A stretch of 64,000 nucleotides of DNA, taken from sequence record NC_061444.1; one strand, given 5' to 3'. This document shows, one piece after another, positions 1 to 64,000 of the stretch. The notes under the pieces were generated by a model that was not told the DNA's origin, did no database searches, and saw only the letters and a program-made list of their open reading frames with translations. Made by a program: the position numbers and the translations under genes. Every line of letters begins with the position of its first letter. Within the stretch, counting starts at the first letter, position 1.

Positions 1-710
1 TACAGGTTTGGTGTTCCCCAGTATATAGAGAAGAAACTTCCGCCTGAGTTGTTGAAGTTGATGTTCTTATACGTGACTGCGTATTGCAACCTGTTAGCTG
101 GAACGCCGTTGGCGCCCATAACAATGTTACCGTTGCTTGACCATGCATACGAAGGACCAGCGACGTTAGTGAACGAATCCAACGTCTCAGGGTACACGAA
201 GACACCCATATTGGTTGTATACATGTTGTTGCCTTGCTGGCTGTTAAGCTGTCCATTGGCAACAATATTCAGTGTGCGGTCTATACCATAAGCAGCTTTC
301 GCTTGTGGTATGCTATCACCCGTCGGCACAGTAATCATACCGAGAGGATCACTCAGATTGAGAGCAAACTGACGTTCCATGTATCGGTAGCTCGGCACTG
401 TAGGTTGGTTCACAGGAGCAAGTGTTCCTGTTACTGTACCGTTATTGCTGGAATACGTATGGCTAACCAGACGAGTATGTAACCAGCGGCGTGTACCATC
501 AGCACTGACACCCGCTGCAGGGTTAAGCGGAATCTCTCCGTTTGTCGGATAGTCTCTGGCGCTCGTCACAGATTTTTCAGCACACAACTTAACGAACCCG
601 TTCCATGTCAAAGTGCCCATGTCTGGCTTAGGCGTGGACGCTTCGAACAGGAACAGGCTTCGTTCTATCATATGCTTTTGAGCGGTACGTTTTGACGGCA
701 CAAAAAGCAT
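1..710 (-). CDS. Hypothetical (likely virion fibre-associated) protein, truncated at window start
   Basis: Manual translation gives an open frame from ATG at 710 (MLFVPSKRTAQKHMIERSLFLFEASTPKPDMG...) to the window edge; not in the ORF track because it has no stop in the window. Confidence 0.75.
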   Translation of the reverse strand, partial: MLFVPSKRTAQKHMIERSLFLFEASTPKPDMGTLTWNGFVKLCAEKSVTSARDYPTNGEIPLNPAAGVSADGTRRWLHTRLVSHTYSSNNGTVTGTLAPVNQPTVPSYRYMERQFALNLSDPLGMITVPTGDSIPQAKAAYGIDRTLNIVANGQLNSQQGNNMYTTNMGVFVYPETLDSFTNVAGPSYAWSSNGNIVMGANGVPANRLQYAVTYKNINFNNSGGSFFSIYWGTPNL

Positions 711-722
711 ATGCCACCTACC

Positions 723-1319
723 TTAGTACAGAATGACAGTACCAGACTGCGCACTATCGAATGTGATGGTGAGCTGGCTGTTGCTGTCATGTACGATTGA
801 CTTAGGTTGAACCTCTTCCGTACCTTGATAGATGCGCACCGCTGGGTGATAGCCGAGATTGTGAGTAACAACCCACACAGCTTCATCAGTGAATGATGTG
901 GTGAACGCTACGGTAGGAGTAGGCAGACCGCTCTCGATACCAGACAGAAGCACAGCGGTACCGGCAACGGGTTCAGGGAACAGCACGATAGTCGTGTTTG
1001 CATCCTGAGCTTTGATGGAGGAAGGCTGAACCACTTCGCCGTTCTCGTCGTAGCACTGCACGATAGGCGTAGCAGTATTCATGTTGTGTGCGATTTCCCA
1101 GCGAGATGACGCAGATGCCTGAGCATAACGGTACATCGTCATTTGCTGCGTCAGTGGCACCCAGATAGGCAGAGTTTCGAACTCAACACAGAACATAAGA
1201 CGCTTGTCCATGAAGATTGCCATGCCGGGCTGCGGGTTCTCAGGCCAGTCAGTTACTTCTGCGAACTTAAAGTTCTTGATTGAGCCGAACGCTAAGTCTA
1301 AGCTCCCGATGACTTTCAT
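723..1319 (-). CDS. Virion structural protein with two W-x-x-x-HN(L/M)(G/N) beta-domains
   Basis: ORF 723..1361; start moved to MKVIG (1319), which has an AGGAGA RBS, because the longer start overlaps a terminator. Two repeats: RWEIAHNMN...VVQP and VWVVTHNLG...EVQP. Confidence 0.7.
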   Translation of the reverse strand: MKVIGSLDLAFGSIKNFKFAEVTDWPENPQPGMAIFMDKRLMFCVEFETLPIWVPLTQQMTMYRYAQASASSRWEIAHNMNTATPIVQCYDENGEVVQPSSIKAQDANTTIVLFPEPVAGTAVLLSGIESGLPTPTVAFTTSFTDEAVWVVTHNLGYHPAVRIYQGTEEVQPKSIVHDSNSQLTITFDSAQSGTVILY

Positions 1320-1338
1320 AAATCTTCTCCTGAAAGGT

Positions 1339-1366
1339 AAAAAGGGCAGGCAGATGCCCACCCTTT
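1339..1366 (-). terminator. Rho-independent terminator
   Basis: Minus strand GGGTGGGCA-TC-TGCCTGCCC-TTTTT downstream of 1388..3019. Confidence 0.75.
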
Positions 1367-1387
1367 ATTTTATGCTACTGAGTCGAA

Positions 1388-3019
1388 TTACACTTCTGGT
1401 TCAACGTAGGCGTTAGTACCAGTCACGAAAGCAATTGCGACTTTCTTAGCAGTAGTCAGCTCAACGCGCAGGCTGTTTGCGTCGATGAACACGATCTCAT
1501 CAGGAATGATCTGATAGCCGGTGTCGTCAACAACAGTAACGGTACCGTACTTCACGCCAGCGTTGTGGGTGAAGGTGTGCGCTGTAGCAGCAACATCACC
1601 GCTAGCGGTTTTGTCGTACTGGTACAGTTTAGCAGCGGAGCCGCCTGCAGAAGCTGCGATGGTGTCAACAACGAACTTCTTGCTTACCGCAGAGTTGTCC
1701 GTGTAGTCTGCGCTATCACCGGTCAGAGTGATTTCCACAACAGAGCCACCAGTAGCGTCGATGAAGCCGCCGGCAGTTTTAACCGCAGCAACGTCAACAG
1801 CGATTTTGCTATTGGTAGTGTCCTGTTTCAGGCCATCACCCAGAGCAGCAGCAGCAATCTGAGTGTAGCCAACGCCACCATCAGCAATTGCCAGACCATC
1901 TACAGAACGGGCCAGAGTAGCGCCGTCCAGTTTAACGCGAGTAGAACCAGCGTTATCTTCCAGACCACCAGCAGCGTCCAGCTTCGCAGTCACAGCGTTA
2001 GAGGTGATCTGAATACCAGCACCAACAACGACGTTAACAACGTTACCAGATTTGTTCAGACCGTCACCGGCGTTGAACTCAGAAGCACCGCCGAAGGTAG
2101 TCCAAACAGTGCCGTCAAAGCGACGATACTCTTTGATATCTTTGATCCACGTTACAGCGCCACCCGCTTCGCTGCCAGTTGGGTCGAACACGATCTTGAA
2201 CTCGGTACCATCATAGCGCACGATCATGTTATCAACCAGACCTGTGATGCTACCGAAGTTCGGGTTGATCTGGTCAGCAGCCAGAATCAGGTACTGCTTG
2301 CCAGCTACCAGCTCTGGGTCAAGAGTGCCGTCATGCTGGATAGCGTCAGAATCGTGCAGCCAGTCGATGCCAGCAATCGCGTTCTCGATATCAATCTTAC
2401 GCGCAGCATCGTTCGGGTTAGCTGGTGCAGCCAGGTTAGCAACGGTATTACCGTTAGCGTCGAGGTCACCAGTCAGTTGGCCATTAGCCGCGTTCAGCTT
2501 GCCGCCCAGAGCAGTTTCGTTCGCGTTAGCTTTGTTGCTAACAGCAGTGATCTGAGACTGGATGTTAGAGCTTGCGCCAGACAGATAGCCCAGTTCAGCA
2601 GCAGTGACGTTGGAGGTTTGCAGTTCGCTGTCAGCGCCAGCGATAACAACACCGTTCTCGGTCAGGCCGGTGATTTTGTCTTGCTTGGTAGAAACAACGG
2701 TTTCAACGTGTTTCTTAGAAACAGCAGCGTTGTCAGCAGAAGCAGACTGGTCAGGACCAGACAGTTCGAGGTCAGCGGTCATCGCCACTGTACCGTCTGC
2801 GAGGATAACGCCCTCTACAGAACCACCGCCAGTGCCGAACTCTTTGATTGCAGTACCGTCGAAGAATTTGTACTTCTTATCGGTGCTGTTATACCAGATA
2901 CGCGCTTCTTGTGATGCGACCAGATCGCCAACCTGTGGATCAGTTGCCAGAACTTCTGGACGGAAGTTCTTGATCTGTGCGCCTAACATTAAGTCAAGAT
3001 TACCAGTACGCATTGTCAT
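1388..3019 (-). CDS. Fibre-like virion protein (543 aa)
   Basis: Stalk-like motif LDANGNTVANLAAPANPNDAARK, Gly/Ala-rich beta repeats, C-terminal FTHNAG domain; strongly biased codon usage. Confidence 0.65.
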   Translation of the reverse strand: MTMRTGNLDLMLGAQIKNFRPEVLATDPQVGDLVASQEARIWYNSTDKKYKFFDGTAIKEFGTGGGSVEGVILADGTVAMTADLELSGPDQSASADNAAVSKKHVETVVSTKQDKITGLTENGVVIAGADSELQTSNVTAAELGYLSGASSNIQSQITAVSNKANANETALGGKLNAANGQLTGDLDANGNTVANLAAPANPNDAARKIDIENAIAGIDWLHDSDAIQHDGTLDPELVAGKQYLILAADQINPNFGSITGLVDNMIVRYDGTEFKIVFDPTGSEAGGAVTWIKDIKEYRRFDGTVWTTFGGASEFNAGDGLNKSGNVVNVVVGAGIQITSNAVTAKLDAAGGLEDNAGSTRVKLDGATLARSVDGLAIADGGVGYTQIAAAALGDGLKQDTTNSKIAVDVAAVKTAGGFIDATGGSVVEITLTGDSADYTDNSAVSKKFVVDTIAASAGGSAAKLYQYDKTASGDVAATAHTFTHNAGVKYGTVTVVDDTGYQIIPDEIVFIDANSLRVELTTAKKVAIAFVTGTNAYVEPEV

Positions 3020-3037
3020 TCTCCTGAGTGCGTGGGA

Positions 3038-3781
3038 TTAGAAGAAGTTACTTTCGCAATCATCAAGGCTGCAACGCAGTGCTTGATATGCAGTGATTCG
3101 TTCTTCCGTTAGATTGATATACTTATCATCAATATTGTACTTCACTCGGACAGGAACATTGTACCCGTCGAGTAGGCCGTGTCGTTGATACACTTCAAGG
3201 CGAAGTACCGGTGCGCTGACCTGTCCGTGTTCCATGATGTTCAGGTCAATTTTGTCGGCGTAGATGAACGGACGCTCTCTGTTACACAAGATGTAGTCTA
3301 TCTCATGCAAATTAAAGAGTGTGAAATTCATATAGCCAATAATGAACTCCGCAATCAGCCTAAATGTCTCCGACATGTCAGACCGAAACTGTTGTGTGAG
3401 AATCAGGTCAACGTGCGGTCGTATCGCTACGCGCATGTCATACCAACTCTCACAGAACAGCGCTGGGAAGTCTTCAGGGTGATGAGCCATAAGGCCCAAC
3501 ACATCATTTTCCGTATCTGCGAAAGAGCTTAGGATTTCAGTGGCATCCTCATCTGTCTGAATGCCACAGCCAGTTGAAATAAAACGACGCTCAATGTCTC
3601 TCAACCAAGACTCTGATGCAGATAGGTATTGAAGCAGTGTTTCTCTTGCGGCAGCCGTGAACTCATGCCTGGTAGAGTCAAGGACTTCTCCAAGCATAAA
3701 GGCTTTCGCTTTGTAGAAATCACTATAGCGTTCGGCAGTAAACCGTCTGAACCCTATGTTATTCTTCAAATAGCCCATCAT
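3038..3781 (-). CDS. Hypothetical protein (247 aa)
   Basis: Long ORF overlapping the upstream stop; no recognised motif. Confidence 0.7.
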   Translation of the reverse strand: MMGYLKNNIGFRRFTAERYSDFYKAKAFMLGEVLDSTRHEFTAAARETLLQYLSASESWLRDIERRFISTGCGIQTDEDATEILSSFADTENDVLGLMAHHPEDFPALFCESWYDMRVAIRPHVDLILTQQFRSDMSETFRLIAEFIIGYMNFTLFNLHEIDYILCNRERPFIYADKIDLNIMEHGQVSAPVLRLEVYQRHGLLDGYNVPVRVKYNIDDKYINLTEERITAYQALRCSLDDCESNFF

Positions 3782-4296
3782 CGCAATGCCCTCAAATCAT
3801 TCAACTCCGCGTTGCCTTGAGCATTCGGGGTTGTATAAAGAGAACTGGATATGCTCTGCAATCGCAGACCGAGCTTCTCAAGTTCCTGCTGGTTCCCGCC
3901 CAACTTGTCAAGCACTTCGCGCATAAGATCGACTGAGCTTTGATGGTCACGGGACTGCTGAGAGATGATACGTTCAAAGCGCTGCATCGCACGAAGAACA
4001 GAGTTCAAGCCCTCTTTCATATCCAAATTATCGACTGGCGCGGAGTCGGAGATTGCTTGAATCATCCGCATCATTTGCGCCAAGTCGGCTTGCAGCAGAC
4101 CATCATCTGGATTGATAGTGGCCGCTGCTGCTTCCAGCTCTGCGTTCCGCGACTTCAACTGCTCCAGCTCCTCAAGCTGAGGAAGCAGTTTCAACCAAAC
4201 GTAGGCACCGCCCGCGATTAGTAGAACAACAGAGAAGACAGTCGCGTAGTTGGACGCAAGCAACTTGTCTAAAATATCCGCCCACATTATATTCAA
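3778..4296 (-). CDS. Single-pass membrane protein with coiled-coil C-terminus
   Basis: Hydrophobic segment YATVFSVVLLIAGGAYVWLKLL followed by heptad-rich helices. Confidence 0.7.
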   Translation of the reverse strand: MNIMWADILDKLLASNYATVFSVVLLIAGGAYVWLKLLPQLEELEQLKSRNAELEAAAATINPDDGLLQADLAQMMRMIQAISDSAPVDNLDMKEGLNSVLRAMQRFERIISQQSRDHQSSVDLMREVLDKLGGNQQELEKLGLRLQSISSSLYTTPNAQGNAELNDLRALR

Positions 4297-4577
4297 CCCT
4301 TACAGGTGTTATCGTTCAGGTCGACGATGACCCGTTCGGCACCTGGTTCGTTTACGTCAGTGGTTTTGTACGTGTGCGCCATCCGAGGCTTGAACTCTAA
4401 GCAGCTCTGCCCGTAACGACCATCAACAACACAAATGGCCGACAAGCAACTGACATCTTCCTTGAGAATTAAGTTTTCAGGAGATTGGTTAACACTCCTA
4501 ACAGCAGTGATCACGAAACCCACCACAGCGAGAGAAATGACAACCACAATGGCAATCCTAATTCGCTTGGCTTGCAT
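4293..4577 (-). CDS. Small N-terminally anchored membrane/exported protein with four Cys
   Basis: MQAKRIR followed by IAIVVVISLAVVGFVITAV; Cys-containing C-terminal domain. Confidence 0.7.
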   Translation of the reverse strand: MQAKRIRIAIVVVISLAVVGFVITAVRSVNQSPENLILKEDVSCLSAICVVDGRYGQSCLEFKPRMAHTYKTTDVNEPGAERVIVDLNDNTCKG

Positions 4578-4612
4578 TTCGGTTTCTACCTCATGGTCCT
4601 TTTATATGACTG

Positions 4613-4620
4613 AAATTAGC
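4613..4620 (-). promoter_or_regulatory. Candidate phage promoter motif GCTAATTT
   Basis: Intergenic, 36 nt upstream of ATG 4577; same octamer recurs upstream of other genes. Confidence 0.5.
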
Positions 4621-4641
4621 GAACCACTTGAATATAGGAGG

Positions 4642-5667
4642 TTATTCCTCCAATACTCCGCTAATCTCCGAGAACATATTTTTGTACACTAAGGAACCAT
4701 CCAGCTTGTCCAGTCTATCAACGAGAACATACAGTCTGGGTGACGTGCGAATATTAGTCCACGTCTTCTCATTACGATCAAGTCCACCAAGTGTCGGGAC
4801 AATGACTATGCTGAGATTTTTGTTTGCCCTGACGAAGCCTACGTCGATGTGCTTCCTGTTTATACTCCTGAACAGCCTGTTGATTGCGTCCAAACCTACA
4901 GGCCGATTAAATTCCGTATCACTGACTGTATTGACTAAGCTGATGAGTATCCCTTTGTCCTTACCTTCGATCTCAAACAACGCAGCTTTCAGGTCAGCAA
5001 CCGTCGAAGCAGAGAAGTATGAAACATCGTGGTTATAGTCCTTGAGACAACTGCCGAGCGCACGGGCAGATTCGATATGCGCAGCATTGTCATCTCTAAG
5101 GATATACACAGGAGCGTCTGCTTGGTAAGTCCGAGCAGCCATGAGATTGATAAGATCACAAGAGGGCTTGCCTACTGTGGCTAAGCCCTTATTTGCAATG
5201 AAAAACTTATCTTTGTACACATCGTAAATGTTTGGTGGCATGTACTTCATGTAATCATCGTCCAGACTAAGAATCATTCGAGGCTTAGTTAACTGGACGA
5301 CGAGTTGCATACTGCGAAGTGATGCCCTATATTCCGTATCAGATAAAACTCGACTAATCGGAAGGTATTGTACGACAACGAATCGGTCATCAATCGAATC
5401 GACAACCGAACGTATGAGCGTACTGCCTAGCGAGGGACCGGCAGAGAATTGGGTAACGAGCATCAAGCTATCTTCAACTAAGCCTTTAGACTCTGACAGC
5501 GTGATACCGTTACCCGTTTGCTTTACCGAACGCTCCCACGTTATTGTGGGGTCGTCTCGCTGATCGGCATGTACATCAATTGCGCTACACCAGAGACAGG
5601 CTCCAAGAATGTAAGCAGCAATACGTTGTCTGGATCTGCTTCTGCCGGGTTGACGGTTTCCGGCCAT
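4642..5667 (-). CDS. Exported protein resembling type I periplasmic-binding / ABC substrate-binding-like sensor domains
   Basis: Signal-peptide-like N-terminus (RQRIAAYILGACLWCSAIDVHA); KPRMILSLDDDYMKY and VYILRDD...STVADLKAALFEI resemble ABC_sub_bind-type domains (recognition by eye). Confidence 0.5.
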   Translation of the reverse strand: MAGNRQPGRSRSRQRIAAYILGACLWCSAIDVHADQRDDPTITWERSVKQTGNGITLSESKGLVEDSLMLVTQFSAGPSLGSTLIRSVVDSIDDRFVVVQYLPISRVLSDTEYRASLRSMQLVVQLTKPRMILSLDDDYMKYMPPNIYDVYKDKFFIANKGLATVGKPSCDLINLMAARTYQADAPVYILRDDNAAHIESARALGSCLKDYNHDVSYFSASTVADLKAALFEIEGKDKGILISLVNTVSDTEFNRPVGLDAINRLFRSINRKHIDVGFVRANKNLSIVIVPTLGGLDRNEKTWTNIRTSPRLYVLVDRLDKLDGSLVYKNMFSEISGVLEE

Positions 5668-6365
5668 AGGACTTCTCCTCTCTCGTCAGTGACGTAAGGA
5701 ATGCCTGCCCCTTTGCCCAATCCATGACGCAAAGCCCATACTGTGTCGGCATTCTCTTGCACAAACACAAGCCCTTTAACCGTTGCCTCGCCAGTCGCGT
5801 TTTCCAGTGCAGTGACGCGCGAAGTAAGTAACTGTGCGTCAGACTGAATAGTTCGAATCGCAGCGAGGTTCGAGTTAACGCGCTGGTTCATGTTGTTAAA
5901 CATGGTGAAGAACGAGTTGTTCATCGCCGTGCGAACGCCGTCCGTATAGGACTTAGGAATCAGCTCATCGTTGTCAAACGTTGTCACGCCTGTACGAACG
6001 AGAACTTTACCGGTAAGACGTCCACCACTTGCGCTGATAATCTGAGGCGCTGGCAAATCAGCTTCGTCCCAGACTTGAACAGTGGTCATCACCGTGTTGT
6101 AGTCAGTCTCTTCCTGCCACGTATTTTTGTACGGAGCAGTAGCAGTCTTAGACTTACGGCGCAGAACTTTTTTATAGTTAGCGCTCGTGCCGTCTGCGAT
6201 AATCCAGAGACCGTTCAGTGGAAAGACATGCGTAACAGGTTCGGCGAACGCTAAGATGATCATAACGTCTGCGCTTACCTTGTACACGATATTGTTCGAC
6301 GCTGACAGACCTTGCTGCTGGGCAAGACTAATCAACGTGTCCACGTAGTTAGTCAACTGGCTCAT
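5541..6365 (-). CDS. Virion structural protein with C-terminal W-x-x-x-HGLG domain
   Basis: 274 aa; short coiled coil then VWALRHGLG...EVLWP domain paralogous to 723..1319. Confidence 0.7.
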   Translation of the reverse strand: MSQLTNYVDTLISLAQQQGLSASNNIVYKVSADVMIILAFAEPVTHVFPLNGLWIIADGTSANYKKVLRRKSKTATAPYKNTWQEETDYNTVMTTVQVWDEADLPAPQIISASGGRLTGKVLVRTGVTTFDNDELIPKSYTDGVRTAMNNSFFTMFNNMNQRVNSNLAAIRTIQSDAQLLTSRVTALENATGEATVKGLVFVQENADTVWALRHGLGKGAGIPYVTDERGEVLWPETVNPAEADPDNVLLLTFLEPVSGVAQLMYMPISETTPQ

Positions 6366-6825
6366 CCGAGACTCCTAACGTTTTAAGAAGGGTAGAACTT
6401 GAATCGGAGAAGGCCTTAGCAATAAGTTTGGCAGCAGCCTTATCGACGACGAGAGTGCTGATACGCCCTTTTGTATTGCACACGATAGTCTGTGGCGAAT
6501 ACTGCGCGAGAGCAAGGGCGAATAGCAGATGATTACCCAAGTCACCAGAGATACTCACTTCAACGTCCAGTTCAGGCACGTAGACATTCTGGTTAATTGT
6601 GGCAACAAACTGCGCCAGCACTTCCGGGTCGTGCTCAGGAGGCGCTGTATCATATCCTGCTACAAGATCAATCTGACCAGTAGCAGGGTCGTATGCGAAA
6701 GCTGATGGGTCACCGAGGATGCGACTGAATAGCTCGTCACTTACCTCGATGCAGTCATCGTCTGTCTTCTCACGCACACGGCCGACAATCGAGTTATCGG
6801 CACGGTTGATTCTGATAATCGGCAT
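6349..6825 (-). CDS. Hypothetical protein, possible fibre assembly chaperone
   Basis: ORF 6349..6834, ATG at 6825 (MPIIR); lies directly downstream of a fibre gene. Confidence 0.55.
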   Translation of the reverse strand: MPIIRINRADNSIVGRVREKTDDDCIEVSDELFSRILGDPSAFAYDPATGQIDLVAGYDTAPPEHDPEVLAQFVATINQNVYVPELDVEVSISGDLGNHLLFALALAQYSPQTIVCNTKGRISTLVVDKAAAKLIAKAFSDSSSTLLKTLGVSDEPVD

Positions 6826-6826
6826 A

Positions 6827-7648
6827 TTAATCACCTACCGCTGTGTACCAGAAGTCCCAGCCAGCAGTGTTAGTGCCAGTAGACTTAATGGTGAAGCCAC
6901 CTAACAAGGCGTTCTCATTCATCGCGCTAGTACCATCCAAGTTGTAGAGCGTGTATGTCTTCGCTTGGTTGAGTGCAGCATTCACAAACGTAATCTGAAT
7001 GCTGATACAGCGGTTGATGAATGCCGTGTTAAACACAACGTGAATTGTGTCTGTGGTTGATGCGTTCACGACTCGACCCATGTTATGAGTAAAGCCAGTG
7101 TTCATATCACGGTTGCTGCCAACCCATGCGTTAGGGATAACAGCACCAGTCACAGGGTTCAGTGCTTGCGATACACGATACTCGTCGATAGCAGCATCAC
7201 GACCTGGGCTACCGGTAGGACCAGTAGCGCCAGTAGGCCCAACAGCGCCTGTGTTGCCAGTAGCGCCTACAGGACCCGTGTTGCCAGTAGGACCGTTGCG
7301 GCCACGCGGACCACGAGGGCCCGGGCAACCGTCTTCACCGTCACGGCCATCGCGTCCGTCAGCTCCGGGAAGACCGCGTAAGCCTTCTTTACCCTGCTTA
7401 CCTTCGCGGCCAGATTTAAGCTGGTCAGCAGTGGGCAGACCTAGAACGTTTGATTGACTACCGTCAGGCCAGATGATCGTTAGCGTACCGGTAGTCGTAT
7501 CGAACTGCGCACCCTGAGAGCCGGGAATCTTTGCAGCTTCTGCTGGGTCGATAAACGCAACAGCAGTGGCCGTCTTCTTACCTAACACTTTACCAATGGG
7601 GTCAGTGCCACCGTCGATGAGTGCAGGATTAATCTTCGTAAGAGACAT
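6827..7648 (-). CDS. Collagen-like fibre protein (paralogue 4)
   Basis: Continuous Gly-X-Y run from GREGKQ to GRD; conserved FDTTTGTL...GLPT pre-domain; C-terminal beta tip domain. Confidence 0.85.
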   Translation of the reverse strand: MSLTKINPALIDGGTDPIGKVLGKKTATAVAFIDPAEAAKIPGSQGAQFDTTTGTLTIIWPDGSQSNVLGLPTADQLKSGREGKQGKEGLRGLPGADGRDGRDGEDGCPGPRGPRGRNGPTGNTGPVGATGNTGAVGPTGATGPTGSPGRDAAIDEYRVSQALNPVTGAVIPNAWVGSNRDMNTGFTHNMGRVVNASTTDTIHVVFNTAFINRCISIQITFVNAALNQAKTYTLYNLDGTSAMNENALLGGFTIKSTGTNTAGWDFWYTAVGD

Positions 7649-7659
7649 GGGCTAAACTC

Positions 7660-7863
7660 CTAACCAGTCAGTGTTGTCCAATCAGGTTGTCCCGATTGTC
7701 CGGCTTCTGGGTTTTTGACTTTCGTGTTATTGACAGTCATACGAATCCAACGCACACTGCCGTCAGAATCTTGCCACCGGACTTTCGTTCCACCGTATGC
7801 TAAATTAGCTACCCATCTGTCTCTGCTCGGGTCTTTGAATGCTAAACGTGCATAAGCTGGCAT
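7660..7863 (-). CDS. Small fibre adaptor-like protein (67 aa)
   Basis: GGAG RBS; Trp-spaced pattern similar to the N-terminus of 10796..12814. Confidence 0.65.
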   Translation of the reverse strand: MPAYARLAFKDPSRDRWVANLAYGGTKVRWQDSDGSVRWIRMTVNNTKVKNPEAGQSGQPDWTTLTG

Positions 7864-7872
7864 AAGCTCTCC

Positions 7873-10752
7873 TTAACTATCCACTTCGTCAGGTTCCCAG
7901 CACAGGATAGGTCTGCGCCACACTTGGAATACACCGATAGGGTCTGCACGACCTCCATCAATGAAGCAGTCCATAGTGCGTCCGCCTGAGTTCCCGCTCT
8001 GCATCAACGTCACAAGTCCTTCTGTCCATGACGCACGACCACCTGAGTCAGCTTCGAACAACCCTTCCCACACCATATCGAAAGCGCCTTTCCACGCATT
8101 GAAGTGATGTGATGAATAAGCACCGTCACCAACTGTACACAACACCATGTACTGATAATCTTTCACACACGGAATGTTGTAGTTGTTACCACGAGGAACA
8201 GAGGTACCGTTAGCGTTGAAGATACACTCCCAGCCAGTACGGTCAGCAGAACCTGTAGTCAAGAACAGAGGACGACGAATGATCATCATGATTCCGTTCT
8301 CGGTACCGTTGTTACTAGATTTCTCGCAGTACGCATTGCAGCGCAGTGAGCGGTCAACAGTGAACGTGGTCGAGTTCGAGAAGTCACGGGTGTAGTAGTT
8401 CGATCCCCACTTAGGCAGATACTCTGCTGGTGGAACGAAGAAGTGACGTTCAGCGAGTTCAATCTCACCGTAACGGTCATAGGCAAACACGATGTACTCG
8501 TAGCCAGCATCAATTGGAATGTTATGGCCTTGAGTGCCTGGGCCGTTCCATTTCCAAACTACCTGCCAATCGTTTGAGTCACGCGTTGCTTCTTCGGTAA
8601 TCAGATTGTATTTGCGTTCGTAGACGTGCCACACTTTCCCTTCTTCTGTGGTGTTGATATACAACGAGTTCGGGTCATTGATATTCCCGTTCTCAGTGCC
8701 GCAATAAATCTTATGCGACGCACCAGCAGAGTTGTAGATAGTGCCTGACCCGATTGAACCGAACATATCCCAGTTCATCATCAGGTGAGAGGTACACATT
8801 TCGTTCTGGCCGCTACCATCAGAAGTCGTTATGAGATATTCGCACAAGTCTTTGAACGGATATTTAACGTAACGGTTGTTAGCACGGTTGACGACATGCA
8901 CCCAGTCATGAGATTGAATCTTAGGCACAGGGAAGCATGGGTTAGTGACGGACACGACGAAGGTCTTTGTCTCGTACATAGGCAGCTTCTTGAAACGATT
9001 ATCTCTGATCGTTACAGTGTGCTCCATGCCCATTGTCGATGCACCGTCTTGACGACCAAGCACTTTGTAGTACGACAGATGCGCACTCTTGGTGTTTTCG
9101 AACAGGCTGTTAATGCCCATGCTCATGTTACTCTCACGGTCAGTGCCTGTCACATACGGATAACCGTTAGTGTCGAAGTCATAGCCGACAGAGAAGTAAC
9201 TATCAGGGTCAGATGATTTAACGCCACGGTACATTTCGTTCCATGCGTTACCTTCGCCCACACCTGGCTCACCAAACAGTGAGTAAGCAGCGCGGTACAC
9301 ATACTGCGAACCAGCGTACACACGACTCGATGCACCGATGCGATACATTGCAGCAGGCAGTCCGCCCTGCAAACGGTTAACGTCAGCAGTATCGTAAGAC
9401 ACGACATAGACGTAATGGTCAGTGCCGATAGCGTTCAGGTAAGCAGCACACGCAGCAGCATTCGCAACGCCTGGGTTAGTTCCCTCAGCAGAAGCATGAA
9501 TGTCGAACGTTCGGCGTTCAACCAGCGCAAGGTCAGACTTACGAATCTTGTAGACGTTCCAGCCACGACTATCAGTGTATCGTGTGCCATTGAAGATCGT
9601 GTACCCTGTATCGCCTGTATCAAGATAGCGCTGATAGCCTACAACGTGCGAGAAGATTCGGCTACGTGCTTGCAGTGACTGCGCGTTCTCATTCGACCAA
9701 GTGACAGACACATCACCGGCAGCCATACGGGCAGCCCAATCGTCAGGCTTGTACGGGTATGTCGTTACATCGAAGTTCACGCCATACGCATCACCGGGAT
9801 TCACGCAGCAGTTATCACGATAGATGATTGCAGGGTCGAGCACAACATCGTCAGGGATATCAACCTGTCCGCAATAGAACTGTTTCCACGTACCGGGCTG
9901 ACCGCCAATCGTTCCCGGGCCGTTCTGCACTGTGCCTGTGAACTGATATGCGGCAGAGAGTTCGTAGTTAATCTGGTTATGTAACTGAGCAACGTTAGTC
10001 CATGCGATGTGATTGCCAAACGCGTTGACGCTCTTAGCTTTCGCGTTCACGGTAGACGCAACGTAGGCTTGACCGTTACTGCGAATGCCTAACGGGTTGA
10101 AGATAGCATTGAAGTTTACGTTACCTTCGAACGCACCTTTCTGCAACACAATCAGGCTCACGCCGTTTCGATGCGCTTCACGCAAGGCATTGAGCATCGC
10201 TGTAGGCATACTCTGGTTAGTCGCAGACAGCAGCAGCATTACGCAACTGAACTGTTTGAAGTACCGGTAGTCGCCGTTGTAGCCGTAAGCACCAGCGTTA
10301 ATCTCTTGCCAGCTATGCGCCAGCATGTCGAGAGGCATACGCTGCATGTAGCCTACAAGCTGGCCCCACGATTCCATTGCAGTATCATCGTTCACTGGCG
10401 CAAGGTCAGAGATGACAAGCATGGTGCTACCGAGAGTAACGTTTGAGTTATAGCCGCGTTGCGTAAGCAGATGACGCAGCACACCCATGTTGTTAATGTT
10501 CTTGTTGCGGTAGTTCCCCAGCCAGCCGTAGCTGCCGTTAACCATAGGGCTACCTTCACGAACAAAGCGACCGTTCATATAGACAGCACCGAAACCGCAC
10601 ACGAACGCTTGAGCATGACCATCAACTACAAACGAAGTGAAGCGTGTACCATCAACGGCCATAGCATCTACGCTTGCTTGGGTGCCATCACCTGGGCTAC
10701 CGCTAAATACGGGAGTAATGCCTCGCGCATATAAGCAACTTTGTTGCAGCAT
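7873..10752 (-). CDS. Large tail-fibre component with an ILEI/PANDER (GG)-like domain
   Basis: 959 aa; segment RGWNVYKI...RTFDIH...YVYVVSYD...YRAAYSLFG resembles the GG domain of T4 gp35 and FAM3 proteins; C-terminal repeated W-x-x-(V/I) modules. Confidence 0.6.
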   Translation of the reverse strand: MLQQSCLYARGITPVFSGSPGDGTQASVDAMAVDGTRFTSFVVDGHAQAFVCGFGAVYMNGRFVREGSPMVNGSYGWLGNYRNKNINNMGVLRHLLTQRGYNSNVTLGSTMLVISDLAPVNDDTAMESWGQLVGYMQRMPLDMLAHSWQEINAGAYGYNGDYRYFKQFSCVMLLLSATNQSMPTAMLNALREAHRNGVSLIVLQKGAFEGNVNFNAIFNPLGIRSNGQAYVASTVNAKAKSVNAFGNHIAWTNVAQLHNQINYELSAAYQFTGTVQNGPGTIGGQPGTWKQFYCGQVDIPDDVVLDPAIIYRDNCCVNPGDAYGVNFDVTTYPYKPDDWAARMAAGDVSVTWSNENAQSLQARSRIFSHVVGYQRYLDTGDTGYTIFNGTRYTDSRGWNVYKIRKSDLALVERRTFDIHASAEGTNPGVANAAACAAYLNAIGTDHYVYVVSYDTADVNRLQGGLPAAMYRIGASSRVYAGSQYVYRAAYSLFGEPGVGEGNAWNEMYRGVKSSDPDSYFSVGYDFDTNGYPYVTGTDRESNMSMGINSLFENTKSAHLSYYKVLGRQDGASTMGMEHTVTIRDNRFKKLPMYETKTFVVSVTNPCFPVPKIQSHDWVHVVNRANNRYVKYPFKDLCEYLITTSDGSGQNEMCTSHLMMNWDMFGSIGSGTIYNSAGASHKIYCGTENGNINDPNSLYINTTEEGKVWHVYERKYNLITEEATRDSNDWQVVWKWNGPGTQGHNIPIDAGYEYIVFAYDRYGEIELAERHFFVPPAEYLPKWGSNYYTRDFSNSTTFTVDRSLRCNAYCEKSSNNGTENGIMMIIRRPLFLTTGSADRTGWECIFNANGTSVPRGNNYNIPCVKDYQYMVLCTVGDGAYSSHHFNAWKGAFDMVWEGLFEADSGGRASWTEGLVTLMQSGNSGGRTMDCFIDGGRADPIGVFQVWRRPILCWEPDEVDS

Positions 10753-10771
10753 GTTATGTCCTTAGATCGAT

Positions 10772-10794
10772 AAGAGGGGCCGAAGCCCCTTCTT
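10772..10794 (-). terminator. UUCG hairpin, probable terminator
   Basis: Minus strand GAAGGGGC-TTCG-GCCCCTCTT overlapping the stop of 10796..12814; short U tail. Confidence 0.55.
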
Positions 10795-10795
10795 G

Positions 10796-12814
10796 TTATG
10801 CAAAGACCACGTTCGAGATCGAGATATAGTCCATATTAACACCGTCACCCCTATCCCAACTTGAGGTAACGTAGAACCAGATTTCTTCACCTGCTGCAAT
10901 GTCTACAGGGACGTTGAATGTCTGGATGTTGCGGTTATTTCCCGGAACGAATGTGAAGCCAGGGTTAGAGCGCTCACTCCATGTGATACCACTATGGAAC
11001 GAACCCTGTTTACCTGTGTACGCGATGTTGACTGTAACCTGAGTAATGCGACGTGTGAAGAAGTTGTTGAACTTGAACCAACCCTTCGAGCCACCCCAGA
11101 GAACACCGTAGTCACCGTCCTGCACTCGTACTTGCGACCAGAAGTTACCAAAGCCACGGCCACCAGTATGCTCAATCTCGTAGCAGTACCACGGGAATGG
11201 ATCAGCTTCTGGAGGCTGCGCGTTGCCACCTTCGATTGTCACACAACGATAAGGAACAGTGAAGTCACTCACGTTAATCTTAGGAGGCTGAATAGGACAG
11301 TACACAAAGTACGACCAATCACATCCGATAGGTGCTGTCACGCGAACTGTGATGTTAGCGCGAAGCACATGCTCAGGGTATTTCCAAAATTCGAGTGTGC
11401 CTGTACGACCCGCTGCAACGATTGACGTATCAAGCAGAGTCATGTTCTGGTCAAACACTTCGAACTTGGTATCAAACGAGTTCGCTACACAAACAACAAG
11501 CCCGGCGCGAATGTCCGTCTGAGTTCCTAATGCAAAATTATCTTCTGTGGTTGGATGGCCAGCAGAGTACACGCTATAACTCTGGCAAGGGTGCATGTAT
11601 TCACGCGCACCACGTTCGCCCGGGCAGTAGAGACTGTAGAAGCAACTCGCAAGTGATGAAGCATTACCAAAGTCTTTACTGACGACGCGCACCATGATAT
11701 CACACGCAACGCCTTTCGGGTCAAAGTAGAAATACAGATAACCCTCGCCGGTCTTCGCATCAAGTGTGGTAGCGATACGCTGGCCACCCTGATAGACCTC
11801 GATGAAGTCGAACGTATCCCATGACGTGTAATCGAGATACATCCAACCTGCAATCCAGCCGATGAAGTGATAGTATTCAAACGCGTTAGCATTCTGAATA
11901 CGCTCAGTAATAGGCCAGACTGTTGCGTGACACGGTGCTGGGAAGATTGGGCTACCGATATAATCAGGATGAATGACGTCAGGGAAGTTGATAACGTCAT
12001 ATGCAGCTTGACTATCGAGGGCCAACCCACCACGGTCAGACGGTGCAGAAAGACGAGGCGGATATACTTCTAAGCTCCAGCTATATCCCTGCGTTGTGCG
12101 CACACGTACCATGATACGCATATCAGCAGCGTCAGGGTCGAACTGGAATTTGATACGAGAGCGACCTGTCAGCTTGCCACACGTTGAAGCAACACGCACA
12201 CCCATGTGATACACATCGACGCTTGCACCAGCAGGCGCATACGAGGCAATCATCAGCTCGACATAACCTTCGATAGCTGGCATTGCATAATACGTTTCAG
12301 TGACAACAGCACCACGTCCGTGAACAGACGCATATGGTACGTTGGGGTTAGCATAGGTACCTAGCCCTGCACGAGAAGCAACACCAGTAGGGTCGTATGA
12401 TTCGATGGCCTTGATGCCGGGGCGATTGAGAGATCGACCAGTAGGAGGAGCAAAAGAGTTGACAAGACCGAAGCCAGTGCGACCAGCATCAGGCAGGTCA
12501 AACCCTGCAGGATAGCCTGTAAGGATATCGTACTTCTCACGACCGCCACTCCCTATGCCGTTGCCGGAGCCTTTGGTTGTTGACGTAGGACCGCCACCAC
12601 ACGCGCCCGTTTCGAGATTCGAACACGGGTCATCGTATGTAGGGTCAAACGAGTCATCAATGTGATGCCAACGCTGACCCCACTGGTTACGCACACTGAA
12701 CTTCTCTGGAGTTAAAGGTGTCCAGTCTCCAGCATGTGTGCGTATGAACATGGGCGTGTCCACACAGTCATGCCAACCGTTATTCGCAGCATTACGAACG
12801 CGAAAACGAGACAT
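10796..12814 (-). CDS. Fibre-associated protein with three tandem beta-sandwich repeats
   Basis: 672 aa; three repeats of about 100 aa (VDVYHMGVRVAST / IEVYQGGQRIATT / FEVFDQNMTLLDT); possible C-terminal carbohydrate-binding module. Confidence 0.65.
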   Translation of the reverse strand: MSRFRVRNAANNGWHDCVDTPMFIRTHAGDWTPLTPEKFSVRNQWGQRWHHIDDSFDPTYDDPCSNLETGACGGGPTSTTKGSGNGIGSGGREKYDILTGYPAGFDLPDAGRTGFGLVNSFAPPTGRSLNRPGIKAIESYDPTGVASRAGLGTYANPNVPYASVHGRGAVVTETYYAMPAIEGYVELMIASYAPAGASVDVYHMGVRVASTCGKLTGRSRIKFQFDPDAADMRIMVRVRTTQGYSWSLEVYPPRLSAPSDRGGLALDSQAAYDVINFPDVIHPDYIGSPIFPAPCHATVWPITERIQNANAFEYYHFIGWIAGWMYLDYTSWDTFDFIEVYQGGQRIATTLDAKTGEGYLYFYFDPKGVACDIMVRVVSKDFGNASSLASCFYSLYCPGERGAREYMHPCQSYSVYSAGHPTTEDNFALGTQTDIRAGLVVCVANSFDTKFEVFDQNMTLLDTSIVAAGRTGTLEFWKYPEHVLRANITVRVTAPIGCDWSYFVYCPIQPPKINVSDFTVPYRCVTIEGGNAQPPEADPFPWYCYEIEHTGGRGFGNFWSQVRVQDGDYGVLWGGSKGWFKFNNFFTRRITQVTVNIAYTGKQGSFHSGITWSERSNPGFTFVPGNNRNIQTFNVPVDIAAGEEIWFYVTSSWDRGDGVNMDYISISNVVFA

Positions 12815-12823
12815 GCTTTCTCC

Positions 12824-13315
12824 TTAAGGACGGACCCAAATACTTCCGGGTGGAATCTCCTGATCTAACGCAGGGTCAGAATCTTGAACGAAGACAGCCA
12901 CGACTCCTGGGTTTCCTGGTGCACCAGTAGGACCAGTAGCACCAGTAGGACCCGCAGGACCACGAAGACCAAGATAGCCTTGCTTGCCTTGCTGACCATC
13001 ACTGCCTCGTGGCCCCGGACAACCATCAGTGCCTCGACGACCATCTTTACCCATCAGGCCGTCGATACCATCACGACCGGAAGGACCTACGCCACCAGCA
13101 GGACCATAGCCGATGCTGTGAATAGTTGGCAGTCCTGCAATTTGCAGTTTGCCGATATTGGGTATGTTGATTGCGAGCACACCAGTAAGCGCATCGAATG
13201 CACCATTGAGTGTGCTATCGTCTTCTGACGTGTCAACGTTAATCCCACCTTGAGTCGCTACAACAGGACCAGACGCGTTGGCCTTGATAAGCGATATATC
13301 AACCTTCTCCACCAT
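12824..13315 (-). CDS. Collagen-like fibre protein (paralogue 3)
   Basis: Gly-X-Y run; FDALTGVL...GLPT pre-domain; ends PGSIWVRP. Confidence 0.85.
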   Translation of the reverse strand: MVEKVDISLIKANASGPVVATQGGINVDTSEDDSTLNGAFDALTGVLAINIPNIGKLQIAGLPTIHSIGYGPAGGVGPSGRDGIDGLMGKDGRRGTDGCPGPRGSDGQQGKQGYLGLRGPAGPTGATGPTGAPGNPGVVAVFVQDSDPALDQEIPPGSIWVRP

Positions 13316-13324
13316 GATTACTCC

Positions 13325-13957
13325 TTACGGCCAGGTAGTGCCTTGATCTTTTGTAGGGTCTACCCACACGGTGCCGGGTGCGACATTTCCGGGCTGGGTA
13401 GCACTCACGATGATAGACAGACGACCAGCAGGACCTGCTGCACCAGTAGGACCAGTTGGGCCAGTAGCGCCAGTTGCTCCTGTAGGGCCTGTACCGCCAC
13501 GAGGGCCGGTAGGACCAGTAGGCCCCATAGGACCTGTGCGACCATCTGGGCCAGTAGGACCGACAGGACCCGGCAGACCATCACGACCATCCGGCCCAGG
13601 AAGACCCTGCTCGCCGTCAGGACCTACCTCACCGTCACAGCCCTGTTCGCCCGGGTTTCCATCACGACCATCACGACCGTCTTTACCATCAGCGCCTGTC
13701 TCACCCCTGCTGCCTTGACGACCTTCAGGGATATCAGATGCAGTAGGGAATCCACCTACTTTGACTGACTGACCGTTAGCGAACTTGAGAGTAAGAATAC
13801 CCGAAGTCGCATCGAATGACGAATCAGCAGTTATCTCTGACGGTACATCAGCATCGTTCTGGTCTATTGTCAGAACGCCAGACTGAGCACGAATTGCAGT
13901 AGCAGTAGTCGAAGAACCAGCCTGAATGAGACCGGTCTTAACTTTAATCAGACTCAT
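13325..13957 (-). CDS. Collagen-like fibre protein (paralogue 2)
   Basis: Long Gly-X-Y run rich in GPT/GAT; FDATSGIL...GFPT pre-domain; ends PGTVWVDP. Confidence 0.85.
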   Translation of the reverse strand: MSLIKVKTGLIQAGSSTTATAIRAQSGVLTIDQNDADVPSEITADSSFDATSGILTLKFANGQSVKVGGFPTASDIPEGRQGSRGETGADGKDGRDGRDGNPGEQGCDGEVGPDGEQGLPGPDGRDGLPGPVGPTGPDGRTGPMGPTGPTGPRGGTGPTGATGATGPTGPTGAAGPAGRLSIIVSATQPGNVAPGTVWVDPTKDQGTTWP

Positions 13958-15396
13958 TACGTTTTCTCCGCTTTCGCAACAATATCCGTGTTGTGTGCGA
14001 GCACATCACCAACGAAGTAGCAATCAAATGGGTCAACGTCGATATCGACTGTCTTCACTTGAGCATCTATGCGTCGGAACTCGTATACAGCAACAGGTCC
14101 TTTGCGACCCAAAACAGTTTGTCCAGCTTGCACATCACGCGCAGGAACATAACGCCACACGCTGTCATCGTAAATCAAGACAGGGTGTTCGTGCGTGAAC
14201 TTCTGTCCGTTGATAACGTAGTAATGATCTTCTTCGCCGTATTTTAATCCGACGACTGTAGCGTTTACAAGATTACCTTTCAGACTCGGTGAAGACCACT
14301 GACGGAAGTTCTTAGGCTGATTAGAGAAGCTGCGCAAGCTATCGCCCACACGCAAGTCCTCGACAGCTTTAGGTCCTGTGATTGTTTCAACCTCAGAACC
14401 AAACACGATACAGCCAGACGCTTTGTTGATAGGGTTACGTGCCACAACAGTCAGAGCAGAACTCACTGTGACAGTTGGACGTGACGTTTGCCCCATGTCA
14501 GTTACTACGCAACGGATAGTGCCTTTGATTACTCGATCAGCACCAAGTCCGAGACGCAGATAGAAGTTAACGACACAGGTTGAGGATGTTGTCGCACTGA
14601 GCGTTACACCCTCTGTAGTTGTGATAGTCCACTGATACTTATAGGGACCAACACCACCACGCGCGTTAACAGGCAGATACGCAAGCGAAGTAAACACATC
14701 AGAACCCTGTACTGCACGTTGACCAACCATGTACAGACTTGATACTGACGCAGCAAGAGGTGTTATCGTAGGCAGAGGCGGCGCAGGGGTAACGTTGTTC
14801 GTCGGGTATAACCACACAAACACTTTACCATCCGTAGGCTGCGTACTTGACAGCACGGCAGTAGTGATAGGCGCTGGGCCTGTAGGACCTGTTGCACCAG
14901 CAATACAGCTTGGACCCGTGTTGCCACGAGGACCACGTATGCCGGGAGGACCCTCAGGACCGTCTGGGCCTGTAGGGCCATCAGGACCCATGCGACCAGT
15001 ATCACCCTGAGGACCGTCTTCGCCGTCACGTCCGGGATCACCTACAGGTCCAGTCTTGCCTCTGTTGCCAACTTTGCCTTGACAGCCGGGACGCCCTGTT
15101 TCACCGTCACGACCATCTCGTCCATCACGGCCAGGAGCACCGGGAGCGCCTCGACGCCCCGGTTTACCTTCACCGAACATAGCTACAGTAGGAAGTCCGG
15201 GAACGTTAATCACATCCCCGTTCTTCTTGATGAACACCAACACACCTGTCTTGCTGTTAAATCTTACGCTTGCGAGTTGTGTAAGAGCAGCAGTGTCCGA
15301 TTGTTCGAACTGTGCGCTACCACCAACACCCACCAGCGACTTACCTTCATCGTTGGCGGTTGTTTCGATTTGCGAAAGTTTTAACTGTGTTGTCAT
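13957..15396 (-). CDS. Collagen-like fibre protein (paralogue 1) with a beta-sandwich domain and C-terminal Hint domain
   Basis: Gly-X-Y run, FNSKTGVL...GLPT pre-domain, Ig-like middle, then CIVFGSEV...THEHP...LAHN-T. Confidence 0.85.
13990..14412 (-). other. Intein-like Hint domain (141 aa, no endonuclease)
   Basis: Cys1 (TGT at 14410-14412), block B T-x-x-H-P (FTHEHPV), block F Asp region (TVDIDV...YFVG), terminal His-Asn followed by Thr. Confidence 0.85.
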
Positions 15397-17732
15397 TTCG
15401 GTTCAACCTTAATGCACAAGTTACCAGACAGTTTCGAACCGTAGCTTGTGATCTGCGAATCAGTGATACGCACCTTAGCAACGATATCAATGAAGCCTTG
15501 AGGTTGGTTCTCAATGAGCACCGTGTACATCTGCGTCAGGCTAACGTTTGAATACGCGATCACCTCTGTCAGACTTGCATCAGAAGTAACAACGTTAAAG
15601 CCAGCGCTGCCAGTACCCTTGAGGCCACGACCGTATTCAGCTTCGGCTGTGCCTGGGACTTTGAACGACAGAACGTACTCGATATGCTCTTTACCGCTGG
15701 TGGCCGCGAAGCCTGGGCCCAGTTGACACTGGAAGTCAGCGATACACGTAAGCATAACACCCTTAGTGAAGTCGATACGCTGAACGATGGTCAGTTCTTC
15801 GGAATCTTCGACTACCTGCTGGATGTTGTACATGTTCTTTGGATCGGCTTCTTCGGCGAGCGCCTGAGTGTTGCTGATCGTAATCTCAGGCCACGTACCT
15901 TTAATCAGAATACCTTCGCCCTGAATGATTTCAGGAGCAGCGATAGGCACGTCGATAGGAGGCAGACCTTGACGTTTGAACATGTAACCGGTCGGTGTAG
16001 GGATAGCATCAATGATGACACCATCAACTGAACTGTCTTTCGAACCCACCGCCATTACGTTCTCGAAGATTGTGATTTCAACGAGGGTATCAGCAGGGAT
16101 AGGCGACAGCGTTTTCAGCACATTACCAGCGACAGTGAACTCTTGCGTGTGTACTGTTAGACCGCTCATAGCCACAACGCAGTGTGACTTATTCAGAGGT
16201 GTAGTTGGCAGTACAAATGTATCAGCATCATAAGGCAAGCGATACTGAGCAACACGAATACGAGTAGACCAGTTGGCGCGTTCTTCATATCGAGCTACAT
16301 AGAAAGTGTATTTCTGACCGGACGGGATTGCTTCTGTCAGCGTGACGCTGTTACCGTTCGTGAGTTTATACACGGTGGTAGGCTGCCACGTACTACCGAC
16401 AACGCAGAAGATCATGTCCACGCTATCAATCGGTTTACTACCGAGTTTAAACAGAGCAGTCTGACCGTCACCAACACCTTCGTATGTTTCGAACAACACA
16501 ACGTGACCTTGCGACGGTTCGATACGGAACTGACGCATATCAAGCTGCATACGCTGTTCAGGATAAGACGAAAGCAGAAGCTGATCGTCAACAACGCTAT
16601 ATGCAGTGCGCGGTTGAAGCACGCCAGACGTACCGAGCAGCAAGTCAGTTGAGCTATCGAGAATCTCGGACAGCGTGTAACGTAACTTGTCAGGAGTAGC
16701 TGTAGTTACGACAGAACTAAACAGCATCTTGCCGGGAGGAACGAACAACGTACCAGTAGTCTGACGAGTGCTACCTGCAACAGGTCCCCAATAAGGCTGC
16801 GCGTCTTTGCCTCTGTACAATGCCCATGCTTCTGGTACATCGTTATTCAGCGGCCACGGAATGCCAGCAGTCGGAGTTGTTGGGTTAGTGATACGACGCC
16901 ACACAGCAATCGAAGTCTGAGCACTAACGAAAGGAATCGCGCTGTCCATGTTGACGAGCTGGCCTTTCGTGTACTTGAAGTGACGACAAGCACCTGAACC
17001 AGTACCTGAGATTGTTTGCAGCAGCACAACTTCGTTCTCTTTAAGACTGGTGATTGACGCAATCTTAAAGGTGTTCGCGTTGATGAAACCGGCAGCAGTA
17101 ATCTGGCCGCTGAAAATACGGTCATGCTCACTGAAAGCCCAGTAATACGAACCTGCACCATAGCGATACGCAGTACCCGGAGAGCGTGTGCCGTCAGAGT
17201 TGACGTGCATATCAAGAACTGACACGGCGTTGAACACGTTGTCGTTCAAGCTCGGAAGGTTTTGCAGCGTTGCCACACTCGGAATAGAAGTGTAGTCAGC
17301 CATTTTAACAGCAAGAATCTTTTGAATGTCCTGCTGGATGTGTACGAGAAGACTCACGCGACTAATAGAGTTCGGTACAGCAATGATAGGCTCTTCCAAG
17401 ACAACGTGACCGAAAGGTCGGTTATCTGAGAGCATGATCAGTATCTCACCTACTCGTTTAAGCGTTTCACCTTCAACGTATTTAACTTTAATGTCAAAGA
17501 CGAAGCGGGCACTGTTCTCGGTAAGAACCTGAACATATGACAATGCGCCCGACGCAAGCTCGTTGCCAAGTAACTTCTCTGGAACCACAGACGGGTTAGA
17601 GCCTACAAAGTCACCTGCTTTGAATGCCACGGGTGTTACAGCAAGTCCACCAGCATTCGCGTTCGCAACGGCCTGTTCTCCCTGAGGCGTTAGACGCAGA
17701 GCGTTAACGTAGATAGATTCAGTGGCCATCAA
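15393..17732 (-). CDS. Tail collar/fibre attachment protein (779 aa)
   Basis: N-terminus [14 protein letters not shown]...FKAGD resembles the P2 gpH / DUF3751 baseplate-attachment domain; repeated GDGQTALF...Q...Y modules. Confidence 0.65.
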
Positions 17733-17769
17733 AGAACTCCTTGGGTTTTAACTGTCATAAATTACGATA

Positions 17770-17813
17770 AAACAAAAAGGGAGCCAGGAACATGTAGCTC
17801 CGGACTCCCTTTA
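17770..17813 (-). terminator. Rho-independent terminator
   Basis: Minus strand AAAGGGAGTCCGGA...CCTGGCTCCCTTTTTGTTTT. Confidence 0.8.
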
Positions 17814-17815
17814 TT

Positions 17816-20800
17816 TTACTGGTAACGCACAGTGATAACAGAGGAACCGAAAGCACGAGCGTTTGTACGATAGATCAAGACGTTCTCTGTCAAGTTATCG
17901 TAAACCACTTTGCCAACAATTGGACCTTTCTTACCGTTATCACCAGTGACAGGCCACTGAGCACCGTCAAACCCTTGCCACCCTTTGTTCACTGTTCCCG
18001 TACTGTCTGCGGCTGCGCTGAATACAGCTTGACCGTAAGACTGTCTGACAACGAAGTAACCGTACTCGTCTTGTTTGGTAGACAACACGAACTGGCCACC
18101 TGTCTTAGAACGTAAACGCGTAGGCAACTGAGCGAGTGCAATACTCACGCCAGTAATACCGAAAGGCGCAACACCGAAGCGTGGATAAGATGACATGGCT
18201 TTCATGAAGTGCGTCTGCGTAAGCGTCTGCTGTCCTTCGATGTAGATAGCCTTGACACCAAAGTCGGTATCGTTAAGCAAAGAGGCTATGGTCAGTCGTC
18301 CAGTTTGGGCATTGATAGTGATGCCTTGAACATCAACCACGTCGCCCTTACTGTTGGTGATCTGCCACAGACACTTAGCCGACACGTCATCTTTCACAAA
18401 CGTACCTGTACGACCGAGCAATGCGTTCATCTGCATTGAGCTGTCATCACGCACATTCGTGTAACCACCAACTGTCAGGTCTTGCGGGAAACCAATGCCT
18501 GGGCATGTGATCTCTTGGACGAGACTGATAGTTGTGCGCTGTTCAGTGATGATACATTCAACCTTAACTTTCTGCGGGTCTTTCGAAGCAGGGAAACGGA
18601 AAGTACCGTCCTGTGCTAACGTGAACCCACTGACAGATTCAATCACGTTCCACTGGAACTCAACCGAGTTCGCATCAGGCAAACGGCTTGAGCCAGTAGC
18701 ACCGGAGCGTCGAGTATAGAACGCAGTGAAGCGGTAATCAGTGTTAGGGCTGATATTACCTGGAGGGTTTTCAATGTACCCGTTCAGTATCGTGTTTTGT
18801 GTCTGGAGCTGGATCGTGCGAGTGCCTGTGATTGTTTCATCAGCAAGCGATTCTGGATTCTGCTTTGTGAACACAGCAACGAGGTTAATCACACCATCAG
18901 ACAGTTGAGACTGACCAATGAACAAGTGACCGTTCAGGGGATCGATTGATACACCATCAACGTTTGTCTCGTCACCGATAGACCAGATAGCGTCTGTCGT
19001 AATGATTTCTGCGTCAGGGTCGATGATAACACGCAGGTCAAATGGCACGTACCAGCGTCCGTTCTCGTAACCAATAGTCGGGTTACGATCTGATACATCC
19101 CACACAACGTCAGGGCCTGTGATGCCGATTGAACGCAGATAGGTATTCGCCTGAACGAGATACACAAGCAACGTCTTCTCAATCTGATACTGGTCGCACG
19201 AATAGCGAGCGCGAATCAGCACAGCACCGTTAACGTTCTGTCGTGGCGTAAGCGAACCCTCAGCATCAATCTCGGCGACGATATCAGTTGTCGGCACAAG
19301 CATCTGCGTATTGTTCGGACCAGGCTGGACATAATAGTTATTCAGTACCGTCCACTCAGAATCAACTTCGAGATCGAACGTCTTCGGTGTGTCCTCTGCA
19401 TACGAACCATCAAGAGTACGAACGATGCCACCAGTCTTGTATGTGTTGACCAGAGTGTATGACTCGGACAGCACATCAGCACTGATTTGCGTTGCACCCT
19501 CAATACGACTGTTGACGATGTTGTTAATGCTCTGCTTAGGCTGAGGCGAAACGGTTAGGTCAATCTTATTGCTCACTCGGAAGAATGAAGCGATAACCTG
19601 AGTGGCCGTATCGTAATCGTACTTGCTCTTACCTGTTTGCAGAATAGCACCATCGAAGTATGCTTTGTTCAGGTCTGCGATACTGCCTATTGCGTTGAAC
19701 ATCGGCAGCTTGCTGATATTCATTGCACGGAAGTCTTTATAGTCAATCGGTGTGCGACCCTCGACGATTTCGACGACAGCAATACCGCTATAACGACCAG
19801 GCGAGAACTGGAGGAACTTGTACTCGTCAGTTTCCTTATCAGGCCAGTTGCCTACCCACTCAGCAGCAGTCACATACTCCTGACTACCATCAGCGTAGGT
19901 TGCAAGCAGACGAACGAACGTGCGTGACTTCTCATACATCAGGTCAGGACATTCGATTGTGATACTGTCCACCAGCGAGCGCGTAGGTATCAGTTGTAGG
20001 TCACGGTAGTTTGTGAGGTGCGTTCCCTCGAACTCATATTCCATGCTGATACGCGCAGAGCCATGCAAGTCACCCTGATAGTAAAGCACATACTCTTTTA
20101 CGCTGCGTCCCATGATCGGATCGTACACAGTGTTGTTGCTTAGGCTAACAGTCAACGTTACCCAGCGAGCGTAGTCAGGATGATCAGGGTCGAACTGACT
20201 TGGGTCCTGTCCCTGCTCAACTGCCTGTTGCTGCAATCGGATTGTACGCTGTCTCGCTTCTTCGATAGCAGACGCAGACGGAATGTACTCAACCTTAACA
20301 GCAGCCGCAGCAGCATAAGACAGGCCGTTATTCCACAGACACACAACAGGCAGCATCAGTGTACTACCGCTACTGATTGTTGGGCTGGAACGCAGGTCAA
20401 CTGACTTAGGAATCATGATCGTGTCGTTAACGAGAATGATTCGGTTGAACGTTACCGTAGAGCTACCGTCAATGAACGTGAAGTTCAGAGCGTATTTTAC
20501 AGCATCACCGCTAACCAGAGGTGCTTCGAACTCACCTGTCTGAGTATCGACACGCGGGATAGCGCTGACAGATGTTGCTTTGTCTTCGCTACTAAACCAG
20601 ATGCCAAACACTTCGGTGTAAGCAACCACGATCGAGGGATCACGCGCATCAATCTGAGCCTGAGTAGCAGACGTGAGAACGTACAGAGCCATTGCTTTTG
20701 GTCGAATGATATCACGCTCAACAACCGTCTCAGGAACAACGAGGTCAATCGTTGCCAGCTTAATGTCAGGCGCCTTCATCACAACCTGCTTCACTGCCTC

Positions 20801-22351
20801 GACAGGAGTGACTTCACCGAACACCGCATAGATAGAAGTCAGATAGTCAGAACGCATGACCTTAGACTTCAAAACGTTCTCTACGATTTCGGTATGCTCG
20901 CTGGTGGTACGCGCCTGAGCAGTACCCAGCTTTGACGTTCCATCGTTGTAGGTAACAGCATACTTGAGCGCAATCTCTTCGCCTTGTGGCACTTCGTCAT
21001 CAATGATGATACGCAGTTCAGTAGGCACTAGGTCCTTAACGCTACGATTAACATCGAACTCCTGCGTCTTGGTCATATCAAACTGACCTTGAAACGCAAC
21101 GCTGATATCGATCTTCGAGTCAGCATCGACGCTAGGCAGATTGAGAGTCGTACCGTTGAACGTACCGAGAGTAGCAGACAGCGCAATCATACCGCTATCG
21201 GTCAGCTCTTTCGTCGAACCTGTAGCAAGATACTTACCGTACACACGGACTTTCGCACTCGCATTACCGTACAGCGTAGGGCATTCAATAACAAGCTCGT
21301 CAGGGTCAGGCTCAACACCCATAGGATAGATGCGCGACTCAAGCGCTTGCTGTGTGCCATTGTAGGACAGCGTGAGATTGATAACAGAGATCGCAAGAGG
21401 CTCATTGAAGCGCACTGCATTACCGTCACGCTCTGCAATCCACGAACTGTCTTCTACCCACACTTCGACCGTCTGCTCGGTATTATCGCTGTAACGGATA
21501 ACAGCACCGAACGTCGTCCACTCACCGCCACGAATGAACTCAGGTTGAATGAACGCGATAGACTTCTGCAAAGGTGCACCAACGATGAAGCGTCTAACAG
21601 GCTCGACAACAACGTGCGCACCTAGATACAGTTTAGCACTCAGGTTGATTGCGGCATAAACACCTTCGAGGACTTCTTCGATAGGCGCCCACTGATAGAA
21701 CAGGTCTGCGATGCGACGATAGAACATAGCAGAACGCGCAGTGTACTGTTGGATATCGTTGTTGACAGGCTCAAACCCTATGTGGTTATTGAACCAGTCT
21801 TCTGCTTCTTGCTGCGTCATGCCTACTTCTTGCAGCGCATTAACAACATCCTTCTCGGCGTCTTTTGTGATCGTCAGATCAAGACCACCATCAATCAGTT
21901 GCGCGTCAACTTCGAGGTTAACCTTGTTCGACTTGTACCACGTACCGCCATCTTGGATAAGAGTACCAAGAGGAGTAGGCACAAACGTTTGATAGTCAGC
22001 AGTGTATAAGCGAGAGGCATCGAACTGACCACCTAACAACATGCTCACAAATCGAGGCCACTGAGTTGTACCAGATACTTGCTGCCAGTCAGGTAAGCAG
22101 TCGATAACACGTTTCAATGTCGGCAAACGATACTGCATCAGGTCGCGCGTGATGTTGATACCGAGCTGGCGAATACTCGCTTCGGCCAGCTCGTCGTTTG
22201 AATCCGCATTGATGCGACGAATGTTTAACAGTTGCTTGATTGTCTCAAGGTTCTGCTCGTCGTTGTGTGCATCGAGTATCTCGAACAACTCTGCCCATGC
22301 TTCGTTGGCTTCAATGAAGTCAATGTTAAAGGCTAGAGTGTTTGATTTCAC
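17816..22351 (-). CDS. Large baseplate wedge / fibre-network protein with tandem Ig-like domains (1511 aa)
   Basis: Follows the baseplate J-like gene; N-terminal wedge-like domain then repeated Y-x-DG(S/T) Ig-like modules. Confidence 0.65.
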   Translation of the reverse strand: MKSNTLAFNIDFIEANEAWAELFEILDAHNDEQNLETIKQLLNIRRINADSNDELAEASIRQLGINITRDLMQYRLPTLKRVIDCLPDWQQVSGTTQWPRFVSMLLGGQFDASRLYTADYQTFVPTPLGTLIQDGGTWYKSNKVNLEVDAQLIDGGLDLTITKDAEKDVVNALQEVGMTQQEAEDWFNNHIGFEPVNNDIQQYTARSAMFYRRIADLFYQWAPIEEVLEGVYAAINLSAKLYLGAHVVVEPVRRFIVGAPLQKSIAFIQPEFIRGGEWTTFGAVIRYSDNTEQTVEVWVEDSSWIAERDGNAVRFNEPLAISVINLTLSYNGTQQALESRIYPMGVEPDPDELVIECPTLYGNASAKVRVYGKYLATGSTKELTDSGMIALSATLGTFNGTTLNLPSVDADSKIDISVAFQGQFDMTKTQEFDVNRSVKDLVPTELRIIIDDEVPQGEEIALKYAVTYNDGTSKLGTAQARTTSEHTEIVENVLKSKVMRSDYLTSIYAVFGEVTPVEAVKQVVMKAPDIKLATIDLVVPETVVERDIIRPKAMALYVLTSATQAQIDARDPSIVVAYTEVFGIWFSSEDKATSVSAIPRVDTQTGEFEAPLVSGDAVKYALNFTFIDGSSTVTFNRIILVNDTIMIPKSVDLRSSPTISSGSTLMLPVVCLWNNGLSYAAAAAVKVEYIPSASAIEEARQRTIRLQQQAVEQGQDPSQFDPDHPDYARWVTLTVSLSNNTVYDPIMGRSVKEYVLYYQGDLHGSARISMEYEFEGTHLTNYRDLQLIPTRSLVDSITIECPDLMYEKSRTFVRLLATYADGSQEYVTAAEWVGNWPDKETDEYKFLQFSPGRYSGIAVVEIVEGRTPIDYKDFRAMNISKLPMFNAIGSIADLNKAYFDGAILQTGKSKYDYDTATQVIASFFRVSNKIDLTVSPQPKQSINNIVNSRIEGATQISADVLSESYTLVNTYKTGGIVRTLDGSYAEDTPKTFDLEVDSEWTVLNNYYVQPGPNNTQMLVPTTDIVAEIDAEGSLTPRQNVNGAVLIRARYSCDQYQIEKTLLVYLVQANTYLRSIGITGPDVVWDVSDRNPTIGYENGRWYVPFDLRVIIDPDAEIITTDAIWSIGDETNVDGVSIDPLNGHLFIGQSQLSDGVINLVAVFTKQNPESLADETITGTRTIQLQTQNTILNGYIENPPGNISPNTDYRFTAFYTRRSGATGSSRLPDANSVEFQWNVIESVSGFTLAQDGTFRFPASKDPQKVKVECIITEQRTTISLVQEITCPGIGFPQDLTVGGYTNVRDDSSMQMNALLGRTGTFVKDDVSAKCLWQITNSKGDVVDVQGITINAQTGRLTIASLLNDTDFGVKAIYIEGQQTLTQTHFMKAMSSYPRFGVAPFGITGVSIALAQLPTRLRSKTGGQFVLSTKQDEYGYFVVRQSYGQAVFSAAADSTGTVNKGWQGFDGAQWPVTGDNGKKGPIVGKVVYDNLTENVLIYRTNARAFGSSVITVRYQ

Positions 22352-23811
22352 TGGTTCATCTTCCTTTCGCTATACAGGATGTTGATGCGAAGGTTACGCA
22401 GCGCAACGTATTCGAGAATCGTGTTAGGAATGATATCCTGAACAGGGCTTTCGATGTTGCAGTAGTCTACTTCCGGACGACGCACAGGGTTATCAGGGTC
22501 TGTCCAGTCGTACAGTACACGGTCCATGATATCAGACAGCGCAAGACGTTTACCAAGCATTCCCGGACGACGCTCAAACAGTTTAAGCACGGACTGTTCG
22601 AGTGTAGCCTGATTCGACTCACGGTTGCCTGGAGCATCAGCATACAGAGACACATTCAAGATGCAGTCAATCTGTAGCTTATCAGGGTTCCACGATTGCA
22701 CATCGAGAGGGCTGTTGAACTGTGCAAGCCAGTTAAGGAACTTACTCCACTGGGCAGAAGTAGGGTTAGGGTTGATGCCGCCCCACGTGCTCGTATTGCG
22801 AGGAAGTACGCACACACGAACAACACCCTGCCACTCTTTATCGTTAGGTGCAATCTCTGCCTGTCCTTGAACGATAACGTCAGCAACATCAGGGTAAAGC
22901 GCAATAGCAGCTTTCCACTCGTCACGGCGAATCAGCTTCTTGCGGCTACGGCCAACGATTGGTGCGTAGTTGCGATAGTAGGCAACAGGCGTTTCATCAG
23001 AGCCGCCGAGAATCGCGCTGACTGTTTTACCCTGTAGCTGAGGGTTAGACAAGCACTGCACCTTCAGGCCGATACTGTCTGTGTTGCCACTAGCGCCAAG
23101 AGACTTAATGCCTTGCACTTTCAGCGTATAGCCTGCTGGTGGCTGTGCCCCCCACTGCTCACCGCCAAACTGAATCTCAACGTCACCGTCATCGGTTGTT
23201 ACGTCAAGGAAGATTTGCTGATCAGCATATGCTTCAAACAGACACTTAGTGAAACGCTGGAACTCAATCTTCGTGCCAGTAGGATGTTCGAACCAGACAC
23301 GCAGATCATCAGTCAGTTGGAAGTTGCTTGTGCCCAAACGAATCGACATGTAATCGACAGTGTTAGGTACAATCTGGCTGAACGTAAACACTTCACCGAT
23401 AATGAAGTCAACGTTCTTCACTTCGCCGGGTTCCCACTGCGTAACGTCAGCAAGCAACGCATTGAAGTTACCGATAGTGAATGGCGTGTACTTATCGTAT
23501 GACTGTTTCACCGAAGTCAGATTGACAACGGAGGCAGTCACGGTAGATACAGATTTGCGTCCTATATCTACACCCAAGTAGCGGGCGTTAGCGAGTACGG
23601 ACGAGTTACGTCGTGCCAGCCTACTGAATGCTTCACGCGCTGCAATCAAAGACGCATAGGCGTTCGTCACACCGAGATCACCGAGCGCATCAGCAAGTAA
23701 CGCAGTCAATGAACTGACCTGTGCGTCTGTCCAGTAGCTGGACTTGTTAATACGATTCAGGAAGTCTTGTGCAAACTCCTCATGAGTCGTGTATGTATTA
23801 AGCATGGACAT
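22348..23811 (-). CDS. Baseplate wedge protein, T4 gp6 / baseplate J-like
   Basis: 487 aa; AAREAFSRLARRNSSVLANARYLG, IQFGGEQWGAQP, GGSDETP motifs; position after gp25-like gene. Confidence 0.8.
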   Translation of the reverse strand: MSMLNTYTTHEEFAQDFLNRINKSSYWTDAQVSSLTALLADALGDLGVTNAYASLIAAREAFSRLARRNSSVLANARYLGVDIGRKSVSTVTASVVNLTSVKQSYDKYTPFTIGNFNALLADVTQWEPGEVKNVDFIIGEVFTFSQIVPNTVDYMSIRLGTSNFQLTDDLRVWFEHPTGTKIEFQRFTKCLFEAYADQQIFLDVTTDDGDVEIQFGGEQWGAQPPAGYTLKVQGIKSLGASGNTDSIGLKVQCLSNPQLQGKTVSAILGGSDETPVAYYRNYAPIVGRSRKKLIRRDEWKAAIALYPDVADVIVQGQAEIAPNDKEWQGVVRVCVLPRNTSTWGGINPNPTSAQWSKFLNWLAQFNSPLDVQSWNPDKLQIDCILNVSLYADAPGNRESNQATLEQSVLKLFERRPGMLGKRLALSDIMDRVLYDWTDPDNPVRRPEVDYCNIESPVQDIIPNTILEYVALRNLRINILYSERKMNQ

Positions 23812-23812
23812 G

Positions 23813-24235
23813 TTACTGTGCCCTCATTGCAAACGTAATGGATTGTTTGTCTTCGAGCTTAGGACAACGCCATGTGATTACACACACGTAGGTCTGCTCG
23901 TATTGTTCGCTCATGGTACACGCTGTCTGCACACCAGTTACATCTTGCGTCAGACCATTGTATGGGTCTTCGAGTGCGAGGCGCATGTACGTTGCAATCC
24001 AGTCTGCTGTAGTCTGGTCGAACGGTTCAAAGAGATATTGATACACGTCTGCACCGAAGTTCTCACGCCACTTACGGGACTTCTTGCGCGTACCAATTAC
24101 CATCAGAATCTTCTGGACAATGCTGTCCATGTTCTGAACGTTATCGCGGGGTTCGAGTTGAATCCACGCATTGATATCACAATAGATGCGCTCACTAGTG
24201 GGCACGTCTATCAGTCGAACTCCGATTCCTGCCAT
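23813..24235 (-). CDS. Baseplate wedge subunit, gp25-like
   Basis: 140 aa; IVQKILMVIGTRKKSRKWRENFGADVYQYLFEP fits the gp25 signature. Confidence 0.85.
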   Translation of the reverse strand: MAGIGVRLIDVPTSERIYCDINAWIQLEPRDNVQNMDSIVQKILMVIGTRKKSRKWRENFGADVYQYLFEPFDQTTADWIATYMRLALEDPYNGLTQDVTGVQTACTMSEQYEQTYVCVITWRCPKLEDKQSITFAMRAQ

Positions 24236-24525
24236 TAGCCAAATCTCACGTTAGAGCTGCCGTTAGAAGCAGTGTCACCACAACTGTTTGGGTCACCAGC
24301 TCGCTGGGCAGGCTTGCCATTGACACGCACACTGGAGCCTGAGATAGCTGTACCTGTATGAGGTGGCTTCTTCGGTTTCCAATGTGGCTTGTACTTATCG
24401 CCGTTACGAACACTGCCTTTGCCATTCACGAACACGTTAGACGATGCTTGTGCCGGAACAACAGGGAAGTAACCGTTATGTCCAGTAGAAAGGTCAGTGC
24501 CTAGACGAATAGCTTTCTGTCCCAT
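24235..24525 (-). CDS. PAAR spike-tip protein (T4 gp5.4-like)
   Basis: MGQKAIRLGTDLSTGH...VFVNGKGSVRNGD...VRVNGKPAQRAGD; ATG at 24525 with AGAGGAGA RBS. Confidence 0.9.
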   Translation of the reverse strand: MGQKAIRLGTDLSTGHNGYFPVVPAQASSNVFVNGKGSVRNGDKYKPHWKPKKPPHTGTAISGSSVRVNGKPAQRAGDPNSCGDTASNGSSNVRFG

Positions 24526-24575
24526 GATATTCTCCTCTGTTAGGCACAAATTAGCTTGTTATGCAGTAGAAACGA

Positions 24576-24604
24576 AAACGGGCGACCCGAAGGCCACCCG
24601 CTTT
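24576..24604 (-). terminator. Rho-independent terminator of the small structured RNA
   Basis: Minus strand GCGGGTGGCC-TTCG-GGTCGCCCGT-TTTCGTTTCT. Confidence 0.85.
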
Positions 24605-24804
24605 CTATGCTTGGATTTGTGTCGCTTACTCCCTCACACCCGAAGCGAGTGCCCGGTAGCCGAAGCTACTAAGCTGGAGTGACTGACCGAGAGTGAAGCC
24701 GCATCAAACGGCAACTGTAAGTGACTCTCGGAACATGATAGCAAACGACCAAGCATCGCAATTGCTATCAGCGACACGTAGAACAAAATCATGTTTGCTC
24801 CTTG
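24605..24804 (-). ncRNA. Putative compact multi-stem, pseudoknotted RNA of unknown class
   Basis: Three perfect 8-bp stems (GTGTCGCT/AGCGACAC, GATAGCAA/TTGCTATC, CCGAGAGT/ACTCTCGG), a cUUCGg hairpin, an 8-bp loop-to-tail pairing (ATGCTTGG/CCAAGCAT), own promoter and terminator; G.U pairs favour the minus strand. Confidence 0.7.
24634..24792 (-). CDS. Possible 52-aa hydrophobic peptide encoded inside the structured RNA
   Basis: AAGGAG RBS 5 nt before ATG; MILFYVSLIAIAMLGRLLSCSESHLQLPFDAASLSVSHSSLVASATGHSLRV; below the ORF-track length cut-off. Confidence 0.35.
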   Translation of the reverse strand: MILFYVSLIAIAMLGRLLSCSESHLQLPFDAASLSVSHSSLVASATGHSLRV

Positions 24805-24811
24805 TGTCTCT

Positions 24812-24840
24812 ACTGTAAGTAAAACATTTGCAAATGTCGA
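24812..24840 (-). promoter_or_regulatory. Sigma70-like promoter with a 14-bp palindrome across the spacer
   Basis: TCGACA-N17-TACAGT on the minus strand; perfect palindrome ACATTTGCAAATGT at 24824-24837. Confidence 0.55.
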
Positions 24841-24849
24841 TCAAGTTAC

Positions 24850-25810
24850 TTCGAGTTGCCCTTCGCCCAACATCACTAGGGTTTCAACTCTCTTTCTCTC
24901 TTTACCGCCTGGGCTGCGGAAACCGCACACAAGAACAACACATCAAGGACACACGGCGGAAAAGTGAAAAAGTTCCGTATGCCCTAACAGCATCGCTCAA
25001 GCGAAGGAGGTGACCCATCGGTGATCTGCGGTGGTTGATACACTCTTTAACAATCGCTCTTGTTGTGCATTAGATCGTGGTAGGAACGCGATTGACCGCT
25101 AACAAGTCCTATACGATATTTCACTACCCGGAAAAGTGGGCAAGCTATGGCAGCACGTCAACGGCAGCATGGCGCGGACACACTCCATTGAACATTGTTA
25201 AGGGCAATGCTCAACAGGCTGTGTACAGCTTTGACCAAACGCAGAGTCGCTCGTCGCCCAACATCACTTGAGTATCTCGTCTACGTTCTTTTACTCCCTA
25301 GATACCGTGAAAAGGCACGGCACCCATGAGGGTCGCGGATGTTTATCACATTAAGACTCTTACAGTTCAATCCTGTACGCAGTGTGTTGAGTCGTCCGCT
25401 GGATGACACACTACATACCCTCACCGTGTTGTACATCGGTAGGAAAGAGCTGGTGGAATTGTCATGGAGAGTAGATATCTCCCCAATGCACACTGTTATT
25501 GCCAGCCAGTGTGCATCAGGCAGCGTAACTGCGAACTGCTGTCCCTAAAAGAGTGGCCACAACGCTGAGAATACGTTCTACCAGTCTACGTGCCTAGAGG
25601 CTGCTGCCGTGCTATGTCGTAAAGATGAAAAGAACTGGGCCTTGTGGGCGTCAGCGGCAGAGCAACAGTCTATCACGTGGGTGCCGGGGTTGTCCTCACG
25701 ATTACAGAGCATAAGCTCAAACCGGCTGGAGGCTCACATGCCGCCAAGAAATACAGCGCGTGAGTTTATGGACCAGCAAGAGACTGCCCGCGAAGTAAGT
25801 CTCTTGCTAC
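24850..25810 (+). ncRNA. Putative large (~950 nt) structured RNA of unknown class
   Basis: No convincing CDS; more than a dozen hairpins and long-range helices, including 10- and 11-bp perfect stems; G.U pairs mostly favour the plus strand. Confidence 0.55.
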
Positions 25811-25848
25811 AACTTGATATTACTATCTGCAATTTTTATTTACAGATT

Positions 25849-27612
25849 TTAAAACGCTTTACGTTCGATATTCGAATATAAAGTTTCATACGGCTCAGAG
25901 TACAGTTCAGGACCGCGTTGAGCGCGTACAGTCACGTAACCAGTGTGACGGTTGAAGTCAGTGATTTCGACTGTAGGCTGTTTAGGCTTGAGAGTCGCAT
26001 AAATAGGAGCGTTCAGAGTTGGTTCGTCTGTCTGAATCTTATTTACAGATTGCAGAGCAGCGCCTGAAAGCGTAGGCAGCTTGAATCGCAGTTCAGCACG
26101 TTTCTGTCCGAACGCTGCGCGAATCATACCGTTTTCCAGCTTCACACCGTTCTGCTTGAGATATGCAGCGATGCGACGACCGATACCCGTAAGCTGATCG
26201 CGAGTGCGTGGGTCGAACGTACCTTCGAAGCTGATTGCTTCTTCCGGTTGACGTACAGACAGATGCAGACCTGTGTTGAAGTAACCTTCGGTCAGAAGAC
26301 GAAGCACTTCTTTGACAACCTCTTTCGTGTTCTGATTGATAGCAGCAACACGCAGCTCAGGCACGTCTACTTTGATCGGGTCACGCAGTTCGGTCTGGTT
26401 GTCCATGTAGCCGAGTGAAATGTGTTTCGCATTGGCATACGTATGCTGCAACACACCAGTAGCGCGAATCAACACAGAGCCGCCTTTAGCGAGGTCATAC
26501 AGTTCATCGCTGGTGGTTGTGCTGAACAGATAGTAGTCTGTAGGCACTGCCATGCGATTAACAGCTTCAACCGCTTTCGTCTGCGCTTCTTTCACAGTCT
26601 TACCGAAGACAACACGACTACGGTTAGGCTGAGAGGCAGACACAGGGAAGAACGCACCGTAAACAGCCTGCACGTTTTTCTTAATAGGCTGATCAGAAGC
26701 AATCTTCTTACCGCCAGCGAGCGGAGGCAGCTTAACGCCCACCAGCTTACCTTTGACGATATGCTTGTTTTCTTTAACAGGCTTGAGACTGTCGATCAGC
26801 TTAGACAGTGACGCACCATCGAGAATCTTCTCAAGCGGAACAACAAGGTTCTGCGGCAGATAGTGTTTCTTGCGATACGTGTAGATAACGGTGTCTTTCT
26901 TGACCTGCAAAGGCGTAGCCATATTGCGACCAACAACACCGACAGGCTGGAACGTGTTTGCTCTGTCGTTAGCGATTGAGCCAAACTGTTTAGTGAACTC
27001 AGTCTGACCGATGATGTTAGCGACACGCAGATGACCACGAACGATAAACACAATCTTCGGTTCATCTTTCAGGCGCAACTCGTAGCGGTCACGGTTCAGA
27101 TAAACCAGGCTGTACTTGTCGCCCTTCTCCAGCTCAAGGTCATACTCGTCGTTAGCGTCATCGACAACGACTTTCTTACCCTGATACGTAGCGTAAGTGC
27201 GAGCACCGGCAGACTCAGAAGCGATCTGCATTGCCTTACCGGTATTAGATAGCGATGCAGCGAAGTCACGCACGGCTGGCATCAGGTCGAATGAAGACGC
27301 TACAGAATACGGTTCGCGCTTATCGCCAAGATGCAGATGCACGGCGCTTGTGCTGGACATGAAGACTGTTGTACCTACATCTTCGTGCTTACCAGCAAAG
27401 TTCAGGCCGCTGATACGTTCGATGGTATTCGCATTCAGTGATTCGAAGCGTACATCGCTACCAGCAGCGAAGTCAAAGATTTCACCGTGACGCCAAGCAT
27501 AGGCAACGTTGCTGGAGCTAAGGCCAACAAACGCATCGCCAATTCGGCTGACGGTTAACGGCATGATACTCAGATCACGAATGATCGAGGACTGCTTTTT
27601 AATGAGGTTCAT
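25849..27612 (-). CDS. Hypothetical protein, candidate internal head protein (587 aa)
   Basis: Contains the ~65-aa domain shared with three other ORFs (TYATYQGKKV...KGDKYSL), preceded by SES-A. Confidence 0.7.
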   Translation of the reverse strand: MNLIKKQSSIIRDLSIMPLTVSRIGDAFVGLSSSNVAYAWRHGEIFDFAAGSDVRFESLNANTIERISGLNFAGKHEDVGTTVFMSSTSAVHLHLGDKREPYSVASSFDLMPAVRDFAASLSNTGKAMQIASESAGARTYATYQGKKVVVDDANDEYDLELEKGDKYSLVYLNRDRYELRLKDEPKIVFIVRGHLRVANIIGQTEFTKQFGSIANDRANTFQPVGVVGRNMATPLQVKKDTVIYTYRKKHYLPQNLVVPLEKILDGASLSKLIDSLKPVKENKHIVKGKLVGVKLPPLAGGKKIASDQPIKKNVQAVYGAFFPVSASQPNRSRVVFGKTVKEAQTKAVEAVNRMAVPTDYYLFSTTTSDELYDLAKGGSVLIRATGVLQHTYANAKHISLGYMDNQTELRDPIKVDVPELRVAAINQNTKEVVKEVLRLLTEGYFNTGLHLSVRQPEEAISFEGTFDPRTRDQLTGIGRRIAAYLKQNGVKLENGMIRAAFGQKRAELRFKLPTLSGAALQSVNKIQTDEPTLNAPIYATLKPKQPTVEITDFNRHTGYVTVRAQRGPELYSEPYETLYSNIERKAF

Positions 27613-27620
27613 ATAAATCC

Positions 27621-28055
27621 CTAATACGAAACAATGCGGAAGGCGTTCTGCTTGAGCAGGTTAAGATTGCCCAGCATCAAGCTGTACGCAAGAGTACCGT
27701 GCTGTTCGAGCAGACTGTCAGGTACAAGTGACCCGAAGTAAAGCGCTTTGTCTGGTCGAGTGTTAATCTCTTCGCCGGTAGACTTCATTGCGTCAGGGAC
27801 AACGAAGCACCACGGTTCAGCAACGTATTTACCTTTGACGTACTGAATCCTATAGCCAACAGCCATGTGCTGGCCTTTGGTTGGGCGATACGAAAAAACA
27901 TCCGTGTTCTGATTACGCGACTTGCGAACAGAGAACAACGACATGGTTAAAAATCGCTGTTCGAACTGTGGGATGAACGCGTTGTCTTCGCAAATCTTTT
28001 TCAGTACCGCCTCCTGTCGAGCTTTTGGCATCGACGAGAACAGGCTTAAATTCAT
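27621..28055 (-). CDS. Hypothetical protein (144 aa)
   Basis: Tightly packed ORF in the operon. Confidence 0.65.
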   Translation of the reverse strand: MNLSLFSSMPKARQEAVLKKICEDNAFIPQFEQRFLTMSLFSVRKSRNQNTDVFSYRPTKGQHMAVGYRIQYVKGKYVAEPWCFVVPDAMKSTGEEINTRPDKALYFGSLVPDSLLEQHGTLAYSLMLGNLNLLKQNAFRIVSY

Positions 28056-28666
28056 GACAGTCTGGCGAGAATTTGACGAACAACATCAGACACTGAATTG
28101 ACCTCAGTGTCGATAACCAGATCGAAACCACCAGGCACTTCAAGGTAGCGTTGGTTGTATTGCTCGTACACTTCTTTGGTCTGACGCTTCTCGATACGGT
28201 CTTCACCGCCGATACGAATCTTCCTGCGTTCAATGGAAGTTTCATAGCTACACGTCAGCAGCACGGTCAGACGATTCTCAGGAGCGAGTGCTTCCCAAGT
28301 ATGCTGATAGATGTGCGCGTTAACGTCAGACTCACCTGCCTGATAGACATAGGTGGATGGGTAGCCTCGGTCAGCGATGATGATCGTGTTAGGTTCGTTA
28401 GCGAGAATGCGCTCATACGCAGTCATCGTCGAGGAACGTGCAGCAAGGAACAGCAGCAGTTCGGTTCGAGGGTCCATATCCTCATTAAGAGGATTCGAGT
28501 TGGACAGCAGAACGTCACGGATGTGCTCGGCCAAAGGCGTACCTCCAGGCTCACGTAAGCGCAGAGTATTAATACCGCGTTGCGTCAGTATCTCAGACAG
28601 AGCAGTACATACGGTAGACTTACCGCCACCTTCACCGCCTTCAATTAAAACATAGGTTGGTTTCAT
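28052..28666 (-). CDS. tmk: Thymidylate kinase
   Basis: P-loop IEGGEGGGKST, REPGGT, ELLLFLAAR and ADRGYPSTYVYQ motifs. Confidence 0.95.
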   Translation of the reverse strand: MKPTYVLIEGGEGGGKSTVCTALSEILTQRGINTLRLREPGGTPLAEHIRDVLLSNSNPLNEDMDPRTELLLFLAARSSTMTAYERILANEPNTIIIADRGYPSTYVYQAGESDVNAHIYQHTWEALAPENRLTVLLTCSYETSIERRKIRIGGEDRIEKRQTKEVYEQYNQRYLEVPGGFDLVIDTEVNSVSDVVRQILARLS

Positions 28667-28675
28667 AATGAGTCC

Positions 28676-29167
28676 TTAGGCAAAACGCCCACCACGCCAT
28701 GCGGCTTTAATGAGCAATTTCGCCACGATTTCGTTCTTCATTGTCTTTCGCTTGGCGTTGCTTCTGACAGATGCAGAGCCGAACTTATTCACGACAATCA
28801 AACCACAACCGAGTTCTTTGATTCGGTCAATGATGCGTTCGCCGTGCGATTCAAACAGTTGTTCGTCAATGATGAAGTACATGCGCATACAGAAAGGCAA
28901 ATACTTGTGCCACTTCTTGTCGGTGTTGAAGTCAGCCCAGCAACTCTTTACCTCAGTGATAATCATATCGCATTTGGTATTCAGGCAGAACACGTCAGCC
29001 CTTAAGTTACCATGCTTAATCAAACCAAGTTCAATGTGGCATGAATAGCGTTTGTCAATCCAGTAGCGCTGTGCAGCTTCTGTAAGAAAGGCCGTCTTAT
29101 CAGGACGGCTCATTGACTTGAACACGGCAGTCTGAATGGGTTCAGCTTTGCGCCTACTATAAGCCAT
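28676..29167 (-). CDS. MmcB-like PD-(D/E)XK nuclease-family protein
   Basis: ELGL...RADVFCL...IITEVKSCWADFNTDKKWHKYLPFCMRMYF fits the MmcB family pattern. Confidence 0.8.
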   Translation of the reverse strand: MAYSRRKAEPIQTAVFKSMSRPDKTAFLTEAAQRYWIDKRYSCHIELGLIKHGNLRADVFCLNTKCDMIITEVKSCWADFNTDKKWHKYLPFCMRMYFIIDEQLFESHGERIIDRIKELGCGLIVVNKFGSASVRSNAKRKTMKNEIVAKLLIKAAWRGGRFA

Positions 29168-29615
29168 ACGAGTCGATAATGTCCAGGGCTTGCTCTACGA
29201 TAGGACGAAGTTTCTTATCCAGTTTGCGCAGAGCTTTATCAGCTTTAAACCATTTGCGTTCACGCGTCAGAGCTTCATCATACTCGGTCAGCATAGTCTT
29301 GACCTTCATGATGTACCATTCAACGTGTTGCGCACGGCCGGTTTTGCCTTTGACGTATCGCATGATATCTACGAAGTCTTTCGGCTTACCGAGAACACCA
29401 GCTTCTTCCATAGCTTCTTTCAGCGCACTGTCGAGGGGCGTCATTCCTTTTTCAACTCCGCCTTTCGGCAGACCCCAGTTGCCAGCATGTGTGGTGCGAA
29501 TCAGCAGCAGCTCGACCGTACCATCACTTCTCTTTCTGTAAGGAATAACGCCAGACTGCTTACGAGGTTTCTTCTCGTGTGGCAGTTTGGCAGACAATGA
29601 TACGTTGATCATCAT
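29157..29615 (-). CDS. Nudix hydrolase
   Basis: Nudix box GGVEKGMTPLDSALKEAMEEAG; QSGVIPYR...LLLI...WGLPKG resembles Ap4A/DIPP-type Nudix enzymes. Confidence 0.9.
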   Translation of the reverse strand: MMINVSLSAKLPHEKKPRKQSGVIPYRKRSDGTVELLLIRTTHAGNWGLPKGGVEKGMTPLDSALKEAMEEAGVLGKPKDFVDIMRYVKGKTGRAQHVEWYIMKVKTMLTEYDEALTRERKWFKADKALRKLDKKLRPIVEQALDIIDSYGL

Positions 29616-30118
29616 AATGAATCGAGTCCCCGTGGCAGGTCAACATCCCACGAACCAGCATTATCTTTCCACAGACCTTGTTGCTGCAACTCTTTATACG
29701 CTTCATAAAGAGACATGCGCGCCTGAGGCGAAAGCTCGTTCACGAATCCCGGCATGTTGTACGAATACGAGCAGCCAGGGAAGTATTGCAGACGACAGGA
29801 TTCATACGTGTCAAACACGATGCGACCTTCTTCGTCTGCTACAACGGAATGCGATGCCATACCACCTTGACCGAGTACAACAATCTCGTAGTTAGGGTGT
29901 TTGTTGTAGACACGCTGAATGAACTCGGCGGCTTCTGCAAACGGACGTGCCACTTGCGCAGCGCGATGACAATTCTGTTCTACCGCAGACTCAGAAAGAG
30001 AGCGAGCGCCAGTCAGATTCATAGCCGAGGCAAAGATAAGAGTTGCGAGCGATTTAGGCTCGACGGCGGTGGGGAAAAACTTTGTGCCCCACGCTTGTGA
30101 TAGCGAAAGCATGGACAT
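29612..30118 (-). CDS. Hypothetical protein (168 aa)
   Basis: GGAG RBS, upstream GCTAATTT motif, N-terminal SLS. Confidence 0.7.
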   Translation of the reverse strand: MSMLSLSQAWGTKFFPTAVEPKSLATLIFASAMNLTGARSLSESAVEQNCHRAAQVARPFAEAAEFIQRVYNKHPNYEIVVLGQGGMASHSVVADEEGRIVFDTYESCRLQYFPGCSYSYNMPGFVNELSPQARMSLYEAYKELQQQGLWKDNAGSWDVDLPRGLDSL

Positions 30119-30150
30119 CTCCTTATACGATAGTCTCAGCTAAATTAGCG

Positions 30151-30441
30151 TCAGTCGCGCGGACAGTTAAGCACTTGCTTGCGATTCTGCATAAAGTCAC
30201 GCGGTGCAGGCCCCGAGATAACGACAGCATGTTCCACACGATGCTTGGTCGGCTTCTTAGACACGTTGCAGCCAGCATGAGACAGTGCATCGAATGCACG
30301 GTCAGCAGCAGGACCTGAGATAACAAGCGTATGCGCGAAGAAGGGTTTACCCACCTTCTTCATCGTTCTGCCCATCAGTTCGTAGATGCGTTGCGCTTCT
30401 GTTACAGACGGCACAGCACCACACCAGATATCAAACGTCAC
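30151..30441 (-). CDS. Hypothetical protein (96 aa)
   Basis: Packed ORF; internal repeat AHTLVISGPA / EHAVVISGPA. Confidence 0.65.
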   Translation of the reverse strand: MTFDIWCGAVPSVTEAQRIYELMGRTMKKVGKPFFAHTLVISGPAADRAFDALSHAGCNVSKKPTKHRVEHAVVISGPAPRDFMQNRKQVLNCPRD

Positions 30442-31163
30442 TTGGTGTTCTCCTTAATCATAAGGAGACCATTGAAGATACCGAACTTATCAGTGAAATC
30501 ACTGAGGACGTTATGGAGACTGCCGTTATCACCAGGGCCACCGTAAGGATTAAAACCTGTGATGTTGATTTGCAGATGCGATGAACTGACGGTATCGCGT
30601 CCCTTTTCCGCAAGAAAGATGGTATTGCCAGAAAAGCGCTGCTTATCAGTAATGAGCACACCCATGTTAGACCACGTACGGGAAGAGGTTTCCAGCACAA
30701 AGACAGACGCTTCGAAAAAGTTGCATCCCAGCTCTGGCTTGATATCTTCAATGTACTGAGCATCTTCATGGTCAGCAACAACAACGTCCAGCGTAATGAA
30801 ATCAATCGCATCGCGGCGGTTGCGCAACCAGACTTGCATACAGCGCTCAAAGTAGTCAGCCAGCGCACAGCAGATGCAGCTATAGTTCGACGGGTTTTTC
30901 TTGGCGCGTGGTATGGCTGTAATGCTGCGTTCATTGAATTTCCAGCTAATGTGATCAGTTACAAGGGTACCGCTCTGCATCTCAACGTCTTCATCATTAA
31001 TGAAGAACAGGTTGGTGCGTTGCATAGCAATGTTGGACATAACGTGAAGTGCGCTGCCCTGTAGACCCAGAGGGTGCTGAATCATAACACGGGCAGTAAC
31101 GACACGAGGAACCCCGCCGTCCAGATAAGCGAAGTTCATAACACGTTGTAATACAGTGCGCAT
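30438..31163 (-). CDS. Hypothetical protein (241 aa)
   Basis: Long ORF between the spike gene and 30151..30441. Confidence 0.65.
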   Translation of the reverse strand: MRTVLQRVMNFAYLDGGVPRVVTARVMIQHPLGLQGSALHVMSNIAMQRTNLFFINDEDVEMQSGTLVTDHISWKFNERSITAIPRAKKNPSNYSCICCALADYFERCMQVWLRNRRDAIDFITLDVVVADHEDAQYIEDIKPELGCNFFEASVFVLETSSRTWSNMGVLITDKQRFSGNTIFLAEKGRDTVSSSHLQINITGFNPYGGPGDNGSLHNVLSDFTDKFGIFNGLLMIKENTK

Positions 31164-31173
31164 GATGCGTCCT

Positions 31174-31962
31174 TTAGTTCAGGTTGATTGTCTGTCCATT
31201 TACAGTTACTTCCTGACCCGCTTCGATGCTAACAGCACCTTTAACATCAAGCACGTCGTCGCCTTTAACAGTGACCTTGCGATTGCCATCAATCTCAACA
31301 GTCTGGTTGCCTGTAATCTTCGTATACTGATTGCCACCATCACCCTTCGCAGTACCTTTAAACTTGATACGCTTCTTGGGATCAGGCTTGAGATTCTTAG
31401 GCGTCATCGTTGGGTCATTCAGAATGTAATCAGGGATATCATTCTTCGTGCCCGTGACGATAAGCTGCTGGTTGCCGACAATCGTTTGGTTAACATCACC
31501 CATGATTGTCATGTGGAAATCACCAGACGTAACGAGGAAGTGTTCGTTAGTCATGCGGTCAATGATTAACTGCGTACCGGTAGACAGACGCACACCAATA
31601 CGATGCGGATAGTTGACGAGGAACTCAGGCAGAATGTCTGCTTTCGTCATGCGCACGTTAGTAGTGTACATGCCCTCATGCAACTGACCTGTAGGGAACT
31701 TGACGCTCACCTTAGCACCACGAGTCGGAATGAACGACGCACCGAACACAACTCCAGTAGAGCCGCCTTTCAGACCTTCGAGATGACCAACAGCAGGACG
31801 AATCCACGGTATCATCTCGTCAGCAATGTCATCACTCAGGCCCATGATACGCGCACGAATCTGACCGATTTGTTGAGGGTCGTTATTGTCTATAACGATT
31901 GCCTCATATTCCATTTGCGGGTCGATACCCTTCTTCCCGTTAACTGTATTGAGTGGAATCAT
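31174..31962 (-). CDS. Baseplate central spike, gp5/VgrG/gpV-like
   Basis: N-terminal OB motif YEAIVIDNNDPQQIGQIRARI...WIRP; C-terminal beta-helix repeats (ITGNQTVEIDGNRKVTVKG). Confidence 0.85.
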   Translation of the reverse strand: MIPLNTVNGKKGIDPQMEYEAIVIDNNDPQQIGQIRARIMGLSDDIADEMIPWIRPAVGHLEGLKGGSTGVVFGASFIPTRGAKVSVKFPTGQLHEGMYTTNVRMTKADILPEFLVNYPHRIGVRLSTGTQLIIDRMTNEHFLVTSGDFHMTIMGDVNQTIVGNQQLIVTGTKNDIPDYILNDPTMTPKNLKPDPKKRIKFKGTAKGDGGNQYTKITGNQTVEIDGNRKVTVKGDDVLDVKGAVSIEAGQEVTVNGQTINLN

Positions 31963-33854
31963 TTGTTCACCCGTGGTAAATACATTTCGAGCTTCTCACC
32001 GTCAGGCGTACCGTGCTTGCCTGAACCGTCAACAGTACCGTCACCGAGAGAGCATAAGAAGTTACGCAGGTTCTCTTCCTGCTGACGAATGAGTTGCGCA
32101 AGGTTAGTGCTTGGTCCGAGCAGCTTGCTGATAGACAACGCATCCAGACACTTATCAGGCAGAGCATCAGTCAGCATACGGTTCATGTCGTCAATCTTGT
32201 TACTGACACAACGCTGATTGATCTGAGGACCATCAAGATACTCAGCAGGGATATCACCGTTAGCGATCAAGCTGTTCACATCACCTGTGAATCCACTGAG
32301 CATGTTTTCCATAGCGTCGATGCGTCCTGCAAGTGCACCGAGTATGCTGCCTTTGTAGTTGATTGCCAGATTGACACTCAGCTTCTCAAGGCTGTTCAGC
32401 ACGTTACAGATACCTGTTAGGTACTTGGCCATGTTGAACTCTTGCATCAGGCTGTTCAGGTAGTCAACACCTTCACCGTACTTAGCGGCCAGCTCAGGGA
32501 ACTTGAACATCTCGCTATCAGTCTGGAACTGGTCAAGCATGATATCAAGCTGTAAGTTGTGCTGCTGCGCTATCCAGTCAATAGGGTTCGAACCGTCGAG
32601 CGCCTGTTTGATGTTCGCGTTAATCTGGAACGGACGCAGGACATTAGCAACAGTAGACAGAGGCGTTTGAATGATGTTCGATCCACCGCCAATGTTCGAC
32701 GTACCCTCAACAGGTGTGAAGTTACGACTCAACAGGAATGCTTCACTGTACATGCCGCCAACGAATACGCGGGTACGTCCGATGACAAGCCATTTGCCTG
32801 ACACCTTGATATCGGTTTCAACTTGACGCTGACCGTTAATCACACCAGCAGATACGTCAACGATATCGAACAGGTCTACTTCCGGGCATCCACCTAGTAT
32901 GAGCGCACGAGCAGTTTCAGTGTACGTCATTGATTGACGCTTGTTCGAGTAGTATGCCTGTTGGTATTTATCGTGCAGGTTGATATCGTTCGTCGGTCGA
33001 GCGTATTGCTTGCGTGTACCTGCAATATCACCACGAGTGTCGCTGTTAATGTTCAGCGGGTCGGTGCTCTTAACAGTCACAGACGAAAGCTCATTCGTCT
33101 TACCGTCAGAGTCTGTCCATAACAGCTTCTCGCCGTAGTTAGACATACCGTTGAACACACCACTCATGGACTTGGGACGAAACTCATGCAAGTTATACAG
33201 TGGAGTATCGCCAGTCGGTTTGTGGTTGAATAGCCAATACGCTTTCGGGTCGTCTTCGAATAGCTTGTTGATATCACGAACGACCATGCGCTTGTCAGCA
33301 GTGATGAACATCTTCGGCAGCGCTTCTTCCGATATCCACATGTGCTGTTCGATTTCGTGACAGAACTTCTTAGGGCTTGATGCAGCAGATACCCAGTTCA
33401 TGATATCAGAGGTCTGCACGTCACCGAAGTCAGGCGTTAGACCGCCAAACGATGCAACTTGTTTGAGAGCGTCGATAGAAGTACCGCGTATGCTAAAGCT
33501 GCGGGTATCGAAGATGAAGGTCGGTGCGTCGAGAATGCACAGCACATTAAGCATCGGTGTGCCACCTTCACCGTACTCCCTGACTGCGAATACAGAGAAC
33601 GTAAGCGTTGACGCTGATTCCTGATCAGGGCCCATCACCATCGTTATCTTAGTGCCGTCCACAATCGCGTGAGTGGATCGTAATACGTTCGTCTGGTCAG
33701 AGAATATGATCAGAGCGCAGGGTAAAGCAAAGGTGTTTTCGTAGACGTGTACAGAACGAATCAAGTTAGGCATAGACGGCGGTGCTTTGCCGTCTAACAG
33801 TAGCCCAAAATAACCTTGATCCTTCACGCCACCAGAAGTTGCGTGGTCAGACAT
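31959..33854 (-). CDS. Baseplate hub protein, gp27-like, with helical C-terminal extension
   Basis: 631 aa next to the spike gene; hub-like features (VHVYEN, DIKVSGKWLVIG). Confidence 0.6.
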   Translation of the reverse strand: MSDHATSGGVKDQGYFGLLLDGKAPPSMPNLIRSVHVYENTFALPCALIIFSDQTNVLRSTHAIVDGTKITMVMGPDQESASTLTFSVFAVREYGEGGTPMLNVLCILDAPTFIFDTRSFSIRGTSIDALKQVASFGGLTPDFGDVQTSDIMNWVSAASSPKKFCHEIEQHMWISEEALPKMFITADKRMVVRDINKLFEDDPKAYWLFNHKPTGDTPLYNLHEFRPKSMSGVFNGMSNYGEKLLWTDSDGKTNELSSVTVKSTDPLNINSDTRGDIAGTRKQYARPTNDINLHDKYQQAYYSNKRQSMTYTETARALILGGCPEVDLFDIVDVSAGVINGQRQVETDIKVSGKWLVIGRTRVFVGGMYSEAFLLSRNFTPVEGTSNIGGGSNIIQTPLSTVANVLRPFQINANIKQALDGSNPIDWIAQQHNLQLDIMLDQFQTDSEMFKFPELAAKYGEGVDYLNSLMQEFNMAKYLTGICNVLNSLEKLSVNLAINYKGSILGALAGRIDAMENMLSGFTGDVNSLIANGDIPAEYLDGPQINQRCVSNKIDDMNRMLTDALPDKCLDALSISKLLGPSTNLAQLIRQQEENLRNFLCSLGDGTVDGSGKHGTPDGEKLEMYLPRVNK

Positions 33855-33856
33855 GA

Positions 33857-34276
33857 TTAGCCCTCAGCGTCAAGCTCAATCGCAATGGCTTTCAGACGCG
33901 CAGCGAGCAGCTTGAGATCAGCAGACTTCGCTTGCATGTTGAATCCACCACGACCAGGCTTGATTTCAGAATCGTTTTTGGTGTTGTACCACTTACGCAC
34001 TTCAACGACACGGTTACCGGCATCATCGTTAGCGAGGTCTACAGACAAGAAGCCGTGAGGTCCAATCTGAATACGAAACAGTTCAGGCTCAGAAGTCTCT
34101 ACACGCGTTTTCTTCTTTGCCTTAGCAGGCTTCTCTTCCTTCTTGGCCTTCTTCTCTTTCGGCCGCTTGAGTTCTGCATCTTTCTCAGACAGTTTCTCGG
34201 ACTTCTTAGACTTCTTCAAACTGTCCTTGATCTTCTTCGCTTTCACACCAACGATTTTGCCGTTAACCATTGCCAT
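33857..34276 (-). CDS. Lys-rich protein with PC4-like ssDNA-binding domain
   Basis: N-terminal K/E-rich tail; C-terminal FLSVDL...VEVRKWY...KPGRGGFNM fits PC4/YdbC-like fold. Confidence 0.65.
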   Translation of the reverse strand: MAMVNGKIVGVKAKKIKDSLKKSKKSEKLSEKDAELKRPKEKKAKKEEKPAKAKKKTRVETSEPELFRIQIGPHGFLSVDLANDDAGNRVVEVRKWYNTKNDSEIKPGRGGFNMQAKSADLKLLAARLKAIAIELDAEG

Positions 34277-34569
34277 TATATTTGCGTCCTCTTAACTTGT
34301 TTTATTGCGGCACTAGGACGCTTCATGGGAATTGCCATAAGCATACCGGCAGTCATCTCAGATGGATGCAGCAGCGCGTTAGCAATAAGCAACAATGCCC
34401 AGTTAGCGTTCGTACCGTATGTATTGTGCGACAAGAGTTGAGGGTTACCCTCCATAGAGGCGTCGATACGAATCGGGTTGCTATAGATAGAGCTATCCAC
34501 ATCGTCGAACACTTTCATGGTCAGAGGGTCTATCCCCCACTTGTCAATCACTGCGATTGTTTCAGCCAT
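34276..34569 (-). CDS. Baseplate wedge protein, T4 gp53 / LysM-like
   Basis: 97 aa; NPQLLSHNTYGTNANWALLLIANALLHP...G...IP. Confidence 0.7.
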   Translation of the reverse strand: MAETIAVIDKWGIDPLTMKVFDDVDSSIYSNPIRIDASMEGNPQLLSHNTYGTNANWALLLIANALLHPSEMTAGMLMAIPMKRPSAAIKQVKRTQI

Positions 34570-35360
34570 TTTCTCAAGTCCTCTCGCGTTACTGCGAAGT
34601 AGCTACTGACCTGCAGGATGAAGTCAACGCTGATAGGGTTACCCGTCCCGTCTTCCCACACGTTATCGAAGTTAGCATTGACGCTATCAATGACGCATGG
34701 ACTCATTGAGAAGAAATTACCAATATCAACGAAGAACGCCTCACTGTCCTCCAGAATGTTACCGATTGCAGCGTTAGCAGCATCAGCACCTTGGCCACTA
34801 GCAGCCATAGTGAGCGTTTCCATGCTCACAGACTTCAATGGACTAGGGCCCGGAGGTAGCAGCAGACCGCCTTTTTCTGACGGTGCACACAGCGACAGCA
34901 GGTTGATAGTCGTATCAACAACTTCGGTCTTCGTATCAGAATAAGCATCAACGAAGATAGGCAGATCGATTGAGAGATAACTCGGTCCGCCCCACACGCG
35001 AGCACTTGCCAGCTTGTGCATAGAACTTGCACCAGCAAAGCGCAGAGCTTTATCAGCAGCTTGTGCCGTGTTGCCAATGAACTGACCAGCAGCACCAGCA
35101 GCACCGCCAACAGTAGCGAGAGCGTTACCGCCTTTCTCTGCAAGGTCAGCAAGTGTCGTGTTAGCGAACGGTGCATCCCATTGAGAAGACAGGCTGAATG
35201 AGAAGTCAGGTGGAATGAATCCAGTGAACTTGATTGTGCCACTTTTGTTGTAGATCTTAACGCGATACATGTTGTCTACAGAGATAACATCATCACGGGA
35301 TCGTGTTGCACCAACAGCAGTGGCTTGCCCACCATCGGCGGGCATCAGATAGTTAGCCAC
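34548..35360 (-). CDS. Baseplate / tail-tube initiator (gp48/gp54-like)
   Basis: 270 aa; DIGNFFSMSPCVIDSVNANFD...PISVDFILQVSSY; position after the tape-measure gene. Confidence 0.55.
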   Translation of the reverse strand: MANYLMPADGGQATAVGATRSRDDVISVDNMYRVKIYNKSGTIKFTGFIPPDFSFSLSSQWDAPFANTTLADLAEKGGNALATVGGAAGAAGQFIGNTAQAADKALRFAGASSMHKLASARVWGGPSYLSIDLPIFVDAYSDTKTEVVDTTINLLSLCAPSEKGGLLLPPGPSPLKSVSMETLTMAASGQGADAANAAIGNILEDSEAFFVDIGNFFSMSPCVIDSVNANFDNVWEDGTGNPISVDFILQVSSYFAVTREDLRKWLKQSQ

Positions 35361-35372
35361 ACAAACTCCTTA

Positions 35373-38069
35373 TCACATGTAACCCATAGTAATCATATTC
35401 AGCATCGGGTCATCCATGAAGATTGGAATCGAATCGAGTGAGTGTGAGTTACTAGGGTTAGAGCCACTTGAACCTTTCGAGCTTGGGCGAGATACTGCAC
35501 CGCCTTTAGGCTGATTGGCTGTTTGAGTTGGTGGAGGCGCCGCAACAGCAGGTTCAGGTACTTCTGTACGAGCAATGTCTCCAGGTGTTACGAGAGGCAC
35601 ACGCTCAACAGGAGCTTCTGGCTGTACTACAGGCTCAATGCGTTTCACATCAGGAGCCGCAGCCGCAACGAGTTCATTCAAACGACGCTCATGTTCTTCA
35701 GGAGTAGACTTAGGCGTAACCGGACCACGACCTGTTAAGTCAGGCAGTGATTCTTTGTTTGCGTCAACTTGAGTATTGCTGTAATCGCTACCGCTACCCT
35801 TAGGTAAGTCAGGGAAACGTTTAGCGATCTTGGCGTCAAGCTCCGCATCTGGGTTATTTACAGCTTTCTTCTTTCTGTCTGCTTCTGCAACTTTGAGCAA
35901 CACGTCCTTCTCGTTCTGCGCTCGCATCGCAACGGACTGCCGCGTCTGAGCATCAGATGACTTGAAGTATTTGTCGGTAGTCGCTGCCTTGTAGTCCTGA
36001 ATTGTCTTAATCAATTCTTCATCGGACATTGAGTTAACGTCTTTACCCTGTAGCGCATTAGAGATGACGCTTGTACCTGCACCATACTGCACAGCGGTGC
36101 TATACATCAGCTCCTTGACACCAGCACCACGCTTCGTCAAATCAACACCCACTTCGTTCTGCATCTTAGCAGCAAGAGGTGCATAGTGAGTACGCGTGAT
36201 ATAGTCAGACTGCGCTTTATCGAACTCGGCGCCTTGAGAACTCGCAACGTCTTTGTAGACAGAGTTGAACTGAGCGGTTCCCGGAGCAAGACCACCGAAG
36301 CGTTGCAGGAACGGTTTACCTTCAGGGCTGTTCAGGAAGTTCATCATGCTACCGTTGTTCGTAGCGAGCTGGTGTTTGCCATAAGACACACCGCCATAAT
36401 CACCACGACCAGTAGACACAGTGCCTACACCACGACCACCGGATTCGAACTGCTCAGACACAGAACCAAGACCGCCCTCAGCAATTGCTTTGTTAGCGAT
36501 GTCGGTTACTTGTTTGCTGTCATAACGCTTAGACGGTTGTGCTCGCATCGGACCTTGATACGTGCCGCCACCAGTACCACCCATACCCATCAGACCCATG
36601 AAGCTGAAAGGTGAGACAGATGGTGCAGGGAACTTCGCTTTGTTCTCGTTCTCTGCGGTAGTGTCGTTGTACTCGTCCATCTTCTCTTTGCGGTCTTTCT
36701 CACCGTCAGCGAGCATCGTGTCTGTTTCATCAGTTATCTTATCAGCAACATATTCACCGATAGAGTTACCGAAGTAGTCACCCAAGATGCCACCCAGCAA
36801 GCCACCAAGAGCAGCACCGGCGGCAGTGCCAACAACAGGAACGACTGAGCCTAACGTACCGCCAATCCACGCGCCAGCAACAGCACCTGTAGTGCCACCA
36901 GCAGTCCCGCCGATAGCGCCGCCAGTTGCTTTCTTCTTCTCATGCGCTTTCTCTTGGTCAGTCATCGTTTCGTCTGCGTCGATGTGCTGCATATCGTTCG
37001 CAAGCGACAGACCGTTACCAAGAGCAGGACCTACAACAGGAATCTTCTTCGCAGCACCAGCAAGCAACAAGGAAGCACCAGCAACAGCAGCGTCTTGTGC
37101 TTCTGACGGAGGCTTGGGTGCATCACCCTTAGCAGCTTCTTCTGCGCGTTGAATCTCGGGTTGTTGAGCAACTGGAGCAGGGGCCTCAGCAGGAACGGCC
37201 TGATTGTCAGGCATACCCGCACCGCCGTTCCCAGCATTATCTTGCTCGAACTTCTCTTGCGATTCGTTCTTCAACCACAAACCACCAGCAGTAGCAGCAG
37301 CGAGAGTACCGAGAGTTAACAGCGCACCAGCCTTGCCTCTTAATCGTGGGAATCTGCGTCGAGGAAGGTTGCGCCCCGGACCTCTGCGTGATCCTGAACT
37401 GCGTCCGTAACGTCTGCCACGGCGATTACGACCACCGGTACGACGACGGCGATTATCGCTGCCATTATCACCGAAATCAGGACCGCCGTTATCATTTTCA
37501 TCAGGGCCTCCATCATCGTTTGCACCACCGGTTCCGGGGCCACCAGCACCAGGCTGATTACCGTGAGGGTCTGACTTAGCGCGGTTCTTCTCTTTGAATG
37601 CTTCACGCTTTTCCCACTCAAGCCAATCTTCGAGAGCTTTCTGCGTCTTCGTTGAGACTGCATTACCCTCTTTGATTGCTTTAACGATATCGTCACCAGA
37701 CTTCTCACCTGCAATGAACAGGTCTTCGAGCGCTGATTCAACTTCACGTGGGTTTGGTTGCTGCGATACAGCACGAGGAGAAGCTGGTGCATCGTTATCA
37801 CTAACGTAGCGCACACGCTGATTGGCCATCTTCTCGCGCAATGCTTTTGCTGCACGGTTCTTAGCGCGTGACCCAGGACCGACGAATACAATTTCTTCGT
37901 CATACATCTCTGGGTCATAATCAAGTTCGTAATCAACCGCAGGTGAATCGTTAGCGGCTTTACGTTTGCGTCGCGCTTTAGGCATACCGGCAACAGAAGG
38001 ACTAACGCTGTCTGCATGTTCGATCATTAGTTCGAGTGCGGACAACTCTTTCTCTTGTGGCTTAGCCAT
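35373..38069 (-). CDS. Tape-measure-like protein with glycine zipper and muramidase-like domain
   Basis: 898 aa; GGAIGGTAGG...AAGAALGGLLGGILG zipper; SEQFESGGRGVGTVSTGRGDYGGVSYGKHQL resembles the VgrG3-type peptidoglycan hydrolase. Confidence 0.7.
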   Translation of the reverse strand: MAKPQEKELSALELMIEHADSVSPSVAGMPKARRKRKAANDSPAVDYELDYDPEMYDEEIVFVGPGSRAKNRAAKALREKMANQRVRYVSDNDAPASPRAVSQQPNPREVESALEDLFIAGEKSGDDIVKAIKEGNAVSTKTQKALEDWLEWEKREAFKEKNRAKSDPHGNQPGAGGPGTGGANDDGGPDENDNGGPDFGDNGSDNRRRRTGGRNRRGRRYGRSSGSRRGPGRNLPRRRFPRLRGKAGALLTLGTLAAATAGGLWLKNESQEKFEQDNAGNGGAGMPDNQAVPAEAPAPVAQQPEIQRAEEAAKGDAPKPPSEAQDAAVAGASLLLAGAAKKIPVVGPALGNGLSLANDMQHIDADETMTDQEKAHEKKKATGGAIGGTAGGTTGAVAGAWIGGTLGSVVPVVGTAAGAALGGLLGGILGDYFGNSIGEYVADKITDETDTMLADGEKDRKEKMDEYNDTTAENENKAKFPAPSVSPFSFMGLMGMGGTGGGTYQGPMRAQPSKRYDSKQVTDIANKAIAEGGLGSVSEQFESGGRGVGTVSTGRGDYGGVSYGKHQLATNNGSMMNFLNSPEGKPFLQRFGGLAPGTAQFNSVYKDVASSQGAEFDKAQSDYITRTHYAPLAAKMQNEVGVDLTKRGAGVKELMYSTAVQYGAGTSVISNALQGKDVNSMSDEELIKTIQDYKAATTDKYFKSSDAQTRQSVAMRAQNEKDVLLKVAEADRKKKAVNNPDAELDAKIAKRFPDLPKGSGSDYSNTQVDANKESLPDLTGRGPVTPKSTPEEHERRLNELVAAAAPDVKRIEPVVQPEAPVERVPLVTPGDIARTEVPEPAVAAPPPTQTANQPKGGAVSRPSSKGSSGSNPSNSHSLDSIPIFMDDPMLNMITMGYM

Positions 38070-38071
38070 TA

Positions 38072-38914
38072 TTAACCTCTTCGACCTTTCTGCGCTGCTT
38101 TCGCAAGCGCTCGCTGCTCTTCGGCTTTGTTCTTATCGTGAACGTAAGCACTATGCCAGTAAAGCAGTTTGTTGATCGTTATATCGTCCGGCACATAGAT
38201 GTTCTTAGCCGACGCAAGGTCGAGCGTCATGTTCATCATAGACGTATCGGAGAACACGCGGAAGTAACCGAGGATATCAATTGGACTTTTGTACGTGTAC
38301 GTGCGGAAACAACGGTTGCACTTGTGAGTGGTTTCCAGTTCGCAGCTAACGTACACGTAATTGCTGGCGTTAAGCAACTCAACAGGGGAAGCGTATTCAA
38401 GAGTTTGCGCGAGAGGGATATCGCTGTCGATATACATCGCATTCATTACCTGAGTACGGTCTTCTGTCTCTGCAAGCAACTCAGCATCAATCCAACGCTG
38501 AACGGTAGGATGGCGCAAGCCTTGTGGAAGGTCGCGCCACTTGTGCGTCACTATCTTCTGACGCATAACCTCTTCGGTGTTAAGCAGATTGCATTCTACT
38601 TCGACGAACTTACGTCCTCTTGGCCTGTCGTAATAACGTTCTCCGCGCATATCAACAAAGAACGTTTGTGTGCAACGCCACTCGTAAAGACGATGCGACT
38701 GCGGCCAACTATTTCTGTCGATCATTGCCAGCATGTAACGGAAGTCTTCGAGGTACATATCACGAATACGAACGTTGGTGAATCGCTGCAACGTATCAAC
38801 AAAGAGTTCAGGCAGTTTGTGTTTCTGTGCGTTGAACAGACTCGACATTGCATCAGCAGTTACCTGCATGATACGAACATCTGACCTGCCTGAGGGGAGA
38901 TATATCTCTAACAT
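38072..38914 (-). CDS. Baseplate hub assembly / tail chaperone (gp26-like) with CxxC
   Basis: 280 aa; begins YLPSGR, contains HKCNRCFR; paralogous to 38914..39597. Confidence 0.55.
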   Translation of the reverse strand: MLEIYLPSGRSDVRIMQVTADAMSSLFNAQKHKLPELFVDTLQRFTNVRIRDMYLEDFRYMLAMIDRNSWPQSHRLYEWRCTQTFFVDMRGERYYDRPRGRKFVEVECNLLNTEEVMRQKIVTHKWRDLPQGLRHPTVQRWIDAELLAETEDRTQVMNAMYIDSDIPLAQTLEYASPVELLNASNYVYVSCELETTHKCNRCFRTYTYKSPIDILGYFRVFSDTSMMNMTLDLASAKNIYVPDDITINKLLYWHSAYVHDKNKAEEQRALAKAAQKGRRG

Positions 38915-39597
38915 CAGTTAACAAAGACCGATGGGTTGAGATCCCATGCGCGTGTGCTGCGACGCTGGCAATGAGGACACAGGAGTTCGATATCGGTTAG
39001 CAGACCGTGACGAGAAGCGCGTACCCACTCGGACAGTTCAAGCCAGAGAGTGAGGTCAGATTGTTCTTCAAGCAGTGCAACGTTACCGTCGAAGTCACTC
39101 CCCATGTGAGCTACGTGCCAGCTAAACATATCTTCCGATGCACGTTCGTAGTGACGCATACGAGGCAGATCGAAACGCTCATGCTCTGCGTTAAGCACTG
39201 CGATAGACATGGACGTTTCATCAATCACGCCAATGTTGTTTGCAGCACACGGGAACGTATTGATAACGCCACCGTCAGGTCGCAGTTCATTCACGATACC
39301 ATCGGAATATTCAAACAGCGGTTTATTGCAACGCCAGTACGTGCGCAGAGGCAGTACCGTGTTCATCCACATACGCTGTTGGAAGACGAGTGCAAACGCA
39401 TCAGGTACAGTCAGTTCATCAAGCGGGATGTTCAGGCAAGGAGCGAGAGCATCAAGCAGGATGTACTTCATATCCTTAGCGTCAATTGCTTTAGCGATAG
39501 CGCGGTTCTCTTTACCAGCAAAACGACGCATCTCGAAAACGTCAGGTAGTTGCGCTTTATAACCACGCGACGGTAAACTCGCTGTTTGAATTTCCAT
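38914..39597 (-). CDS. Baseplate hub assembly / tail chaperone (gp26-like) with CxxC
   Basis: 227 aa; begins SLPSRGY, ends LCPHCQRR. Confidence 0.55.
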   Translation of the reverse strand: MEIQTASLPSRGYKAQLPDVFEMRRFAGKENRAIAKAIDAKDMKYILLDALAPCLNIPLDELTVPDAFALVFQQRMWMNTVLPLRTYWRCNKPLFEYSDGIVNELRPDGGVINTFPCAANNIGVIDETSMSIAVLNAEHERFDLPRMRHYERASEDMFSWHVAHMGSDFDGNVALLEEQSDLTLWLELSEWVRASRHGLLTDIELLCPHCQRRSTRAWDLNPSVFVN

Positions 39598-39607
39598 AGT
39601 TCTTATC

Positions 39608-40120
39608 TCACATCATTGGACGGGAAACATCAAGAGCCATTTGAACAGACCACATAGCACGTCCACCGGTTCCGTTAAGCGTAATGCTTTGACCACCGAT
39701 AGGCCAGCAGTTGCGGAGCTGCTGTTCGCCAACCATTTGCCCTTGGTTGTCGTATAGCTCAATGATAAGGTTTTTCTTATACACAGACGGCAATCTAAAA
39801 CCACCAGTGTACGGGTTCTGAATCAAGTTCTGCCATGCAGTGAAATACTTCATCACTGCGAGCTTCTGGTCAAGACCAAACAGCAGACTGAATCCGTCAA
39901 CGCTCGAACCGTGTGGCCAGTTGATAGTAACCGTAGCCACTTCTTTTGATTTCGATTGATAGACGGAGAATGGCAGGTCAACTTCTTCACACGCGAACGG
40001 GCTTAACGATACATTACCAATTACAGGAAATTCTCGCACACGCCACTTGTCTTGCATGAAGGGATCGTCAAGGCCAGGAGCAGAAGAATCATTCAGGTCA
40101 TCAAGCGTTGGCAACGGCAT
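39608..40120 (-). CDS. Tail tube protein paralogue (gp19/gp54-like)
   Basis: 170 aa; YKKNLIIELYDNQGQMVGEQQLRNCWP parallels the tube gene at 40849. Confidence 0.7.
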   Translation of the reverse strand: MPLPTLDDLNDSSAPGLDDPFMQDKWRVREFPVIGNVSLSPFACEEVDLPFSVYQSKSKEVATVTINWPHGSSVDGFSLLFGLDQKLAVMKYFTAWQNLIQNPYTGGFRLPSVYKKNLIIELYDNQGQMVGEQQLRNCWPIGGQSITLNGTGGRAMWSVQMALDVSRPMM

Positions 40121-40122
40121 GA

Positions 40123-40797
40123 TCAGTCCTCTACAATAACAAGCACAGGTCTAACAGCATCGTCGAACTTGAGGAACGTAGCGCCAACCAGATAGCCGCC
40201 GTTTTCAATTTGCTTGACTACAGCTTTCTCATAATCCGTTTCCCACTTCTCACGCTGATTAGCCTTGTAGCCGTCAAACGTTTCAGACGCATCGTAGTAG
40301 TTATACGTGCCGCCTGTTGGCATTGGGATTCGAGCAAGGAACTCAATACGACCAGCGTTCTTAAACTTGGTCTTACGCAGTTCTTGAGTCAGCTTAGTGT
40401 TCTCTGCTTTAGAGCCGGGAACAGCCTTGAACGGTTTCTTCGGTTGTGGTTCTTTAGGCGCAGCAGGGAGTTTCTCACGCGCAGAGGTATTTTTATCAGT
40501 CGCTTTCTTAACGCGAATGCCGGACACAGTACCAGTGAACGGACGACTGCGGCCAAGCAACGAACGTGCTGTAGCAGCATCGACTTCAAACACTACCGAC
40601 GGATCATCCTTATGCAGCACATAGAACTTGTTGCGCTTTGAAGCCTTGATACCGAAAACATCTTTCTCCTCGATATCAGCTTCATGCTCTTTGTTCTCAA
40701 TGCTTACCTTGCGCTTACCTTCGAAGCGATACCAGTCGCAATCTTGAATAGACACGTCCGGCAGTTTACGTGCGCTCTCGCTCAGTAGAATAAGCAT
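40123..40797 (-). CDS. Hypothetical protein, candidate head protein (224 aa)
   Basis: LLSESA then shared domain DWYRFEGKRKV...EKDVFGI...RSRPF. Confidence 0.7.
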   Translation of the reverse strand: MLILLSESARKLPDVSIQDCDWYRFEGKRKVSIENKEHEADIEEKDVFGIKASKRNKFYVLHKDDPSVVFEVDAATARSLLGRSRPFTGTVSGIRVKKATDKNTSAREKLPAAPKEPQPKKPFKAVPGSKAENTKLTQELRKTKFKNAGRIEFLARIPMPTGGTYNYYDASETFDGYKANQREKWETDYEKAVVKQIENGGYLVGATFLKFDDAVRPVLVIVED

Positions 40798-40812
40798 AGT
40801 CTCTCCAAAACG

Positions 40813-40842
40813 AAAAAGGGCCAGAACGAATCTTGGCCCTTG
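40813..40842 (-). terminator. Rho-independent terminator after the tail tube gene
   Basis: Minus strand AAGGGCCAAGA-TTCG-TTCTGGCCCTTTTTCG. Confidence 0.8.
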
Positions 40843-40848
40843 TGTTTC

Positions 40849-41361
40849 TTACGATGCGAGTTCGGCGTAGTCGAAGGACCATTCGATTGATACCGGAACA
40901 GCCTGCGCAGCACCAGAGAACTGCAAGTCAGGAACCTGTTTCGGCCACACACCGTAGATGTTGTACTCAGCAACTACAGAGCCGTCCATATCGAAGATAC
41001 GGAAGATTGCTTTGGTCGCGTAGTCAGCTTTACGTGCGCCCAGCTGGGTTTGAGTAGCACGAACGAACTCATGCCATTCTTCCAGTTGTTTGTACACTGC
41101 CATTTCTGAGTTTTCGTTGTACTCAGTGGACAGCGCGTGAGAGAAGATCTTACGACCAGCGTAGTTGAGCTGGTGGCCGAACGCTTCTTTCAGCACTTCT
41201 TCCAGAGTAGAACCTGGCTTAACACCAGTCTTACAGAACAGGCGCAGAGTACGCGCATAGTCCGTACCACCGACAGGCGGGTTTGGAATCAGGAACTCGA
41301 AGTTGTCATCGAGTAACGGATCTTTCGTAGACGCAAATTCGTCAAGAGTTACCTTTGGCAT
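40849..41361 (-). CDS. Tail tube protein (T4 gp19-like)
   Basis: 170 aa after the sheath gene; YATKAIFRIFDMDG...YNIYGVWP...FSFD-type terminus. Confidence 0.85.
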   Translation of the reverse strand: MPKVTLDEFASTKDPLLDDNFEFLIPNPPVGGTDYARTLRLFCKTGVKPGSTLEEVLKEAFGHQLNYAGRKIFSHALSTEYNENSEMAVYKQLEEWHEFVRATQTQLGARKADYATKAIFRIFDMDGSVVAEYNIYGVWPKQVPDLQFSGAAQAVPVSIEWSFDYAELAS

Positions 41362-41372
41362 CTAAAAGCTCC

Positions 41373-43058
41373 TTAGAGTGCACCAGAGTTAATCAGTTGC
41401 AGCGCGTACTGAATATCGCCGACAGGTGGCACGATAGCAGTTACGTGAATGCGTTTGGTGTAGCGAGTCGGGTCAAGGAACACGTCGATGATCAGATCGC
41501 CACGCGCTTCGTCTTCTGCGGTGTTGTTCTTGTAGTCACACTGGACTGCATACCAACGCAAACCACGGCCGGTCTTAATCGGTTCGAGGATTGCTTCCAT
41601 CGCAGACTTCTGGCGCTGTTTCAGAATGTCGTCGTTCGGTTCGAAGACAGCACTCAGGTTGTTAGCGCGAGCAGAAGCATGAAGCATTGCCAGCAGACGA
41701 CGAATGCCGATATCCTGCAGCGGGCTCTTAGTGGTGTACGTTGTATCAGCACCCCACATGAAGATACCTTCACCTTCGAATACAGCAATCGGGTTAATCT
41801 GGTTGTCTACCAGAATGTCACGGTCGCCTTGTTTAAAGCGATAGCGCACGTCAGTAGCGAAGTCCAGCTTACCACGATTCAGACCGCCAGGTGCTAACCA
41901 CGATGCTACTTGGTCGGCAGTCAACATGCAGTACGCCATACACACAGACGCTGGCACGTAGTAGTCACGCGCGTTGTCATTGTCACGGGTTTTAACGTCA
42001 GCGTTCGAGATAGCCGACCAAGAACCGATGATAGAGAACTCTGCTTGCTGATAAGGCTTGTTACCGCGACGATACGCAACAGCGTTGTCACGCGACTGCA
42101 ACGGAACAGGAACACCGTGAGTGGCGATACAGTCCATGCGGCTCTCAGCCAATTCATCGATCTTGTTCGCAATCACAGGATGCTCAAGACCACCAGAGCA
42201 CAGAATGCCAGCCTGAACATCTTCCCAGTCACGGTAGTTGTCCCACGCGCTAAGGACAGCAGACAGACTCTGATTAGCGATAGTCGCGTCAGAATGGTCT
42301 ACGTCAATAACAGAACCGTCACTACCACCAGTGAACTGACCGTTAGGAGCAGTCGGGTTTGTTGGGTCAGCAGGGCCACCGCCGATGGAGTTGATGACCA
42401 CATAGTTCGGGTCTTCCAGCAGCTTGTAGTGGTTTTCGTTCAGCTTAACGCGGATGTACTTGGAGTTAACGTTGATAACGTCTTCAATGAAGAACTGATT
42501 ACCAGCTTCGTCTTTCCAGTAGCGCGTTGTAACAGTGTGCGTTTCCAGCGGCGTGAGATAACCGACTTGATACACTTTGATCAGGGACTTATAGCCCAGA
42601 GGATCTGTTACGTCAGGCTCGAACGTGATGTACAGGTTGTTCGCCGCTGCATACTGAGACATTGCGTAAATCAGGCAGATATCGCGATCAGAGAAAGCAA
42701 TCTGCTCAGGGTCAACAAGTCCAGCGTCACCGAGAGGGCGGCAGGTGGCAAAGTTATTATAAGTTGTGAGGTACACACCTGCGTATTTCACAGAGAGAGC
42801 GACACGCGTAATGTTCAGCTTGGTTGCTTTCGTCATCAGAAGTTTTGCGTTCTGGACGTTGTTAGCGTACTGCCCCGTTGCTGGACCAAAAATTGCGTCA
42901 ATCTCATCCTTAGAGGTAACAGTTGTGTTAACACCCACAGGTCCGCGAGGGAACGGCAGCACCAGAGTACACATGCCATACTGCACAAGTGACGCTTGGT
43001 TGCTGCGGTCATTCTCCTGCGAATAGACCCCCGGAGAGGGGTGATTAGGTTGTAACAT
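41373..43058 (-). CDS. Contractile tail sheath protein
   Basis: 561 aa; SPGVYSQE N-terminus, WLAPGGLNRG, NQINPI...WGADT, IGIRRLL, CDYKNNT sheath motifs. Confidence 0.92.
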   Translation of the reverse strand: MLQPNHPSPGVYSQENDRSNQASLVQYGMCTLVLPFPRGPVGVNTTVTSKDEIDAIFGPATGQYANNVQNAKLLMTKATKLNITRVALSVKYAGVYLTTYNNFATCRPLGDAGLVDPEQIAFSDRDICLIYAMSQYAAANNLYITFEPDVTDPLGYKSLIKVYQVGYLTPLETHTVTTRYWKDEAGNQFFIEDVINVNSKYIRVKLNENHYKLLEDPNYVVINSIGGGPADPTNPTAPNGQFTGGSDGSVIDVDHSDATIANQSLSAVLSAWDNYRDWEDVQAGILCSGGLEHPVIANKIDELAESRMDCIATHGVPVPLQSRDNAVAYRRGNKPYQQAEFSIIGSWSAISNADVKTRDNDNARDYYVPASVCMAYCMLTADQVASWLAPGGLNRGKLDFATDVRYRFKQGDRDILVDNQINPIAVFEGEGIFMWGADTTYTTKSPLQDIGIRRLLAMLHASARANNLSAVFEPNDDILKQRQKSAMEAILEPIKTGRGLRWYAVQCDYKNNTAEDEARGDLIIDVFLDPTRYTKRIHVTAIVPPVGDIQYALQLINSGAL

Positions 43059-43114
43059 CGTGAATCTCCATAAGAATGGGCATCGTGTAACGACTGTATG
43101 AAATTAGCGAGAAC

Positions 43115-43459
43115 TCAATAGCAAACCACATTAACTCGCTGATCCACGTCACTTACCAGAACGGATTGTGCCATCTTGCCTGTAAGCGTGAATTGCCCTT
43201 CGATAATCATCTGGCCACCAGCGAACTGGAGGATGATTGGCTCTGCGGTATCAATGTACAGCAGACCTTTAATCTCAGGCAACTGATAGCCTTTAGGTCC
43301 GACGATAACACTCTGCATCTGGAAATCACCATCAAGGGGAATCCCTACAGCGTGTGACTGTCGTTTGAGAATAGCGTTCTGGTTAGAAGTAACAGAGCGC
43401 ACACGACTATCAATGACAAGAGTACGGTCGAGCTTACGATACTTCTCGCGTGTGTACAT
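43115..43459 (-). CDS. Hypothetical structural protein (114 aa)
   Basis: Packed ORF between neck-like gene and sheath. Confidence 0.6.
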   Translation of the reverse strand: MYTREKYRKLDRTLVIDSRVRSVTSNQNAILKRQSHAVGIPLDGDFQMQSVIVGPKGYQLPEIKGLLYIDTAEPIILQFAGGQMIIEGQFTLTGKMAQSVLVSDVDQRVNVVCY

Positions 43460-44142
43460 TAGTCTACTTCCTCCTCGTCTTGTTCAGCAGCAGCGCGTGG
43501 ACCGAAGTCGATATCAATCTCGGTGTTTTCAGTAATCTCACCGTAGTTGTTTATCTTCGCCTGCTCCATGTTGAAACCAATCTTCGAGTGAATCGTGATT
43601 GGAATCTCCAGTTCGAAACTGCCGGGCGTACTACCTTCATCGAGGTCATCAATGTTAGGCATAGGCAGAGAGTCATCCAGCTTGACACGCGCAGTCCACT
43701 TAGCAGTAGGCATCTCAATAGAGAAACTCATGAGATCTGTCAGGCCCGCTATCATCGCTTGCTGCACGAACAACAGCGCTTGGTCGATGTTCATAAACTT
43801 AACGAACAATGAACCGGTAAGCGTAATAGGGAAGTAGTAGTTAGTGACGACGATTGCGTTCGTATCGTCTTTGCCTAACGCCCAGCCACTGCCATGACGT
43901 GCGATGTTCTTAATGTTCACGGACTCTTCACGGTTGAATGCGATGTTCGGTAGTTTGAACCAACCGTATGGATAGTCAGTGCTTTGATTGTTCGTTGCAC
44001 GAATACCCTGCTTAGGGTTGTTATGCACAGACCAAACAAAACGCTTTAACCCGAAGCCCTGTCTGAATTGACGCTGAAAGCCAAAGATGGTTGCTCGTAG
44101 CGATGTACTGCCCTTGAGCATACCTGCAATGTTTGCACTCAT
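43459..44142 (-). CDS. Probable neck / tail-terminator protein
   Basis: ORF 43459..44217; start moved to MSANIA (44142, GGAG RBS) because the longer start overlaps a terminator; position between capsid and sheath. Confidence 0.5.
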   Translation of the reverse strand: MSANIAGMLKGSTSLRATIFGFQRQFRQGFGLKRFVWSVHNNPKQGIRATNNQSTDYPYGWFKLPNIAFNREESVNIKNIARHGSGWALGKDDTNAIVVTNYYFPITLTGSLFVKFMNIDQALLFVQQAMIAGLTDLMSFSIEMPTAKWTARVKLDDSLPMPNIDDLDEGSTPGSFELEIPITIHSKIGFNMEQAKINNYGEITENTEIDIDFGPRAAAEQDEEEVD

Positions 44143-44160
44143 TTGCGGTGCTCCAGATAC

Positions 44161-44190
44161 GAAAAAGGGCAGCCTATTGGCCACCCTTTT
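44161..44190 (-). terminator. Rho-independent terminator
   Basis: Minus strand AAAAGGGTGGCC-AATA-GGCTGCCCTTTTTC. Confidence 0.75.
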
Positions 44191-44209
44191 GGTTACCCGT
44201 AATCGGGTG

Positions 44210-44617
44210 TTAATCAAGTCGTAAACGAATCAACGCGGAAGGGGCAGATGAATCGGATTCGATTGCATCGTCTGCATCATCCTCTTCTTCATCATTAAGC
44301 TCGTCTTCCAATTCGTCTTCAACATCTTCGTCGGAGTTGAGACTAATAACTTCGTCGTCATACAACGACTGTTCTTCCTCGGCATTAAGCTCTAAAGCAG
44401 CAGACAACGCAGCAACGGATTCGCTCATACCGGATGCGCTACTCACAGAGTTTACCAAGCAAGAAGCCTGGAAGTTATCAGCGAGTTCGCATTCGAGAAA
44501 GTCCTCAGTGTCTGGAGCAACAGCAGCTTGCGCAAGCAAGCGAGCAGCATCAGTCCACTGTCCGTCACGCGCTGCGACGATTGCCAGTGCAGCTAAGGAA
44601 CCAGATAAAGTCTTCAT
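44210..44617 (-). CDS. Small acidic head-associated protein (135 aa)
   Basis: Follows the capsid gene; Asp/Glu-rich C-terminus with S-x-S motifs. Confidence 0.65.
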   Translation of the reverse strand: MKTLSGSLAALAIVAARDGQWTDAARLLAQAAVAPDTEDFLECELADNFQASCLVNSVSSASGMSESVAALSAALELNAEEEQSLYDDEVISLNSDEDVEDELEDELNDEEEDDADDAIESDSSAPSALIRLRLD

Positions 44618-44634
44618 GCTTGGTCCTCAGTAGT

Positions 44635-44658
44635 GAGGGCAGCGTTATGCTACCCTCG
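44635..44658 (-). terminator. Stem-loop after the major capsid gene (processing/stability element, no U tract)
   Basis: GAGGGTAGC-ATAAC-GCTGCCCTC on the minus strand. Confidence 0.45.
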
Positions 44659-44670
44659 TCGCACAGTCAA

Positions 44671-45771
44671 TTATCCGCGTACTGCTTTCGCTACTGAACG
44701 CACGTTCGCCAGAGTGAAGGAGAAGGTGCTGGACAGCAGCCAGCCGCGGTCGGTGTTACCCTGGTTAGCGCCAGAAGTTGGGGTAGACTGGGTGCCGCCA
44801 CGAGTGGTGTACACTGCGTGGTAGTCCTGGTCAGCCAGAACGTACAGTTCGCCGTCGTTCAGAACGCGGTGCTCTGGAGCGCGGAAGCCGTCAGTTACCA
44901 GTTCCATACCCAGCAGAGTACCCAGACGACCAGTAGTGATCAGGTCGTATTTGCTTACCGGGTCCAGAGCAGAGGAGAACTGATCGTTACCGACGATATC
45001 GTTCCAGTAGTCCTGCGCCATCACAGCGGTGCTAACAGGCAGCGGCCATGAAGACACAGAATTTTTCAGAGTAGACAGCAGACGCGGAGTCAGGTCACCG
45101 TGAACCCAGGTGATAGGGTTAGCGATGCCAACAGCCTGGTCACAAGCGCGTTTCCACAGACGGTCTTCTGCAACCATGATAGAAGACAGGCCGTCTTGTT
45201 GAGCGCGGTCCAGCAGGTCGCCGTTGATCTGGTCCAGATCCATTTTGCTAACGCGGATGTTGGATTTCAGTTCAAACTCAGCAGGCGTGTAGACACGGCC
45301 GCGGAACTGACGGTAACCGTAGTCGGTAGGACCAGTTGCAATGATCGCTTCCGCCTGGTGGATTTTCAGTTCGATACGAGCGATATCGCCCTGACGAACG
45401 GTAGCGCCTTTACAAACTTTGCGCAGCAGGCCAGCACGTTCAGCACGGTCTTCGATAGATGCAACGATAGATGCACCCAGAGAAGCCCACTTCTCGCCGC
45501 TGCTATCAGCAACAGCTTCTTGGAACAGCTCAACTTTCTCAGCGTCGGTCAGACCGTTCTGAGCGCCGGAGTGAGAGTGAACGATGTTACCGTTGGCAGC
45601 TTCTTCCATCAGACGGCTGATGTTACGCAGAAGGTCTTTGTTGGAGTAGGCGTTGATTTCGCCGGTGCTCTCACTCAGAGCCAGGTCGCCCTTACCGCCG
45701 TAGCGCAGGTCTTCAATTGGGGCACCGTTACGCAGAGTTACTTTTGCGCCGCGCATTAAGGAATTGTTCAT
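44671..45771 (-). CDS. Major capsid protein (HK97 fold)
   Basis: 366 aa, very strong codon bias, follows protease-scaffold-decoration genes; AEDRLW and GRLGTLLGMELVTD motifs. Confidence 0.85.
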   Translation of the reverse strand: MNNSLMRGAKVTLRNGAPIEDLRYGGKGDLALSESTGEINAYSNKDLLRNISRLMEEAANGNIVHSHSGAQNGLTDAEKVELFQEAVADSSGEKWASLGASIVASIEDRAERAGLLRKVCKGATVRQGDIARIELKIHQAEAIIATGPTDYGYRQFRGRVYTPAEFELKSNIRVSKMDLDQINGDLLDRAQQDGLSSIMVAEDRLWKRACDQAVGIANPITWVHGDLTPRLLSTLKNSVSSWPLPVSTAVMAQDYWNDIVGNDQFSSALDPVSKYDLITTGRLGTLLGMELVTDGFRAPEHRVLNDGELYVLADQDYHAVYTTRGGTQSTPTSGANQGNTDRGWLLSSTFSFTLANVRSVAKAVRG

Positions 45772-45830
45772 TAGTTGCTCCTGAGAATAATCTCGTAAGT
45801 TTCAGTTCAAACAGTTACGGTGCGCGACGA

Positions 45831-46538
45831 TTAGGCGCCGTAAGAGGAAGACATTTCAACGATCAGGTAACCGCGATCAGTGGTCGGTGCCTGTTTGATG
45901 ATGCAGCCTTTCAGCACAGTACCCTGGCCGCCGATAGTCAGCAGACCGTTCGGGCCGAGAGTCGGGTGAATCACGTTGTCAGCAGACCAGTCAGCAGTCG
46001 GGTCAAACATAGAGGTAGCGATGTTACCCAGTTTGATGTAGCCGACGCGGCCTTCAACGTTAGACGGCAGACCACCGATAGGTGCATCAGCAGTGTAAGA
46101 ACGCGCTTCGGTCACGGTCAGTTCGTAAGCATACTGGATGCGAACTTTCTTACCCTGGTCGTCAGCGTGGAAGTACAGGTCAGCACCCTGAACACCAACA
46201 GCGCCAGCTTCGGAAGGAGCAGCGTTCGCTTCCTGATCAGCTTTAACGCCGTCGATTTTAACCAGCAGTGCGCCAGCGTTCGGTACGCGTGATGCAGTGA
46301 ACTTTTTGGTAGCGTCGATAACGAACTCTTCAACACGGTTCATGTGCGCAGGCGGCATAGAGCGAGCCAGAGCAAAACCGGCGAATACTTCGTTAGCAGC
46401 ACCAGTAGACAGACGCAGGAAAGAGTGGCCGCCTTCACGGGCCCAAACCAGCGCAACGCCTTCTTCGTGAATTACTTCGCCCGGCAGCAGGTCAGCTTCC
46501 TGGGTCTGTACGATATCGGTAGCATTTTGAAACAGCAT
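45831..46538 (-). CDS. Capsid decoration / stabiliser protein
   Basis: 235 aa, highly biased codons, directly upstream of the capsid gene. Confidence 0.55.
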   Translation of the reverse strand: MLFQNATDIVQTQEADLLPGEVIHEEGVALVWAREGGHSFLRLSTGAANEVFAGFALARSMPPAHMNRVEEFVIDATKKFTASRVPNAGALLVKIDGVKADQEANAAPSEAGAVGVQGADLYFHADDQGKKVRIQYAYELTVTEARSYTADAPIGGLPSNVEGRVGYIKLGNIATSMFDPTADWSADNVIHPTLGPNGLLTIGGQGTVLKGCIIKQAPTTDRGYLIVEMSSSYGA

Positions 46539-46590
46539 GATGTTTCTCCAATAAGAGAGATTAGAAAGTAACTGTCAGGGTACGCCTCAG

Positions 46591-48612
46591 TTAACCGAGG
46601 CGCAGACGGGACAGCTTATCTTCGAATGAGCCAGTGGAAGCTGAACTCTGGGATTCAACGGTGTCGTTGTCCTGAGCAAGCAATTCAGCAGCGGTCGCCG
46701 CAGCTTTTGGCTGAGCGGTTACAACCTGCTGTTGAACAACCGATGCGCGTTCAGCACTTACAGTGCCAGCAGCAGCGTCGATAGACTCAGAGATTTCGTT
46801 CTGGGCGACTTCGGACTTGCTCATGAGGTCCATCGCTTTTGACAGCGAAGTAGTCAGGAAGTCTTTGCCGTGAGCGATAAACGCACGTTCAATCAGAGCG
46901 CGAGGCTCTTTGATACCGGCAGCAGACAGAGAGCTAACCAGACTATCAACGATTGGGTTGCGTACATCACCCCAGAAGTTTTTGGTAACACCCAGCTGGG
47001 ATGCAGACAGGGCAGCGACGAAGCGATCAGTGTAAGCTGAGGTTGCTTCTTCGATAGTGCCGGTAACGTTCGCAGTAGCTTCGCTAATACGTGCGTCAGA
47101 CTGCGCAGCCAGAAGTTTTTCGACAGGCATTTCAATCTGATACGGCATAAAGCCGAACGCTTCACAGGTACCAGTAACACCCGCCTGATTCAGAGAGTGT
47201 GATACTGCACGAATGAAATTATCAGATGCGAAAGATTTCACCGCATTTTCTTCGCCTACAGCATTAGACACAGAAGCGAGGGTAGCGCGAGCAAGCGGCT
47301 GGCCATCGTAGTACATGTGTACAGTGTTCAGAGTGCCAGTAGCGCGGCTCAGGCTTACCAGAGCAGGGTCCAGCGTACCGTGTTGCGCTTGTGCAGTGGA
47401 CAGACTATCGAAGGTGCGAGAGACAGTGCCGCTTTCAGAGTCGATATCGTCTTCGTCGTCGAGGTCGAGATCGTCTTCTTCCAGATCTTCGTCGTCGAGG
47501 TCTTCGTCTTCGTCGTCAGAACCGGATTCAGAGTCGATATCATCTTCTTCCAGATCTTCGTCGTCGAGGTCGAGATCGTCTTCGTCGTCGAGATCTTCTT
47601 CGTCATCGGAGCTGGATTCAGAATCGAAGTCGTCTTCTTCATCTTCTTCCAGATCATCCATGTCTTCGTCGTCGAGATCTTCTTCGTCCAGATCTTCTTC
47701 GTCGAGGTCATCCTCGTCGTCGATATCATCGTCTTCGTCATCGTTAGATGATTCAGAATCGAAGTCGTCATCCTCGTCGCCAGCGTCTTCGTCGTCGAGG
47801 TCGTCTTCTTCAATGATATCAATGTCGCTATCGTCGTCGCCGGACTGAGATTCAATCGGCTCGTCGACCAGAGCGGCAGAACAGTGCGCACAGAACACAG
47901 GCTCTTCATCAGAGCTTACAGTGAACGGCTGTTCGCATTTAGCGGAGCAGCTATACATGTGCGCTTCGACTTCACCGTCAGCAGAGGACAGCGCAGCGAG
48001 AGCTTCTGGAGCTTCTTGCGGTTCGCATTTCTCAACAGACTGGCCGGTGTACGGGTCGAAGTTTACGGCAGTAGCAGCGTTGAAGCTACCAGTACCAGAC
48101 AGCGCGGTGAACGCGTGTGCGTTGCTCAGTGCCAGCGCGAAGTTACGTTGTGCAGCTTCGGCAGTCTTGCCTGTAGCAACCAGACCAGTGTGTTCGATTT
48201 GTTCGTCAGCAGAAGCGGATTCGGCCAGGAACTGAGTAACACGCTCGTCAGTGATTTCTGACAGGTCAGCAGAGCACGACGGGCAGCAGCCCTGAACCAG
48301 AGCAGCAGAGTCAGAGATAACGTGGCTACCACAACCATCAAGACAGATGGTGTAATGAGCTTTCACATCACCAGCAGTGGACTGCGACTGGACTTCGGCT
48401 TTCTCAACCAAATCAGGATGCTCCACCAGCAGTTCTTCACCGCCGTTCGGATTGTAGAGATCAGCGCCACTCTGCGAAGCAAAGCCTACACCATCAGAGG
48501 ACCCGAAAATCATCAGGTTCTGACCGGTTGCAGTACGGCGAAAGTTCTCTACTGCCTGATTATGGTTTTGACCGACACACAGGATACCCGCGAGTTGGGT
48601 AATCTTTGGCAT
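46591..48612 (-). CDS. Prohead scaffold protein with two Cys clusters and a long acidic tract
   Basis: Between protease region and capsid; CLDGC...CCPSC and CSAKC...CAHC; ~140-aa D/E tract; likely start MPKI at 48612. Confidence 0.65.
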   Translation of the reverse strand: MPKITQLAGILCVGQNHNQAVENFRRTATGQNLMIFGSSDGVGFASQSGADLYNPNGGEELLVEHPDLVEKAEVQSQSTAGDVKAHYTICLDGCGSHVISDSAALVQGCCPSCSADLSEITDERVTQFLAESASADEQIEHTGLVATGKTAEAAQRNFALALSNAHAFTALSGTGSFNAATAVNFDPYTGQSVEKCEPQEAPEALAALSSADGEVEAHMYSCSAKCEQPFTVSSDEEPVFCAHCSAALVDEPIESQSGDDDSDIDIIEEDDLDDEDAGDEDDDFDSESSNDDEDDDIDDEDDLDEEDLDEEDLDDEDMDDLEEDEEDDFDSESSSDDEEDLDDEDDLDLDDEDLEEDDIDSESGSDDEDEDLDDEDLEEDDLDLDDEDDIDSESGTVSRTFDSLSTAQAQHGTLDPALVSLSRATGTLNTVHMYYDGQPLARATLASVSNAVGEENAVKSFASDNFIRAVSHSLNQAGVTGTCEAFGFMPYQIEMPVEKLLAAQSDARISEATANVTGTIEEATSAYTDRFVAALSASQLGVTKNFWGDVRNPIVDSLVSSLSAAGIKEPRALIERAFIAHGKDFLTTSLSKAMDLMSKSEVAQNEISESIDAAAGTVSAERASVVQQQVVTAQPKAAATAAELLAQDNDTVESQSSASTGSFEDKLSRLRLG
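47440..47790 (-). repeat. Degenerate coding repeats producing D/E-rich units ending in DSES
   Basis: Recurring plus-strand tcgtcgtcgaggtcgagatcgtcttc and gagtcgatatc units. Confidence 0.7.
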
Positions 48613-48690
48613 GGTTAAAACCCTCATAGAATTTATAGTCGTTGAATCGACAGGTTGAAATTAACGATTGCAGAAAAAATTCAAGTATTT

Positions 48691-49821
48691 TTAAATTTTT
48701 CTGCTATCAATGTCAGTTTGTGGAATATATCTGTTTTCGAAGTATTTCGACACTACTTCGACGCCATTTAACGTATAAACGTTACGTAGGCTATATCCCC
48801 AAACCATCAGTTCAGCAAGCGTTGCAAAGTGCTCCGCAGGTACTGATTTAATGGTTAACGCGTTCATAGAATCCGGGTGGATTTTCTTGCCGCGAATAGC
48901 CTGTTCGAACTTCATACGGTCTACGTTACGCAGCATTGTATGGTCCACAAAGTGGGCTAATTCATGCGTAATAACGTGTGCCATAGACAGGCTATTATAA
49001 CCACCTAGTAGCTGTACTAGCTGCGCTGGATGGATTGATATTGCACCATACAGGAAGCCATGTACGCGATACGTTGCGATGTGACTACCACCACTATCTG
49101 AGTTAGCTTTTAACACGCCAACATACAGACGTTTAAATGGCAGTTCAAGGTTCAGGCCAACGCCCGGCATAACGTTTTCCTGAATGTCTTTCAGAACATA
49201 ATCAGGAGGGCTAATGCCGTTTTTCTCAAGCGTAACGCCCGGCACACGCAAATCATCCATACCCAGTATTTCAAGATGCACACGTCCGCACTTCTTGACA
49301 GGCTTGGTTGCGTAGTTATTAGGCGTACCACCCGGATAGATTGCCGAGGCATATTTCAGTGGTTTGAAATTACCAAAATCAGGCATATCAGCCACACGAC
49401 GCTGCGCTGCTTTCATTGAATCAGGCGTGTCTTCTTCGCTCTGTTCAGGCGCTACATCAGGTGTTGGTTCCGGCTCAGGCTCTTTGTTGAGTTTAACAGG
49501 CTTGGCTTTGGGTTCTGGTGCTGGTGGCTCAGGCTTCTTCTGCTTCTCCTCGTAAGGAGTGAAGTCGAAGTCAGGCTTAAAGAGAGCGTCAGGCTTAGCA
49601 GTGAATGGGCGACTATTCTGAATGAGCTTGTCACCGTCTTCTCCACTGATTGCATATGCCTGATCGTATTTAGGGTGGGCTATGTAGTACAGGTCGCTGT
49701 TTACTTTGAGAAGGCCAATGACCTCTCGCGGTTCCATATGGACGCCGTTTGAGATCATTGCCGCCTGCCCAAGATAGCGATAGTACGAATAGTCTGCGAT
49801 TGCTAGACCTTCCGGCATCAC
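48691..49821 (-). CDS. Zincin-like (HExxH) protein with N-terminal shared domain
   Basis: VITHELAHFVDH and downstream EHFA; N-terminus SYYRYLG...EVIGL...NSRPF. Confidence 0.65.
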   Translation of the reverse strand: MMPEGLAIADYSYYRYLGQAAMISNGVHMEPREVIGLLKVNSDLYYIAHPKYDQAYAISGEDGDKLIQNSRPFTAKPDALFKPDFDFTPYEEKQKKPEPPAPEPKAKPVKLNKEPEPEPTPDVAPEQSEEDTPDSMKAAQRRVADMPDFGNFKPLKYASAIYPGGTPNNYATKPVKKCGRVHLEILGMDDLRVPGVTLEKNGISPPDYVLKDIQENVMPGVGLNLELPFKRLYVGVLKANSDSGGSHIATYRVHGFLYGAISIHPAQLVQLLGGYNSLSMAHVITHELAHFVDHTMLRNVDRMKFEQAIRGKKIHPDSMNALTIKSVPAEHFATLAELMVWGYSLRNVYTLNGVEVVSKYFENRYIPQTDIDSRKI

Positions 49822-50597
49822 GCCATCCTTAACAGATGTTCTTTGTACGTTGCAGCACAGGCGAATGCTGGGTCATCTACGCTACTGCATTCGAAGCCGG
49901 TAAGCATCTTACAGTCACGATATACCAGACGGCCTGTACGCGCATCGAGATAGGTTGGTTTGTTAAATGCTGTGTGCGAACAGAAGTTACGCATCTTAGG
50001 CGTCACCAACTGACCACAGATACTGCACTTATACGCACGGTACGTTGTGCCTTTGCTGTACGTGTTCAGTTCACCGCTCAGGATTCGGTCGCAGCGTTCT
50101 TTACAACGCGTACGGTCAAACGCCAGCAGCAGAGTCAGACGTGCGTGGTCGCCACGGAAGTTCTTGAGCTTAGACAGGTTGCTGTCAAAGATCATACCCA
50201 TAGCCTGACGGTAGTCTTTGTTGTTGTGCTCGATAAACGTCGGCTTACCAATGAACGTCTGATATGCAAGACGGCCTTGGTCTGGGTTGAACGTCAACCA
50301 CTCTTGCAGACTAAACGCATCACCGTTAGTGTTCGGTAGTTCAGTGATGTTTACCGGAACAGGAACGATGATATAGTCGCGGATATCGCGTGATGTGTTG
50401 TACTGCTCGGCCGCTTTAGGCAACCACACGTTCACGTCAAGGTTAAAGGAGCCTGTCTGAATACCGAAGCGAGAAGCATCCACACGAATAGATTTAGCTG
50501 TACGGCTAACATCTTCTTTGTGCATGTCAATCGCGTTCAATCCGACGAGGCCCATGTCTGACGTATCAAACGATTCAGACTTTACTGTCTGGGTCAT
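49818..50597 (-). CDS. Prohead maturation protease with Cys cluster
   Basis: PNTNGDAF...GKPTFIEHN...FECSSVDDPA fits HK97/T4-type prohead protease His/Ser motifs; CSICG...CSH insert; likely start MTQTV at 50597. Confidence 0.8.
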   Translation of the reverse strand: MTQTVKSESFDTSDMGLVGLNAIDMHKEDVSRTAKSIRVDASRFGIQTGSFNLDVNVWLPKAAEQYNTSRDIRDYIIVPVPVNITELPNTNGDAFSLQEWLTFNPDQGRLAYQTFIGKPTFIEHNNKDYRQAMGMIFDSNLSKLKNFRGDHARLTLLLAFDRTRCKERCDRILSGELNTYSKGTTYRAYKCSICGQLVTPKMRNFCSHTAFNKPTYLDARTGRLVYRDCKMLTGFECSSVDDPAFACAATYKEHLLRMA

Positions 50598-50607
50598 CGT
50601 GTTCTCC

Positions 50608-51024
50608 CTATTGGAAATTGTTGATGTTATCAACGCTTGCGTTGGCTAAGCGGACACACCCCTCTTCAACTTGAAAAGCATTGAGTCCGTCCATAGTGCT
50701 TAACCAGTAGCGTAGCCGTCCATCTGAAATTACTGCGTTTTCAACATACGCAAGAACTTCTCGGCCTGAATCTTTCAGTGTAGCAATAACCTCAACGCCG
50801 GGATAAAACACGTCGAAGGATTTCGTACTGAATATAGGCTTGACGATATCCTTCTCCGGAACCGGGTGCTGTGCGTAGCGACTTCCAATCATATAGATAG
50901 CTTCATCTTTATTGATCAGAATCGAATTGATAGTGCCACGCAGAATACACGGTGAGCAATGCTTCGAGGGAACTTCAAACGAAACAATGTCACCAATGTT
51001 ATAGTCAAAAGAGAATTGCGGCAT
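50608..51024 (-). CDS. Hypothetical protein with two SH3/Tudor-like repeats
   Basis: YNIGDIVSF... and FYPGVEVIA... repeats; ATG 51024 with GAGG RBS. Confidence 0.6.
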   Translation of the reverse strand: MPQFSFDYNIGDIVSFEVPSKHCSPCILRGTINSILINKDEAIYMIGSRYAQHPVPEKDIVKPIFSTKSFDVFYPGVEVIATLKDSGREVLAYVENAVISDGRLRYWLSTMDGLNAFQVEEGCVRLANASVDNINNFQ

Positions 51025-51025
51025 G

Positions 51026-51904
51026 TTAACCTCGCAATGCACCACGCGCCCAAGACTTAGCGAGAGCCAGAGTCATACGCGCAGGGTTATGCAGCTTGAC
51101 TTCACCTTTATGGACAGCAGTGAACGGTTCATGCGCGTTCGCACTACGTCCTGAGCGATACGCAGCTTCGTTGAAACCATCAAACAGGGTTACTACCCAG
51201 CCTGTAGATTTCTCAGAGCATTCACCACACGCTTTATCCCACGCAATCTTACCGCACACACGTCCACCAGCATTGACAGCATAACTAATCTGCTCAGTGC
51301 CTTTGTAGATATCAGGCGACTTGATGGTCTTGAACGTTACGCGAGAAGCAGACTCAGAGCGTGGAACCATCTTCTCTTTCAGCGCTTCAATATCCAGCGA
51401 CGACCAGAACGATTCAAACAGCGCAGCAAACTTCTGCTCGATAGGCAGATTGATCGCGTTGATTTGTGCGATGGTACTGGAGCTATCGTTGAGCACACGG
51501 TTAATGAAATAACCGCCGATAACGACAGGCATCTGCGTTCCCTGAGAGCCAGCCGTCAGGCCAGCTTTCTTGCAATAGATCTCAGACAGACCGATAGCAA
51601 GACGTGCCATAGTCATGAACGTTTGCTTCTCGGTCGAGTTCGCAATCTCAGTGTAGATACGCGCAGCGATAGCAGGAACGACAGTACGCTTTGCCACACT
51701 CAGAATATCCTCTGGCGTGATTGACTGACCTAGCTTTTTACGCGCAGCCAGTTCAAAGGCGTTAATCAGGCTTGCTTTGTTCGCTGGTGTCAGAGACTCC
51801 CCTAACTTGATAGTCATCTGCTCGGAGCTGCTCACTATGTTCGGAGCTGGAGCCGTCTTGAGTCTCTGCACCCCCGACGTTGACTTCATTCGCTGTACTG
51901 TCAT
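51026..51904 (-). CDS. Hypothetical protein (292 aa)
   Basis: AGGAAG RBS; long ORF whose start overlaps the glycosyltransferase C-terminus. Confidence 0.65.
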   Translation of the reverse strand: MTVQRMKSTSGVQRLKTAPAPNIVSSSEQMTIKLGESLTPANKASLINAFELAARKKLGQSITPEDILSVAKRTVVPAIAARIYTEIANSTEKQTFMTMARLAIGLSEIYCKKAGLTAGSQGTQMPVVIGGYFINRVLNDSSSTIAQINAINLPIEQKFAALFESFWSSLDIEALKEKMVPRSESASRVTFKTIKSPDIYKGTEQISYAVNAGGRVCGKIAWDKACGECSEKSTGWVVTLFDGFNEAAYRSGRSANAHEPFTAVHKGEVKLHNPARMTLALAKSWARGALRG

Positions 51905-53009
51905 TTGATTCTTCCTGAGTTACAGGCTGCACATATGAGAGCAGCCCAGAGTTCTGAATTGCCTCATTCAGATCTTCACCACGTAGCATGGTAAGTTGAG
52001 CGAGGTAGTTGAGAGCAGGTTCAACCAGACCGAGATTACGACAGCCCCAATAAGCTGTTTCGTAACATAGATCTAAATTAATAGAGGTCTGGTCGAACAA
52101 GAAACTTTTTGGATTCTGCTTAGAGGCATCAATACCTTGAATTGCCATGCCCACCGCGTTCATCATATCGTTGTGACGATAGAAGATATCCGCAATCATA
52201 CCGTAGCATTCAATGCGGTCAGGACGATACGCTATTGCTCGATAACAAGCAGCAATCGCCTCCTGCGTGAAGCCCTGTTTGAACGTTGCTTTTGCCAGTT
52301 CAAGGTTAGCGATTGATACGTAGTCTGCCCACTTAGCAATACCAGCAAGGCGATCTACTTCACGACGCGCATCATCCAGCAAATCAGGGCGTTCGTTGTA
52401 GCTTACTGCGTAGCACAGTTCACGCGCATAGTAGAAACTGCAACGATCATCATGCGGGTAATCACCAACGTCTTTACCCAGCTCAAGCAAATAGTTGCGA
52501 GGCTTTGTCTGGTCAGGGTAATGGTCGGTTGCAAACGATGCTTCTACCCAACGCAAGTTCTGTCCAGGCTTACGGGAAGACAGGACTTCATGCGCACGAT
52601 ACTTCCAGAAGTAAGATCGACGACGATACGCTTTCATCTGCTGGTAGTGACTGTCACCGTTGCGCATCAGAATCCAAACAGCTTCTGCGTGTTTGATGTG
52701 TTTCGTATTGCGTAACGTTTCAACCCAATCAGGATCATCGAAACGTTCGTCAATGTCGAGCCACACAACGAGGTCATCTTCGGAGAACGGCGTAGCGGCC
52801 AGTTCACGACTCGCGCCTAGATTACGTTCTTCTGATACGTCGAACATATGATACAGGTTCGGGTGCGTGAACGCCGAGATGATGTTAGTAGTCTGGTCTT
52901 CGCTGCCTGTGTCAACGATACTAATCGCATCAGCCTTAGCAACGTGCTTCAACCACTCACCGATATTCTTTTCTTCATTACGGCAGATAGCCGCTACGCA
53001 GATTCTCAT
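51762..53009 (-). CDS. Family 2 glycosyltransferase with TPR repeats
   Basis: ICRNEEKNIGEWL...IVDTGSEDQT, DxD (WLDIDE), HE motif, then helical TPR-like repeats (FYYAREL, ACYRAIAYRPDRIECY). Confidence 0.9.
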   Translation of the reverse strand: MRICVAAICRNEEKNIGEWLKHVAKADAISIVDTGSEDQTTNIISAFTHPNLYHMFDVSEERNLGASRELAATPFSEDDLVVWLDIDERFDDPDWVETLRNTKHIKHAEAVWILMRNGDSHYQQMKAYRRRSYFWKYRAHEVLSSRKPGQNLRWVEASFATDHYPDQTKPRNYLLELGKDVGDYPHDDRCSFYYARELCYAVSYNERPDLLDDARREVDRLAGIAKWADYVSIANLELAKATFKQGFTQEAIAACYRAIAYRPDRIECYGMIADIFYRHNDMMNAVGMAIQGIDASKQNPKSFLFDQTSINLDLCYETAYWGCRNLGLVEPALNYLAQLTMLRGEDLNEAIQNSGLLSYVQPVTQEESNDSTANEVNVGGAETQDGSSSEHSEQLRADDYQVRGVSDTSEQSKPD

Positions 53010-53025
53010 GTTTGCCTCATTTGGG

Positions 53026-53949
53026 TTATACTAAAATGTTACCACTATCCCACCACTGCTTGCCATAGATATCAGACAGGCGATAGTCAAGGATGATAGG
53101 TTGGTCGAGATCGACTTGCAGCATATATTGCTGCGTGTACGGATTCCACACTGTTCTTTCCTCAGTGTAGAGCCGTATCTCAAGTTCAATGTCGCCCTGT
53201 GAGTTTTTCGGTACGAATGGATGGGAATAGTTACCATCAAAGCCCGTACCGAGAGAGTCATCGAAATAAGTGTACGCACGAATTTCTTCCGCGCTGTCGA
53301 TCACGGTAGGCGCATACACTCGATGGTTGTAGTAAGAGGTATAATCAGCAACGGTTGATTGCATGACAGTACGACGCTTGAAAATTCGCTTCACACCCTG
53401 AGCGTCTGTCTCTGCACGATACTGGTTGTAGTACCAGCTAATCTGCGCGAACTTGACAGGCTTCAATGATGCCTGACCGGAAGCGTACTTCATGAACGGC
53501 TTCGCAGTGAAACGATGGTATGTCTTCTGCGTGTTCAGTCTGTACACCAGCATCTGATACGTGTGCCACTGATAAACATCAAGGGTAATCGTACCTGAGT
53601 CTGATTGCTGCGTACCGTTAGTCAGGATGTAAGCGAAACAGTCAGCGCCAACGTAACCGCTTCGTGGACTGTAGATGAACGCATCGTTGAAGTTGTTCAA
53701 TCGCACTGTGCCGACCATCGGGTCATTAACCTTGATAGCAGAAAGGTGCCAACCCCTTTGAGCTGGCACCTTATCAAGCACACCCTCAGTAGGGCTATGC
53801 AACGTCACTTCATCACGAGCGCCTTGTAAGATCTTTTCGAGCGTTATCTCAGTTTCACCTGAGTTACGCACTCGCACAGTCAGGTTCGGAGCCAGCGGTT
53901 TATAGTTACGCCAGTAGTCGAACGTACAAGGCAAAGAGAGCATAATCAC
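53026..53949 (-). CDS. Virion protein with cadherin/Big_9-like Ig domain
   Basis: GTVRLNNFNDAFIYSPRSGYVGADCFAYILTNG...GTITLDV. Confidence 0.7.
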   Translation of the reverse strand: MIMLSLPCTFDYWRNYKPLAPNLTVRVRNSGETEITLEKILQGARDEVTLHSPTEGVLDKVPAQRGWHLSAIKVNDPMVGTVRLNNFNDAFIYSPRSGYVGADCFAYILTNGTQQSDSGTITLDVYQWHTYQMLVYRLNTQKTYHRFTAKPFMKYASGQASLKPVKFAQISWYYNQYRAETDAQGVKRIFKRRTVMQSTVADYTSYYNHRVYAPTVIDSAEEIRAYTYFDDSLGTGFDGNYSHPFVPKNSQGDIELEIRLYTEERTVWNPYTQQYMLQVDLDQPIILDYRLSDIYGKQWWDSGNILV

Positions 53950-55904
53950 TCCAGTTTGTATTTGCTCTTGAACTCCGCAATGCTCATAACAGGAATGCCC
54001 TTGTCAATCGCTTTCTGTAGCTTCGCGGAACCAGAGCCAGGGTCTTTAGCAATCAGAATCGACGTGTCAGCTTTCATGCCGTCAGACGCAACGCCACCAA
54101 GTTCGACAATGCGTTTCATCAGGTCACGATCACGCACACCAGTGAATGCTACGTTAACACCTTTGAGCTTGGTGCTAACCACTTTCACTTTCTTCGGTGC
54201 AACGAGAGTCACGCCCATCTCTGAGGCCATCATGTACGACTTGATAGCAGCATCAGCAATCTGAGGAGCCAGCTTATCGACACCGTGCATACTGTTGACC
54301 TTGAGAGTCAGATCAGCAGTCTTACCTTTCTTGAGATATTGCTCAATGTTAGGAATGGCATCGACAACCTTATCAAACGTTGTGTTAGCGCCGCGCATAA
54401 AGAATGAAGCAGTAGCTTTCAGCCACGTATTCATCGGTACACCAGCTTTCAACGCTTTCAGGTCTTTCGCTAACTGACGACCGCGTGAATCACCAACGAT
54501 CTCACGCAACGCAGCCATAGAAGCATCGAACAATTGCTGAGGAGTTTTGATACCAGAAGCAACGAGCAGCTTACACGTACTCGGTCCTGTGTTCGCAACG
54601 TCAAGCCCTTTCAAGAACGAGCCGAGCATACGAGAGTCAGCAGCACTGGTCTTCGTCTTAGCAACGAACTCAACGCCATTGATCTTGTACTGTACGTCAG
54701 GCAGCTTAGGCTTCTTAGCAGGCTTGAGGATTTCCATGATGTATGGAATAACCTTTCCGCTTCGAATCAACTTAACCTTAGCGCCTGGGCCAAGAGGACG
54801 CTTAGGCCCCATGACAGCGCCTTTCTTCTTCGGCTTGAGATAGCCGTGCTCAACGTAGAAGCCGTTGTGCGCAGAAGCACGTTCGACTGTGACACCACCA
54901 GGCATAACAGTAGGTGGGAACAGCGCGACAGGTGCGAGTACACCGTACTTGGACTCTTGATAGATTACGTCTTTGACAGTCACAATAACCGTGTCTGACT
55001 CAACGTTCATCTTGAACTTGAAAGCGTGTTTAGGATTGCTCGCAGTTGCTTTAGGCGTAGGAATATCACGGGTCATTACAATCCCATCAAGTTCATACTT
55101 CGCCTTAGAAATGCGTTTGTCCAACCACGGAATGAGTTCTTCTTCTGACTCGAAGCGCAGAGGACCGAAGTGGCGAACCACCTCAAATCCCCATTTCTCT
55201 AACAGCTTGAACTGCGAAGACTGTTTGAGTGTAGCGCCCTTACCACCGATGATACCGAAGCACACCATGTGGACGTACTTGAACTCTTTCGCTGTTTCGA
55301 AGTTACGTACCAGACCAGATGCAGCGTTACGTGCAGCTTTGAAGCGGCCACCAGCAGATTCATGCAGCTTCGCCATAAAGGTTTTGTACGGGATTAGCGC
55401 TTCACAACGCAACACGACTTGACCTTTCTCAGAGATTTTCTGAGGTATGCGCATAGCAGGTAAATGCTGTGACACGTCTTTACCGTGAGTTGCATCGCCA
55501 CGAGTAAGCGCACGAACAGGTACGCCTTTCTCGTAAACGATCTCAATGCTCAGGCCGTCGAGCTTGTCAGTAAGAATCCAGTCAACGTCTTCTGCCAGAG
55601 CTTTCGTCAACTGCTTACCACCGAGAACGAACTGGTCAAGACTTGCCATTGGTACAGGCAGCTTAACATCAGAATCATCACGCGCACCGACTTTACGCGC
55701 CAGCTTAGACTTAGGCCAGCGCTTGTCGATGTAGTTGCGAATGTGATCGTACACGGCGTCGGATATCAAACCCTCAGAGTCAGTGTGAAACGCATCATCG
55801 AGATGCGCCACCAGCTTCGTCGCTTGAGTTAGATTGAGCGTGTCCAGAATCTTATCAGGATTCTTTTCGAGCCGCTTCAAAGAGATTTGCATGATTTTCT
55901 CCAA
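53946..55904 (-). CDS. ligA: NAD-dependent DNA ligase
   Basis: ISDAVYD, MASLDQ, motif I KLDG, RGD..G.DV, ELDGIV, AFKFK, OB fold, HhH repeats, C-terminal BRCT (VAFTGVRD...KLQKA). Confidence 0.93.
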   Translation of the reverse strand: MEKIMQISLKRLEKNPDKILDTLNLTQATKLVAHLDDAFHTDSEGLISDAVYDHIRNYIDKRWPKSKLARKVGARDDSDVKLPVPMASLDQFVLGGKQLTKALAEDVDWILTDKLDGLSIEIVYEKGVPVRALTRGDATHGKDVSQHLPAMRIPQKISEKGQVVLRCEALIPYKTFMAKLHESAGGRFKAARNAASGLVRNFETAKEFKYVHMVCFGIIGGKGATLKQSSQFKLLEKWGFEVVRHFGPLRFESEEELIPWLDKRISKAKYELDGIVMTRDIPTPKATASNPKHAFKFKMNVESDTVIVTVKDVIYQESKYGVLAPVALFPPTVMPGGVTVERASAHNGFYVEHGYLKPKKKGAVMGPKRPLGPGAKVKLIRSGKVIPYIMEILKPAKKPKLPDVQYKINGVEFVAKTKTSAADSRMLGSFLKGLDVANTGPSTCKLLVASGIKTPQQLFDASMAALREIVGDSRGRQLAKDLKALKAGVPMNTWLKATASFFMRGANTTFDKVVDAIPNIEQYLKKGKTADLTLKVNSMHGVDKLAPQIADAAIKSYMMASEMGVTLVAPKKVKVVSTKLKGVNVAFTGVRDRDLMKRIVELGGVASDGMKADTSILIAKDPGSGSAKLQKAIDKGIPVMSIAEFKSKYKLE

Positions 55905-55931
55905 TCGTCATTAACACTGGTATTTACAGTG

Positions 55932-57758
55932 TTAAGAGGCGATAGGGTCTTTGTTGACAGGGAAGTCTTCGGTCATGTCAAGCACACGATTGAACAGCTT
56001 AGGAGCCATATCTTTCACATGTTCAGCATAATCAAAGAGGTTCTGTTTACGCGCACGGTTCACACGCACCTGACGTACTTCGTCTGGGCTGTTGGTGATA
56101 TCATACAGCGTATAGATGACGATGTTATCAGAGGTAGAATGCGTACTGACGCGCACGATAACCCAATCACGATTGAGCTTCGCGTCTGCCTTGAACCTGA
56201 GCACATCACCCTCTTCTGCTTCCTCAGCGCGATGTTGAGGAGTAGATTTGTTAGCGGCTGCAATCTTCTTGGCAGTCTCTTTCGCTTCCTGCTCTGCGGC
56301 AGCAACGTCTGAGTCTTCGTCTTCGTCTGCGTCGGTTTCGTCTACAGCGTCAGAGGTGTCAGAGGATTCATCCTCCTCTTCTTCCTCGTCTTCTCCATCT
56401 TCACCTTCTCCGTCAGCTCCTTCGTCGTCAACGGAGTCATCATCCACAGATTCGTCGTCGGTATCTGAATCGGCGTCCCCATCATCTGCATCATCAGCAT
56501 CTGGATCGCTATCGTCAACGTCTTCTTCTGCATCAGGGTCTTCCTCTTCTTCGGCAGGCTGCGCTTTCTTACCTGCTTTAGTGCGGACTTTCTTAGGAGG
56601 CACGTCTTCTTCGTCCTCTTCTGGTTCGTCAATGTCTGACAGATCCAGTTCAGGGTCTTCGTGGTCTTGCGAATCATCGCCACCAAACAAAGAGCCTACA
56701 GAGTCTTCGATGTTGAACGCATCGCCAGCGAACGGACTGCGTGACAGGATATCTTCGAGCTTCTGCTCGTCGAGGTCCGCGTCGATTTCGATTTCTTCGA
56801 TTTCATCATCCAAGATTTCTTCCTCGATTACACGCACACGCTTACCGCGCCTATCAATACCATCTTCGTAGACAGTACGTACTTCTGGTTTAGGAACTTC
56901 AACTTCACCAGAACGAACTTTCTTACGTAAGCTGCTGAGTTCAGCTTCACGCTCGCGCTTTTTCTTGCTCGCTTCTTTCTGTAGCTCTTTGCGTTGTTGC
57001 TTCTGCTCCAGAATCTTAGCGTTGTTAGCAAGGCGTTGTGCTTCTTCCTCTTCCTGTGCAGAACGACGACGCGCTCGGCGAACTACACGACGATAGGCTT
57101 TAACGTCTTCTGCTGTGAGAACACCTTTAGGCCAATCATTGAACGGCAGGATGTTGGTGTCATGCACGATCAGGTCATACTGCGCATCATCAACTTTAAG
57201 GAACATGCCCTCAGAGTTAATGACGATACCGCCTTTGCCCTGTCTTAGGAAGCGCACACCAATCATGTCGTTCTTGTACAGCTTGGTCATACCCTTAGAA
57301 GTTTTCACAGGGTATTCAGGGCTTGCAACCATGCGCCACTGATAGTTGTCGAAGTTAACGCCATACACCGATTCAGATGGGACACGACGCGGTGAGAAGC
57401 GAGCAGCATCGAACTGACTGCGACTGAGTTGACGCTCCATCGTCTTAGCACCAGCAGTCTTAGTGCGACCAGTACTCTCACGATTAACAACGTCAGGTAC
57501 CTTGCGCAGCTTCGATGCGCGTTCCATCAGGAACAGGCCAGCAGCTTTGTCGAGTGGAAAGTCAACATGCGGCATATCAGGGAAAATGAGAGTGTAGCGT
57601 CCGCCATTACGCAGCGGGAGAATACCGAAGATATCGCCTTCACGAATCATGCGCTTATGAGTTCGTTGGGATACTTCTTTTCCGCGTGAACCTGTATACT
57701 TCATCCACGCGTACTTCGATACGGCATCTTGATATGATGCAGATACGGAAAGTACCAT
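55932..57758 (-). CDS. Hypothetical protein with two copies of the shared domain, coiled coil and acidic tract
   Basis: ORF 55932..57785; ATG at 57758 (MVLSVSAS); AWMKYTG...EGDIFGI and YQWRMV...KNDMIGV repeats. Confidence 0.7.
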   Translation of the reverse strand: MVLSVSASYQDAVSKYAWMKYTGSRGKEVSQRTHKRMIREGDIFGILPLRNGGRYTLIFPDMPHVDFPLDKAAGLFLMERASKLRKVPDVVNRESTGRTKTAGAKTMERQLSRSQFDAARFSPRRVPSESVYGVNFDNYQWRMVASPEYPVKTSKGMTKLYKNDMIGVRFLRQGKGGIVINSEGMFLKVDDAQYDLIVHDTNILPFNDWPKGVLTAEDVKAYRRVVRRARRRSAQEEEEAQRLANNAKILEQKQQRKELQKEASKKKREREAELSSLRKKVRSGEVEVPKPEVRTVYEDGIDRRGKRVRVIEEEILDDEIEEIEIDADLDEQKLEDILSRSPFAGDAFNIEDSVGSLFGGDDSQDHEDPELDLSDIDEPEEDEEDVPPKKVRTKAGKKAQPAEEEEDPDAEEDVDDSDPDADDADDGDADSDTDDESVDDDSVDDEGADGEGEDGEDEEEEEDESSDTSDAVDETDADEDEDSDVAAAEQEAKETAKKIAAANKSTPQHRAEEAEEGDVLRFKADAKLNRDWVIVRVSTHSTSDNIVIYTLYDITNSPDEVRQVRVNRARKQNLFDYAEHVKDMAPKLFNRVLDMTEDFPVNKDPIAS

Positions 57759-57810
57759 GTTATTGTCTCTATGTTGTACAAACACTCGTTGAAATTAGCT
57801 TACGCGAGGT

Positions 57811-57833
57811 AAAGCGGGGGATTAGCCCCCGCT
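57811..57833 (-). terminator. Rho-independent terminator overlapping a stop codon
   Basis: Minus strand GCGGGG-GCTAAT-CCCCGC-TTT. Confidence 0.65.
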
Positions 57834-60800
57834 CAAATATCCTCTCGCGGCACAGGACATAGAACCACAAGATTCTTCACACACAGTAACCTGAGCCCAA
57901 GTCCAGTAACCGTTAGGCTGCTGGATAGCATACACCACAGAAGGATCGAAGCCCCAGACTTGAGTAGCGTTCTGCAACGCGTCAAGTTCCGTAGCAAAAT
58001 AGCCCTCTTCAAGAGGCTTGTCAATCGAACCGTGATTAGGCTCAACCGTCCATGCTTCGACAACAGGTGCAAGAACAGCGTAAGGCTTGCTGGTGGATCT
58101 GCGTGTCTTATGAATCTCTACACTAATCGGTTTAGGCGTGACAGGATTACCTGCTTTACGTGCAACAGGGATGACTTTCGCCGTGTTAACCTGACGTGTA
58201 CCTAACTCCTCAGTCTTACCGCTCTGACTCGACTGAATGAACTTACCTTCAATCAAGTGAGTGTACACTGTAGGAGTATCGACAGTGTGAGGGTCAAATG
58301 ACTCGTGCTGACCTGCAACTGCTTTCAGATGATAGAAGTCGCTCGGTGCCGGTGATACCGGGTACTGAACAGGTTCTTTCGCCCATTGAGATTCCAGTGG
58401 TGCGCAGTGATAGTACACAGGAGCGTCCATACGACGCACAAACGGAATTTCAGGCATGAACAGAACAGCAGGGTGATAGATAGGATCAACGTATTTCGCA
58501 ACATGCGCATCTACTTGATACGTCATAGTTACTGGAACCCATTGAGGTCTAGCCCAACCGATTTGATACACAGCACTAGGATGAACGTACTGCGCTTCTG
58601 TTACTTCCTGTTGATACAACCCACTAGCAAACGTCAGACGAGGCTGAGTGCAACCACCATCGTACAGTCCGAGATTGTCGACCTTGCTGGCTCCAAGAGC
58701 ATCGACAGGATAGATGGCTTTGTCATCCGCAAACTTCGGCAGAATCTGATCAGGCTTAGCCTTGGTTAAAGTGCGATACTCAGGGCTACGCAGATCGAAA
58801 TACTGCGGCGCTAAGTCAATGTTCTCAACAAAGTTGTTGATGAACGTATCACTAACAGCATACAGCTCTTCGGTGAAGTCAGGCAGGAAGGTATCTACAA
58901 CAATACCTGGACCTTCGACGAACGCAGCACTGAACGAGTCAGATACAGCATCATCACCTACTGTGGCTTCGAACAGAGGGAAATCCGTAACAGTATCTTC
59001 CTGCCCTACTGTGGCTTCGAACAGAGGGAAATCCGTAACAGTATCTTCCTGTCCTACGGTAGCTTCAAATAACGGGAAGTCCGTAACAGTATCTTCCTGC
59101 CCAACAGTAAGCTCGAACAGAGGGAACGTGTCTGACGTAACGCTGTCGGTGTTATCGACAAACGAGGGCAGAGGCATTGTCGTGATGACGTCCTTCTGAC
59201 CCTGTGTGAGTTCGAACAGGTCGAACTTGTCGATGACAATATCAGAACGCGCAATCAGATCGAACATGCGGAAGTTATCCACGAAGTCCTTCTGACCCAT
59301 ATCGAACTGAGGACCAGCTACAACTTGAGGGTTCTCGACATTGCCTTGAACAAACTGATGTCCAGCTATGATCTGTTCGTTCGTAGCTGCACCAGCATCC
59401 ACTTCACGCGCTACAGGTTCACTCGCATGTGTCTGACCTTGTTCGAAGTCATTCCACTGGAGCTGCTCGTCAAGCTCTGGGTCATACACAGGCTCAAGGT
59501 TAACGCTGTGCGTACCTGTACCTATGAACGTCTTATCAACGATAGCAACAGCTTCATTAACAGCGTCTTGAGGTGTCACGTCGAAGATCTGCACAGAGTC
59601 GGTAGCGTATGCGCTATACGACGGGTCGACCGTCATATCGTACAACCAACCGAACGGTGCATTGCCGAACATCAACGTGTGTGGTTGATCGTGCGAGGGC
59701 AGACCGTAGATTTTGAGCATCGTGTCTGCGCACTCGAACGGACCCATAACAAGGCCTTGCTCTTTGTACACACCACGAGAGTCTAGGTCTACAACGACAC
59801 GCACGCCATCAACGTCAAGTAGCATACCGGCAGGAACAGTGAAGTACGTCCAGAAGTTGTCTGGAATGTTGTCGATGAACAACGTATCGCTATCACCCAT
59901 AACATAACGCTCTGCGCGTTTAGTCGGGGCTGGTGTTCCTAACCATTCTGCATCTGCCCACACGTACCATTCATAGCTGAACTGATCAGAGTGGAACTTG
60001 ATCGTGTACTGCTTGTTTTCGGTAGGCGTGAACTTAATGCTGGACGTTCCATTTACAGGTACAGTGACCGTCGTACTACCGTTGGCAAACACAGCACCTT
60101 CAGGCGAGTCGATAGTCAGTGTCAGAGGAACAGTACCTGTGTTCTTGAACACATCAGATTTGACTTCTTTACCGATAGGCATGTATGCCCAGTGACGGCC
60201 TACGTCAATCTGCGCTTCAACAATCGTATAGATACCGAAGCGTGAAGTACCTTTCCCAACATCAACGTCAATGCGTGACGTGTTATTCTCATGCAGAATC
60301 TCGAAGCCGAGCTTTTGATTGTTGCGAATGAGCACAGGCATTGCTGTCTCTACACCATCCACAAAGATCTTAACGCGGTCGTAGTCTTCCTGTCCATCAA
60401 TCAGCACACTGACAGGCACAGCAACGTTAATGCCGCTGATCGTAACGTCTTCGGTGCGGTTCCAAGTGTCGTTGTCAACACCTAGAATGTTCTGCCACGC
60501 GAAAGCGTTAGGTGTGTCGTCAGCTTTCATCTCGAACTGATAGACAGAACGCCCGATAGAAACAGGGAACGACGTGCTGGTGATGAACGCATGACTCAGC
60601 GTGATAGTGACTTCCTGACCGTCGTACACTTTCGTTACAGGTACGGTCGTGGTTGTCGTGACTTCTTTGCCGTCAACAATATCAGTTGTGGTAACGTCAA
60701 TCGTAGCAGCAACAGTCACACCTGCAGGTGCAGTGATAGGCAGAGCGATATCTGGGTCACCTGCATCGACAGTCACTTTGAACGTTACAGACGGACCTAA

Positions 60801-62147
60801 GTTGATGTTGCTCAGGTCAGGCATGTTCACAGTGTAGTCACGGATAGCTAAGTGTTTCAGCCCCGTTGTAGGACGCGCTGCGTAATAGAACAGACGGTCA
60901 TACGTATCTTCCTGCGTATATGGCGGCGTCAGGAGTTCAACGTAAGGCCAACCAGAGCGTGTCTGCGTAGGACTGTCAGCAGAGGCAAAGTCAAACAGCG
61001 CATTGCTACCGTTCGTGTCCATACCTGAAACTAACTTACCACCAGCAGCAGTCCAAGCAGCAGTCGTGTTGAACACAACGAGGTCGTTAGCAACAAGAGG
61101 ACGAGCAGCAACGTTCTGTACGTTGTCACGGATATTGAACTGATAGACGTTAGTACCGTCGTGACCGAAGACGAGTAACGAACTCGGTACGAACTGATAC
61201 CAGAACACGTACGCAGGAGCAGCAGCCGTGTTACCACCCACCAGCTTACCATCAAGCGTTGACAGCACATCATAACTGTCAGAGCCGTTAACATAGAACT
61301 GGTCTGACTTAACAGACGTTTCAATGAACGAGGCATTCAGGTAATGCGCACGTCCATCTACATCAAACGCAACGTAGCTATCTACAGTGTTAGCACCAAC
61401 GCCAGCACGACGACACACAACACGGTTGACCTGATATCCGAGTTGCTTTGGTTCACCGAACTGCGTCATAGCTTCGTCAAGAACATCTACTTGCCCTGAC
61501 TTGTGGAACACTACAGCACTGCGTTTGCCTGTTGAGTCGTAACTGACTTTATAGCCTGCGATATCAACGTCATACATACCGCCGAACACTTTTGTATTCG
61601 ACACATCACCATCAGTGTGAATGTAATACAGCGTACGGGCTGCACGGTCATGGACGATTGATACGGGTTTAGTCAGGTCGAAGAAGGTAGATTCGAAGTC
61701 CGAGAACTTTGCAACACTACCTTGCTGCATGTCTTGAACAGTGGGAATACGAACGCCACCGCCAAGCACAAGACCGCCATACGTAGGATTGATTGCAGCG
61801 CCCAATGGCATTGCATCCATACCACGAGTAACCAGACGATAATCCAGCTCTTTCGTTTGCGGCCTGACAAAGATGCGAGACATAGAATGCACAAGCACCC
61901 ACAAGTCACCGTCTTTGTAATAGAGCAGCACAGGTTGTGTAGCAGAGGCAGCAACTGTCACGTTAGCCAGAAGACTAATCGGATATACTGAACCTGAACT
62001 CGGTGCGATATCCTTTTCTGTGGTAGCATCATCAAACGTACCGCCAACAACACGGAACGTCAGAGCGTCAGTATGGCTCTGGATAGTTACGTTACCAGAC
62101 CACGACTGCGCACCAGTAGCTGATACTACAGGAATCATTTCAGCCAT
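57822..62147 (-). CDS. Large modular virion structural protein (1441 aa)
   Basis: Beta-rich N-terminus, ADDTPNAFAW...VTISGINV module, acidic tandem repeats, Pro-rich segment, Cys-terminated C-terminus. Confidence 0.75.
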   Translation of the reverse strand: MAEMIPVVSATGAQSWSGNVTIQSHTDALTFRVVGGTFDDATTEKDIAPSSGSVYPISLLANVTVAASATQPVLLYYKDGDLWVLVHSMSRIFVRPQTKELDYRLVTRGMDAMPLGAAINPTYGGLVLGGGVRIPTVQDMQQGSVAKFSDFESTFFDLTKPVSIVHDRAARTLYYIHTDGDVSNTKVFGGMYDVDIAGYKVSYDSTGKRSAVVFHKSGQVDVLDEAMTQFGEPKQLGYQVNRVVCRRAGVGANTVDSYVAFDVDGRAHYLNASFIETSVKSDQFYVNGSDSYDVLSTLDGKLVGGNTAAAPAYVFWYQFVPSSLLVFGHDGTNVYQFNIRDNVQNVAARPLVANDLVVFNTTAAWTAAGGKLVSGMDTNGSNALFDFASADSPTQTRSGWPYVELLTPPYTQEDTYDRLFYYAARPTTGLKHLAIRDYTVNMPDLSNINLGPSVTFKVTVDAGDPDIALPITAPAGVTVAATIDVTTTDIVDGKEVTTTTTVPVTKVYDGQEVTITLSHAFITSTSFPVSIGRSVYQFEMKADDTPNAFAWQNILGVDNDTWNRTEDVTISGINVAVPVSVLIDGQEDYDRVKIFVDGVETAMPVLIRNNQKLGFEILHENNTSRIDVDVGKGTSRFGIYTIVEAQIDVGRHWAYMPIGKEVKSDVFKNTGTVPLTLTIDSPEGAVFANGSTTVTVPVNGTSSIKFTPTENKQYTIKFHSDQFSYEWYVWADAEWLGTPAPTKRAERYVMGDSDTLFIDNIPDNFWTYFTVPAGMLLDVDGVRVVVDLDSRGVYKEQGLVMGPFECADTMLKIYGLPSHDQPHTLMFGNAPFGWLYDMTVDPSYSAYATDSVQIFDVTPQDAVNEAVAIVDKTFIGTGTHSVNLEPVYDPELDEQLQWNDFEQGQTHASEPVAREVDAGAATNEQIIAGHQFVQGNVENPQVVAGPQFDMGQKDFVDNFRMFDLIARSDIVIDKFDLFELTQGQKDVITTMPLPSFVDNTDSVTSDTFPLFELTVGQEDTVTDFPLFEATVGQEDTVTDFPLFEATVGQEDTVTDFPLFEATVGDDAVSDSFSAAFVEGPGIVVDTFLPDFTEELYAVSDTFINNFVENIDLAPQYFDLRSPEYRTLTKAKPDQILPKFADDKAIYPVDALGASKVDNLGLYDGGCTQPRLTFASGLYQQEVTEAQYVHPSAVYQIGWARPQWVPVTMTYQVDAHVAKYVDPIYHPAVLFMPEIPFVRRMDAPVYYHCAPLESQWAKEPVQYPVSPAPSDFYHLKAVAGQHESFDPHTVDTPTVYTHLIEGKFIQSSQSGKTEELGTRQVNTAKVIPVARKAGNPVTPKPISVEIHKTRRSTSKPYAVLAPVVEAWTVEPNHGSIDKPLEEGYFATELDALQNATQVWGFDPSVVYAIQQPNGYWTWAQVTVCEESCGSMSCAARGYLSGG
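58957..59126 (-). repeat. 48-bp in-frame tandem repeat (about 3.5 copies; FPLFEATVGQEDTVTD)
   Basis: Units start at 58957, 59005, 59053 and 59101; first two identical, later ones diverge at synonymous sites. Confidence 0.9.
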
Positions 62148-62171
62148 TGTTCACCTCACGATGCGGAAACT

Positions 62172-62196
62172 AAAAAGGGCGCCCGAAGGCACCCTG
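62172..62196 (-). terminator. Rho-independent terminator
   Basis: Minus strand CAGGGTGCC-TTCG-GGCGCCCTTTTT. Confidence 0.85.
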
Positions 62197-62202
62197 TGAG
62201 GA

Positions 62203-63384
62203 TTAGGCTCCGGCGCCTTCTGAGGCTTTATAGCCTTTGAGGAAGAAGATACGCATACCGGTGTTGTTCGGACTGTTAGCAGTCAGAGCTTTGTAGGTAC
62301 GCTTCTTCGGTGTGCTACCGTCGTCTTCCGTTTCGTTGTACACCTGCACGTCGATCTCAGTACCGTTAGAGATAACGTCAGCAGACGCATAACCAATGAT
62401 ATCCATTTCGTACGGGTAGCTGTAGCGCTGGGTATTGAAGCCCGCAGGCAGACGGAAATCGAAGTGGTTATCTTCGGAGAACGGAACCATCTGATACGGG
62501 TTGATAACAGCAGAGCTATCAGCGCTGTGTACGTGTGCCGGTGCTGGTACAGTCGGTGCGTTCACGTCTGACTCACGCACGGTGAAGCGCATGATCTGGA
62601 ATGAACCTGGGCTGTACGATACCGGACGCACTTCGATATCGTTGTTGATTGAGCCGCCACCGTTCACGCTGAACATACAGAACAACGGAGCTTTGCCGTC
62701 AACCACAACAGTACCATCAGAGTTGATAGCACGTTGAACAACGAGCCATGAAGCGCGGCAGCCATCAGAGTCACGACCCTCAACACCGATATGCAGCGCG
62801 AAGCCGTGATCAGTGAAGGACAGGTGATACGTGAACGGAGTCGCTTCCGGGTCGGCCCAAATCAGGCTGTCAGTGTTCTGCTGACCAGCAGTGGCATTGG
62901 TGGCGTTCGTCGGGTAAGACATAGTACCACCGTAATAAACGGAGTTACTTGGTCCTGCGATACCACGATGATAGAAGCACACATCGTTATCACCAGTAGT
63001 ACCGCCAGTAATGCCAGTGTAGCGGGCACCAATCTGACCAGCATATTCAGGTACACCGGCAGCGCTGGTGGCAGCCGTACCGGTCTTGGCGATAGTACCA
63101 GTATCAGAAATCTGCTCAGGCGCAGCACAGTACAATTGAGTGCGCTTCTCTGTGCCCTTCATGGCGATACGCCAGCGTTGTTTACCTGTGCCAGTACCCG
63201 CCAGAGGGTCGATAGTGTTTGTCGCTTCGAGAACGAAAGACACAAGGTCAGTTGTAGGCAGAGAGGACGCGATAGTTCCGTTGTAGCTCACCAGCTGGAA
63301 TCCGTTAGCGATCATATCCTCAAGGATTGAGCGCCACATCTTCAGGTTGCTGGTGAAGCCAGATTTAACAATCAGTTTGTTCAT
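62203..63384 (-). CDS. Abundant-type virion structural protein (393 aa), paralogue of the upstream gene
   Basis: Biased codons; TDHGFALHI...SWLVVQR...PLF...IINP...RYSY..DIIGYASADV shared with 63404..64000. Confidence 0.75.
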   Translation of the reverse strand: MNKLIVKSGFTSNLKMWRSILEDMIANGFQLVSYNGTIASSLPTTDLVSFVLEATNTIDPLAGTGTGKQRWRIAMKGTEKRTQLYCAAPEQISDTGTIAKTGTAATSAAGVPEYAGQIGARYTGITGGTTGDNDVCFYHRGIAGPSNSVYYGGTMSYPTNATNATAGQQNTDSLIWADPEATPFTYHLSFTDHGFALHIGVEGRDSDGCRASWLVVQRAINSDGTVVVDGKAPLFCMFSVNGGGSINNDIEVRPVSYSPGSFQIMRFTVRESDVNAPTVPAPAHVHSADSSAVINPYQMVPFSEDNHFDFRLPAGFNTQRYSYPYEMDIIGYASADVISNGTEIDVQVYNETEDDGSTPKKRTYKALTANSPNNTGMRIFFLKGYKASEGAGA

Positions 63385-63403
63385 GAGTTGTTGTCCCCTT
63401 TAA

Positions 63404-64000
63404 TTAAGCAGCGTCGCCGGTGCCAATAGGAAGCATCAGACGCATACCACGGTTGTCTTTACCGTTAGCGTTCATGCCCAGGTATTTGGTTTTGTTCGTT
63501 GCTTTCAGCGGGTTCAACTGAACTTCGGAGCCAGCAGAGAGAACGTCAGCAGACGTATAACCCAGCATATCTAGTGTAGCGAAGTACACATAGCGCTGAG
63601 TGTTGATCATCTGCGGGAACAGAACGATAGCACGGTTACCTTCTGCAATCATAACCTGCTGGAGCGGGTTGATGATAGGAGCAGAGTCAGGCGTCGGCTG
63701 CACAGCAGACAGTGGAACCGTAGCAGAGTAGATACCCTCTTCGATTACAGTGTAGCGCTGAATAGCGTCTGGCTTGAATGTGTCCGGATCGCCTGCCAGA
63801 CCACCGCCGCAGGAGAAGATTGCGAACAGAGGGCTTTGATCGCCAGGCTTAGTGTCAGTAGACTGAACGCCGCGCTGAACAACGAACCAGCTAAATGCAG
63901 TACCGGTGTTATCGAAACCTTCTGCGTTGATGTGCAGAGCGATGCCGTGGTCGGTAGTGATGAAGTCATACGTCAGAGGGTATGCAGACGTATCAGCAGT
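63404..64000 (-). CDS. Paralogous structural protein, truncated at window end
   Basis: Manual translation shows the 63404..63703 ORF stays open to 64000 (TADTSAYPLTYDFITTDHGIALHINAEG...SWFVVQRG...PLFAIFS). Confidence 0.8.
   Translation of the reverse strand, partial: TADTSAYPLTYDFITTDHGIALHINAEGFDNTGTAFSWFVVQRGVQSTDTKPGDQSPLFAIFSCGGGLAGDPDTFKPDAIQRYTVIEEGIYSATVPLSAVQPTPDSAPIINPLQQVMIAEGNRAIVLFPQMINTQRYVYFATLDMLGYTSADVLSAGSEVQLNPLKATNKTKYLGMNANGKDNRGMRLMLPIGTGDAA

Follow-up and report, generated by a model that had tools for sequence, protein, structure and literature searches.

The gp111 locus

The window analysed here is a 64,000-nucleotide stretch of sequence record NC_061444.1, from the jumbo phage Erwinia phage pEa_SNUABM_32. 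The gene under study, gp111, occupies positions 13957..15396 of the minus strand, on which all features described below are also located, and encodes a protein of 479 residues that is annotated as "virion structural protein" and matched over its full length by PHROG 38766. The annotation label itself is silent on which part of the protein was detected. Two collagen-like paralogues, of 210 residues (13325..13957) and 163 residues (12824..13315), lie downstream, and neither has an Ig-like or a Hint domain. As both of these collagen-chain proteins are Hint-less, a Hint domain is not required for collagen trimerisation as such.

The N-terminal domain of gp111 (residues 1-76; 15169..15396), delimited by alignment, is common to both downstream paralogues and consists of strands modelled by AlphaFold2 with pLDDT values of 50-78. 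It is followed by a collagen-like Gly-X-Y region (residues 77-175; 14872..15168; Pfam Collagen, E=8e-15) in which glycine occupies each third residue from 77 to 161, Cys164 takes the next slot, and glycine returns at 167, 170, and 173; these glycine columns are invariant in the orthologue alignment. The first-pass annotation had described the host protein as a collagen-like structural fibre, a description borne out by the Collagen match and by the virion annotation. A neck (residues 176-214; 14755..14871), whose motif recurs at the C-termini of both paralogues, leads into a β-sandwich, Ig-like domain (residues 215-321; 14434..14754) that is all-β in the AlphaFold2 model (pLDDT 85-93) and gives a weak Pfam match to the SprB repeat. 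A short linker (residues 322-328; 14413..14433) then ends in Gly328, which is nearly invariant in the orthologue alignments and represents the -1 position of the putative N-terminal scissile bond.

The remainder of the protein is a Hint domain of the A-type bacterial intein-like (BIL) class (C329-N469, 141 residues; 13990..14412) and a C-terminal tail of 10 residues (T470-T479; 13960..13989). The domain begins with Cys1 (C329, codon 14412-14410), carries the block B T-x-x-H motif as T401-H-E-H404, and ends in H468-N469, and the tail provides a threonine (T470) at the +1 position and lysines at 475 and 478. Every residue that had been assigned to this 141-residue domain and its tail on first reading is present as described. 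As the stop codon occupies 13957-13959, the coding sequence of the Hint domain and tail together spans 13960-14412.

Conservation of the tail requires separate consideration. Orthologues share D471 and K478 without exception, the tail codons show little synonymous divergence, and the AlphaFold2 model leaves the tail unplaced, with pLDDT below 50. The same nucleotides take part in translational coupling to the next gene (13955..13969, minus strand), the ATG of which (13955-13957) overlaps the gp111 stop codon by one base, with a GGAG sequence at 13966-13969 within the A476-E477 codons. A ribosome-binding site for the next gene, read from the sequence in these ...AEK codons, can explain much of the tail conservation among close orthologues, so that this conservation is not counted here as evidence of tail function.

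Identity and conservation of the Hint domain

Profile and structure comparisons agree in placing the C-terminal domain within the Hint fold. The isolated 151-residue piece matches the Pfam PT-HINT model (PF07591) at 28.5 bits (E=2.1e-6), above the cut-off of 27.7, the full-length protein scores slightly below that cut-off at 26.1 bits, and Hint_2 matches the domain's N-terminal part; in NCBIfam, the search returned no model covering this part of the protein. The best phmmer match in the PDB is the bacterial intein-like domain 2lwy_A (E=2.5e-6, residues 3-141). The AlphaFold2 model reaches a pLDDT of about 90 across residues 329-470, and a Foldseek search of the PDB with it returns 2LWY first (E=9e-9, TM 0.79) and BIL2 second (6Y75/6TMM, E about 1e-7), followed by mini-inteins and Hedgehog (1AT0) among 44 matches at E<=1e-3. 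These sequence and model comparisons support a grouping of the gp111 domain with the A-type BIL domains rather than with homing inteins, and the initial assignment to the A-type class is thereby sustained. The prior observation that no homing endonuclease is present also stands, as 141 residues leave no space for one.

Comparison with the A-type BIL domain of Clostridium thermocellum (PDB 2LWY) illustrates both the likeness and its limits. The two domains share Cys1, the T-x-x-H motif, a C-terminal His-Asn, and a length of about 140 residues, and gp111 resembles the class more generally in having no endonuclease, no required +1 nucleophile, and a host of the variable, surface type rather than a conserved enzyme. 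A-type BIL domains splice, with cleavage products predominating, and can ligate their flanks; by definition they have no obligatory +1 nucleophile (PMC4031507). Unlike in 2LWY, the host of the gp111 domain is a phage virion fibre and the domain is found at the extreme C-terminus; moreover, in the wider family described below the C-terminal flank is restricted to 1-19 residues with a single conserved lysine, and poly-Gly usually precedes Cys1. No published description of these flanking features, or of the complete family pattern (poly-Gly, Cys1...His-Asn, single-Lys tail), was found in the literature searched, and the full-text tail-fibre literature searched likewise contained nothing on the capping of phage fibres by Hint or BIL domains.

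Other Hint systems share the fold but depart from gp111 in other respects. The class 1 mini-inteins have the same fold, the same first step, and the terminal His-Asn, yet differ in that the +1 residue is not conserved in the gp111 family, which also shows no insertion at a conserved site and no homing endonuclease. The Hog domain of Hedgehog again has the same fold and first step, whereas gp111 has a conserved N469 and no sterol-recognition extension. The pretoxin HINT family (PF07591) is the best-scoring Pfam model and is predicted to release its adjoining part by autoproteolysis, but in gp111 only 10 residues follow the domain and the gene sits in a phage tail module, not in a toxin-immunity locus.

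In 16 orthologues with 39-89% identity to gp111, C329, T401, E403, H404, P405, H468, and N469 are invariant, and C329, T401, H468, and N469 remain so in a broader set of 33 sequences; a word-indexed protein search recovered close orthologues only. The dN/dS ratio of the Hint part, 0.10-0.19, is no higher than that of the structural parts, and such purifying selection cannot by itself separate catalysis from structure. Conservation of the catalytic residues themselves shows selection for the chemistry, without indicating which product forms. The +1 residue is in contrast variable, being T, S, A, V, or M in orthologues, and canonical class 1 splicing is thus not the conserved, selected activity. 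The +1 threonine of gp111 had earlier been taken to give the domain a splicing-competent look, an impression not sustained by this variation or by the tails of the wider family, where S, T, or C occupies the position in only 13 of 106.

Hint-less relatives and the Hint-capped family

An examination of orthologues for presence or absence of the domain, as the first-pass annotation had suggested, finds the module absent as a unit in the Dickeya JA phages. These encode a syntenic, Hint-less orthologue of 324 residues (JA29 gp099) that stops 5 residues ahead of the Cys1 position and is without linker, Hint domain, and tail, all three together. This pattern supports the view that the linker-Hint-tail module is kept or missing as one unit across related phages. 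As the JA protein ends only 5 residues short of the junction, the mature gp111 fibre probably comprises residues 1-328, and because it stops just past the Ig-like domain, that domain probably forms the distal end once the fibre is mature.

A neighbouring protein of 672 residues provides a second example. No Hint domain is found in it by Pfam, and a candidate Hint assignment for the pEa_SNUABM_32 protein was rejected, whereas its homologue in NCTB (35% identity, E=4e-76) does end in one; caps are thus gained or lost as modules. The label "large intein domain protein" carried by orthologues of the 672-residue protein stems from this Hint-bearing NCTB homologue. An intein domain is already noted in GenBank for Y3 and NCTB.

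The arrangement seen in gp111 is not restricted to its orthologues. Among the best 150 of 408 representative-library matches, which constitute the family set used here, at least 110 divergent proteins carry a Hint domain at their extreme C-terminus, followed by 1-19 tail residues, and the terminal His-Asn is present in 149 of the 150 matches listed. None of the Hint-capped members in this set stops at the asparagine; at least one residue always follows. Cys1 is found in 68 of the 70 members whose N-terminal junction was covered; glycine is the -1 residue in 48 of 68 and predominates at -1 to -4, with a poly-Gly linker typically preceding Cys1. The N-terminal parts of these proteins contain collagen, tail-collar, fn3, Ig, PKD, and BACON domains, and the genomic context was a phage tail or baseplate module in all four cases examined, in one of which, a metagenomic phage, the Hint-capped protein adjoins an S74-capped fibre.

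The tails of the family share no sequence beyond one lysine, a residue present in 101 of 106 non-orthologous short tails and present exactly once in 96. In several members the tail consists of one lysine and nothing else. From whole-protein composition only about 26 of the 106 tails would be expected to contain lysine, and random windows of the same proteins gave at most 41 in 1000 trials, on which grounds a composition effect is rejected. Likewise, matched-length C-terminal windows of 102 other phage ORFs contain lysine in 32% of cases (maximum 47%), so that a general C-terminal bias, or a codon bias from ribosome-binding sites, is rejected as well; across both controls the expectation is about 26-34 of 106. 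Arginine is not enriched. In 59 of 101 tails the lysine is final or penultimate, it is not at a fixed distance from the asparagine, and it is present with or without S, T, or C at +1. A second search seed gave 12 matches, and its four new short-tail members all have the lysine.

Models for the action of the module

The explanation that best accommodates these observations is that the last 151 residues of gp111 are a domesticated A-type BIL module, a C-terminal cap that removes itself from a collagen-like tail fibre or whisker protein and acts once, in cis; a probability of roughly 65% is assigned to this reading. Formation of a cysteine thioester and cyclisation of asparagine are established chemistry for Hint domains. 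In gp111, Cys329, aided by the T401/H404 block, would convert the peptide bond between Gly328 and Cys329 to a thioester, and Asn469, aided by His468, would cyclise and cut the bond to the 10-residue tail. The acyl group of the fibre would then be handed to water or to an amine of the tail, either the freed α-amine (the proposal made for A-type BILs) or the ε-amine of the conserved lysine (the acceptor reported for Tetrahymena BIL2). The 141-residue Hint domain would depart, leaving a mature fibre of residues 1-328 with an Ig-like end, with or without the decapeptide.

Self-removal fits the existence of the Hint-less JA orthologue, and the single tail lysine found across the family favours a reaction that would engage the tail. 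We infer that gp111 is cleaved and, likewise, when this happens and to what end; the likeliest purpose of the cap would be to assist or restrain folding and assembly of the fibre tip, by analogy with the unrelated S74 chaperone. Peptidase S74 is a C-terminal module of trimeric phage fibres that cuts itself off after aiding assembly (PMC7824862; PMC12143355). The two are alike in position and presumed role only: the folds are unrelated, S74 uses a Ser-Lys dyad where the Hint domain would use a cysteine thioester and asparagine cyclisation, and the S74 domain (PF13884) has no Pfam match in gp111.

A tentative refinement, compatible with the self-removing cap, concerns the fate of the tail. Here K478 or K475 would take Gly328 from the Cys329 thioester, and cyclisation of Asn469 would resolve the branched intermediate, so that the decapeptide ends on a lysine side chain. 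The proposal draws on the excess of lysine over expectation, mostly as a single residue and with no parallel excess of arginine, on the tails that are a lone lysine, on the invariable presence of a residue after the asparagine, on the predominance of glycine at -1 to -4, and on the recurrence of lysine in the four members from the second search. A precedent is offered by the second fold match, BIL2 of Tetrahymena thermophila BUBL1 (PDB 6Y75, 6TMM), which is reported (PMC8616854) to pass the C-terminus of its N-terminal flank to a lysine ε-amine, forming an isopeptide bond. BIL2 has only 18% sequence identity to the gp111 domain and differs further in that its flanks are ubiquitin-like domains and its host is a eukaryote, and in gp111 such lysine chemistry is suggested by the tail sequences. 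Several points temper the proposal, the support for which consists of statistics plus this one precedent. The anchoring of the lysine to the C-terminus rather than to the asparagine is also compatible with a part in docking or recognition; the lysine occurs irrespective of the +1 residue; the AlphaFold2 model does not position the tail; the Hint-less JA orthologue shows that the fibre needs no such tag; and in gp111 itself the E477-K478 codons also carry the following gene's ribosome-binding site. More speculative is a generalisation in which BIL caps perform an enzyme-free, ubiquitin-like conjugation, with a poly-Gly thioester on Cys1 being passed to a lysine of the protein's own tail or, in some members, of another protein.

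Three further alternatives are each considered unlikely. The conserved decapeptide might be joined linearly to the fibre tip by true splicing, the tail being needed in the mature fibre. Such tag addition gains something from the threonine at +1 in gp111, from the well conserved tail with its invariant D471 and K478, and from the ability of A-type BILs to ligate their flanks (PMC4031507), but A, V, or M at +1 in some orthologues, the complete absence of a tail from the JA protein, the lack of anything in common among family tails of 1-19 residues except one lysine, and the nucleotide constraint that partly accounts for tail conservation all argue against it. Similarly improbable is a transfer in trans, of the Hedgehog or BUBL type, in which the attack on the Gly328 thioester would come from a small molecule or from a lysine on a different virion protein and the fibre C-terminus would become covalently anchored or modified. 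BIL2 is reported (PMC8616854) to conjugate its N-terminal flank to other proteins, and the poly-Gly before Cys1 could present an accessible acyl donor; the strict terminal asparagine and the never-absent tail nonetheless point to chemistry on the protein's own tail, the Hint-less orthologue works without any such transfer, and the idea has no identified partner and no direct support. The third alternative, a non-processing structural domain that remains as the distal tip of the fibre, for example as a binding module, has about as little to recommend it. The virion annotation of gp111 and the ambiguity of purifying selection between catalysis and structure are consistent with it, but variation would be expected of a binding tip, which would have no need of Cys1, T-x-x-H, and His-Asn, whereas all the catalytic residues are invariant over deep divergence and the module is dispensable in the JA phages.

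The weakest alternatives, a selfish mini-intein remnant and a toxin-releasing pretoxin Hint, are very improbable despite the intein-like catalytic set and the PT-HINT model scoring best in Pfam: a homing intein is rejected given no endonuclease, an unconserved +1 residue, no conserved insertion site, and a Hint-less allele that also lacks the C-terminal flank, so that the flanks are not contiguous in it, and toxin release is rejected since the 10 residues after the Hint contain no toxin domain and none of the genes seen around gp111 looked immunity-like.

For annotation of this phage group, Hint caps account for the odd "intein domain" labels across the tail genes, and as the mature gp111 fibre is probably 328 residues long with an Ig-like end, structure predictions and receptor-binding annotations would err in treating the Hint domain as the "tip". 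The family signature further predicts lysine as an acyl acceptor in Hint chemistry, for which the one reported precedent is from a ciliate, and "isopeptide splicing" would, if true, be a maturation chemistry not described for viruses. The self-removing cap, if the reading is correct, would give phage fibres a second class of cap that removes itself, with no relation to the S74 chaperone.

A collagen-like fibre protein with a C-terminal Hint domain

Erwinia phage pEa_SNUABM_32 (NC_061444.1; 265,891 bp) is a jumbo myovirus (Alexandravirus), and base 62,001 of the record is window base 1. Its gp111 (13957-15396, minus strand; 479 aa, annotated "virion structural protein") lies in a tail module, flanked by a 779-aa protein with a weak tail-collar match at its N-terminus and by two smaller collagen-like genes. 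The protein is composed of an N-terminal domain (residues 1-76), a collagen region (77-175) in which every third residue is Gly except Cys164, a neck (176-214), an Ig-like beta-sandwich domain (215-321; AlphaFold2 pLDDT 85-93), a linker (322-328), a Hint, or intein-like, domain of 141 aa (329-469), and a C-terminal tail (470-479). Within the Hint, Cys329 follows Gly328, block B reads T401-H-E-H404, and H468-N469 closes the domain; Thr470 occupies the +1 position, with 10 residues in total beyond Asn469. The architecture described in the first-pass annotation, a collagen-like fibre ending in a Hint of this length with Cys1, T-x-x-H, His-Asn, +1 Thr and a 10-aa tail, is seen in full. The interval given there, 13957-14412, does hold the Hint and tail, but its start takes in the stop codon, the coding range being 13960-14412.

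A profile search likewise returns the expected Hint/intein family, Pfam PT-HINT, at 28.5 bits (E=2e-6) for the isolated piece and 26.1 bits for the whole protein (cut-off 27.7). The best solved sequence relative is 2LWY, a bacterial intein-like (BIL) domain aligned end to end (E=2.5e-6). In an AlphaFold2 model built from an alignment of 33 relatives, pLDDT is about 90 for the Hint and <50 for the collagen part and final eight residues; Foldseek places 2LWY first (E=9e-9, TM 0.79), followed by the Tetrahymena BIL2 domain (6Y75/6TMM), then mini-inteins and Hedgehog. GenBank records already flag the domain, for phage NCTB and, with the words "contains intein domain", for Y3_110 of phage Y3.

The three collagen-like genes (479, 210 and 163 aa) are tandem paralogues (12824-15396, minus strand) sharing an N-terminal domain, a Gly-X-Y region and a C-terminal neck motif, and one Cys within the collagen repeat (C105 of gp111) is invariant among them; they might form either homotrimers or a single heterotrimer. 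The Ig-like domain and Hint are present only in gp111. Elsewhere in the module, an HNH endonuclease gene (5541-6365, minus strand) has a counterpart in phage Yoloswag between the collagen-like genes and the large protein (locus L004 5657-6514), a difference in position suggesting that the gene is mobile within this module. A stretch of about 1.3 kb (about 24550-25850), bounded by a PAAR-like gene and the large gene that follows, lacks any tRNA, any Rfam match and, on both strands, any ORF longer than about 70 aa, yet related Erwinia and Dickeya phages keep it at 70-89% identity; a direct repeat of 33 nt (24853 and 25244) and a 17-nt hairpin (25479-25523) lie within it.

Conservation, presence and absence of the cap

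A word-indexed protein search yields 23 orthologue clusters, 52-91% identical and all 476-490 aa. Full-length orthologues occur in 48 Erwinia phage records, Dickeya AD1 and Yersinia fHe-Yen9-02, with remoter relatives in Alcaligenes Afa-NA1, Salmonella Sen-NF and phage NCTB. Afa-NA1 (78 kb) and Sen-NF (108 kb), the PV550095.1 / PV359490.1 pair, are recorded from very different hosts, yet their gp111-like proteins match with equal identity and nearly equal scores; both have a tail module similar to the one in the jumbo phages. Across a 16-sequence alignment, C329, T401, E403, H404, P405, H468, N469, D471 and K478 are invariant. The splicing-competent appearance proposed earlier holds for Cys1, T-x-x-H and His-Asn but not for the +1 Thr, which most sequences keep but others replace by Ser, Ala, Val or Met. 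By this comparison, selection acts on the catalytic set and not on a +1 nucleophile, the combination that defines A-type BILs (PMC4031507), the class suggested in the first-pass annotation. Values of dN/dS for the Hint part (0.10-0.19, rough, as synonymous sites are near saturation) do not exceed those of the structural parts. The gp111 Hint is a real feature, an A-type BIL in a new setting.

Conservation of the tail end is another matter. GGAG lies inside the A476-E477 codons, eight bases upstream of the next gene's ATG, which itself overlaps the gp111 stop codon, and synonymous divergence in the tail is unusually low. Part of the tail-end conservation in close orthologues therefore reflects constraint on the nucleotides, and it is not counted toward protein-level function.

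The Dickeya JA phages (Salmondvirus) encode a syntenic 324-aa orthologue, aligned to residues 1-322, that stops five residues short of the Cys1 position. Linker, Hint and tail are missing together, which argues against an intein inserted into pre-existing sequence. Conversely, Pfam finds no Hint in the neighbouring 672-aa protein (10796-12814, minus strand), but its 1304-aa NCTB homologue (35% identity, E=4e-76) ends in poly-Gly, Cys, a Hint, His-Asn and seven residues. Tail proteins of this lineage have therefore gained or lost the cap as a module, and the fibre is functional without it. The label "large intein domain protein" on the Yoloswag and Afa-NA1 orthologues of the 672-aa protein (L004 6524-8450; L002 7619-8845) seems to have been copied from the NCTB homologue. 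NCTB carries three Hint units in the module (L009 798-1259; L003 2569-6483): its gp111 orthologue, with a seven-residue tail ending in two Lys; directly after it, a free-standing 153-aa Hint ORF with a three-residue tail, Lys first; and the 1304-aa protein.

A wider family and its tail lysine

Searched against 1.84 billion representatives, the gp111 Hint matches 408 proteins at E<=1e-3. Among the best 150 of these, 149 have His-Asn. In 110, the Hint closes the protein except for a tail of 1-19 residues (<=12 in 97/110), and none of the 110 ends at Asn. Cys1 is found in 68/70 short-tail members whose N-terminal junction is covered, with Gly at -1, -2, -3 and -4 in 48, 34, 39 and 36 of the 68. 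Family N-terminal parts comprise collagen, tail-collar fibre, fn3, Ig, PKD, BACON and similar domains, and most BFVD fold matches are proteins of this kind from uncultured Caudovirales. The four genomic contexts inspected all prove to be tail or baseplate modules of phages: a 311-kb contig from a jumbo phage with the gene order preserved, an HP1/P2-like prophage of Shewanella, a P2-like tail module, and a metagenomic myovirus module (L011 5541-8089) in which a fibre capped by the self-cleaving S74 chaperone lies directly upstream of the Hint-capped protein.

With close orthologues of gp111 excluded, Lys is present in 101/106 short tails versus about 26 predicted from composition. Because of shared ancestry the 106 cannot be taken as independent events, but the tails vary in length and otherwise have nothing in common. 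Random windows drawn from the same proteins average 27 with Lys, and at most 41, over 1000 trials. Length-matched C-terminal windows of 102 other phage ORFs do so in 32% (maximum 47%, 2000 resamples), so that a general C-terminal or ribosome-binding-site bias does not explain the pattern. Lys makes up 12.9% of tail residues versus 3.6% overall; Arg is not enriched in the short tails. Exactly one Lys occurs in 96/106, it is last or next-to-last in 59/101, and several tails consist of one Lys alone. Lys is also +1 in 21/39 members with longer sequence beyond the Hint and present in 4/4 complete short-tail members new in a second search. Several proteins (P0044, P0054, P0087, P0095) contain tandem Hints whose very short linkers are one Lys, a few Gly and the next Cys1, so that a lysine and a Gly acyl donor occur together in each spacer.

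Possible chemistry and role

From the invariant residues and known Hint chemistry (PMC4031507), a thioester would form at Gly328-Cys329, followed by cyclisation of Asn469. That the terminal Asn is always kept, with at least one residue always after it, suggests that the C-terminal junction matters and that the tail takes part in the reaction. Two established routes could use the tail: the thioester may be attacked by the alpha-amine freed through Asn cyclisation, as proposed for A-type BILs (PMC4031507), or by a lysine epsilon-amine, the route reported for BIL2, the second-best fold match (PMC8616854). By either route the Hint would depart, leaving a fibre end at Gly328 with or without the decapeptide. 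Some role for the tail Lys is favoured by the sequence pattern, as nucleophile or as a handle keeping the tail docked; natural presence and absence of the module speaks against the mature fibre requiring the tail.

If the S74 chaperone caps are a guide, the Hint may help or delay folding and assembly of the fibre tip. The two paralogous collagen chains lack it, so it does not serve collagen trimerisation in general. No description of the family-wide architecture or lysine rule was found in the searchable literature, and the Hint-capped fibre offers testable, possibly new chemistry.

Follow-up and report, generated by a model that had tools for sequence, protein, structure and literature searches.

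The locus and its neighbours

The window analysed here is a stretch of 64,000 nucleotides from the genome of Erwinia phage pEa_SNUABM_32 (Alexandravirus; NC_061444.1), a jumbo phage. Between the PAAR coding sequence (24235-24525, minus strand) and the gene for a KMPT-N-domain protein (25849-27612, minus strand) lies a gap of 1,323 nt, hereafter called the island, which is present in all relatives; this 1.3-kb segment lies beside the tail-spike gene. Both flanking coding sequences are complete and full length in comparison with their PHROG and Pfam families. The initial annotation of this DNA had described the surroundings as densely coding and the island as lacking a long coding sequence, and both descriptions proved accurate: across the 49 kb of annotation that we read, every other gap was at most 86 nt, and the interval from the PAAR gene to the next coding sequence holds no ORF longer than 90 aa. 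Among the relatives, substitutions in the island showed no 3-nt periodicity, indels were mostly of 1-2 nt, and stop codons were present in all six frames in every sequence. The island is conserved about as well as the adjacent genes (72% versus 76-78% identity to Alexandra). In other genomes, spurious ORFs are annotated over the RNA. The PAAR leader (24526..24560, minus strand), with a GCTAATTT motif (24548-24555) and a ribosome-binding site, is invariant and lies outside the RNA unit described below. Note that the GCTAATTT motif is also found upstream of several further genes in the window.

Searches for known families were negative. Specifically, cmscan of positions 24000-26400 against Rfam, on both strands and with E up to 10, returned only five sub-threshold chance matches, to miRNA, CyVA-1 and Xist models, and left GOLLD, ROOL, OLE, HEARO, raiA, RNase P, rRNA fragments and the riboswitch and leader families unmatched. 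ARAGORN predicted no tRNA or tmRNA gene in the whole window, no Rfam intron model matched and the flanking coding sequences are uninterrupted, in agreement with the earlier remark that hallmarks of these RNAs were missing. The island had no similarity to E. coli genomes in blastn searches. A type III toxin-antitoxin locus (ToxI-like) or a CRISPR-like array was also considered and rejected, with only two trivial low-score repeats found. The literature on these phage genera, on large RNAs of phages and on lytic phages with type I loci yielded no earlier description. The proposal of an undescribed RNA system therefore held for a conserved, highly structured locus with no match in Rfam, Pfam, PHROG, NCBIfam or PADLOC; judged by these searches, neither its large nor its small part fits a described family.

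Strand, boundaries and structure of the RNA unit

When the PAAR-upstream interval was compared across the related phages, the island was kept in all of them and its helices covary. The consensus fold of the minus strand had an energy of -638 kcal/mol (plus strand, -520 kcal/mol), compared with -394 +/- 8 for column shuffles, corresponding to a z of about -30 against shuffles for the minus strand, and it had 119 compensatory pairs, where shuffled alignments had 25 +/- 4. As a coding control we used gp118, a gene whose product has no sequence relative in the PDB; in the same 13 genomes, compensatory pairs numbered 28 and 15 (at -467) for this gene and 125 (at -664) for the island. The dense structure reported at first lies far beyond chance and also beyond the coding control.

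The initial annotation had used wobble-pair polarity to divide the island into a minus-strand small RNA and a plus-strand large RNA. Single-sequence folding does not distinguish the strands (z of -2.2 versus -2.5, the latter for plus), whereas the comparative data do. In a strand-neutral count of wobble cells, 176 were of minus type and 57 of plus type, and within 24926-25726 the respective numbers were 111 and 20; on tool-made alignments, G·U outnumbered A·C by 55:7 and 74:7 when read on the minus strand. All 35 supported helices of the 1.24-kb unit are on the minus strand, a hairpin covariance model scored 2e-17 on the minus strand versus 0.05 on the plus strand, and the Y-domain and hairpins described below hold invariant G·U pairs that a plus-strand reading would turn into A·C mismatches. 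Hence 24850-25810 also belongs to the minus strand; the covariation and wobble evidence is entirely minus-strand, so the large part is no plus-strand transcript.

At its upstream end the unit is preceded by a block consisting of ATCTGTAAA, a spacer of 12 nt and ATAGTAAT (25816..25848, minus strand), which is near-identical in 17/17 relatives and begins 1 nt past the stop of the upstream gene. This block, which may serve the unit as a promoter or start signal, occurs as one full-length copy per genome; within IMG/VR, the JGI metagenomes and the GTDB genomes it was found in this lineage only. In small-ORF-type relatives, an intrinsic terminator precedes the start block and a second copy of the block lies upstream of the peptide unit. 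The block is followed by a 5'-proximal stem-loop (25774..25809, minus strand), which in the window contains a perfect 11-nt inverted repeat and whose sequence is variable and folding constant; Alexandravirus-type relatives have one hairpin here (-13 to -21 kcal/mol) that begins 9-14 nt past the block, and in L054 and Y3 the region adopts a different fold of equal stability.

At the other end we found the minus-strand terminator that had been proposed for the small RNA, at 24605-24574. This intrinsic terminator (24566..24605, minus strand) is built of a G+C-rich stem with a 9-bp core (the scan counts 14 pairs), a UUCG loop and a U-run; it is kept with compensatory changes and with UUCG and AUUA as loop variants, and it is minus-strand-specific because of its G·U pairs. 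The window contains no terminator between the large part and the peptide module, so that the two most simply form one transcription unit. Overlapping divergent signals had been placed between them at 24812-24847, a claim that comparison did not uphold: they fall in a variable, unstructured linker (24809..24849, minus strand), which is the least conserved segment and carries indels, and the sigma70-like site within it (TCGACA, 17 nt, TACAGT; 24840-24812, minus strand) has chance frequency and is kept by one clade only. On the plus strand, the terminator scan found no terminator, and the sole promoter-like site (25092-25120) was at chance level. Positions 24829(+) and 25833(-) were also considered as sites of an inverted-repeat or shared-promoter motif; pattern search gave no support for a recurring motif.

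The large part is an ORF-less, multi-branched RNA body (24850..25773, minus strand; ~950 nt with the 5' end) containing 27 covariation-supported helices, defined as those with two or more double-compensatory pairs and pairing of 85% or higher; no conserved ORF of 25 aa or more was found in it on either strand. Its Y-domain (25543-25681, minus strand) has double changes in 25/40 pairs and is paired at 91.8%, versus 30-40% when slid, values reached by 0/500 shuffles. It is followed by a conserved hairpin (25483-25519, minus strand) and another hairpin (25376-25417, minus strand); double changes were found in 15/31 pairs of the middle module and in 15/34 pairs of a three-way junction (24904-25022, minus strand). 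A 15-nt loop motif occurs as a direct repeat in just two copies 391 nt apart, of which copy A, AGUGAUGUUGGGCGA (25254..25268, minus strand), has a short covarying closing stem, and copy B (24863..24877, minus strand) is closed by CCCU/AGGG, CCAU/AUGG, CUCA/UGAG or CCUA/UAGG. In L054 a natural deletion of ~230 nt takes out copy A; as this genome shows, some of the large RNA can be dispensed with. The three-way junction also exposes a single-stranded, anti-Shine-Dalgarno-like CCUCCUUCGC (25001..25010, minus strand), invariant in 16 Alexandravirus-type sequences and L054, unpaired in the consensus folds, and missing from Sasquatchvirus Y3. A function of this CCUCCUU as a cis anti-SD for the peptide was not adopted and is retained as a lead only, with no covariation with the SD; S3 and the S45 type keep CCUCCUU and lack AAGGAG, and Y3 shows the reverse.

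The 3' module and its small ORF

The small part contains a pseudoknotted 3' module (24608..24775, minus strand) composed of P1, P2 and a three-way P3, with 42 pairs that are 96.7% paired, 18 of them with double changes, which was reached in 0/500 shuffles. The pseudoknot joins a loop (24749-24755) to the tail (24608-24614) on the minus strand and covaries, with UGCUUGG/CCAAGCA replaced by UGCUCGG/CCGAGCA or CGAGCG. A covariance model of the module hit SNUABM_5, Yoloswag, L055 and L057 (E 1e-8 to 1e-12). Immediately upstream is an SD/AUG hairpin (24773..24808, minus strand), in which the SD AAGGAG (24803-24798) is paired with codons 3-6 and the AUG is in the loop. Most lineages show this arrangement: Alexandra, L054, Y3 and Yoloswag build it from differing sequences, SNUABM_5 keeps its AUG in the loop but pairs its weak SD only in part, and S3 and the S45 type are without the hairpin. 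The modelled fold of the peptide mRNA is therefore predicted to combine SD occlusion with a 3'-end pseudoknot.

The description of the island as gene-free holds for the ~950 nt upstream but not for this 3' part, where a 52-aa ORF conserved throughout the family (24792-24637, minus strand; 24634..24792 with the stop) runs through what had been called the small RNA. It is intact in 17/17 full-length relatives, mostly with an SD, and extends to three more genera with weaker evidence in a fourth, being intact in Yoloswag and SNUABM_5 and present in JA11. It is the only conserved ORF of the island, other stretches keeping an ORF in at most 9/17 sequences. The N-terminal ~20 residues of the peptide form its one hydrophobic segment (mean hydropathy of the first 20, 2.08). 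Codon variability in this N-terminal part is of coding type (0.16/0.07/0.20), with strongly conserved second positions in the first 20 codons, and large indels in the ORF are multiples of 3. The C-terminal 32 codons, on the other hand, show no protein-level constraint: compensatory stem changes alter their residues, the frame varies among clades, and another frame is read in the S45 type. The peptide may thus be relevant through its N-terminal helix only, or the ORF may in part be a by-product of nucleotide conservation.

A profile search with the peptide found 23 unnamed clusters, behind which stand further contigs. Against Pfam, NCBIfam, PADLOC and PHROG it returned no family at E up to 1 beyond noise, and it had no homology to known toxin families and no match among holin families. 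A holin or lysis-timing peptide was rejected; the peptide has one hydrophobic segment, but the neighbours are PAAR/baseplate genes and the KMPT-N protein. Note that this conserved micropeptide is missing from most genome annotations. The initial picture of a two-RNA locus is accordingly retained in that a large and a small part exist, but the large part is not on the plus strand, and the small part, in place of a plain non-coding RNA, is predicted to be a folded message that encodes a small hydrophobic peptide.

The full-length locus was found in Alexandravirus, Sasquatchvirus and metagenomic relatives, and Yoloswagvirus and Rivsvirus have the 3' module together with the peptide; Salmondvirus has the peptide, with weak matches to the module model. 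A further copy of the start block accompanies the small part in Yoloswag-like phages, where the large and small parts are separated by protein genes. Linkage of both parts in cis is thus not obligatory, and the comparison supports their being separable in evolution. Small-ORF-type phages have the start block, then a structured region of ~700 nt and then ORFs directly, the ~700-nt gap being present in Yoloswag-, Rivsvirus- and Salmondvirus-type genomes; their syntenic interval holds small ORFs for which function searches returned nothing. No homolog of the Y-domain turned up when its model (R2) was run against Yoloswag, SNUABM_5, the JA phages and fHe-Yen9-02. A simple motif search recovered the middle hairpin in Y3 only, and its covariance model gave weak syntenic matches in small-ORF-type phages, with one hairpin detectably common.

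Interpretation and comparison with known systems

Taken together, the locus is probably one minus-strand unit of ~1,240 nt that combines a new large structured phage RNA with a translationally locked mRNA for a small peptide. The unit would start just past the block at 25816-25848, from which we infer transcription, and end at the terminator at 24605-24574. Its first part would be the ~950-nt ORF-less RNA with covarying multi-branched domains, the twice-repeated 15-nt loop and the exposed CCUCCUU, and its second the ~200-nt pseudoknotted 3' module, serving as the mRNA of a 52-residue peptide whose one membrane-type hydrophobic segment suggests action at a membrane. RNA structure would hold this peptide untranslated, the SD being bound to codons 3-6 and codons 12-14 being locked to the 3' tail beside the terminator; translation would then require the transcript to be refolded or processed. 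What the comparative data themselves show is the strand, the boundaries, the helices, the pseudoknot, the conservation of the ORF and the protein-level constraint on its N-terminus. The large RNA may act in cis, as a giant structured leader setting the timing or stability of the peptide message, or alternatively also in trans, as a protein-binding scaffold.

A stronger form of the latter idea, which we consider less likely than not, treats the ~950-nt part as a large ornate RNA in its own right that works in trans and merely lies beside the peptide gene; on the model of GOLLD, ROOL or OLE it might be a scaffold, a decoy or a particle that self-assembles. Its 27 supported helices, conserved loops and repeated loop motif are more than a leader needs, the peptide unit of Yoloswag and JA11 can stand by itself behind a start block of its own, and the ~700-nt structured region of small-ORF-type phages shares one hairpin; however, the window lacks a terminator before the peptide module, the other architecture also runs straight into ORFs as a leader would, no known ornate family was matched, and part of the RNA is naturally deleted. 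The anatomy under this explanation overlaps with that of the leader-mRNA unit, and the function differs. With the same tentativeness, the segment could represent a giant ornate phage RNA of a new class, acting in trans as a multi-site protein scaffold or as a self-assembling particle through the twice-repeated loop and CCUCCUU, and evolutionarily coupled to a locked membrane micropeptide; if so, it would to our knowledge be the largest structured non-ribosomal RNA family known in a phage. By analogy, the 3' module could instead supply the toxin in a pair resembling type I toxin-antitoxin systems, with an unseen antisense RNA as antitoxin. From what is established for hok/sok, a hydrophobic small peptide, a sequestered SD, long-range pairing of the 3' end and a strong terminator all resemble hok-type mRNAs, but this is unlikely given that no plus-strand terminator was found, that the only plus-strand promoter-like site is at chance level, that the linker with the supposed plus-strand signals is poorly conserved, that the peptide matches no known toxin family, and that an addiction module has no obvious use for lytic jumbo phages.

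The remaining explanations concern the nature of the island itself. That all of it is non-coding, the 52-aa ORF being a by-product of nucleotide conservation, agrees with the C-terminal 32 codons, which lack a coding signature, keep a clade-dependent frame and have residues rewritten by stem changes; we regard it as quite improbable in view of the ORF being open in all 17 full-length relatives and three more genera, its SD, its indel lengths, its conserved N-terminal second codon positions, and the failure of any other ORF in the island to persist comparably. A minus-strand small RNA (24570-24804) diverging from a plus-strand large RNA (24850-25810), as first annotated, could draw on the plus-strand single-sequence fold, which is as stable as the minus one, and on the sigma70-like minus site, but is very improbable against the wobble counts, the invariant G·U pairs, the hairpin model scores and the missing plus-strand terminator, and the comparative data contradict a divergent plus-strand RNA. 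Hardly credible is an element acting as DNA, for example an origin or packaging site, or a decayed coding sequence: the small ORFs in the syntenic interval of other-architecture relatives would speak for this reading, but the island keeps its length and sequence like adjacent genes, its compensatory changes are strand-specific, periodicity is absent, and a pseudogene or duplex site would not keep G·U-tolerant helices of one strand.

The predicted transcript of 1.24 kb is conserved like adjacent protein genes in two genera, and its 3' module in three more (weakly in Salmondvirus), offering a tractable case in which a very large RNA fold is coupled with a hidden small ORF. The gaps of jumbo phage genomes thus merit comparative RNA analysis. 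Apart from rRNAs, structured RNAs exceeding 1 kb are rare in bacteria and phages, and the few known large ornate RNAs form remarkable assemblies.

Among known systems, hok/sok-type mRNAs are similar in encoding a peptide of ~50 aa with one hydrophobic helix, in having a compact mRNA fold, supported here by covariation, in placing the SD in a stem and in pairing an early part of the message over a long range with the 3' end beside the terminator. The present locus differs in that consensus scans detected no antisense RNA (a non-canonical one would escape them), in that the peptide is unrelated in sequence to known toxin families, and in its position in a lytic jumbo phage after ~950 nt of extra structured RNA. 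GOLLD, ROOL and OLE resemble the island RNA in their length of several hundred to more than 1,000 nt, their many covarying helices and multi-branched domains, their association with phages, and a function not known at discovery; in contrast, the island gave no covariance-model match at E up to 10, has no adjacent tRNAs and is continuous with a small-peptide mRNA. The leaders of tisB, zorO and aapA1 share with it a same-strand leader without a terminator before the ORF as well as SD occlusion, and the exposed CCUCCUU could likewise pair with AAGGAG; however, the anti-SD-like element here does not covary with the SD, and the island is five- to ten-fold longer than these leaders and much more elaborately folded.

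Conservation and coding content of the PAAR-gp118 interval

The window derives from Erwinia phage pEa_SNUABM_32 (NC_061444, genus Alexandravirus), and its coordinates are those of the record minus 62000. As pointed out in the initial annotation, it is densely coding apart from one island; the PAAR CDS (24235-24525, minus strand) and the CDS of gp118, which has a KMPT-N domain (25849-27612, minus strand), are separated by 1,323 nt without a long ORF, whereas all remaining intergenic gaps in the 49 kb of annotation examined are 86 nt or shorter. The minus strand holds every gene in these 49 kb. Elsewhere in the window, an HNH endonuclease gene (5541-6365, minus strand) lies in the middle of a tail-fibre gene cluster and may be a homing-endonuclease insertion.

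In the comparison across relatives that had been proposed initially, the island had blastn matches in 46 phage records (71-100% identity), and the gap was retained in all fetched relatives (1,307-1,456 nt). At the DNA level it is about as conserved as the flanking genes, with identities to Alexandra of 72% for the island, 76% for PAAR and 78% for gp118, and to SNUABM_1 of 91%, 86% and 91%, respectively. Substitutions in the island showed no 3-nt periodicity among the relatives compared, most of its indel runs were 1 or 2 nt long, and each relative had 11-32 stops per frame. No tRNA or tmRNA was found by searching, and an Rfam search of the island, likewise suggested at the outset and run with E up to 10, yielded no family. 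The island is mostly non-coding, though conserved.

The 33 nt that follow the stop codon of gp118 (25816-25848) are here called the start block. RefSeq gp117, a 47-aa plus-strand ORF (25738-25881), runs across this block into the 3' end of gp118. Since relatives carry no such annotation and lack a conserved plus-strand ORF at this position, gp117 is probably a spurious annotation. The same lack of conservation applies to the plus-strand ORFs that are annotated across the RNA in the relatives S17, S35 and S22 (158 aa).

Strand and fold of the RNA

Consensus folds of 15 full-length sequences were computed with RNAalifold; alignments of the most divergent members (Sasquatchvirus Y3 and the relative L028) are uncertain in places. 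The minus-strand consensus reached -638 kcal/mol with 375 pairs, 119 of which had double compensatory changes, whereas the plus strand gave -520 and 86 compensatory pairs. Column-shuffled alignments gave -394 +/- 8 and 25 +/- 4 compensatory pairs, corresponding to z values of about -30 (minus) and -15 (plus). A coding control from gp118 of the same genomes, matched to the island in length and divergence, folded to -467 and had 28 compensatory pairs in the sense and 15 in the antisense direction; the island beside this control gave -664 and 125. Furthermore, among pairs predicted on both strands, G·U cells numbered 176 on the minus strand versus 57 on the plus strand, and several G·U pairs were invariant.

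The initial annotation had proposed a large plus-strand RNA diverging from a small minus-strand one. Its plus-strand RNA is rejected by the same comparative evidence, with 111 minus-strand versus 20 plus-strand G·U cells in 24926-25726, and the compensatory changes also favour the minus strand. The division into a large and a small element holds in part. Folding of single sequences does not discriminate strands (z -2.2 minus, -2.5 plus), which explains how the strand could be misjudged from one sequence.

With a helix counted as supported when it had at least two double-compensatory pairs and at least 85% pairing within a span limit of 400 nt, 35 helices (247 bp) were supported, 27 of them upstream of 24850. 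In the 3' module (24608-24775, minus strand), pairing was 96.7% versus about 40% when partners were slid, and 18 of 42 pairs had double changes. In a part of the upstream RNA termed the Y-domain (25540-25685), the values were 91.8% versus 30-40%, and 25 of 40. None of 500 shuffles reached the observed values in either case, and G·U versus A·C cells in alignment-tool alignments were 55:7 and 74:7, respectively. The island folds on one strand, with about 35 helices, a pseudoknot and a terminator.

Predicted transcript limits and the large ORF-less RNA

The minus-strand terminator expected initially for the small RNA is present as a strong intrinsic one at 24605-24574 (UUCG loop and U-run), conserved with compensatory variants; no other terminator was found in the island on either strand. 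The start block is nearly invariant in 17/17 sequences. Searches of IMG/VR, JGI metagenomes and GTDB genomes recovered the complete block solely from this phage lineage, with one copy in each genome. In Yoloswag/Rivsvirus-type relatives the upstream gene ends in a clear terminator ahead of the block, and in Yoloswag and JA11 second copies precede the peptide unit. The placement of the block is consistent with a promoter or start signal. In Alexandravirus-type relatives it is followed, after 9-14 nt, by a hairpin that varies in sequence but not in stability, and a different, equally stable 5' fold follows it in Y3 and in the metagenomic contig L054. Because of the terminator, the invariant start block and the 5' hairpin, the transcript is placed from about 25810-25818 to about 24566-24570, which would be roughly 1,240 nt. 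The overlapping signals at 24812-24847 from which two RNAs had been thought to diverge fall in the least conserved linker, and the sigma70-like minus-strand site there (24840-24812) is retained in one clade only.

An exact 11-mer of the start-block core, ATCTGTAAATA, also occurs at 26040-26050 (minus strand) inside the gp118 CDS, about 190 nt upstream of the copy in the block. A pair of exact copies within 200 nt is unexpected, with 0.67 expected in the whole window at up to one mismatch. This copy may be an internal promoter or a coding-sequence coincidence.

Just downstream of the terminator is an invariant PAAR leader with the GCTAATTT motif. The (C/A)GCTAATTT motif lies in short intergenic regions at 4613-4621, 30142-30150, 43101-43109 and 24548-24556, with the variant CGTTAATTT at 48658-48666 (all minus strand), just upstream of RBSs and often directly after a terminator. 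Its position bias is strong, but its raw count is not enriched. It is probably a late-type promoter of this phage family. Between the RNA terminator/late promoter and PAAR, many relatives, but not the window, contain an additional segment of ~125 nt that holds an ORF of 39-42 aa (477-600 in AD1, S33 and S3, L007-L009; 3824-3952 in L055; 3768-3887 in L059; ~6786-6916 in L030).

From about 25810 to 24850, the RNA has several multi-branched domains and no ORF. Hairpins on the minus strand include one of 10 bp in which 9 pairs covary (25733-25764), one that is conserved and has invariant flanks (25483-25519) and one with covariation in 9/10 pairs (25376-25417). There are also the Y-domain (25543-25681), domains at 25233-25334 and 25030-25128, and a three-way junction (24904-25022) in which CCUCCUUCGC is invariant and single-stranded. 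A short covarying stem closes the 15-nt loop AGUGAUGUUGGGCGA, of which the window has only two copies, at 25254-25268 and 24863-24877 (minus strand). Full-length homologs were found in Y3 (nhmmer E = 8e-138) and two divergent metagenomic phages. L054 has a natural deletion of ~230 nt (window 25232-25462) that removes one AGUGAUGUUGGGCGA copy, indicating that the large RNA is modular. This 34.7-kb contig of a 'Raoultibacter sp.' MAG (JAVWLC010000001.1) carries an Alexandravirus-type start block and RNA (~77% identity), which makes it all but certain that phage DNA was binned by mistake into an actinobacterial MAG.

The peptide module, a second architecture and functional analogies

Small ORFs annotated across the 3' module in S17, S2, S35, Yoloswag and SNUABM_5 led to an ORF check. 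The small RNA, initially regarded as gene-free, carries a 52-aa ORF (24792-24637, minus strand; AAGGAG, 5 nt, AUG) that is intact in 17/17 full-length sequences, Yoloswag and SNUABM_5 (47-64 aa), with a recognisable homolog in Salmondvirus JA11. It is the sole island ORF of at least 25 aa, on either strand, common to more than 9 of the 17 sequences. Its first ~20 residues form a hydrophobic stretch (mean hydropathy 2.08), and the codons there vary by position as in coding sequence (0.16/0.07/0.20; gp118, 0.09/0.05/0.26), whereas the remaining 32 codons do not (0.20/0.25/0.25). In the C-terminal half, covarying helices rewrite residues; the S45 type has its last codons in a different frame, and the larger ORF indels are 15, 15 and 3 nt. 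The peptide had no family match in Pfam, NCBIfam, PADLOC or PHROG, and a profile search of 5.8 billion proteins gave 23 clusters, all unnamed, of 47-78 aa and on phage-type contigs. No description of this RNA or of the peptide was found in Rfam 15 or in the literature searched.

In predicted folds of differing sequences from Alexandravirus, Sasquatchvirus and Yoloswagvirus, the Shine-Dalgarno (SD) sequence pairs with codons 3-6 and the AUG occupies the loop. Rivsvirus SNUABM_5 likewise has its AUG in the loop, with a weak SD that is only partly paired; S3 and the S45 type lack the hairpin. Immediately before the terminator, CCAAGCA is the complement of the loop UGCUUGG (codons 12-14). Yoloswag/Rivsvirus-type genomes have UGCUCGG with the tail CCGAGCA or CGAGCG, a compensatory change that supports the pseudoknot at one position, common to one clade. 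The 3'-module covariance model matched SNUABM_5, Yoloswag, L055 and L057 at rough E-values of 1e-8 to 1e-12, and Salmondvirus loci weakly (0.03-0.05, filters off). By sequence comparison, the 3' module is a structured mRNA with a conserved micropeptide ORF of constrained hydrophobic N-terminus.

A different layout of the syntenic interval is found in Yoloswag, SNUABM_5, L055-L057 and the JA phages: the KMPT-N gene, a terminator, the start block and ~620-1,000 nt without genes are followed by 1-7 small ORFs, in some cases a second block, the peptide module, a terminator, in some cases a ~40-aa ORF, and PAAR. The ~700-nt gap is structured (double changes in 28/148 pairs from only four sequences) and ends with a hairpin matched, at syntenic positions, by the 25483-25519 model (rough E-values of 4e-4 to 0.04), which in the window scores 2e-17 on the minus versus 0.05 on the plus strand. 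The large RNA thus at least partly predates the Alexandravirus/Sasquatchvirus clade. The Y-domain model had no match in these genomes. The large RNA need not be linked to the peptide module. The Yoloswag-type gap has its own twice-repeated hairpin GACCUAUCUCAG.GGGGAGACGGG (L030 ~5130-5165 and ~5400-5430; alignment A5 columns 357-389 and 655-687), which parallels the twice-repeated AGUGAUGUUGGGCGA loop and differs in sequence. The record of Yersinia phage fHe-Yen9-02 (L034) is linearised within this interval, which divides the locus between the two ends of the record; the gp118 homolog lies at 664-2433 and small ORFs lie at 146-573.

The start block would serve as the promoter of the unit, and translation of the peptide would stay blocked until the RNA refolds or is processed; the peptide would act at the membrane. 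The upstream RNA could act in cis as a giant leader, in trans as a scaffold, or in both ways. Its CCUCCUU could pair with AAGGAG-type SDs but shows no covariation with the SD of the peptide, and is kept only as a lead. Membership in either the hok-type locked toxin mRNAs or the large ornate RNAs is not supported, because no model or family matched, no tandem repeats were found in the island and a consensus scan for promoters and terminators found no antisense RNA signals beyond chance. These two classes nevertheless provide the closest functional analogies.

What the first reader, a model, noticed from the sequence alone, without database searches (positions are those of the whole stretch)
24605..24795. 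Compact doubly pseudoknotted RNA on the minus strand
Read on the minus strand: closing stem P1 GTGTCGCT/AGCGACAC (8 bp), P2 GATAGCAA/TTGCTATC (8 bp), P3 CCGAGAGT/ACTCTCGG (8 bp, with inner GCCG/CGGC), ACTCC/GGAGT enclosing GTAGC-TTCG-GCTAC and a second small hairpin. The P2 apical sequence ATGCTTGG is exactly complementary to CCAAGCAT just 3' of P1. The 5' leader AACATGAT is exactly complementary to ATCATGTT at the P2/P3 junction. Five 8-bp complementarities in about 190 nt, two of them crossing, suggest a tertiary-folded RNA (ribozyme, riboswitch-like or protein-binding), bounded by a sigma70-like promoter and a UUCG terminator.
Basis: seen in the sequence. Interest (0 to 1): 0.85.

Follow-up and report, generated by a model that had tools for sequence, protein, structure and literature searches.

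The report
Folded phage mRNA hiding a mini-gene
The proposed RNA fold is real and conserved in a clade of giant Erwinia/Dickeya/Yersinia phages, but it is the tightly folded message of a tiny membrane-peptide gene whose start signals are locked in a hairpin, and it forms the tail end of a previously unnoticed 1.3-kb structured RNA.

Summary
The window is Erwinia jumbo phage pEa_SNUABM_32. All five perfect 8-bp complementarities are present as described; 5,000 shuffles give a mean of 0.17 and a maximum of 3.

Covariation across eight phage genera confirms P1, P2, P3, the P4 domain and the terminator: 46 of 65 pairs change on both sides and 93% of cells are paired. Pseudoknot 1 (P2 loop with the tail 3' of P1) is supported, because Salmondvirus keeps it with a different sequence. 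Pseudoknot 2 is not conserved.

A Shine-Dalgarno and AUG open a 47-64-codon frame that stays open in all relatives (P about 0.0002). Its hydrophobic N-terminus is conserved as protein. Its tail evolves purely as RNA stems.

The Shine-Dalgarno is always buried in a hairpin. An upstream decoy of the P1 3' strand creates two nearly isoenergetic alternative folds. This works like type I toxin mRNAs (timP/RyfA, hok, aapA1), but no antitoxin and no homology were found.

The 1,060 nt upstream are a non-coding, heavily covarying large RNA (129 of 273 pairs), absent from Rfam, probably in the same transcription unit.

The parts
24568..24811 (-). The whole sORF/RNA element: 5' decoy, SD hairpin, ORF with P1-P4, PK1 tail and terminator with U tract
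   Evidence: Covariance model R1 matches 24568..24823 at 284.8 bits. Copies lie at the same locus in eight genera.
24804..24811 (-). 5' decoy AGAGACAC, a near-copy of the P1 3' strand AGCGACAC. Its GACAC pairs with GUGUC of the P1 5' strand (helix P0).
   Evidence: P0 outer helix is 100% paired in 18 sequences with CG/AU/UA types at one position. Y3 has GGCAU/AUGUC, JA13 GACGU/AUGUC, Snuvirus GACGA/UUGUC. The nascent-RNA MFE pairs it in 10 of 10 lineages.
24780..24803 (-). Shine-Dalgarno AAGGAG (24803..24798) locked in hairpin GGAGCAAA/UUUGUUCU, with AUG (24792..24790) in the loop
   Evidence: MFE. The SD core is in a stem in all 13 representative sequences from 8 genera.
24634..24792 (-). sORF of 52 codons: MILFYVSLIAIAMLGRLLSC... 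with stop UGA at 24636..24634
   Evidence: The frame is open in all 20 relatives while the other five frames carry stops. Column-shuffle P = 0.0002. N-terminal variable sites by codon position are 13/5/11. The conservation score is +1.78, against +0.55 and -0.38 in the other frames.
24770..24777 (-). P1 5' strand GUGUCGCU (codons 6-8)
   Evidence: All 8 P1 pairs change on both sides and 98.6% of cells are paired. Yoloswag has AUGCUCG/CGAGCAU.
24619..24626 (-). P1 3' strand AGCGACAC, 7 nt after the stop codon
24737..24769 (-). P2 hairpin GAUAGCAA..UUGCUAUC with inner GCGA/UCGU and apical loop UGCUUGG
   Evidence: 11 of 12 pairs change on both sides. JA13 CUAAUCUU/AAGAUUAG against JA29 CUGAUCUU/AAGAUCAG.
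24749..24755 (-). PK1 5' strand UGCUUGG, the P2 apical loop (encodes Met-Leu-Gly)
   Evidence: 7 bp are pairable in every sequence of Alexandra-, Snu-, Sasquatchvirus and Yen9. JA13 has a 12-bp and JA29 a 9-bp complement of different sequence (P<0.0005 and 0.008).
24608..24614 (-). PK1 3' strand CCAAGCA, 4 nt downstream of P1
   Evidence: It is invariant although it lies outside the ORF.
24687..24731 (-). P3 CCGAGAGU/ACUCUCGG with inner GCCG/CGGC
   Evidence: CCGAGAG/CUCUCGG, CAAACAG/CUGUUUG and AGGAAGG/CCUUCCU. 6 of 8 outer and 3 of 4 inner pairs change on both sides.
24628..24680 (-). P4 domain: ACUCC/GGAGU enclosing GCUU/GGGC, GUAGC-UUCG-GCUAC and CUCGC/GUGAG. The stop codon lies in the last stem.
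   Evidence: CUCGC/GUGAG changes to CUUGC/GUAAG, which changes three amino acids but keeps both the pairing and the stop.
24574..24605 (-). Intrinsic terminator with a 14-bp stem and UUCG loop, followed by a U tract to 24568
   Evidence: Covariation. It is the only terminator-like site on this strand in 24300..26000.
24732..24739 (-). Judged to be a chance match in this genome.
   Evidence: Only 68% of cells are paired, many relatives lack it, and ATC is part of P2.
24812..25848 (-). Large structured non-coding RNA of about 1,040 nt that fills the 'gap' upstream of the sORF
   Evidence: Near-constant length of 1,019-1,141 nt in three genera. RNAalifold gives 273 pairs, 129 changed on both sides, 92.8% paired and E = -427. 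Controls: slid partners 23-41, column-shuffled 39 at E about -200, coding control 19, antisense E = -345. Only 15 of 119 gap blocks are multiples of three and no frame is conserved. No Rfam match.
25817..25848 (-). Invariant AT-rich motif AATCTGTAAATAAAAATTGCAGATAGTAATAT right after the stop of the 587-aa gene. Candidate promoter or start of the unit.
   Evidence: The related motif lies 30-50 nt upstream of the sORF in Yoloswag and JA13, which lack the large RNA.

Best explanation
The region is the 3' domain of a transcription unit of about 1.3 kb in Alexandravirus-type jumbo phages. It is the message of a 47-64-residue peptide with one hydrophobic, membrane-type N-terminal helix, folded so that translation is held off.

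Shown by sequence comparison:
1. A conserved fold (P1 closing a junction of P2, P3 and the P4 domain, plus the terminator).
2. A loop-to-tail pseudoknot (PK1).
3. A conserved open frame whose N-terminus is under protein-level selection and whose tail is shaped only by RNA pairing and by staying open.
4. A Shine-Dalgarno that always sits in a stem, with the AUG in or next to the loop.
5. A decoy of the P1 3' strand just upstream of the Shine-Dalgarno.

Inferred mechanism: during transcription the decoy pairs first with the P1 5' strand. This makes a long 5' hairpin (P0) that buries the ribosome-binding site, so no ribosome loads on the nascent RNA. Once the true P1 3' strand and the PK1 tail are made, they compete for the same nucleotides, and the two folds are nearly isoenergetic. 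Translation needs a further, unknown trigger such as a factor, RNA processing or the upstream RNA. A ribosome that does start must unwind the whole domain and stops 2-7 nt before the P1 3' strand in most genera; in Yoloswag and Rivsvirus it reads through that strand.

The roughly 30-residue unconserved tail may serve only as a spacer that lets the hydrophobic helix leave the ribosome tunnel before termination. The logic is that of type I toxin mRNAs. The peptide's role is not known; candidates are membrane depolarisation, lysis timing or exclusion.
For: Structure: 94.8% of cells paired and 26/65 pairs double-changed in four genera. 93.3% and 46/65 in eight genera, against 11-22 in slid controls and 0/500 shuffles. 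The plain MAFFT alignment gives the same helices. Strand-specific z = -6.9. PK1.

Coding: AAGGAG-N6-AUG. ORF open in 20/20 sequences with stops in all other frames. Column-shuffle P = 0.0002, against 0.15 for S32 alone. N-terminal codon-position pattern 13/5/11 against 27/27/26 in the tail. Conservation score +1.78 in frame 0 against +0.55 and -0.38. Five of six indels inside the ORF are multiples of three, against 15 of 119 in the RNA upstream. Hydrophobic N-terminus followed by LLG(R/K) in the more distant genera Rivsvirus and Yoloswag, and LLG in Yen9.

Gating: SD in a stem in 13/13 representatives. Decoy/P0 covariation. ddG(P0-P1) between -1.9 and +5.7 kcal/mol, and P0 formed in the nascent RNA in 10/10 lineages.

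Precedent: type I toxin mRNAs use metastable 5' hairpins, long-range closing pairings, structural switches and pseudoknots (PMC6733600, PMC11228461, PMC13000454, PMC7708055, PMC9841398). timP was first annotated as the non-coding RNA RyfA (PMC11228461).
Against: There is no experimental evidence that the ORF is translated or that the peptide is toxic or membrane-active. No antisense or nearby antitoxin RNA was found; there is no promoter-like or terminator-like site on the plus strand over the element. There is no homology to any toxin family or any other protein family. S3 and Snuvirus lack a canonical Shine-Dalgarno. The hydrophobic run before the conserved Arg/Lys is only about 15 residues. 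PK1 is missing at that position in Rivsvirus and Yoloswag, which also lack the adjacent terminator. The P0/P1 energetics are nearest-neighbour predictions that ignore PK1 and the 1-kb upstream RNA. The eight-genus pair counts come from an alignment fitted to the model. A lytic phage has no obvious use for toxin-antitoxin logic.
Confidence: 0.5

Rival explanations
1. RNA-centred dual function. The 250-nt fold is first of all a structural or functional domain of the 1.3-kb RNA, for example its 3' cap against exonucleases, a docking module or a multimerisation module. The embedded ORF serves the RNA: a translating ribosome remodels the fold, or the nascent hydrophobic peptide tethers the ribosome-RNA complex to the membrane. 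The peptide has no activity of its own.
For: The tail of the ORF is constrained only to pair and to stay open. ORF length is narrowly kept at 47-53 codons in most genera, enough for a 19-residue helix plus about 30 residues of exit tunnel (tunnel length from general knowledge). The element is contiguous with a heavily covarying large RNA, with no terminator between them. PK1 and P1 are conserved far beyond what blocking a ribosome-binding site would need.
Against: Yoloswag, Rivsvirus, Salmondvirus and Yen9 keep the sORF element without the large RNA, so the element works on its own. The N-terminal peptide is conserved in sequence (the LLG-R/K motif), not only in hydrophobicity. No direct evidence for tethering or remodelling.
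Confidence: 0.25
2. Pure non-coding RNA, as the first reader proposed (ribozyme, riboswitch-like or protein-binding). The open frame and the Shine-Dalgarno-like purines are by-products of the structure.
For: Strong covariation in every helix. Two thirds of the 'protein' shows no codon periodicity. No annotated CDS in most GenBank records. S3 and Snuvirus lack a good Shine-Dalgarno.
Against: The frame is open in all 20 sequences of 8 genera (P = 0.0002), while both other sense frames have stops in 17/17. In-frame indels contrast with the upstream RNA. The N-terminal protein-level signal is specific to frame 0. No Rfam ribozyme or riboswitch match at E<=10. The fold lies inside the ORF, not upstream of a regulated gene.
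Confidence: 0.1
3. An ordinary small phage membrane-protein gene whose mRNA merely happens to be stable and structured. The structure protects the message but does not gate translation.
For: Small single-helix membrane proteins are common in phages (general knowledge). A terminator hairpin and a compact fold would prolong mRNA life.
Against: Selection acts on pairing at the expense of the amino-acid sequence: HSLRV against HLHRA, SESH against SNRP against QEGP. The Shine-Dalgarno is sequestered in all genera by different sequences. The decoy/P1 competition is conserved.
Confidence: 0.08
4. A leader-peptide attenuator. Translation of the sORF decides whether the terminator at 24605..24574 forms, and so controls read-through into the PAAR/baseplate operon.
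For: A short ORF is followed within 30 nt by an intrinsic terminator, directly upstream of an operon on the same strand.
Against: No conserved alternative pairing for either terminator strand was seen. A separately conserved motif with its own Shine-Dalgarno precedes the PAAR gene. AD1, 2910A, S33 and S3 have an extra small gene inserted between them. Rivsvirus and Yoloswag keep the element without an adjacent terminator.
Confidence: 0.04

Closest known systems
timP (RyfA) mRNA of the enterobacterial timPR type I toxin-antitoxin system
   Same: A transcript first taken for a non-coding RNA that encodes a small inner-membrane peptide. The ribosome-binding site is held in a conserved stem-loop. 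It has mutually exclusive conformations, a pseudoknot and a long-range interaction that decide translation, and no nuclease processing is needed (PMC11228461, PMC13000454).
   Different: No TimR-like antitoxin RNA was found here. No sequence or Rfam similarity. Here the helices lie inside and 3' of the ORF rather than in a 5' UTR. The host is a lytic jumbo phage. In three genera the unit carries a 1-kb structured leader.
hok and aapA1 type I toxin mRNAs
   Same: A hydrophobic peptide of about 30-50 residues. Metastable 5' hairpins sequester the Shine-Dalgarno during transcription. A 5'-3' long-distance pairing closes the full-length mRNA into an inert form (PMC6733600, PMC5416894, PMC9841398).
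   Different: Those are activated by 3' trimming and then silenced by an antisense RNA, and neither step is evident here. The terminator hairpin directly follows PK1. No homology.
tisB +42 mRNA
   Same: A highly structured toxin mRNA with a sequestered ribosome-binding site and an essential pseudoknot (PMC7708055).
   Different: The tisB pseudoknot lies near the 5' end and supports a standby site 100 nt upstream. Here the pseudoknot joins an intragenic loop to the 3' UTR.
Dual-function RNAs such as S. aureus RNAIII (hld) and SgrS (SgrT) (own knowledge)
   Same: A conserved RNA fold and a short ORF for a small peptide share one transcript.
   Different: In those RNAs the ORF and the regulatory helices are mostly separate. 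Here the ORF runs through nearly every helix. No base-pairing target is known here.
GOLLD, ROOL and OLE large ornate bacterial or phage-associated RNAs
   Same: For the upstream 1.04-kb part: size, dense covariation, no coding capacity, phage association and unknown function (10.1101/2024.12.08.627333, PMC5737381).
   Different: No match to their Rfam models. Different hosts (enterobacterial jumbo phages). Physically joined to a gated sORF. Very narrow distribution.

Membership tests
Type I toxin-antitoxin system (toxin mRNA) | ORF under about 60 codons encoding a hydrophobic, single-helix peptide | tested here: met
   47-64 codons with a hydrophobic N-terminus conserved as protein in 8 genera.
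Type I toxin-antitoxin system (toxin mRNA) | Primary transcript translationally inert through intramolecular sequestration of the ribosome-binding site | tested here: met
   By prediction and comparison only: SD core in a stem in 13/13 representatives, P0 formed in the nascent RNA in 10/10 lineages, and covariation in P0.
Type I toxin-antitoxin system (toxin mRNA) | A cognate antisense or nearby small RNA antitoxin | tested here: inconclusive
   No promoter-like or terminator-like site on the plus strand over or next to the element. Phage-specific promoters would not be detected, and there are no transcript data.
Type I toxin-antitoxin system (toxin mRNA) | Growth inhibition or membrane damage when the peptide is expressed | not testable with these tools
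   Needs expression in a laboratory strain.
Type I toxin-antitoxin system (toxin mRNA) | Homology to a described toxin family or RNA family | tested here: not met
   No hit in Pfam, NCBIfam or PHROGs. Only 8 protein clusters, all from this phage clade. No Rfam hit.
Riboswitch | Ligand-binding aptamer in a 5' leader, coupled to an expression platform of the downstream gene | tested here: not met
   The fold lies within and 3' of the ORF. No Rfam riboswitch match at E<=10. Ligand binding itself is not testable here.
Self-cleaving ribozyme classes in Rfam | Match to a known catalytic core | tested here: not met
   No match at gathering score or at E<=10. Cleavage activity is not testable here.
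Leader-peptide transcription attenuator | Mutually exclusive terminator and antiterminator helices set by ribosome position | tested here: not met
   No conserved alternative partner for the terminator strands. The element persists without an adjacent terminator in Rivsvirus and Yoloswag.
GOLLD / ROOL / OLE large RNAs (for the upstream 1.04 kb) | Match to the family covariance model | tested here: not met
   Rfam 15 scans of the window, and of 24400..26000 at E<=10, found none.

The most novel reading that the evidence does not exclude
The whole 1.3-kb unit (25848..24568, minus strand) is a new class of giant ornate phage RNA. Its 3' domain is a translation-gated mini-gene for a membrane-anchoring peptide. 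Ribosome entry would either tether the large RNA to the membrane or switch its architecture, coupling an RNA machine of unknown function to the timing of infection. The invariant exposed CACCUCCUUCGC, which resembles the 3' end of 16S rRNA, and the twice-repeated loop AAGUGAUGUUGGGCGA would be its functional sites.
Probability: 0.25. Interest if true: 0.92.

Novelty: new variant of a known kind. Interest (0 to 1): 0.76.

Why it matters
Three things would matter if this holds.

1. It would show that the translation-gating architecture known from bacterial type I toxin mRNAs (a metastable 5' hairpin, a 5'-3' closing stem and a pseudoknot) is also used by lytic jumbo phages, with no recognisable antitoxin. 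That raises the question of what opens the gate during infection.

2. It is an unusually clean natural case of one sequence under two constraints. The first third of the ORF is selected as protein. The remaining two thirds are selected only as RNA helices that must stay free of stop codons. This is a useful benchmark for tools that try to separate coding from structural signal.

3. It exposes a non-coding RNA of about 1 kb with well over a hundred covarying pairs, absent from Rfam, in phages that are being developed against fire blight. Large structured RNAs of unknown function are rare, and each new class has so far led to new biology.

It also flags several annotated 'hypothetical proteins' in these genomes as probably spurious.

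Tried and rejected
- Pseudoknot 2 (AACATGAT/ATCATGTT): 68% paired, absent in many relatives and overlapping P2. Rejected as chance.
- Sigma70 promoter at 24840..24812: 9/12 match, no excess over shuffles, -35 not conserved. Not relied on.
- Rfam at gathering score on the whole window, and at E<=10 on 24400..26000: only weak miRNA-model noise.
- tRNA/tmRNA scan: none.
- Pfam, PHROGs and NCBIfam for the peptide: none. The protein search of 5.8 billion sequences found only the same clade.
- The large RNA as degenerate copies of the sORF element, suggested by GAUGUUGGGCGACGAGCGAC resembling P4b-P1: the model finds no copy, best hit 5 bits. Dropped.
- IMG/VR pattern scans: only the same jumbo phages plus chance hits.
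- Metagenome scan with the P4b hairpin: six chance matches in unrelated GC-rich genes.
- More distant relatives: Salmonella phage Sen-NF has no gap before its PAAR gene. PaBG and Lu11 were not reached by tblastn.
- A conserved ORF on either strand of the upstream 1.04 kb: stop-free stretches differ in frame and position, and 104 of 119 gap blocks are not multiples of three.
- 'Places in record 2-3' for some phages: these appeared only at E<=10 and not at 1e-5, so I took them for short terminator-like hits and did not follow them.
Full report
**Source and setting.** The window is 100% identical to Erwinia phage pEa_SNUABM_32 (Alexandravirus, 266 kb). All long ORFs run on the minus strand. The finding lies in a stretch of about 1.3 kb with no solid annotation. 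Upstream is a 587-aa gene (27612..25849; PHROG of unknown function, KMPT-N domain). Downstream is the baseplate module: PAAR tip with ATG at 24525, then gp25-like and gp6-like wedge proteins. The same arrangement is kept in Alexandra-, Snu-, Sasquatch- and Salmondvirus.

**The observation.** On the minus strand, all five perfect 8-bp complementarities are present as described. In 5,000 dinucleotide shuffles of the 191 nt the mean is 0.167 such helices, the maximum is 3, and none reaches 5. The minus-strand RNA (24812..24570) has an MFE of -103 kcal/mol with z = -6.9. The complementary strand gives z = -2.6. The MFE reproduces P1, P2, P3 and the P4 domain. Two details need correcting. Three bases of PK2 belong to P2.

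**Comparative test of the nested fold.** Sixteen relatives at 70-90% identity were aligned with MAFFT. The helices change on both sides at once:
- P3: CCGAGAG/CUCUCGG, CAAACAG/CUGUUUG and AGGAAGG/CCUUCCU.
- Inner P3: GCCG/CGGC, GGCG/CGCC, CGAUAC/GUAUCG.
- P4a: GUAGC/GCUAC, CAGC/GCUG, CCGGC/GCCG(G).
- P4b: CUCGC/GUGAG and CUUGC/GUAAG.

I built a covariance model of the nested helices (R1). It found full-length copies only in this phage group, including four uncultivated IMG/VR contigs. It also found diverged copies at the same locus in:
- Y3 (165 bits);
- Rivsvirus pEa_SNUABM_5 (45 bits), Yoloswag (39 bits) and Yersinia fHe-Yen9-02 (29 bits);
- Salmondvirus JA13 and JA29 (17 bits, confirmed by eye).

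| Data set | Cells paired | Pairs changed on both sides | Slid controls | Shuffles reaching observed |
|---|---|---|---|---|
| Four genera | 94.8% | 26 of 65 | 3-10 | 0 of 500 |
| Eight genera | 93.3% | 46 of 65 | 11-22 | 0 of 500 |

In the eight-genus set all 8 pairs of P1 and 11 of 12 pairs of P2 change on both sides. Yoloswag's P1 reads AUGCUCG/CGAGCAU against GUGUCGC/GCGACAC here. These counts use model-fitted alignments, which lean towards the structure. The unfitted MAFFT alignment gives the same picture: 20 of 55 RNAalifold pairs are compensated.

**The two pseudoknots.** PK1 as a 7-bp helix (UGCUUGG at 24755..24749 with CCAAGCA at 24614..24608) can pair in every sequence of Alexandra-, Snu- and Sasquatchvirus and of Yen9. 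It is invariant there, apart from wobble-compatible single changes. The decisive evidence is Salmondvirus. At the same two positions, the P2 apical region and 2-3 nt after P1, it carries a different pair of sequences. JA13 has UUUGGCAAGGAG/UUUCUUGCCGAA, 12 bp, shuffle P<0.0005. JA29 has 9 bp, P = 0.008. Rivsvirus and Yoloswag have no such pairing at that position and also lack the adjacent terminator. In Yoloswag the complement of the loop overlaps the P1 3' strand. PK1 is therefore probable in six of eight genera. PK2 is paired in only 68% of cells, is missing from many close relatives (ATCTGGTT, ATCTAGGC) and overlaps P2. I treat it as a coincidence of this genome.

The 'leader' is AAGGAG-N6-AUG. 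A 52-codon frame runs from 24792 to the UGA at 24636..24634, 7 nt before the P1 3' strand. The evidence for coding is as follows.
- The frame is open in all 20 sequences from the genera then in hand (47-53 codons; 64 in Rivsvirus). Every other frame carries 1-6 stops in nearly every sequence.
- Shuffling alignment columns leaves all 17 distinct sequences open in only 0.02% of trials, against 15% for this sequence alone.
- Five of the six indels inside the ORF are multiples of three: -3, -15, +3, and the N-terminal insertions. The sixth is a 1-nt insertion near the 3' end in Snuvirus, and it merely moves the stop three codons on.
- The ORF is split in two. In the first 22 codons, variable sites fall 13/5/11 on codon positions 1/2/3, and amino-acid changes are far more conservative than the nucleotide changes predict: +1.78 per differing codon in frame 0, against +0.55 and -0.38 in the other frames. 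In the remaining codons the pattern is 27/27/26 and the score is 0.27, against -0.01 and 0.08.
- The tail changes HSLRV* to HLHRA* while keeping CUCGC/GUGAG paired as CUUGC/GUAAG, and the same G-to-A change turns UGA into UAA.
- The N-terminus is a hydrophobic run ending in LLG(R/K) in most genera: MILFYVSLIAIAMLGR here, MLVFFWMLVVVCLLGR in Yoloswag, MLAFILSLLAVCLLGK in Rivsvirus and MIQLLFLLLLLMCLLG in Yen9.

The peptide matches nothing in Pfam, PHROGs or NCBIfam. It has only eight clusters, all from this clade, among 5.8 billion proteins.

**Translation gating.** In this phage the Shine-Dalgarno pairs with codons 3-5 (GGAGCAAA/UUUGUUCU) and the AUG sits in the loop. In all 13 representatives of the eight genera the purine-rich core is in a stem, made with different sequences: AAGGA/UCCUU in JA13, AGGAGCA/UGUUCUU in Y3 and ACAAGAGGAA/UUCUUCUUGU in Yen9.

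RNAalifold also revealed that GACAC, just upstream of the Shine-Dalgarno, pairs with GUGUC, the start of the P1 5' strand. This helix (P0) is 100% paired in 18 sequences, with C-G, A-U and U-A at one position. The upstream octamer is a near-copy of the P1 3' strand:

| Lineage | Upstream decoy | P1 3' strand |
|---|---|---|
| S32 | AGAGACAC | AGCGACAC |
| Snuvirus | AACGACGA | AGCGACAA |
| Y3 | AACGGCAU | AACGACAA |

 P0 and P1 share 3-6 nucleotides, so they exclude each other. With either helix forced, the energies differ by only -1.9 to +5.7 kcal/mol. In the transcript truncated just before the P1 3' strand, the P1 5' strand pairs with the decoy in 10 of 10 lineages. I infer a co-transcriptional lock (P0) followed by competition from P1 and PK1. 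This is the logic described for aapA1, hok, dinQ and especially timP/RyfA, where mutually exclusive folds, a pseudoknot and a long-range interaction decide translation without processing (PMC6733600, PMC9841398, PMC5066626, PMC11228461, PMC13000454). What opens the gate here is unknown. No antisense promoter or terminator was seen, but phage-specific promoters would escape that scan. The PaBG paper reports a phage-encoded sigma70-like factor in this group (PMC7412058).

**The element is the tail of something larger.** I aligned the whole gap from the stop of the 587-aa gene to the sORF start in 12 phages of three genera. Its length is nearly constant at 1,019-1,141 nt, and invariant blocks alternate with compensated hairpins.

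| Alignment | Consensus pairs | Pairs changed on both sides | Energy |
|---|---|---|---|
| Gap, sense strand | 273 (92.8% paired) | 129 | -427 |
| Gap, antisense strand | 257 | 108 | -345 |
| Partners slid by 1-3 columns | 273 | 23-41 | not computed |
| Same alignment, columns shuffled | about 207 | 37-41 | about -200 |
| Neighbouring coding genes | 280 | 19 | -309 |

 No reading frame is conserved on either strand, and only 15 of 119 gap blocks are multiples of three. Rfam has no match, and Rfam includes GOLLD, ROOL and OLE. I found no mention of this RNA in the papers on these phages or in a 2026 review of jumbo phages.

The region opens with an invariant AT-rich motif, AATCTGTAAATAAAAATTGCAGATAGTAATAT, at 25848..25817. 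In Yoloswag and JA13, which lack the large RNA, a related motif sits 30-50 nt upstream of the sORF. The only terminator-like site on this strand between 26000 and 24300 is the one after the sORF. The simplest reading is one transcription unit in which three genera carry a structured leader of about 1 kb. This is an inference, because there are no transcript data.

**Verdict.** It is wrong about what kind of RNA this is. It is a translationally gated message for a small hydrophobic peptide, and it works like a type I toxin mRNA without meeting that family's membership tests (antitoxin not found, no homology, toxicity untested). It is also the 3' domain of a new large structured RNA. I commit to the gated-mRNA mechanism at about 0.5. 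An RNA-centred dual-function reading stands at about 0.25.

Noticed in passing
window 25848..24812 (minus strand): A conserved, non-coding, highly structured RNA of about 1.04 kb fills the 'gap' upstream of the sORF: 273 consensus pairs, 129 of them compensated. It is not in Rfam. It is found only in Alexandra-, Snu- and Sasquatchvirus and a few uncultivated contigs of about 260 kb.
   Followed up: partly
window 25269..25254 and 24878..24863 (minus strand): The 16-nt motif AAGUGAUGUUGGGCGA occurs twice in the large RNA, each time as the loop of a covarying hairpin (ACUC...GAG / CCCU...AGGG). It is invariant across genera. Possibly a protein-binding or tertiary-contact site.
   Followed up: partly
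window 25029..25001 (minus strand): Invariant GCAGAUCACCGAU...CACCUCCUUCGC, predicted unpaired in the consensus fold. From my own knowledge, it resembles the anti-Shine-Dalgarno 3' end of 16S rRNA. It could pair with Shine-Dalgarno sequences, including the sORF's AAGGAG.
   Followed up: no
window 25848..25817; also 26047, 35862 and 55928 (minus strand): CTGTAAATA occurs four times on the coding strand and never on the other. One copy lies 24 nt before a gene start, and another, inside the 587-aa gene, resembles the gap-opening motif (AATCTGTAAATAAGATT). Candidate phage-specific promoter core.
   Followed up: partly
window 24560..24532 (minus strand): AACAAGCTAATTTGTGCCTAACAGAGGAG, between the terminator and the PAAR start, is almost invariant in all Alexandra-, Snu- and Sasquatchvirus sequences. 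Probably the promoter and Shine-Dalgarno of the baseplate operon. In AD1, 2910A, S33 and S3 an extra 40-42-codon ORF (MCRCTDWK...) is inserted between it and the PAAR gene.
   Followed up: no
window 24837..24824 (minus strand): A perfect 14-nt palindrome, ACATTTGCAAATGT, lies between the -35-like and -10-like hexamers upstream of the sORF. It is present only in the S32/S17/S1/S30/phB78/AD1/2910A/S33 subgroup and looks like an operator.
   Followed up: no
L001 2220-2363 (window about 25881..25738); L010 345-909; L013 908-1069: Several 'hypothetical protein' CDSs annotated inside the gap in GenBank records differ between genomes in strand and position and overlap the structured RNA. They are probably spurious calls.
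   Followed up: partly
window 25848..24812, plus strand: The strand antisense to the large RNA is unusually poor in stop codons. In S18 three overlapping frames are open for 75-135 codons. The frames and positions are not conserved. Probably a compositional side effect, but unexplained.
   Followed up: partly
L045 about 1340-1365, L044 about 1400-1425, L042 about 1525-1550: In Yoloswag, Rivsvirus and JA13 the sequence just before the promoter-like motif reads ...AATGA(A/T)(C/T)GATTGGTTCT(T/A)TG... (MNDWFF/Y...), a short conserved coding end or mini-ORF directly upstream of the sORF unit.
   Followed up: no
L045 1410-1420 and about 1585-1595: In Yoloswag the start region CAUGCUCG is complementary to UGAGCAUG, 8 nt after P1. 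This is a second 5'-3' pairing that would bury the start codon, and it takes the place that PK1 has in other genera.
   Followed up: no
L002 776-808 and L006 1466-1498: In pEa_SNUABM_17 and AD1 an upstream in-frame ATG would extend the sORF by 11 codons (MFYLQRDTGAN-). It is not conserved elsewhere, and the GenBank annotation of S17 uses the shorter form.
   Followed up: no
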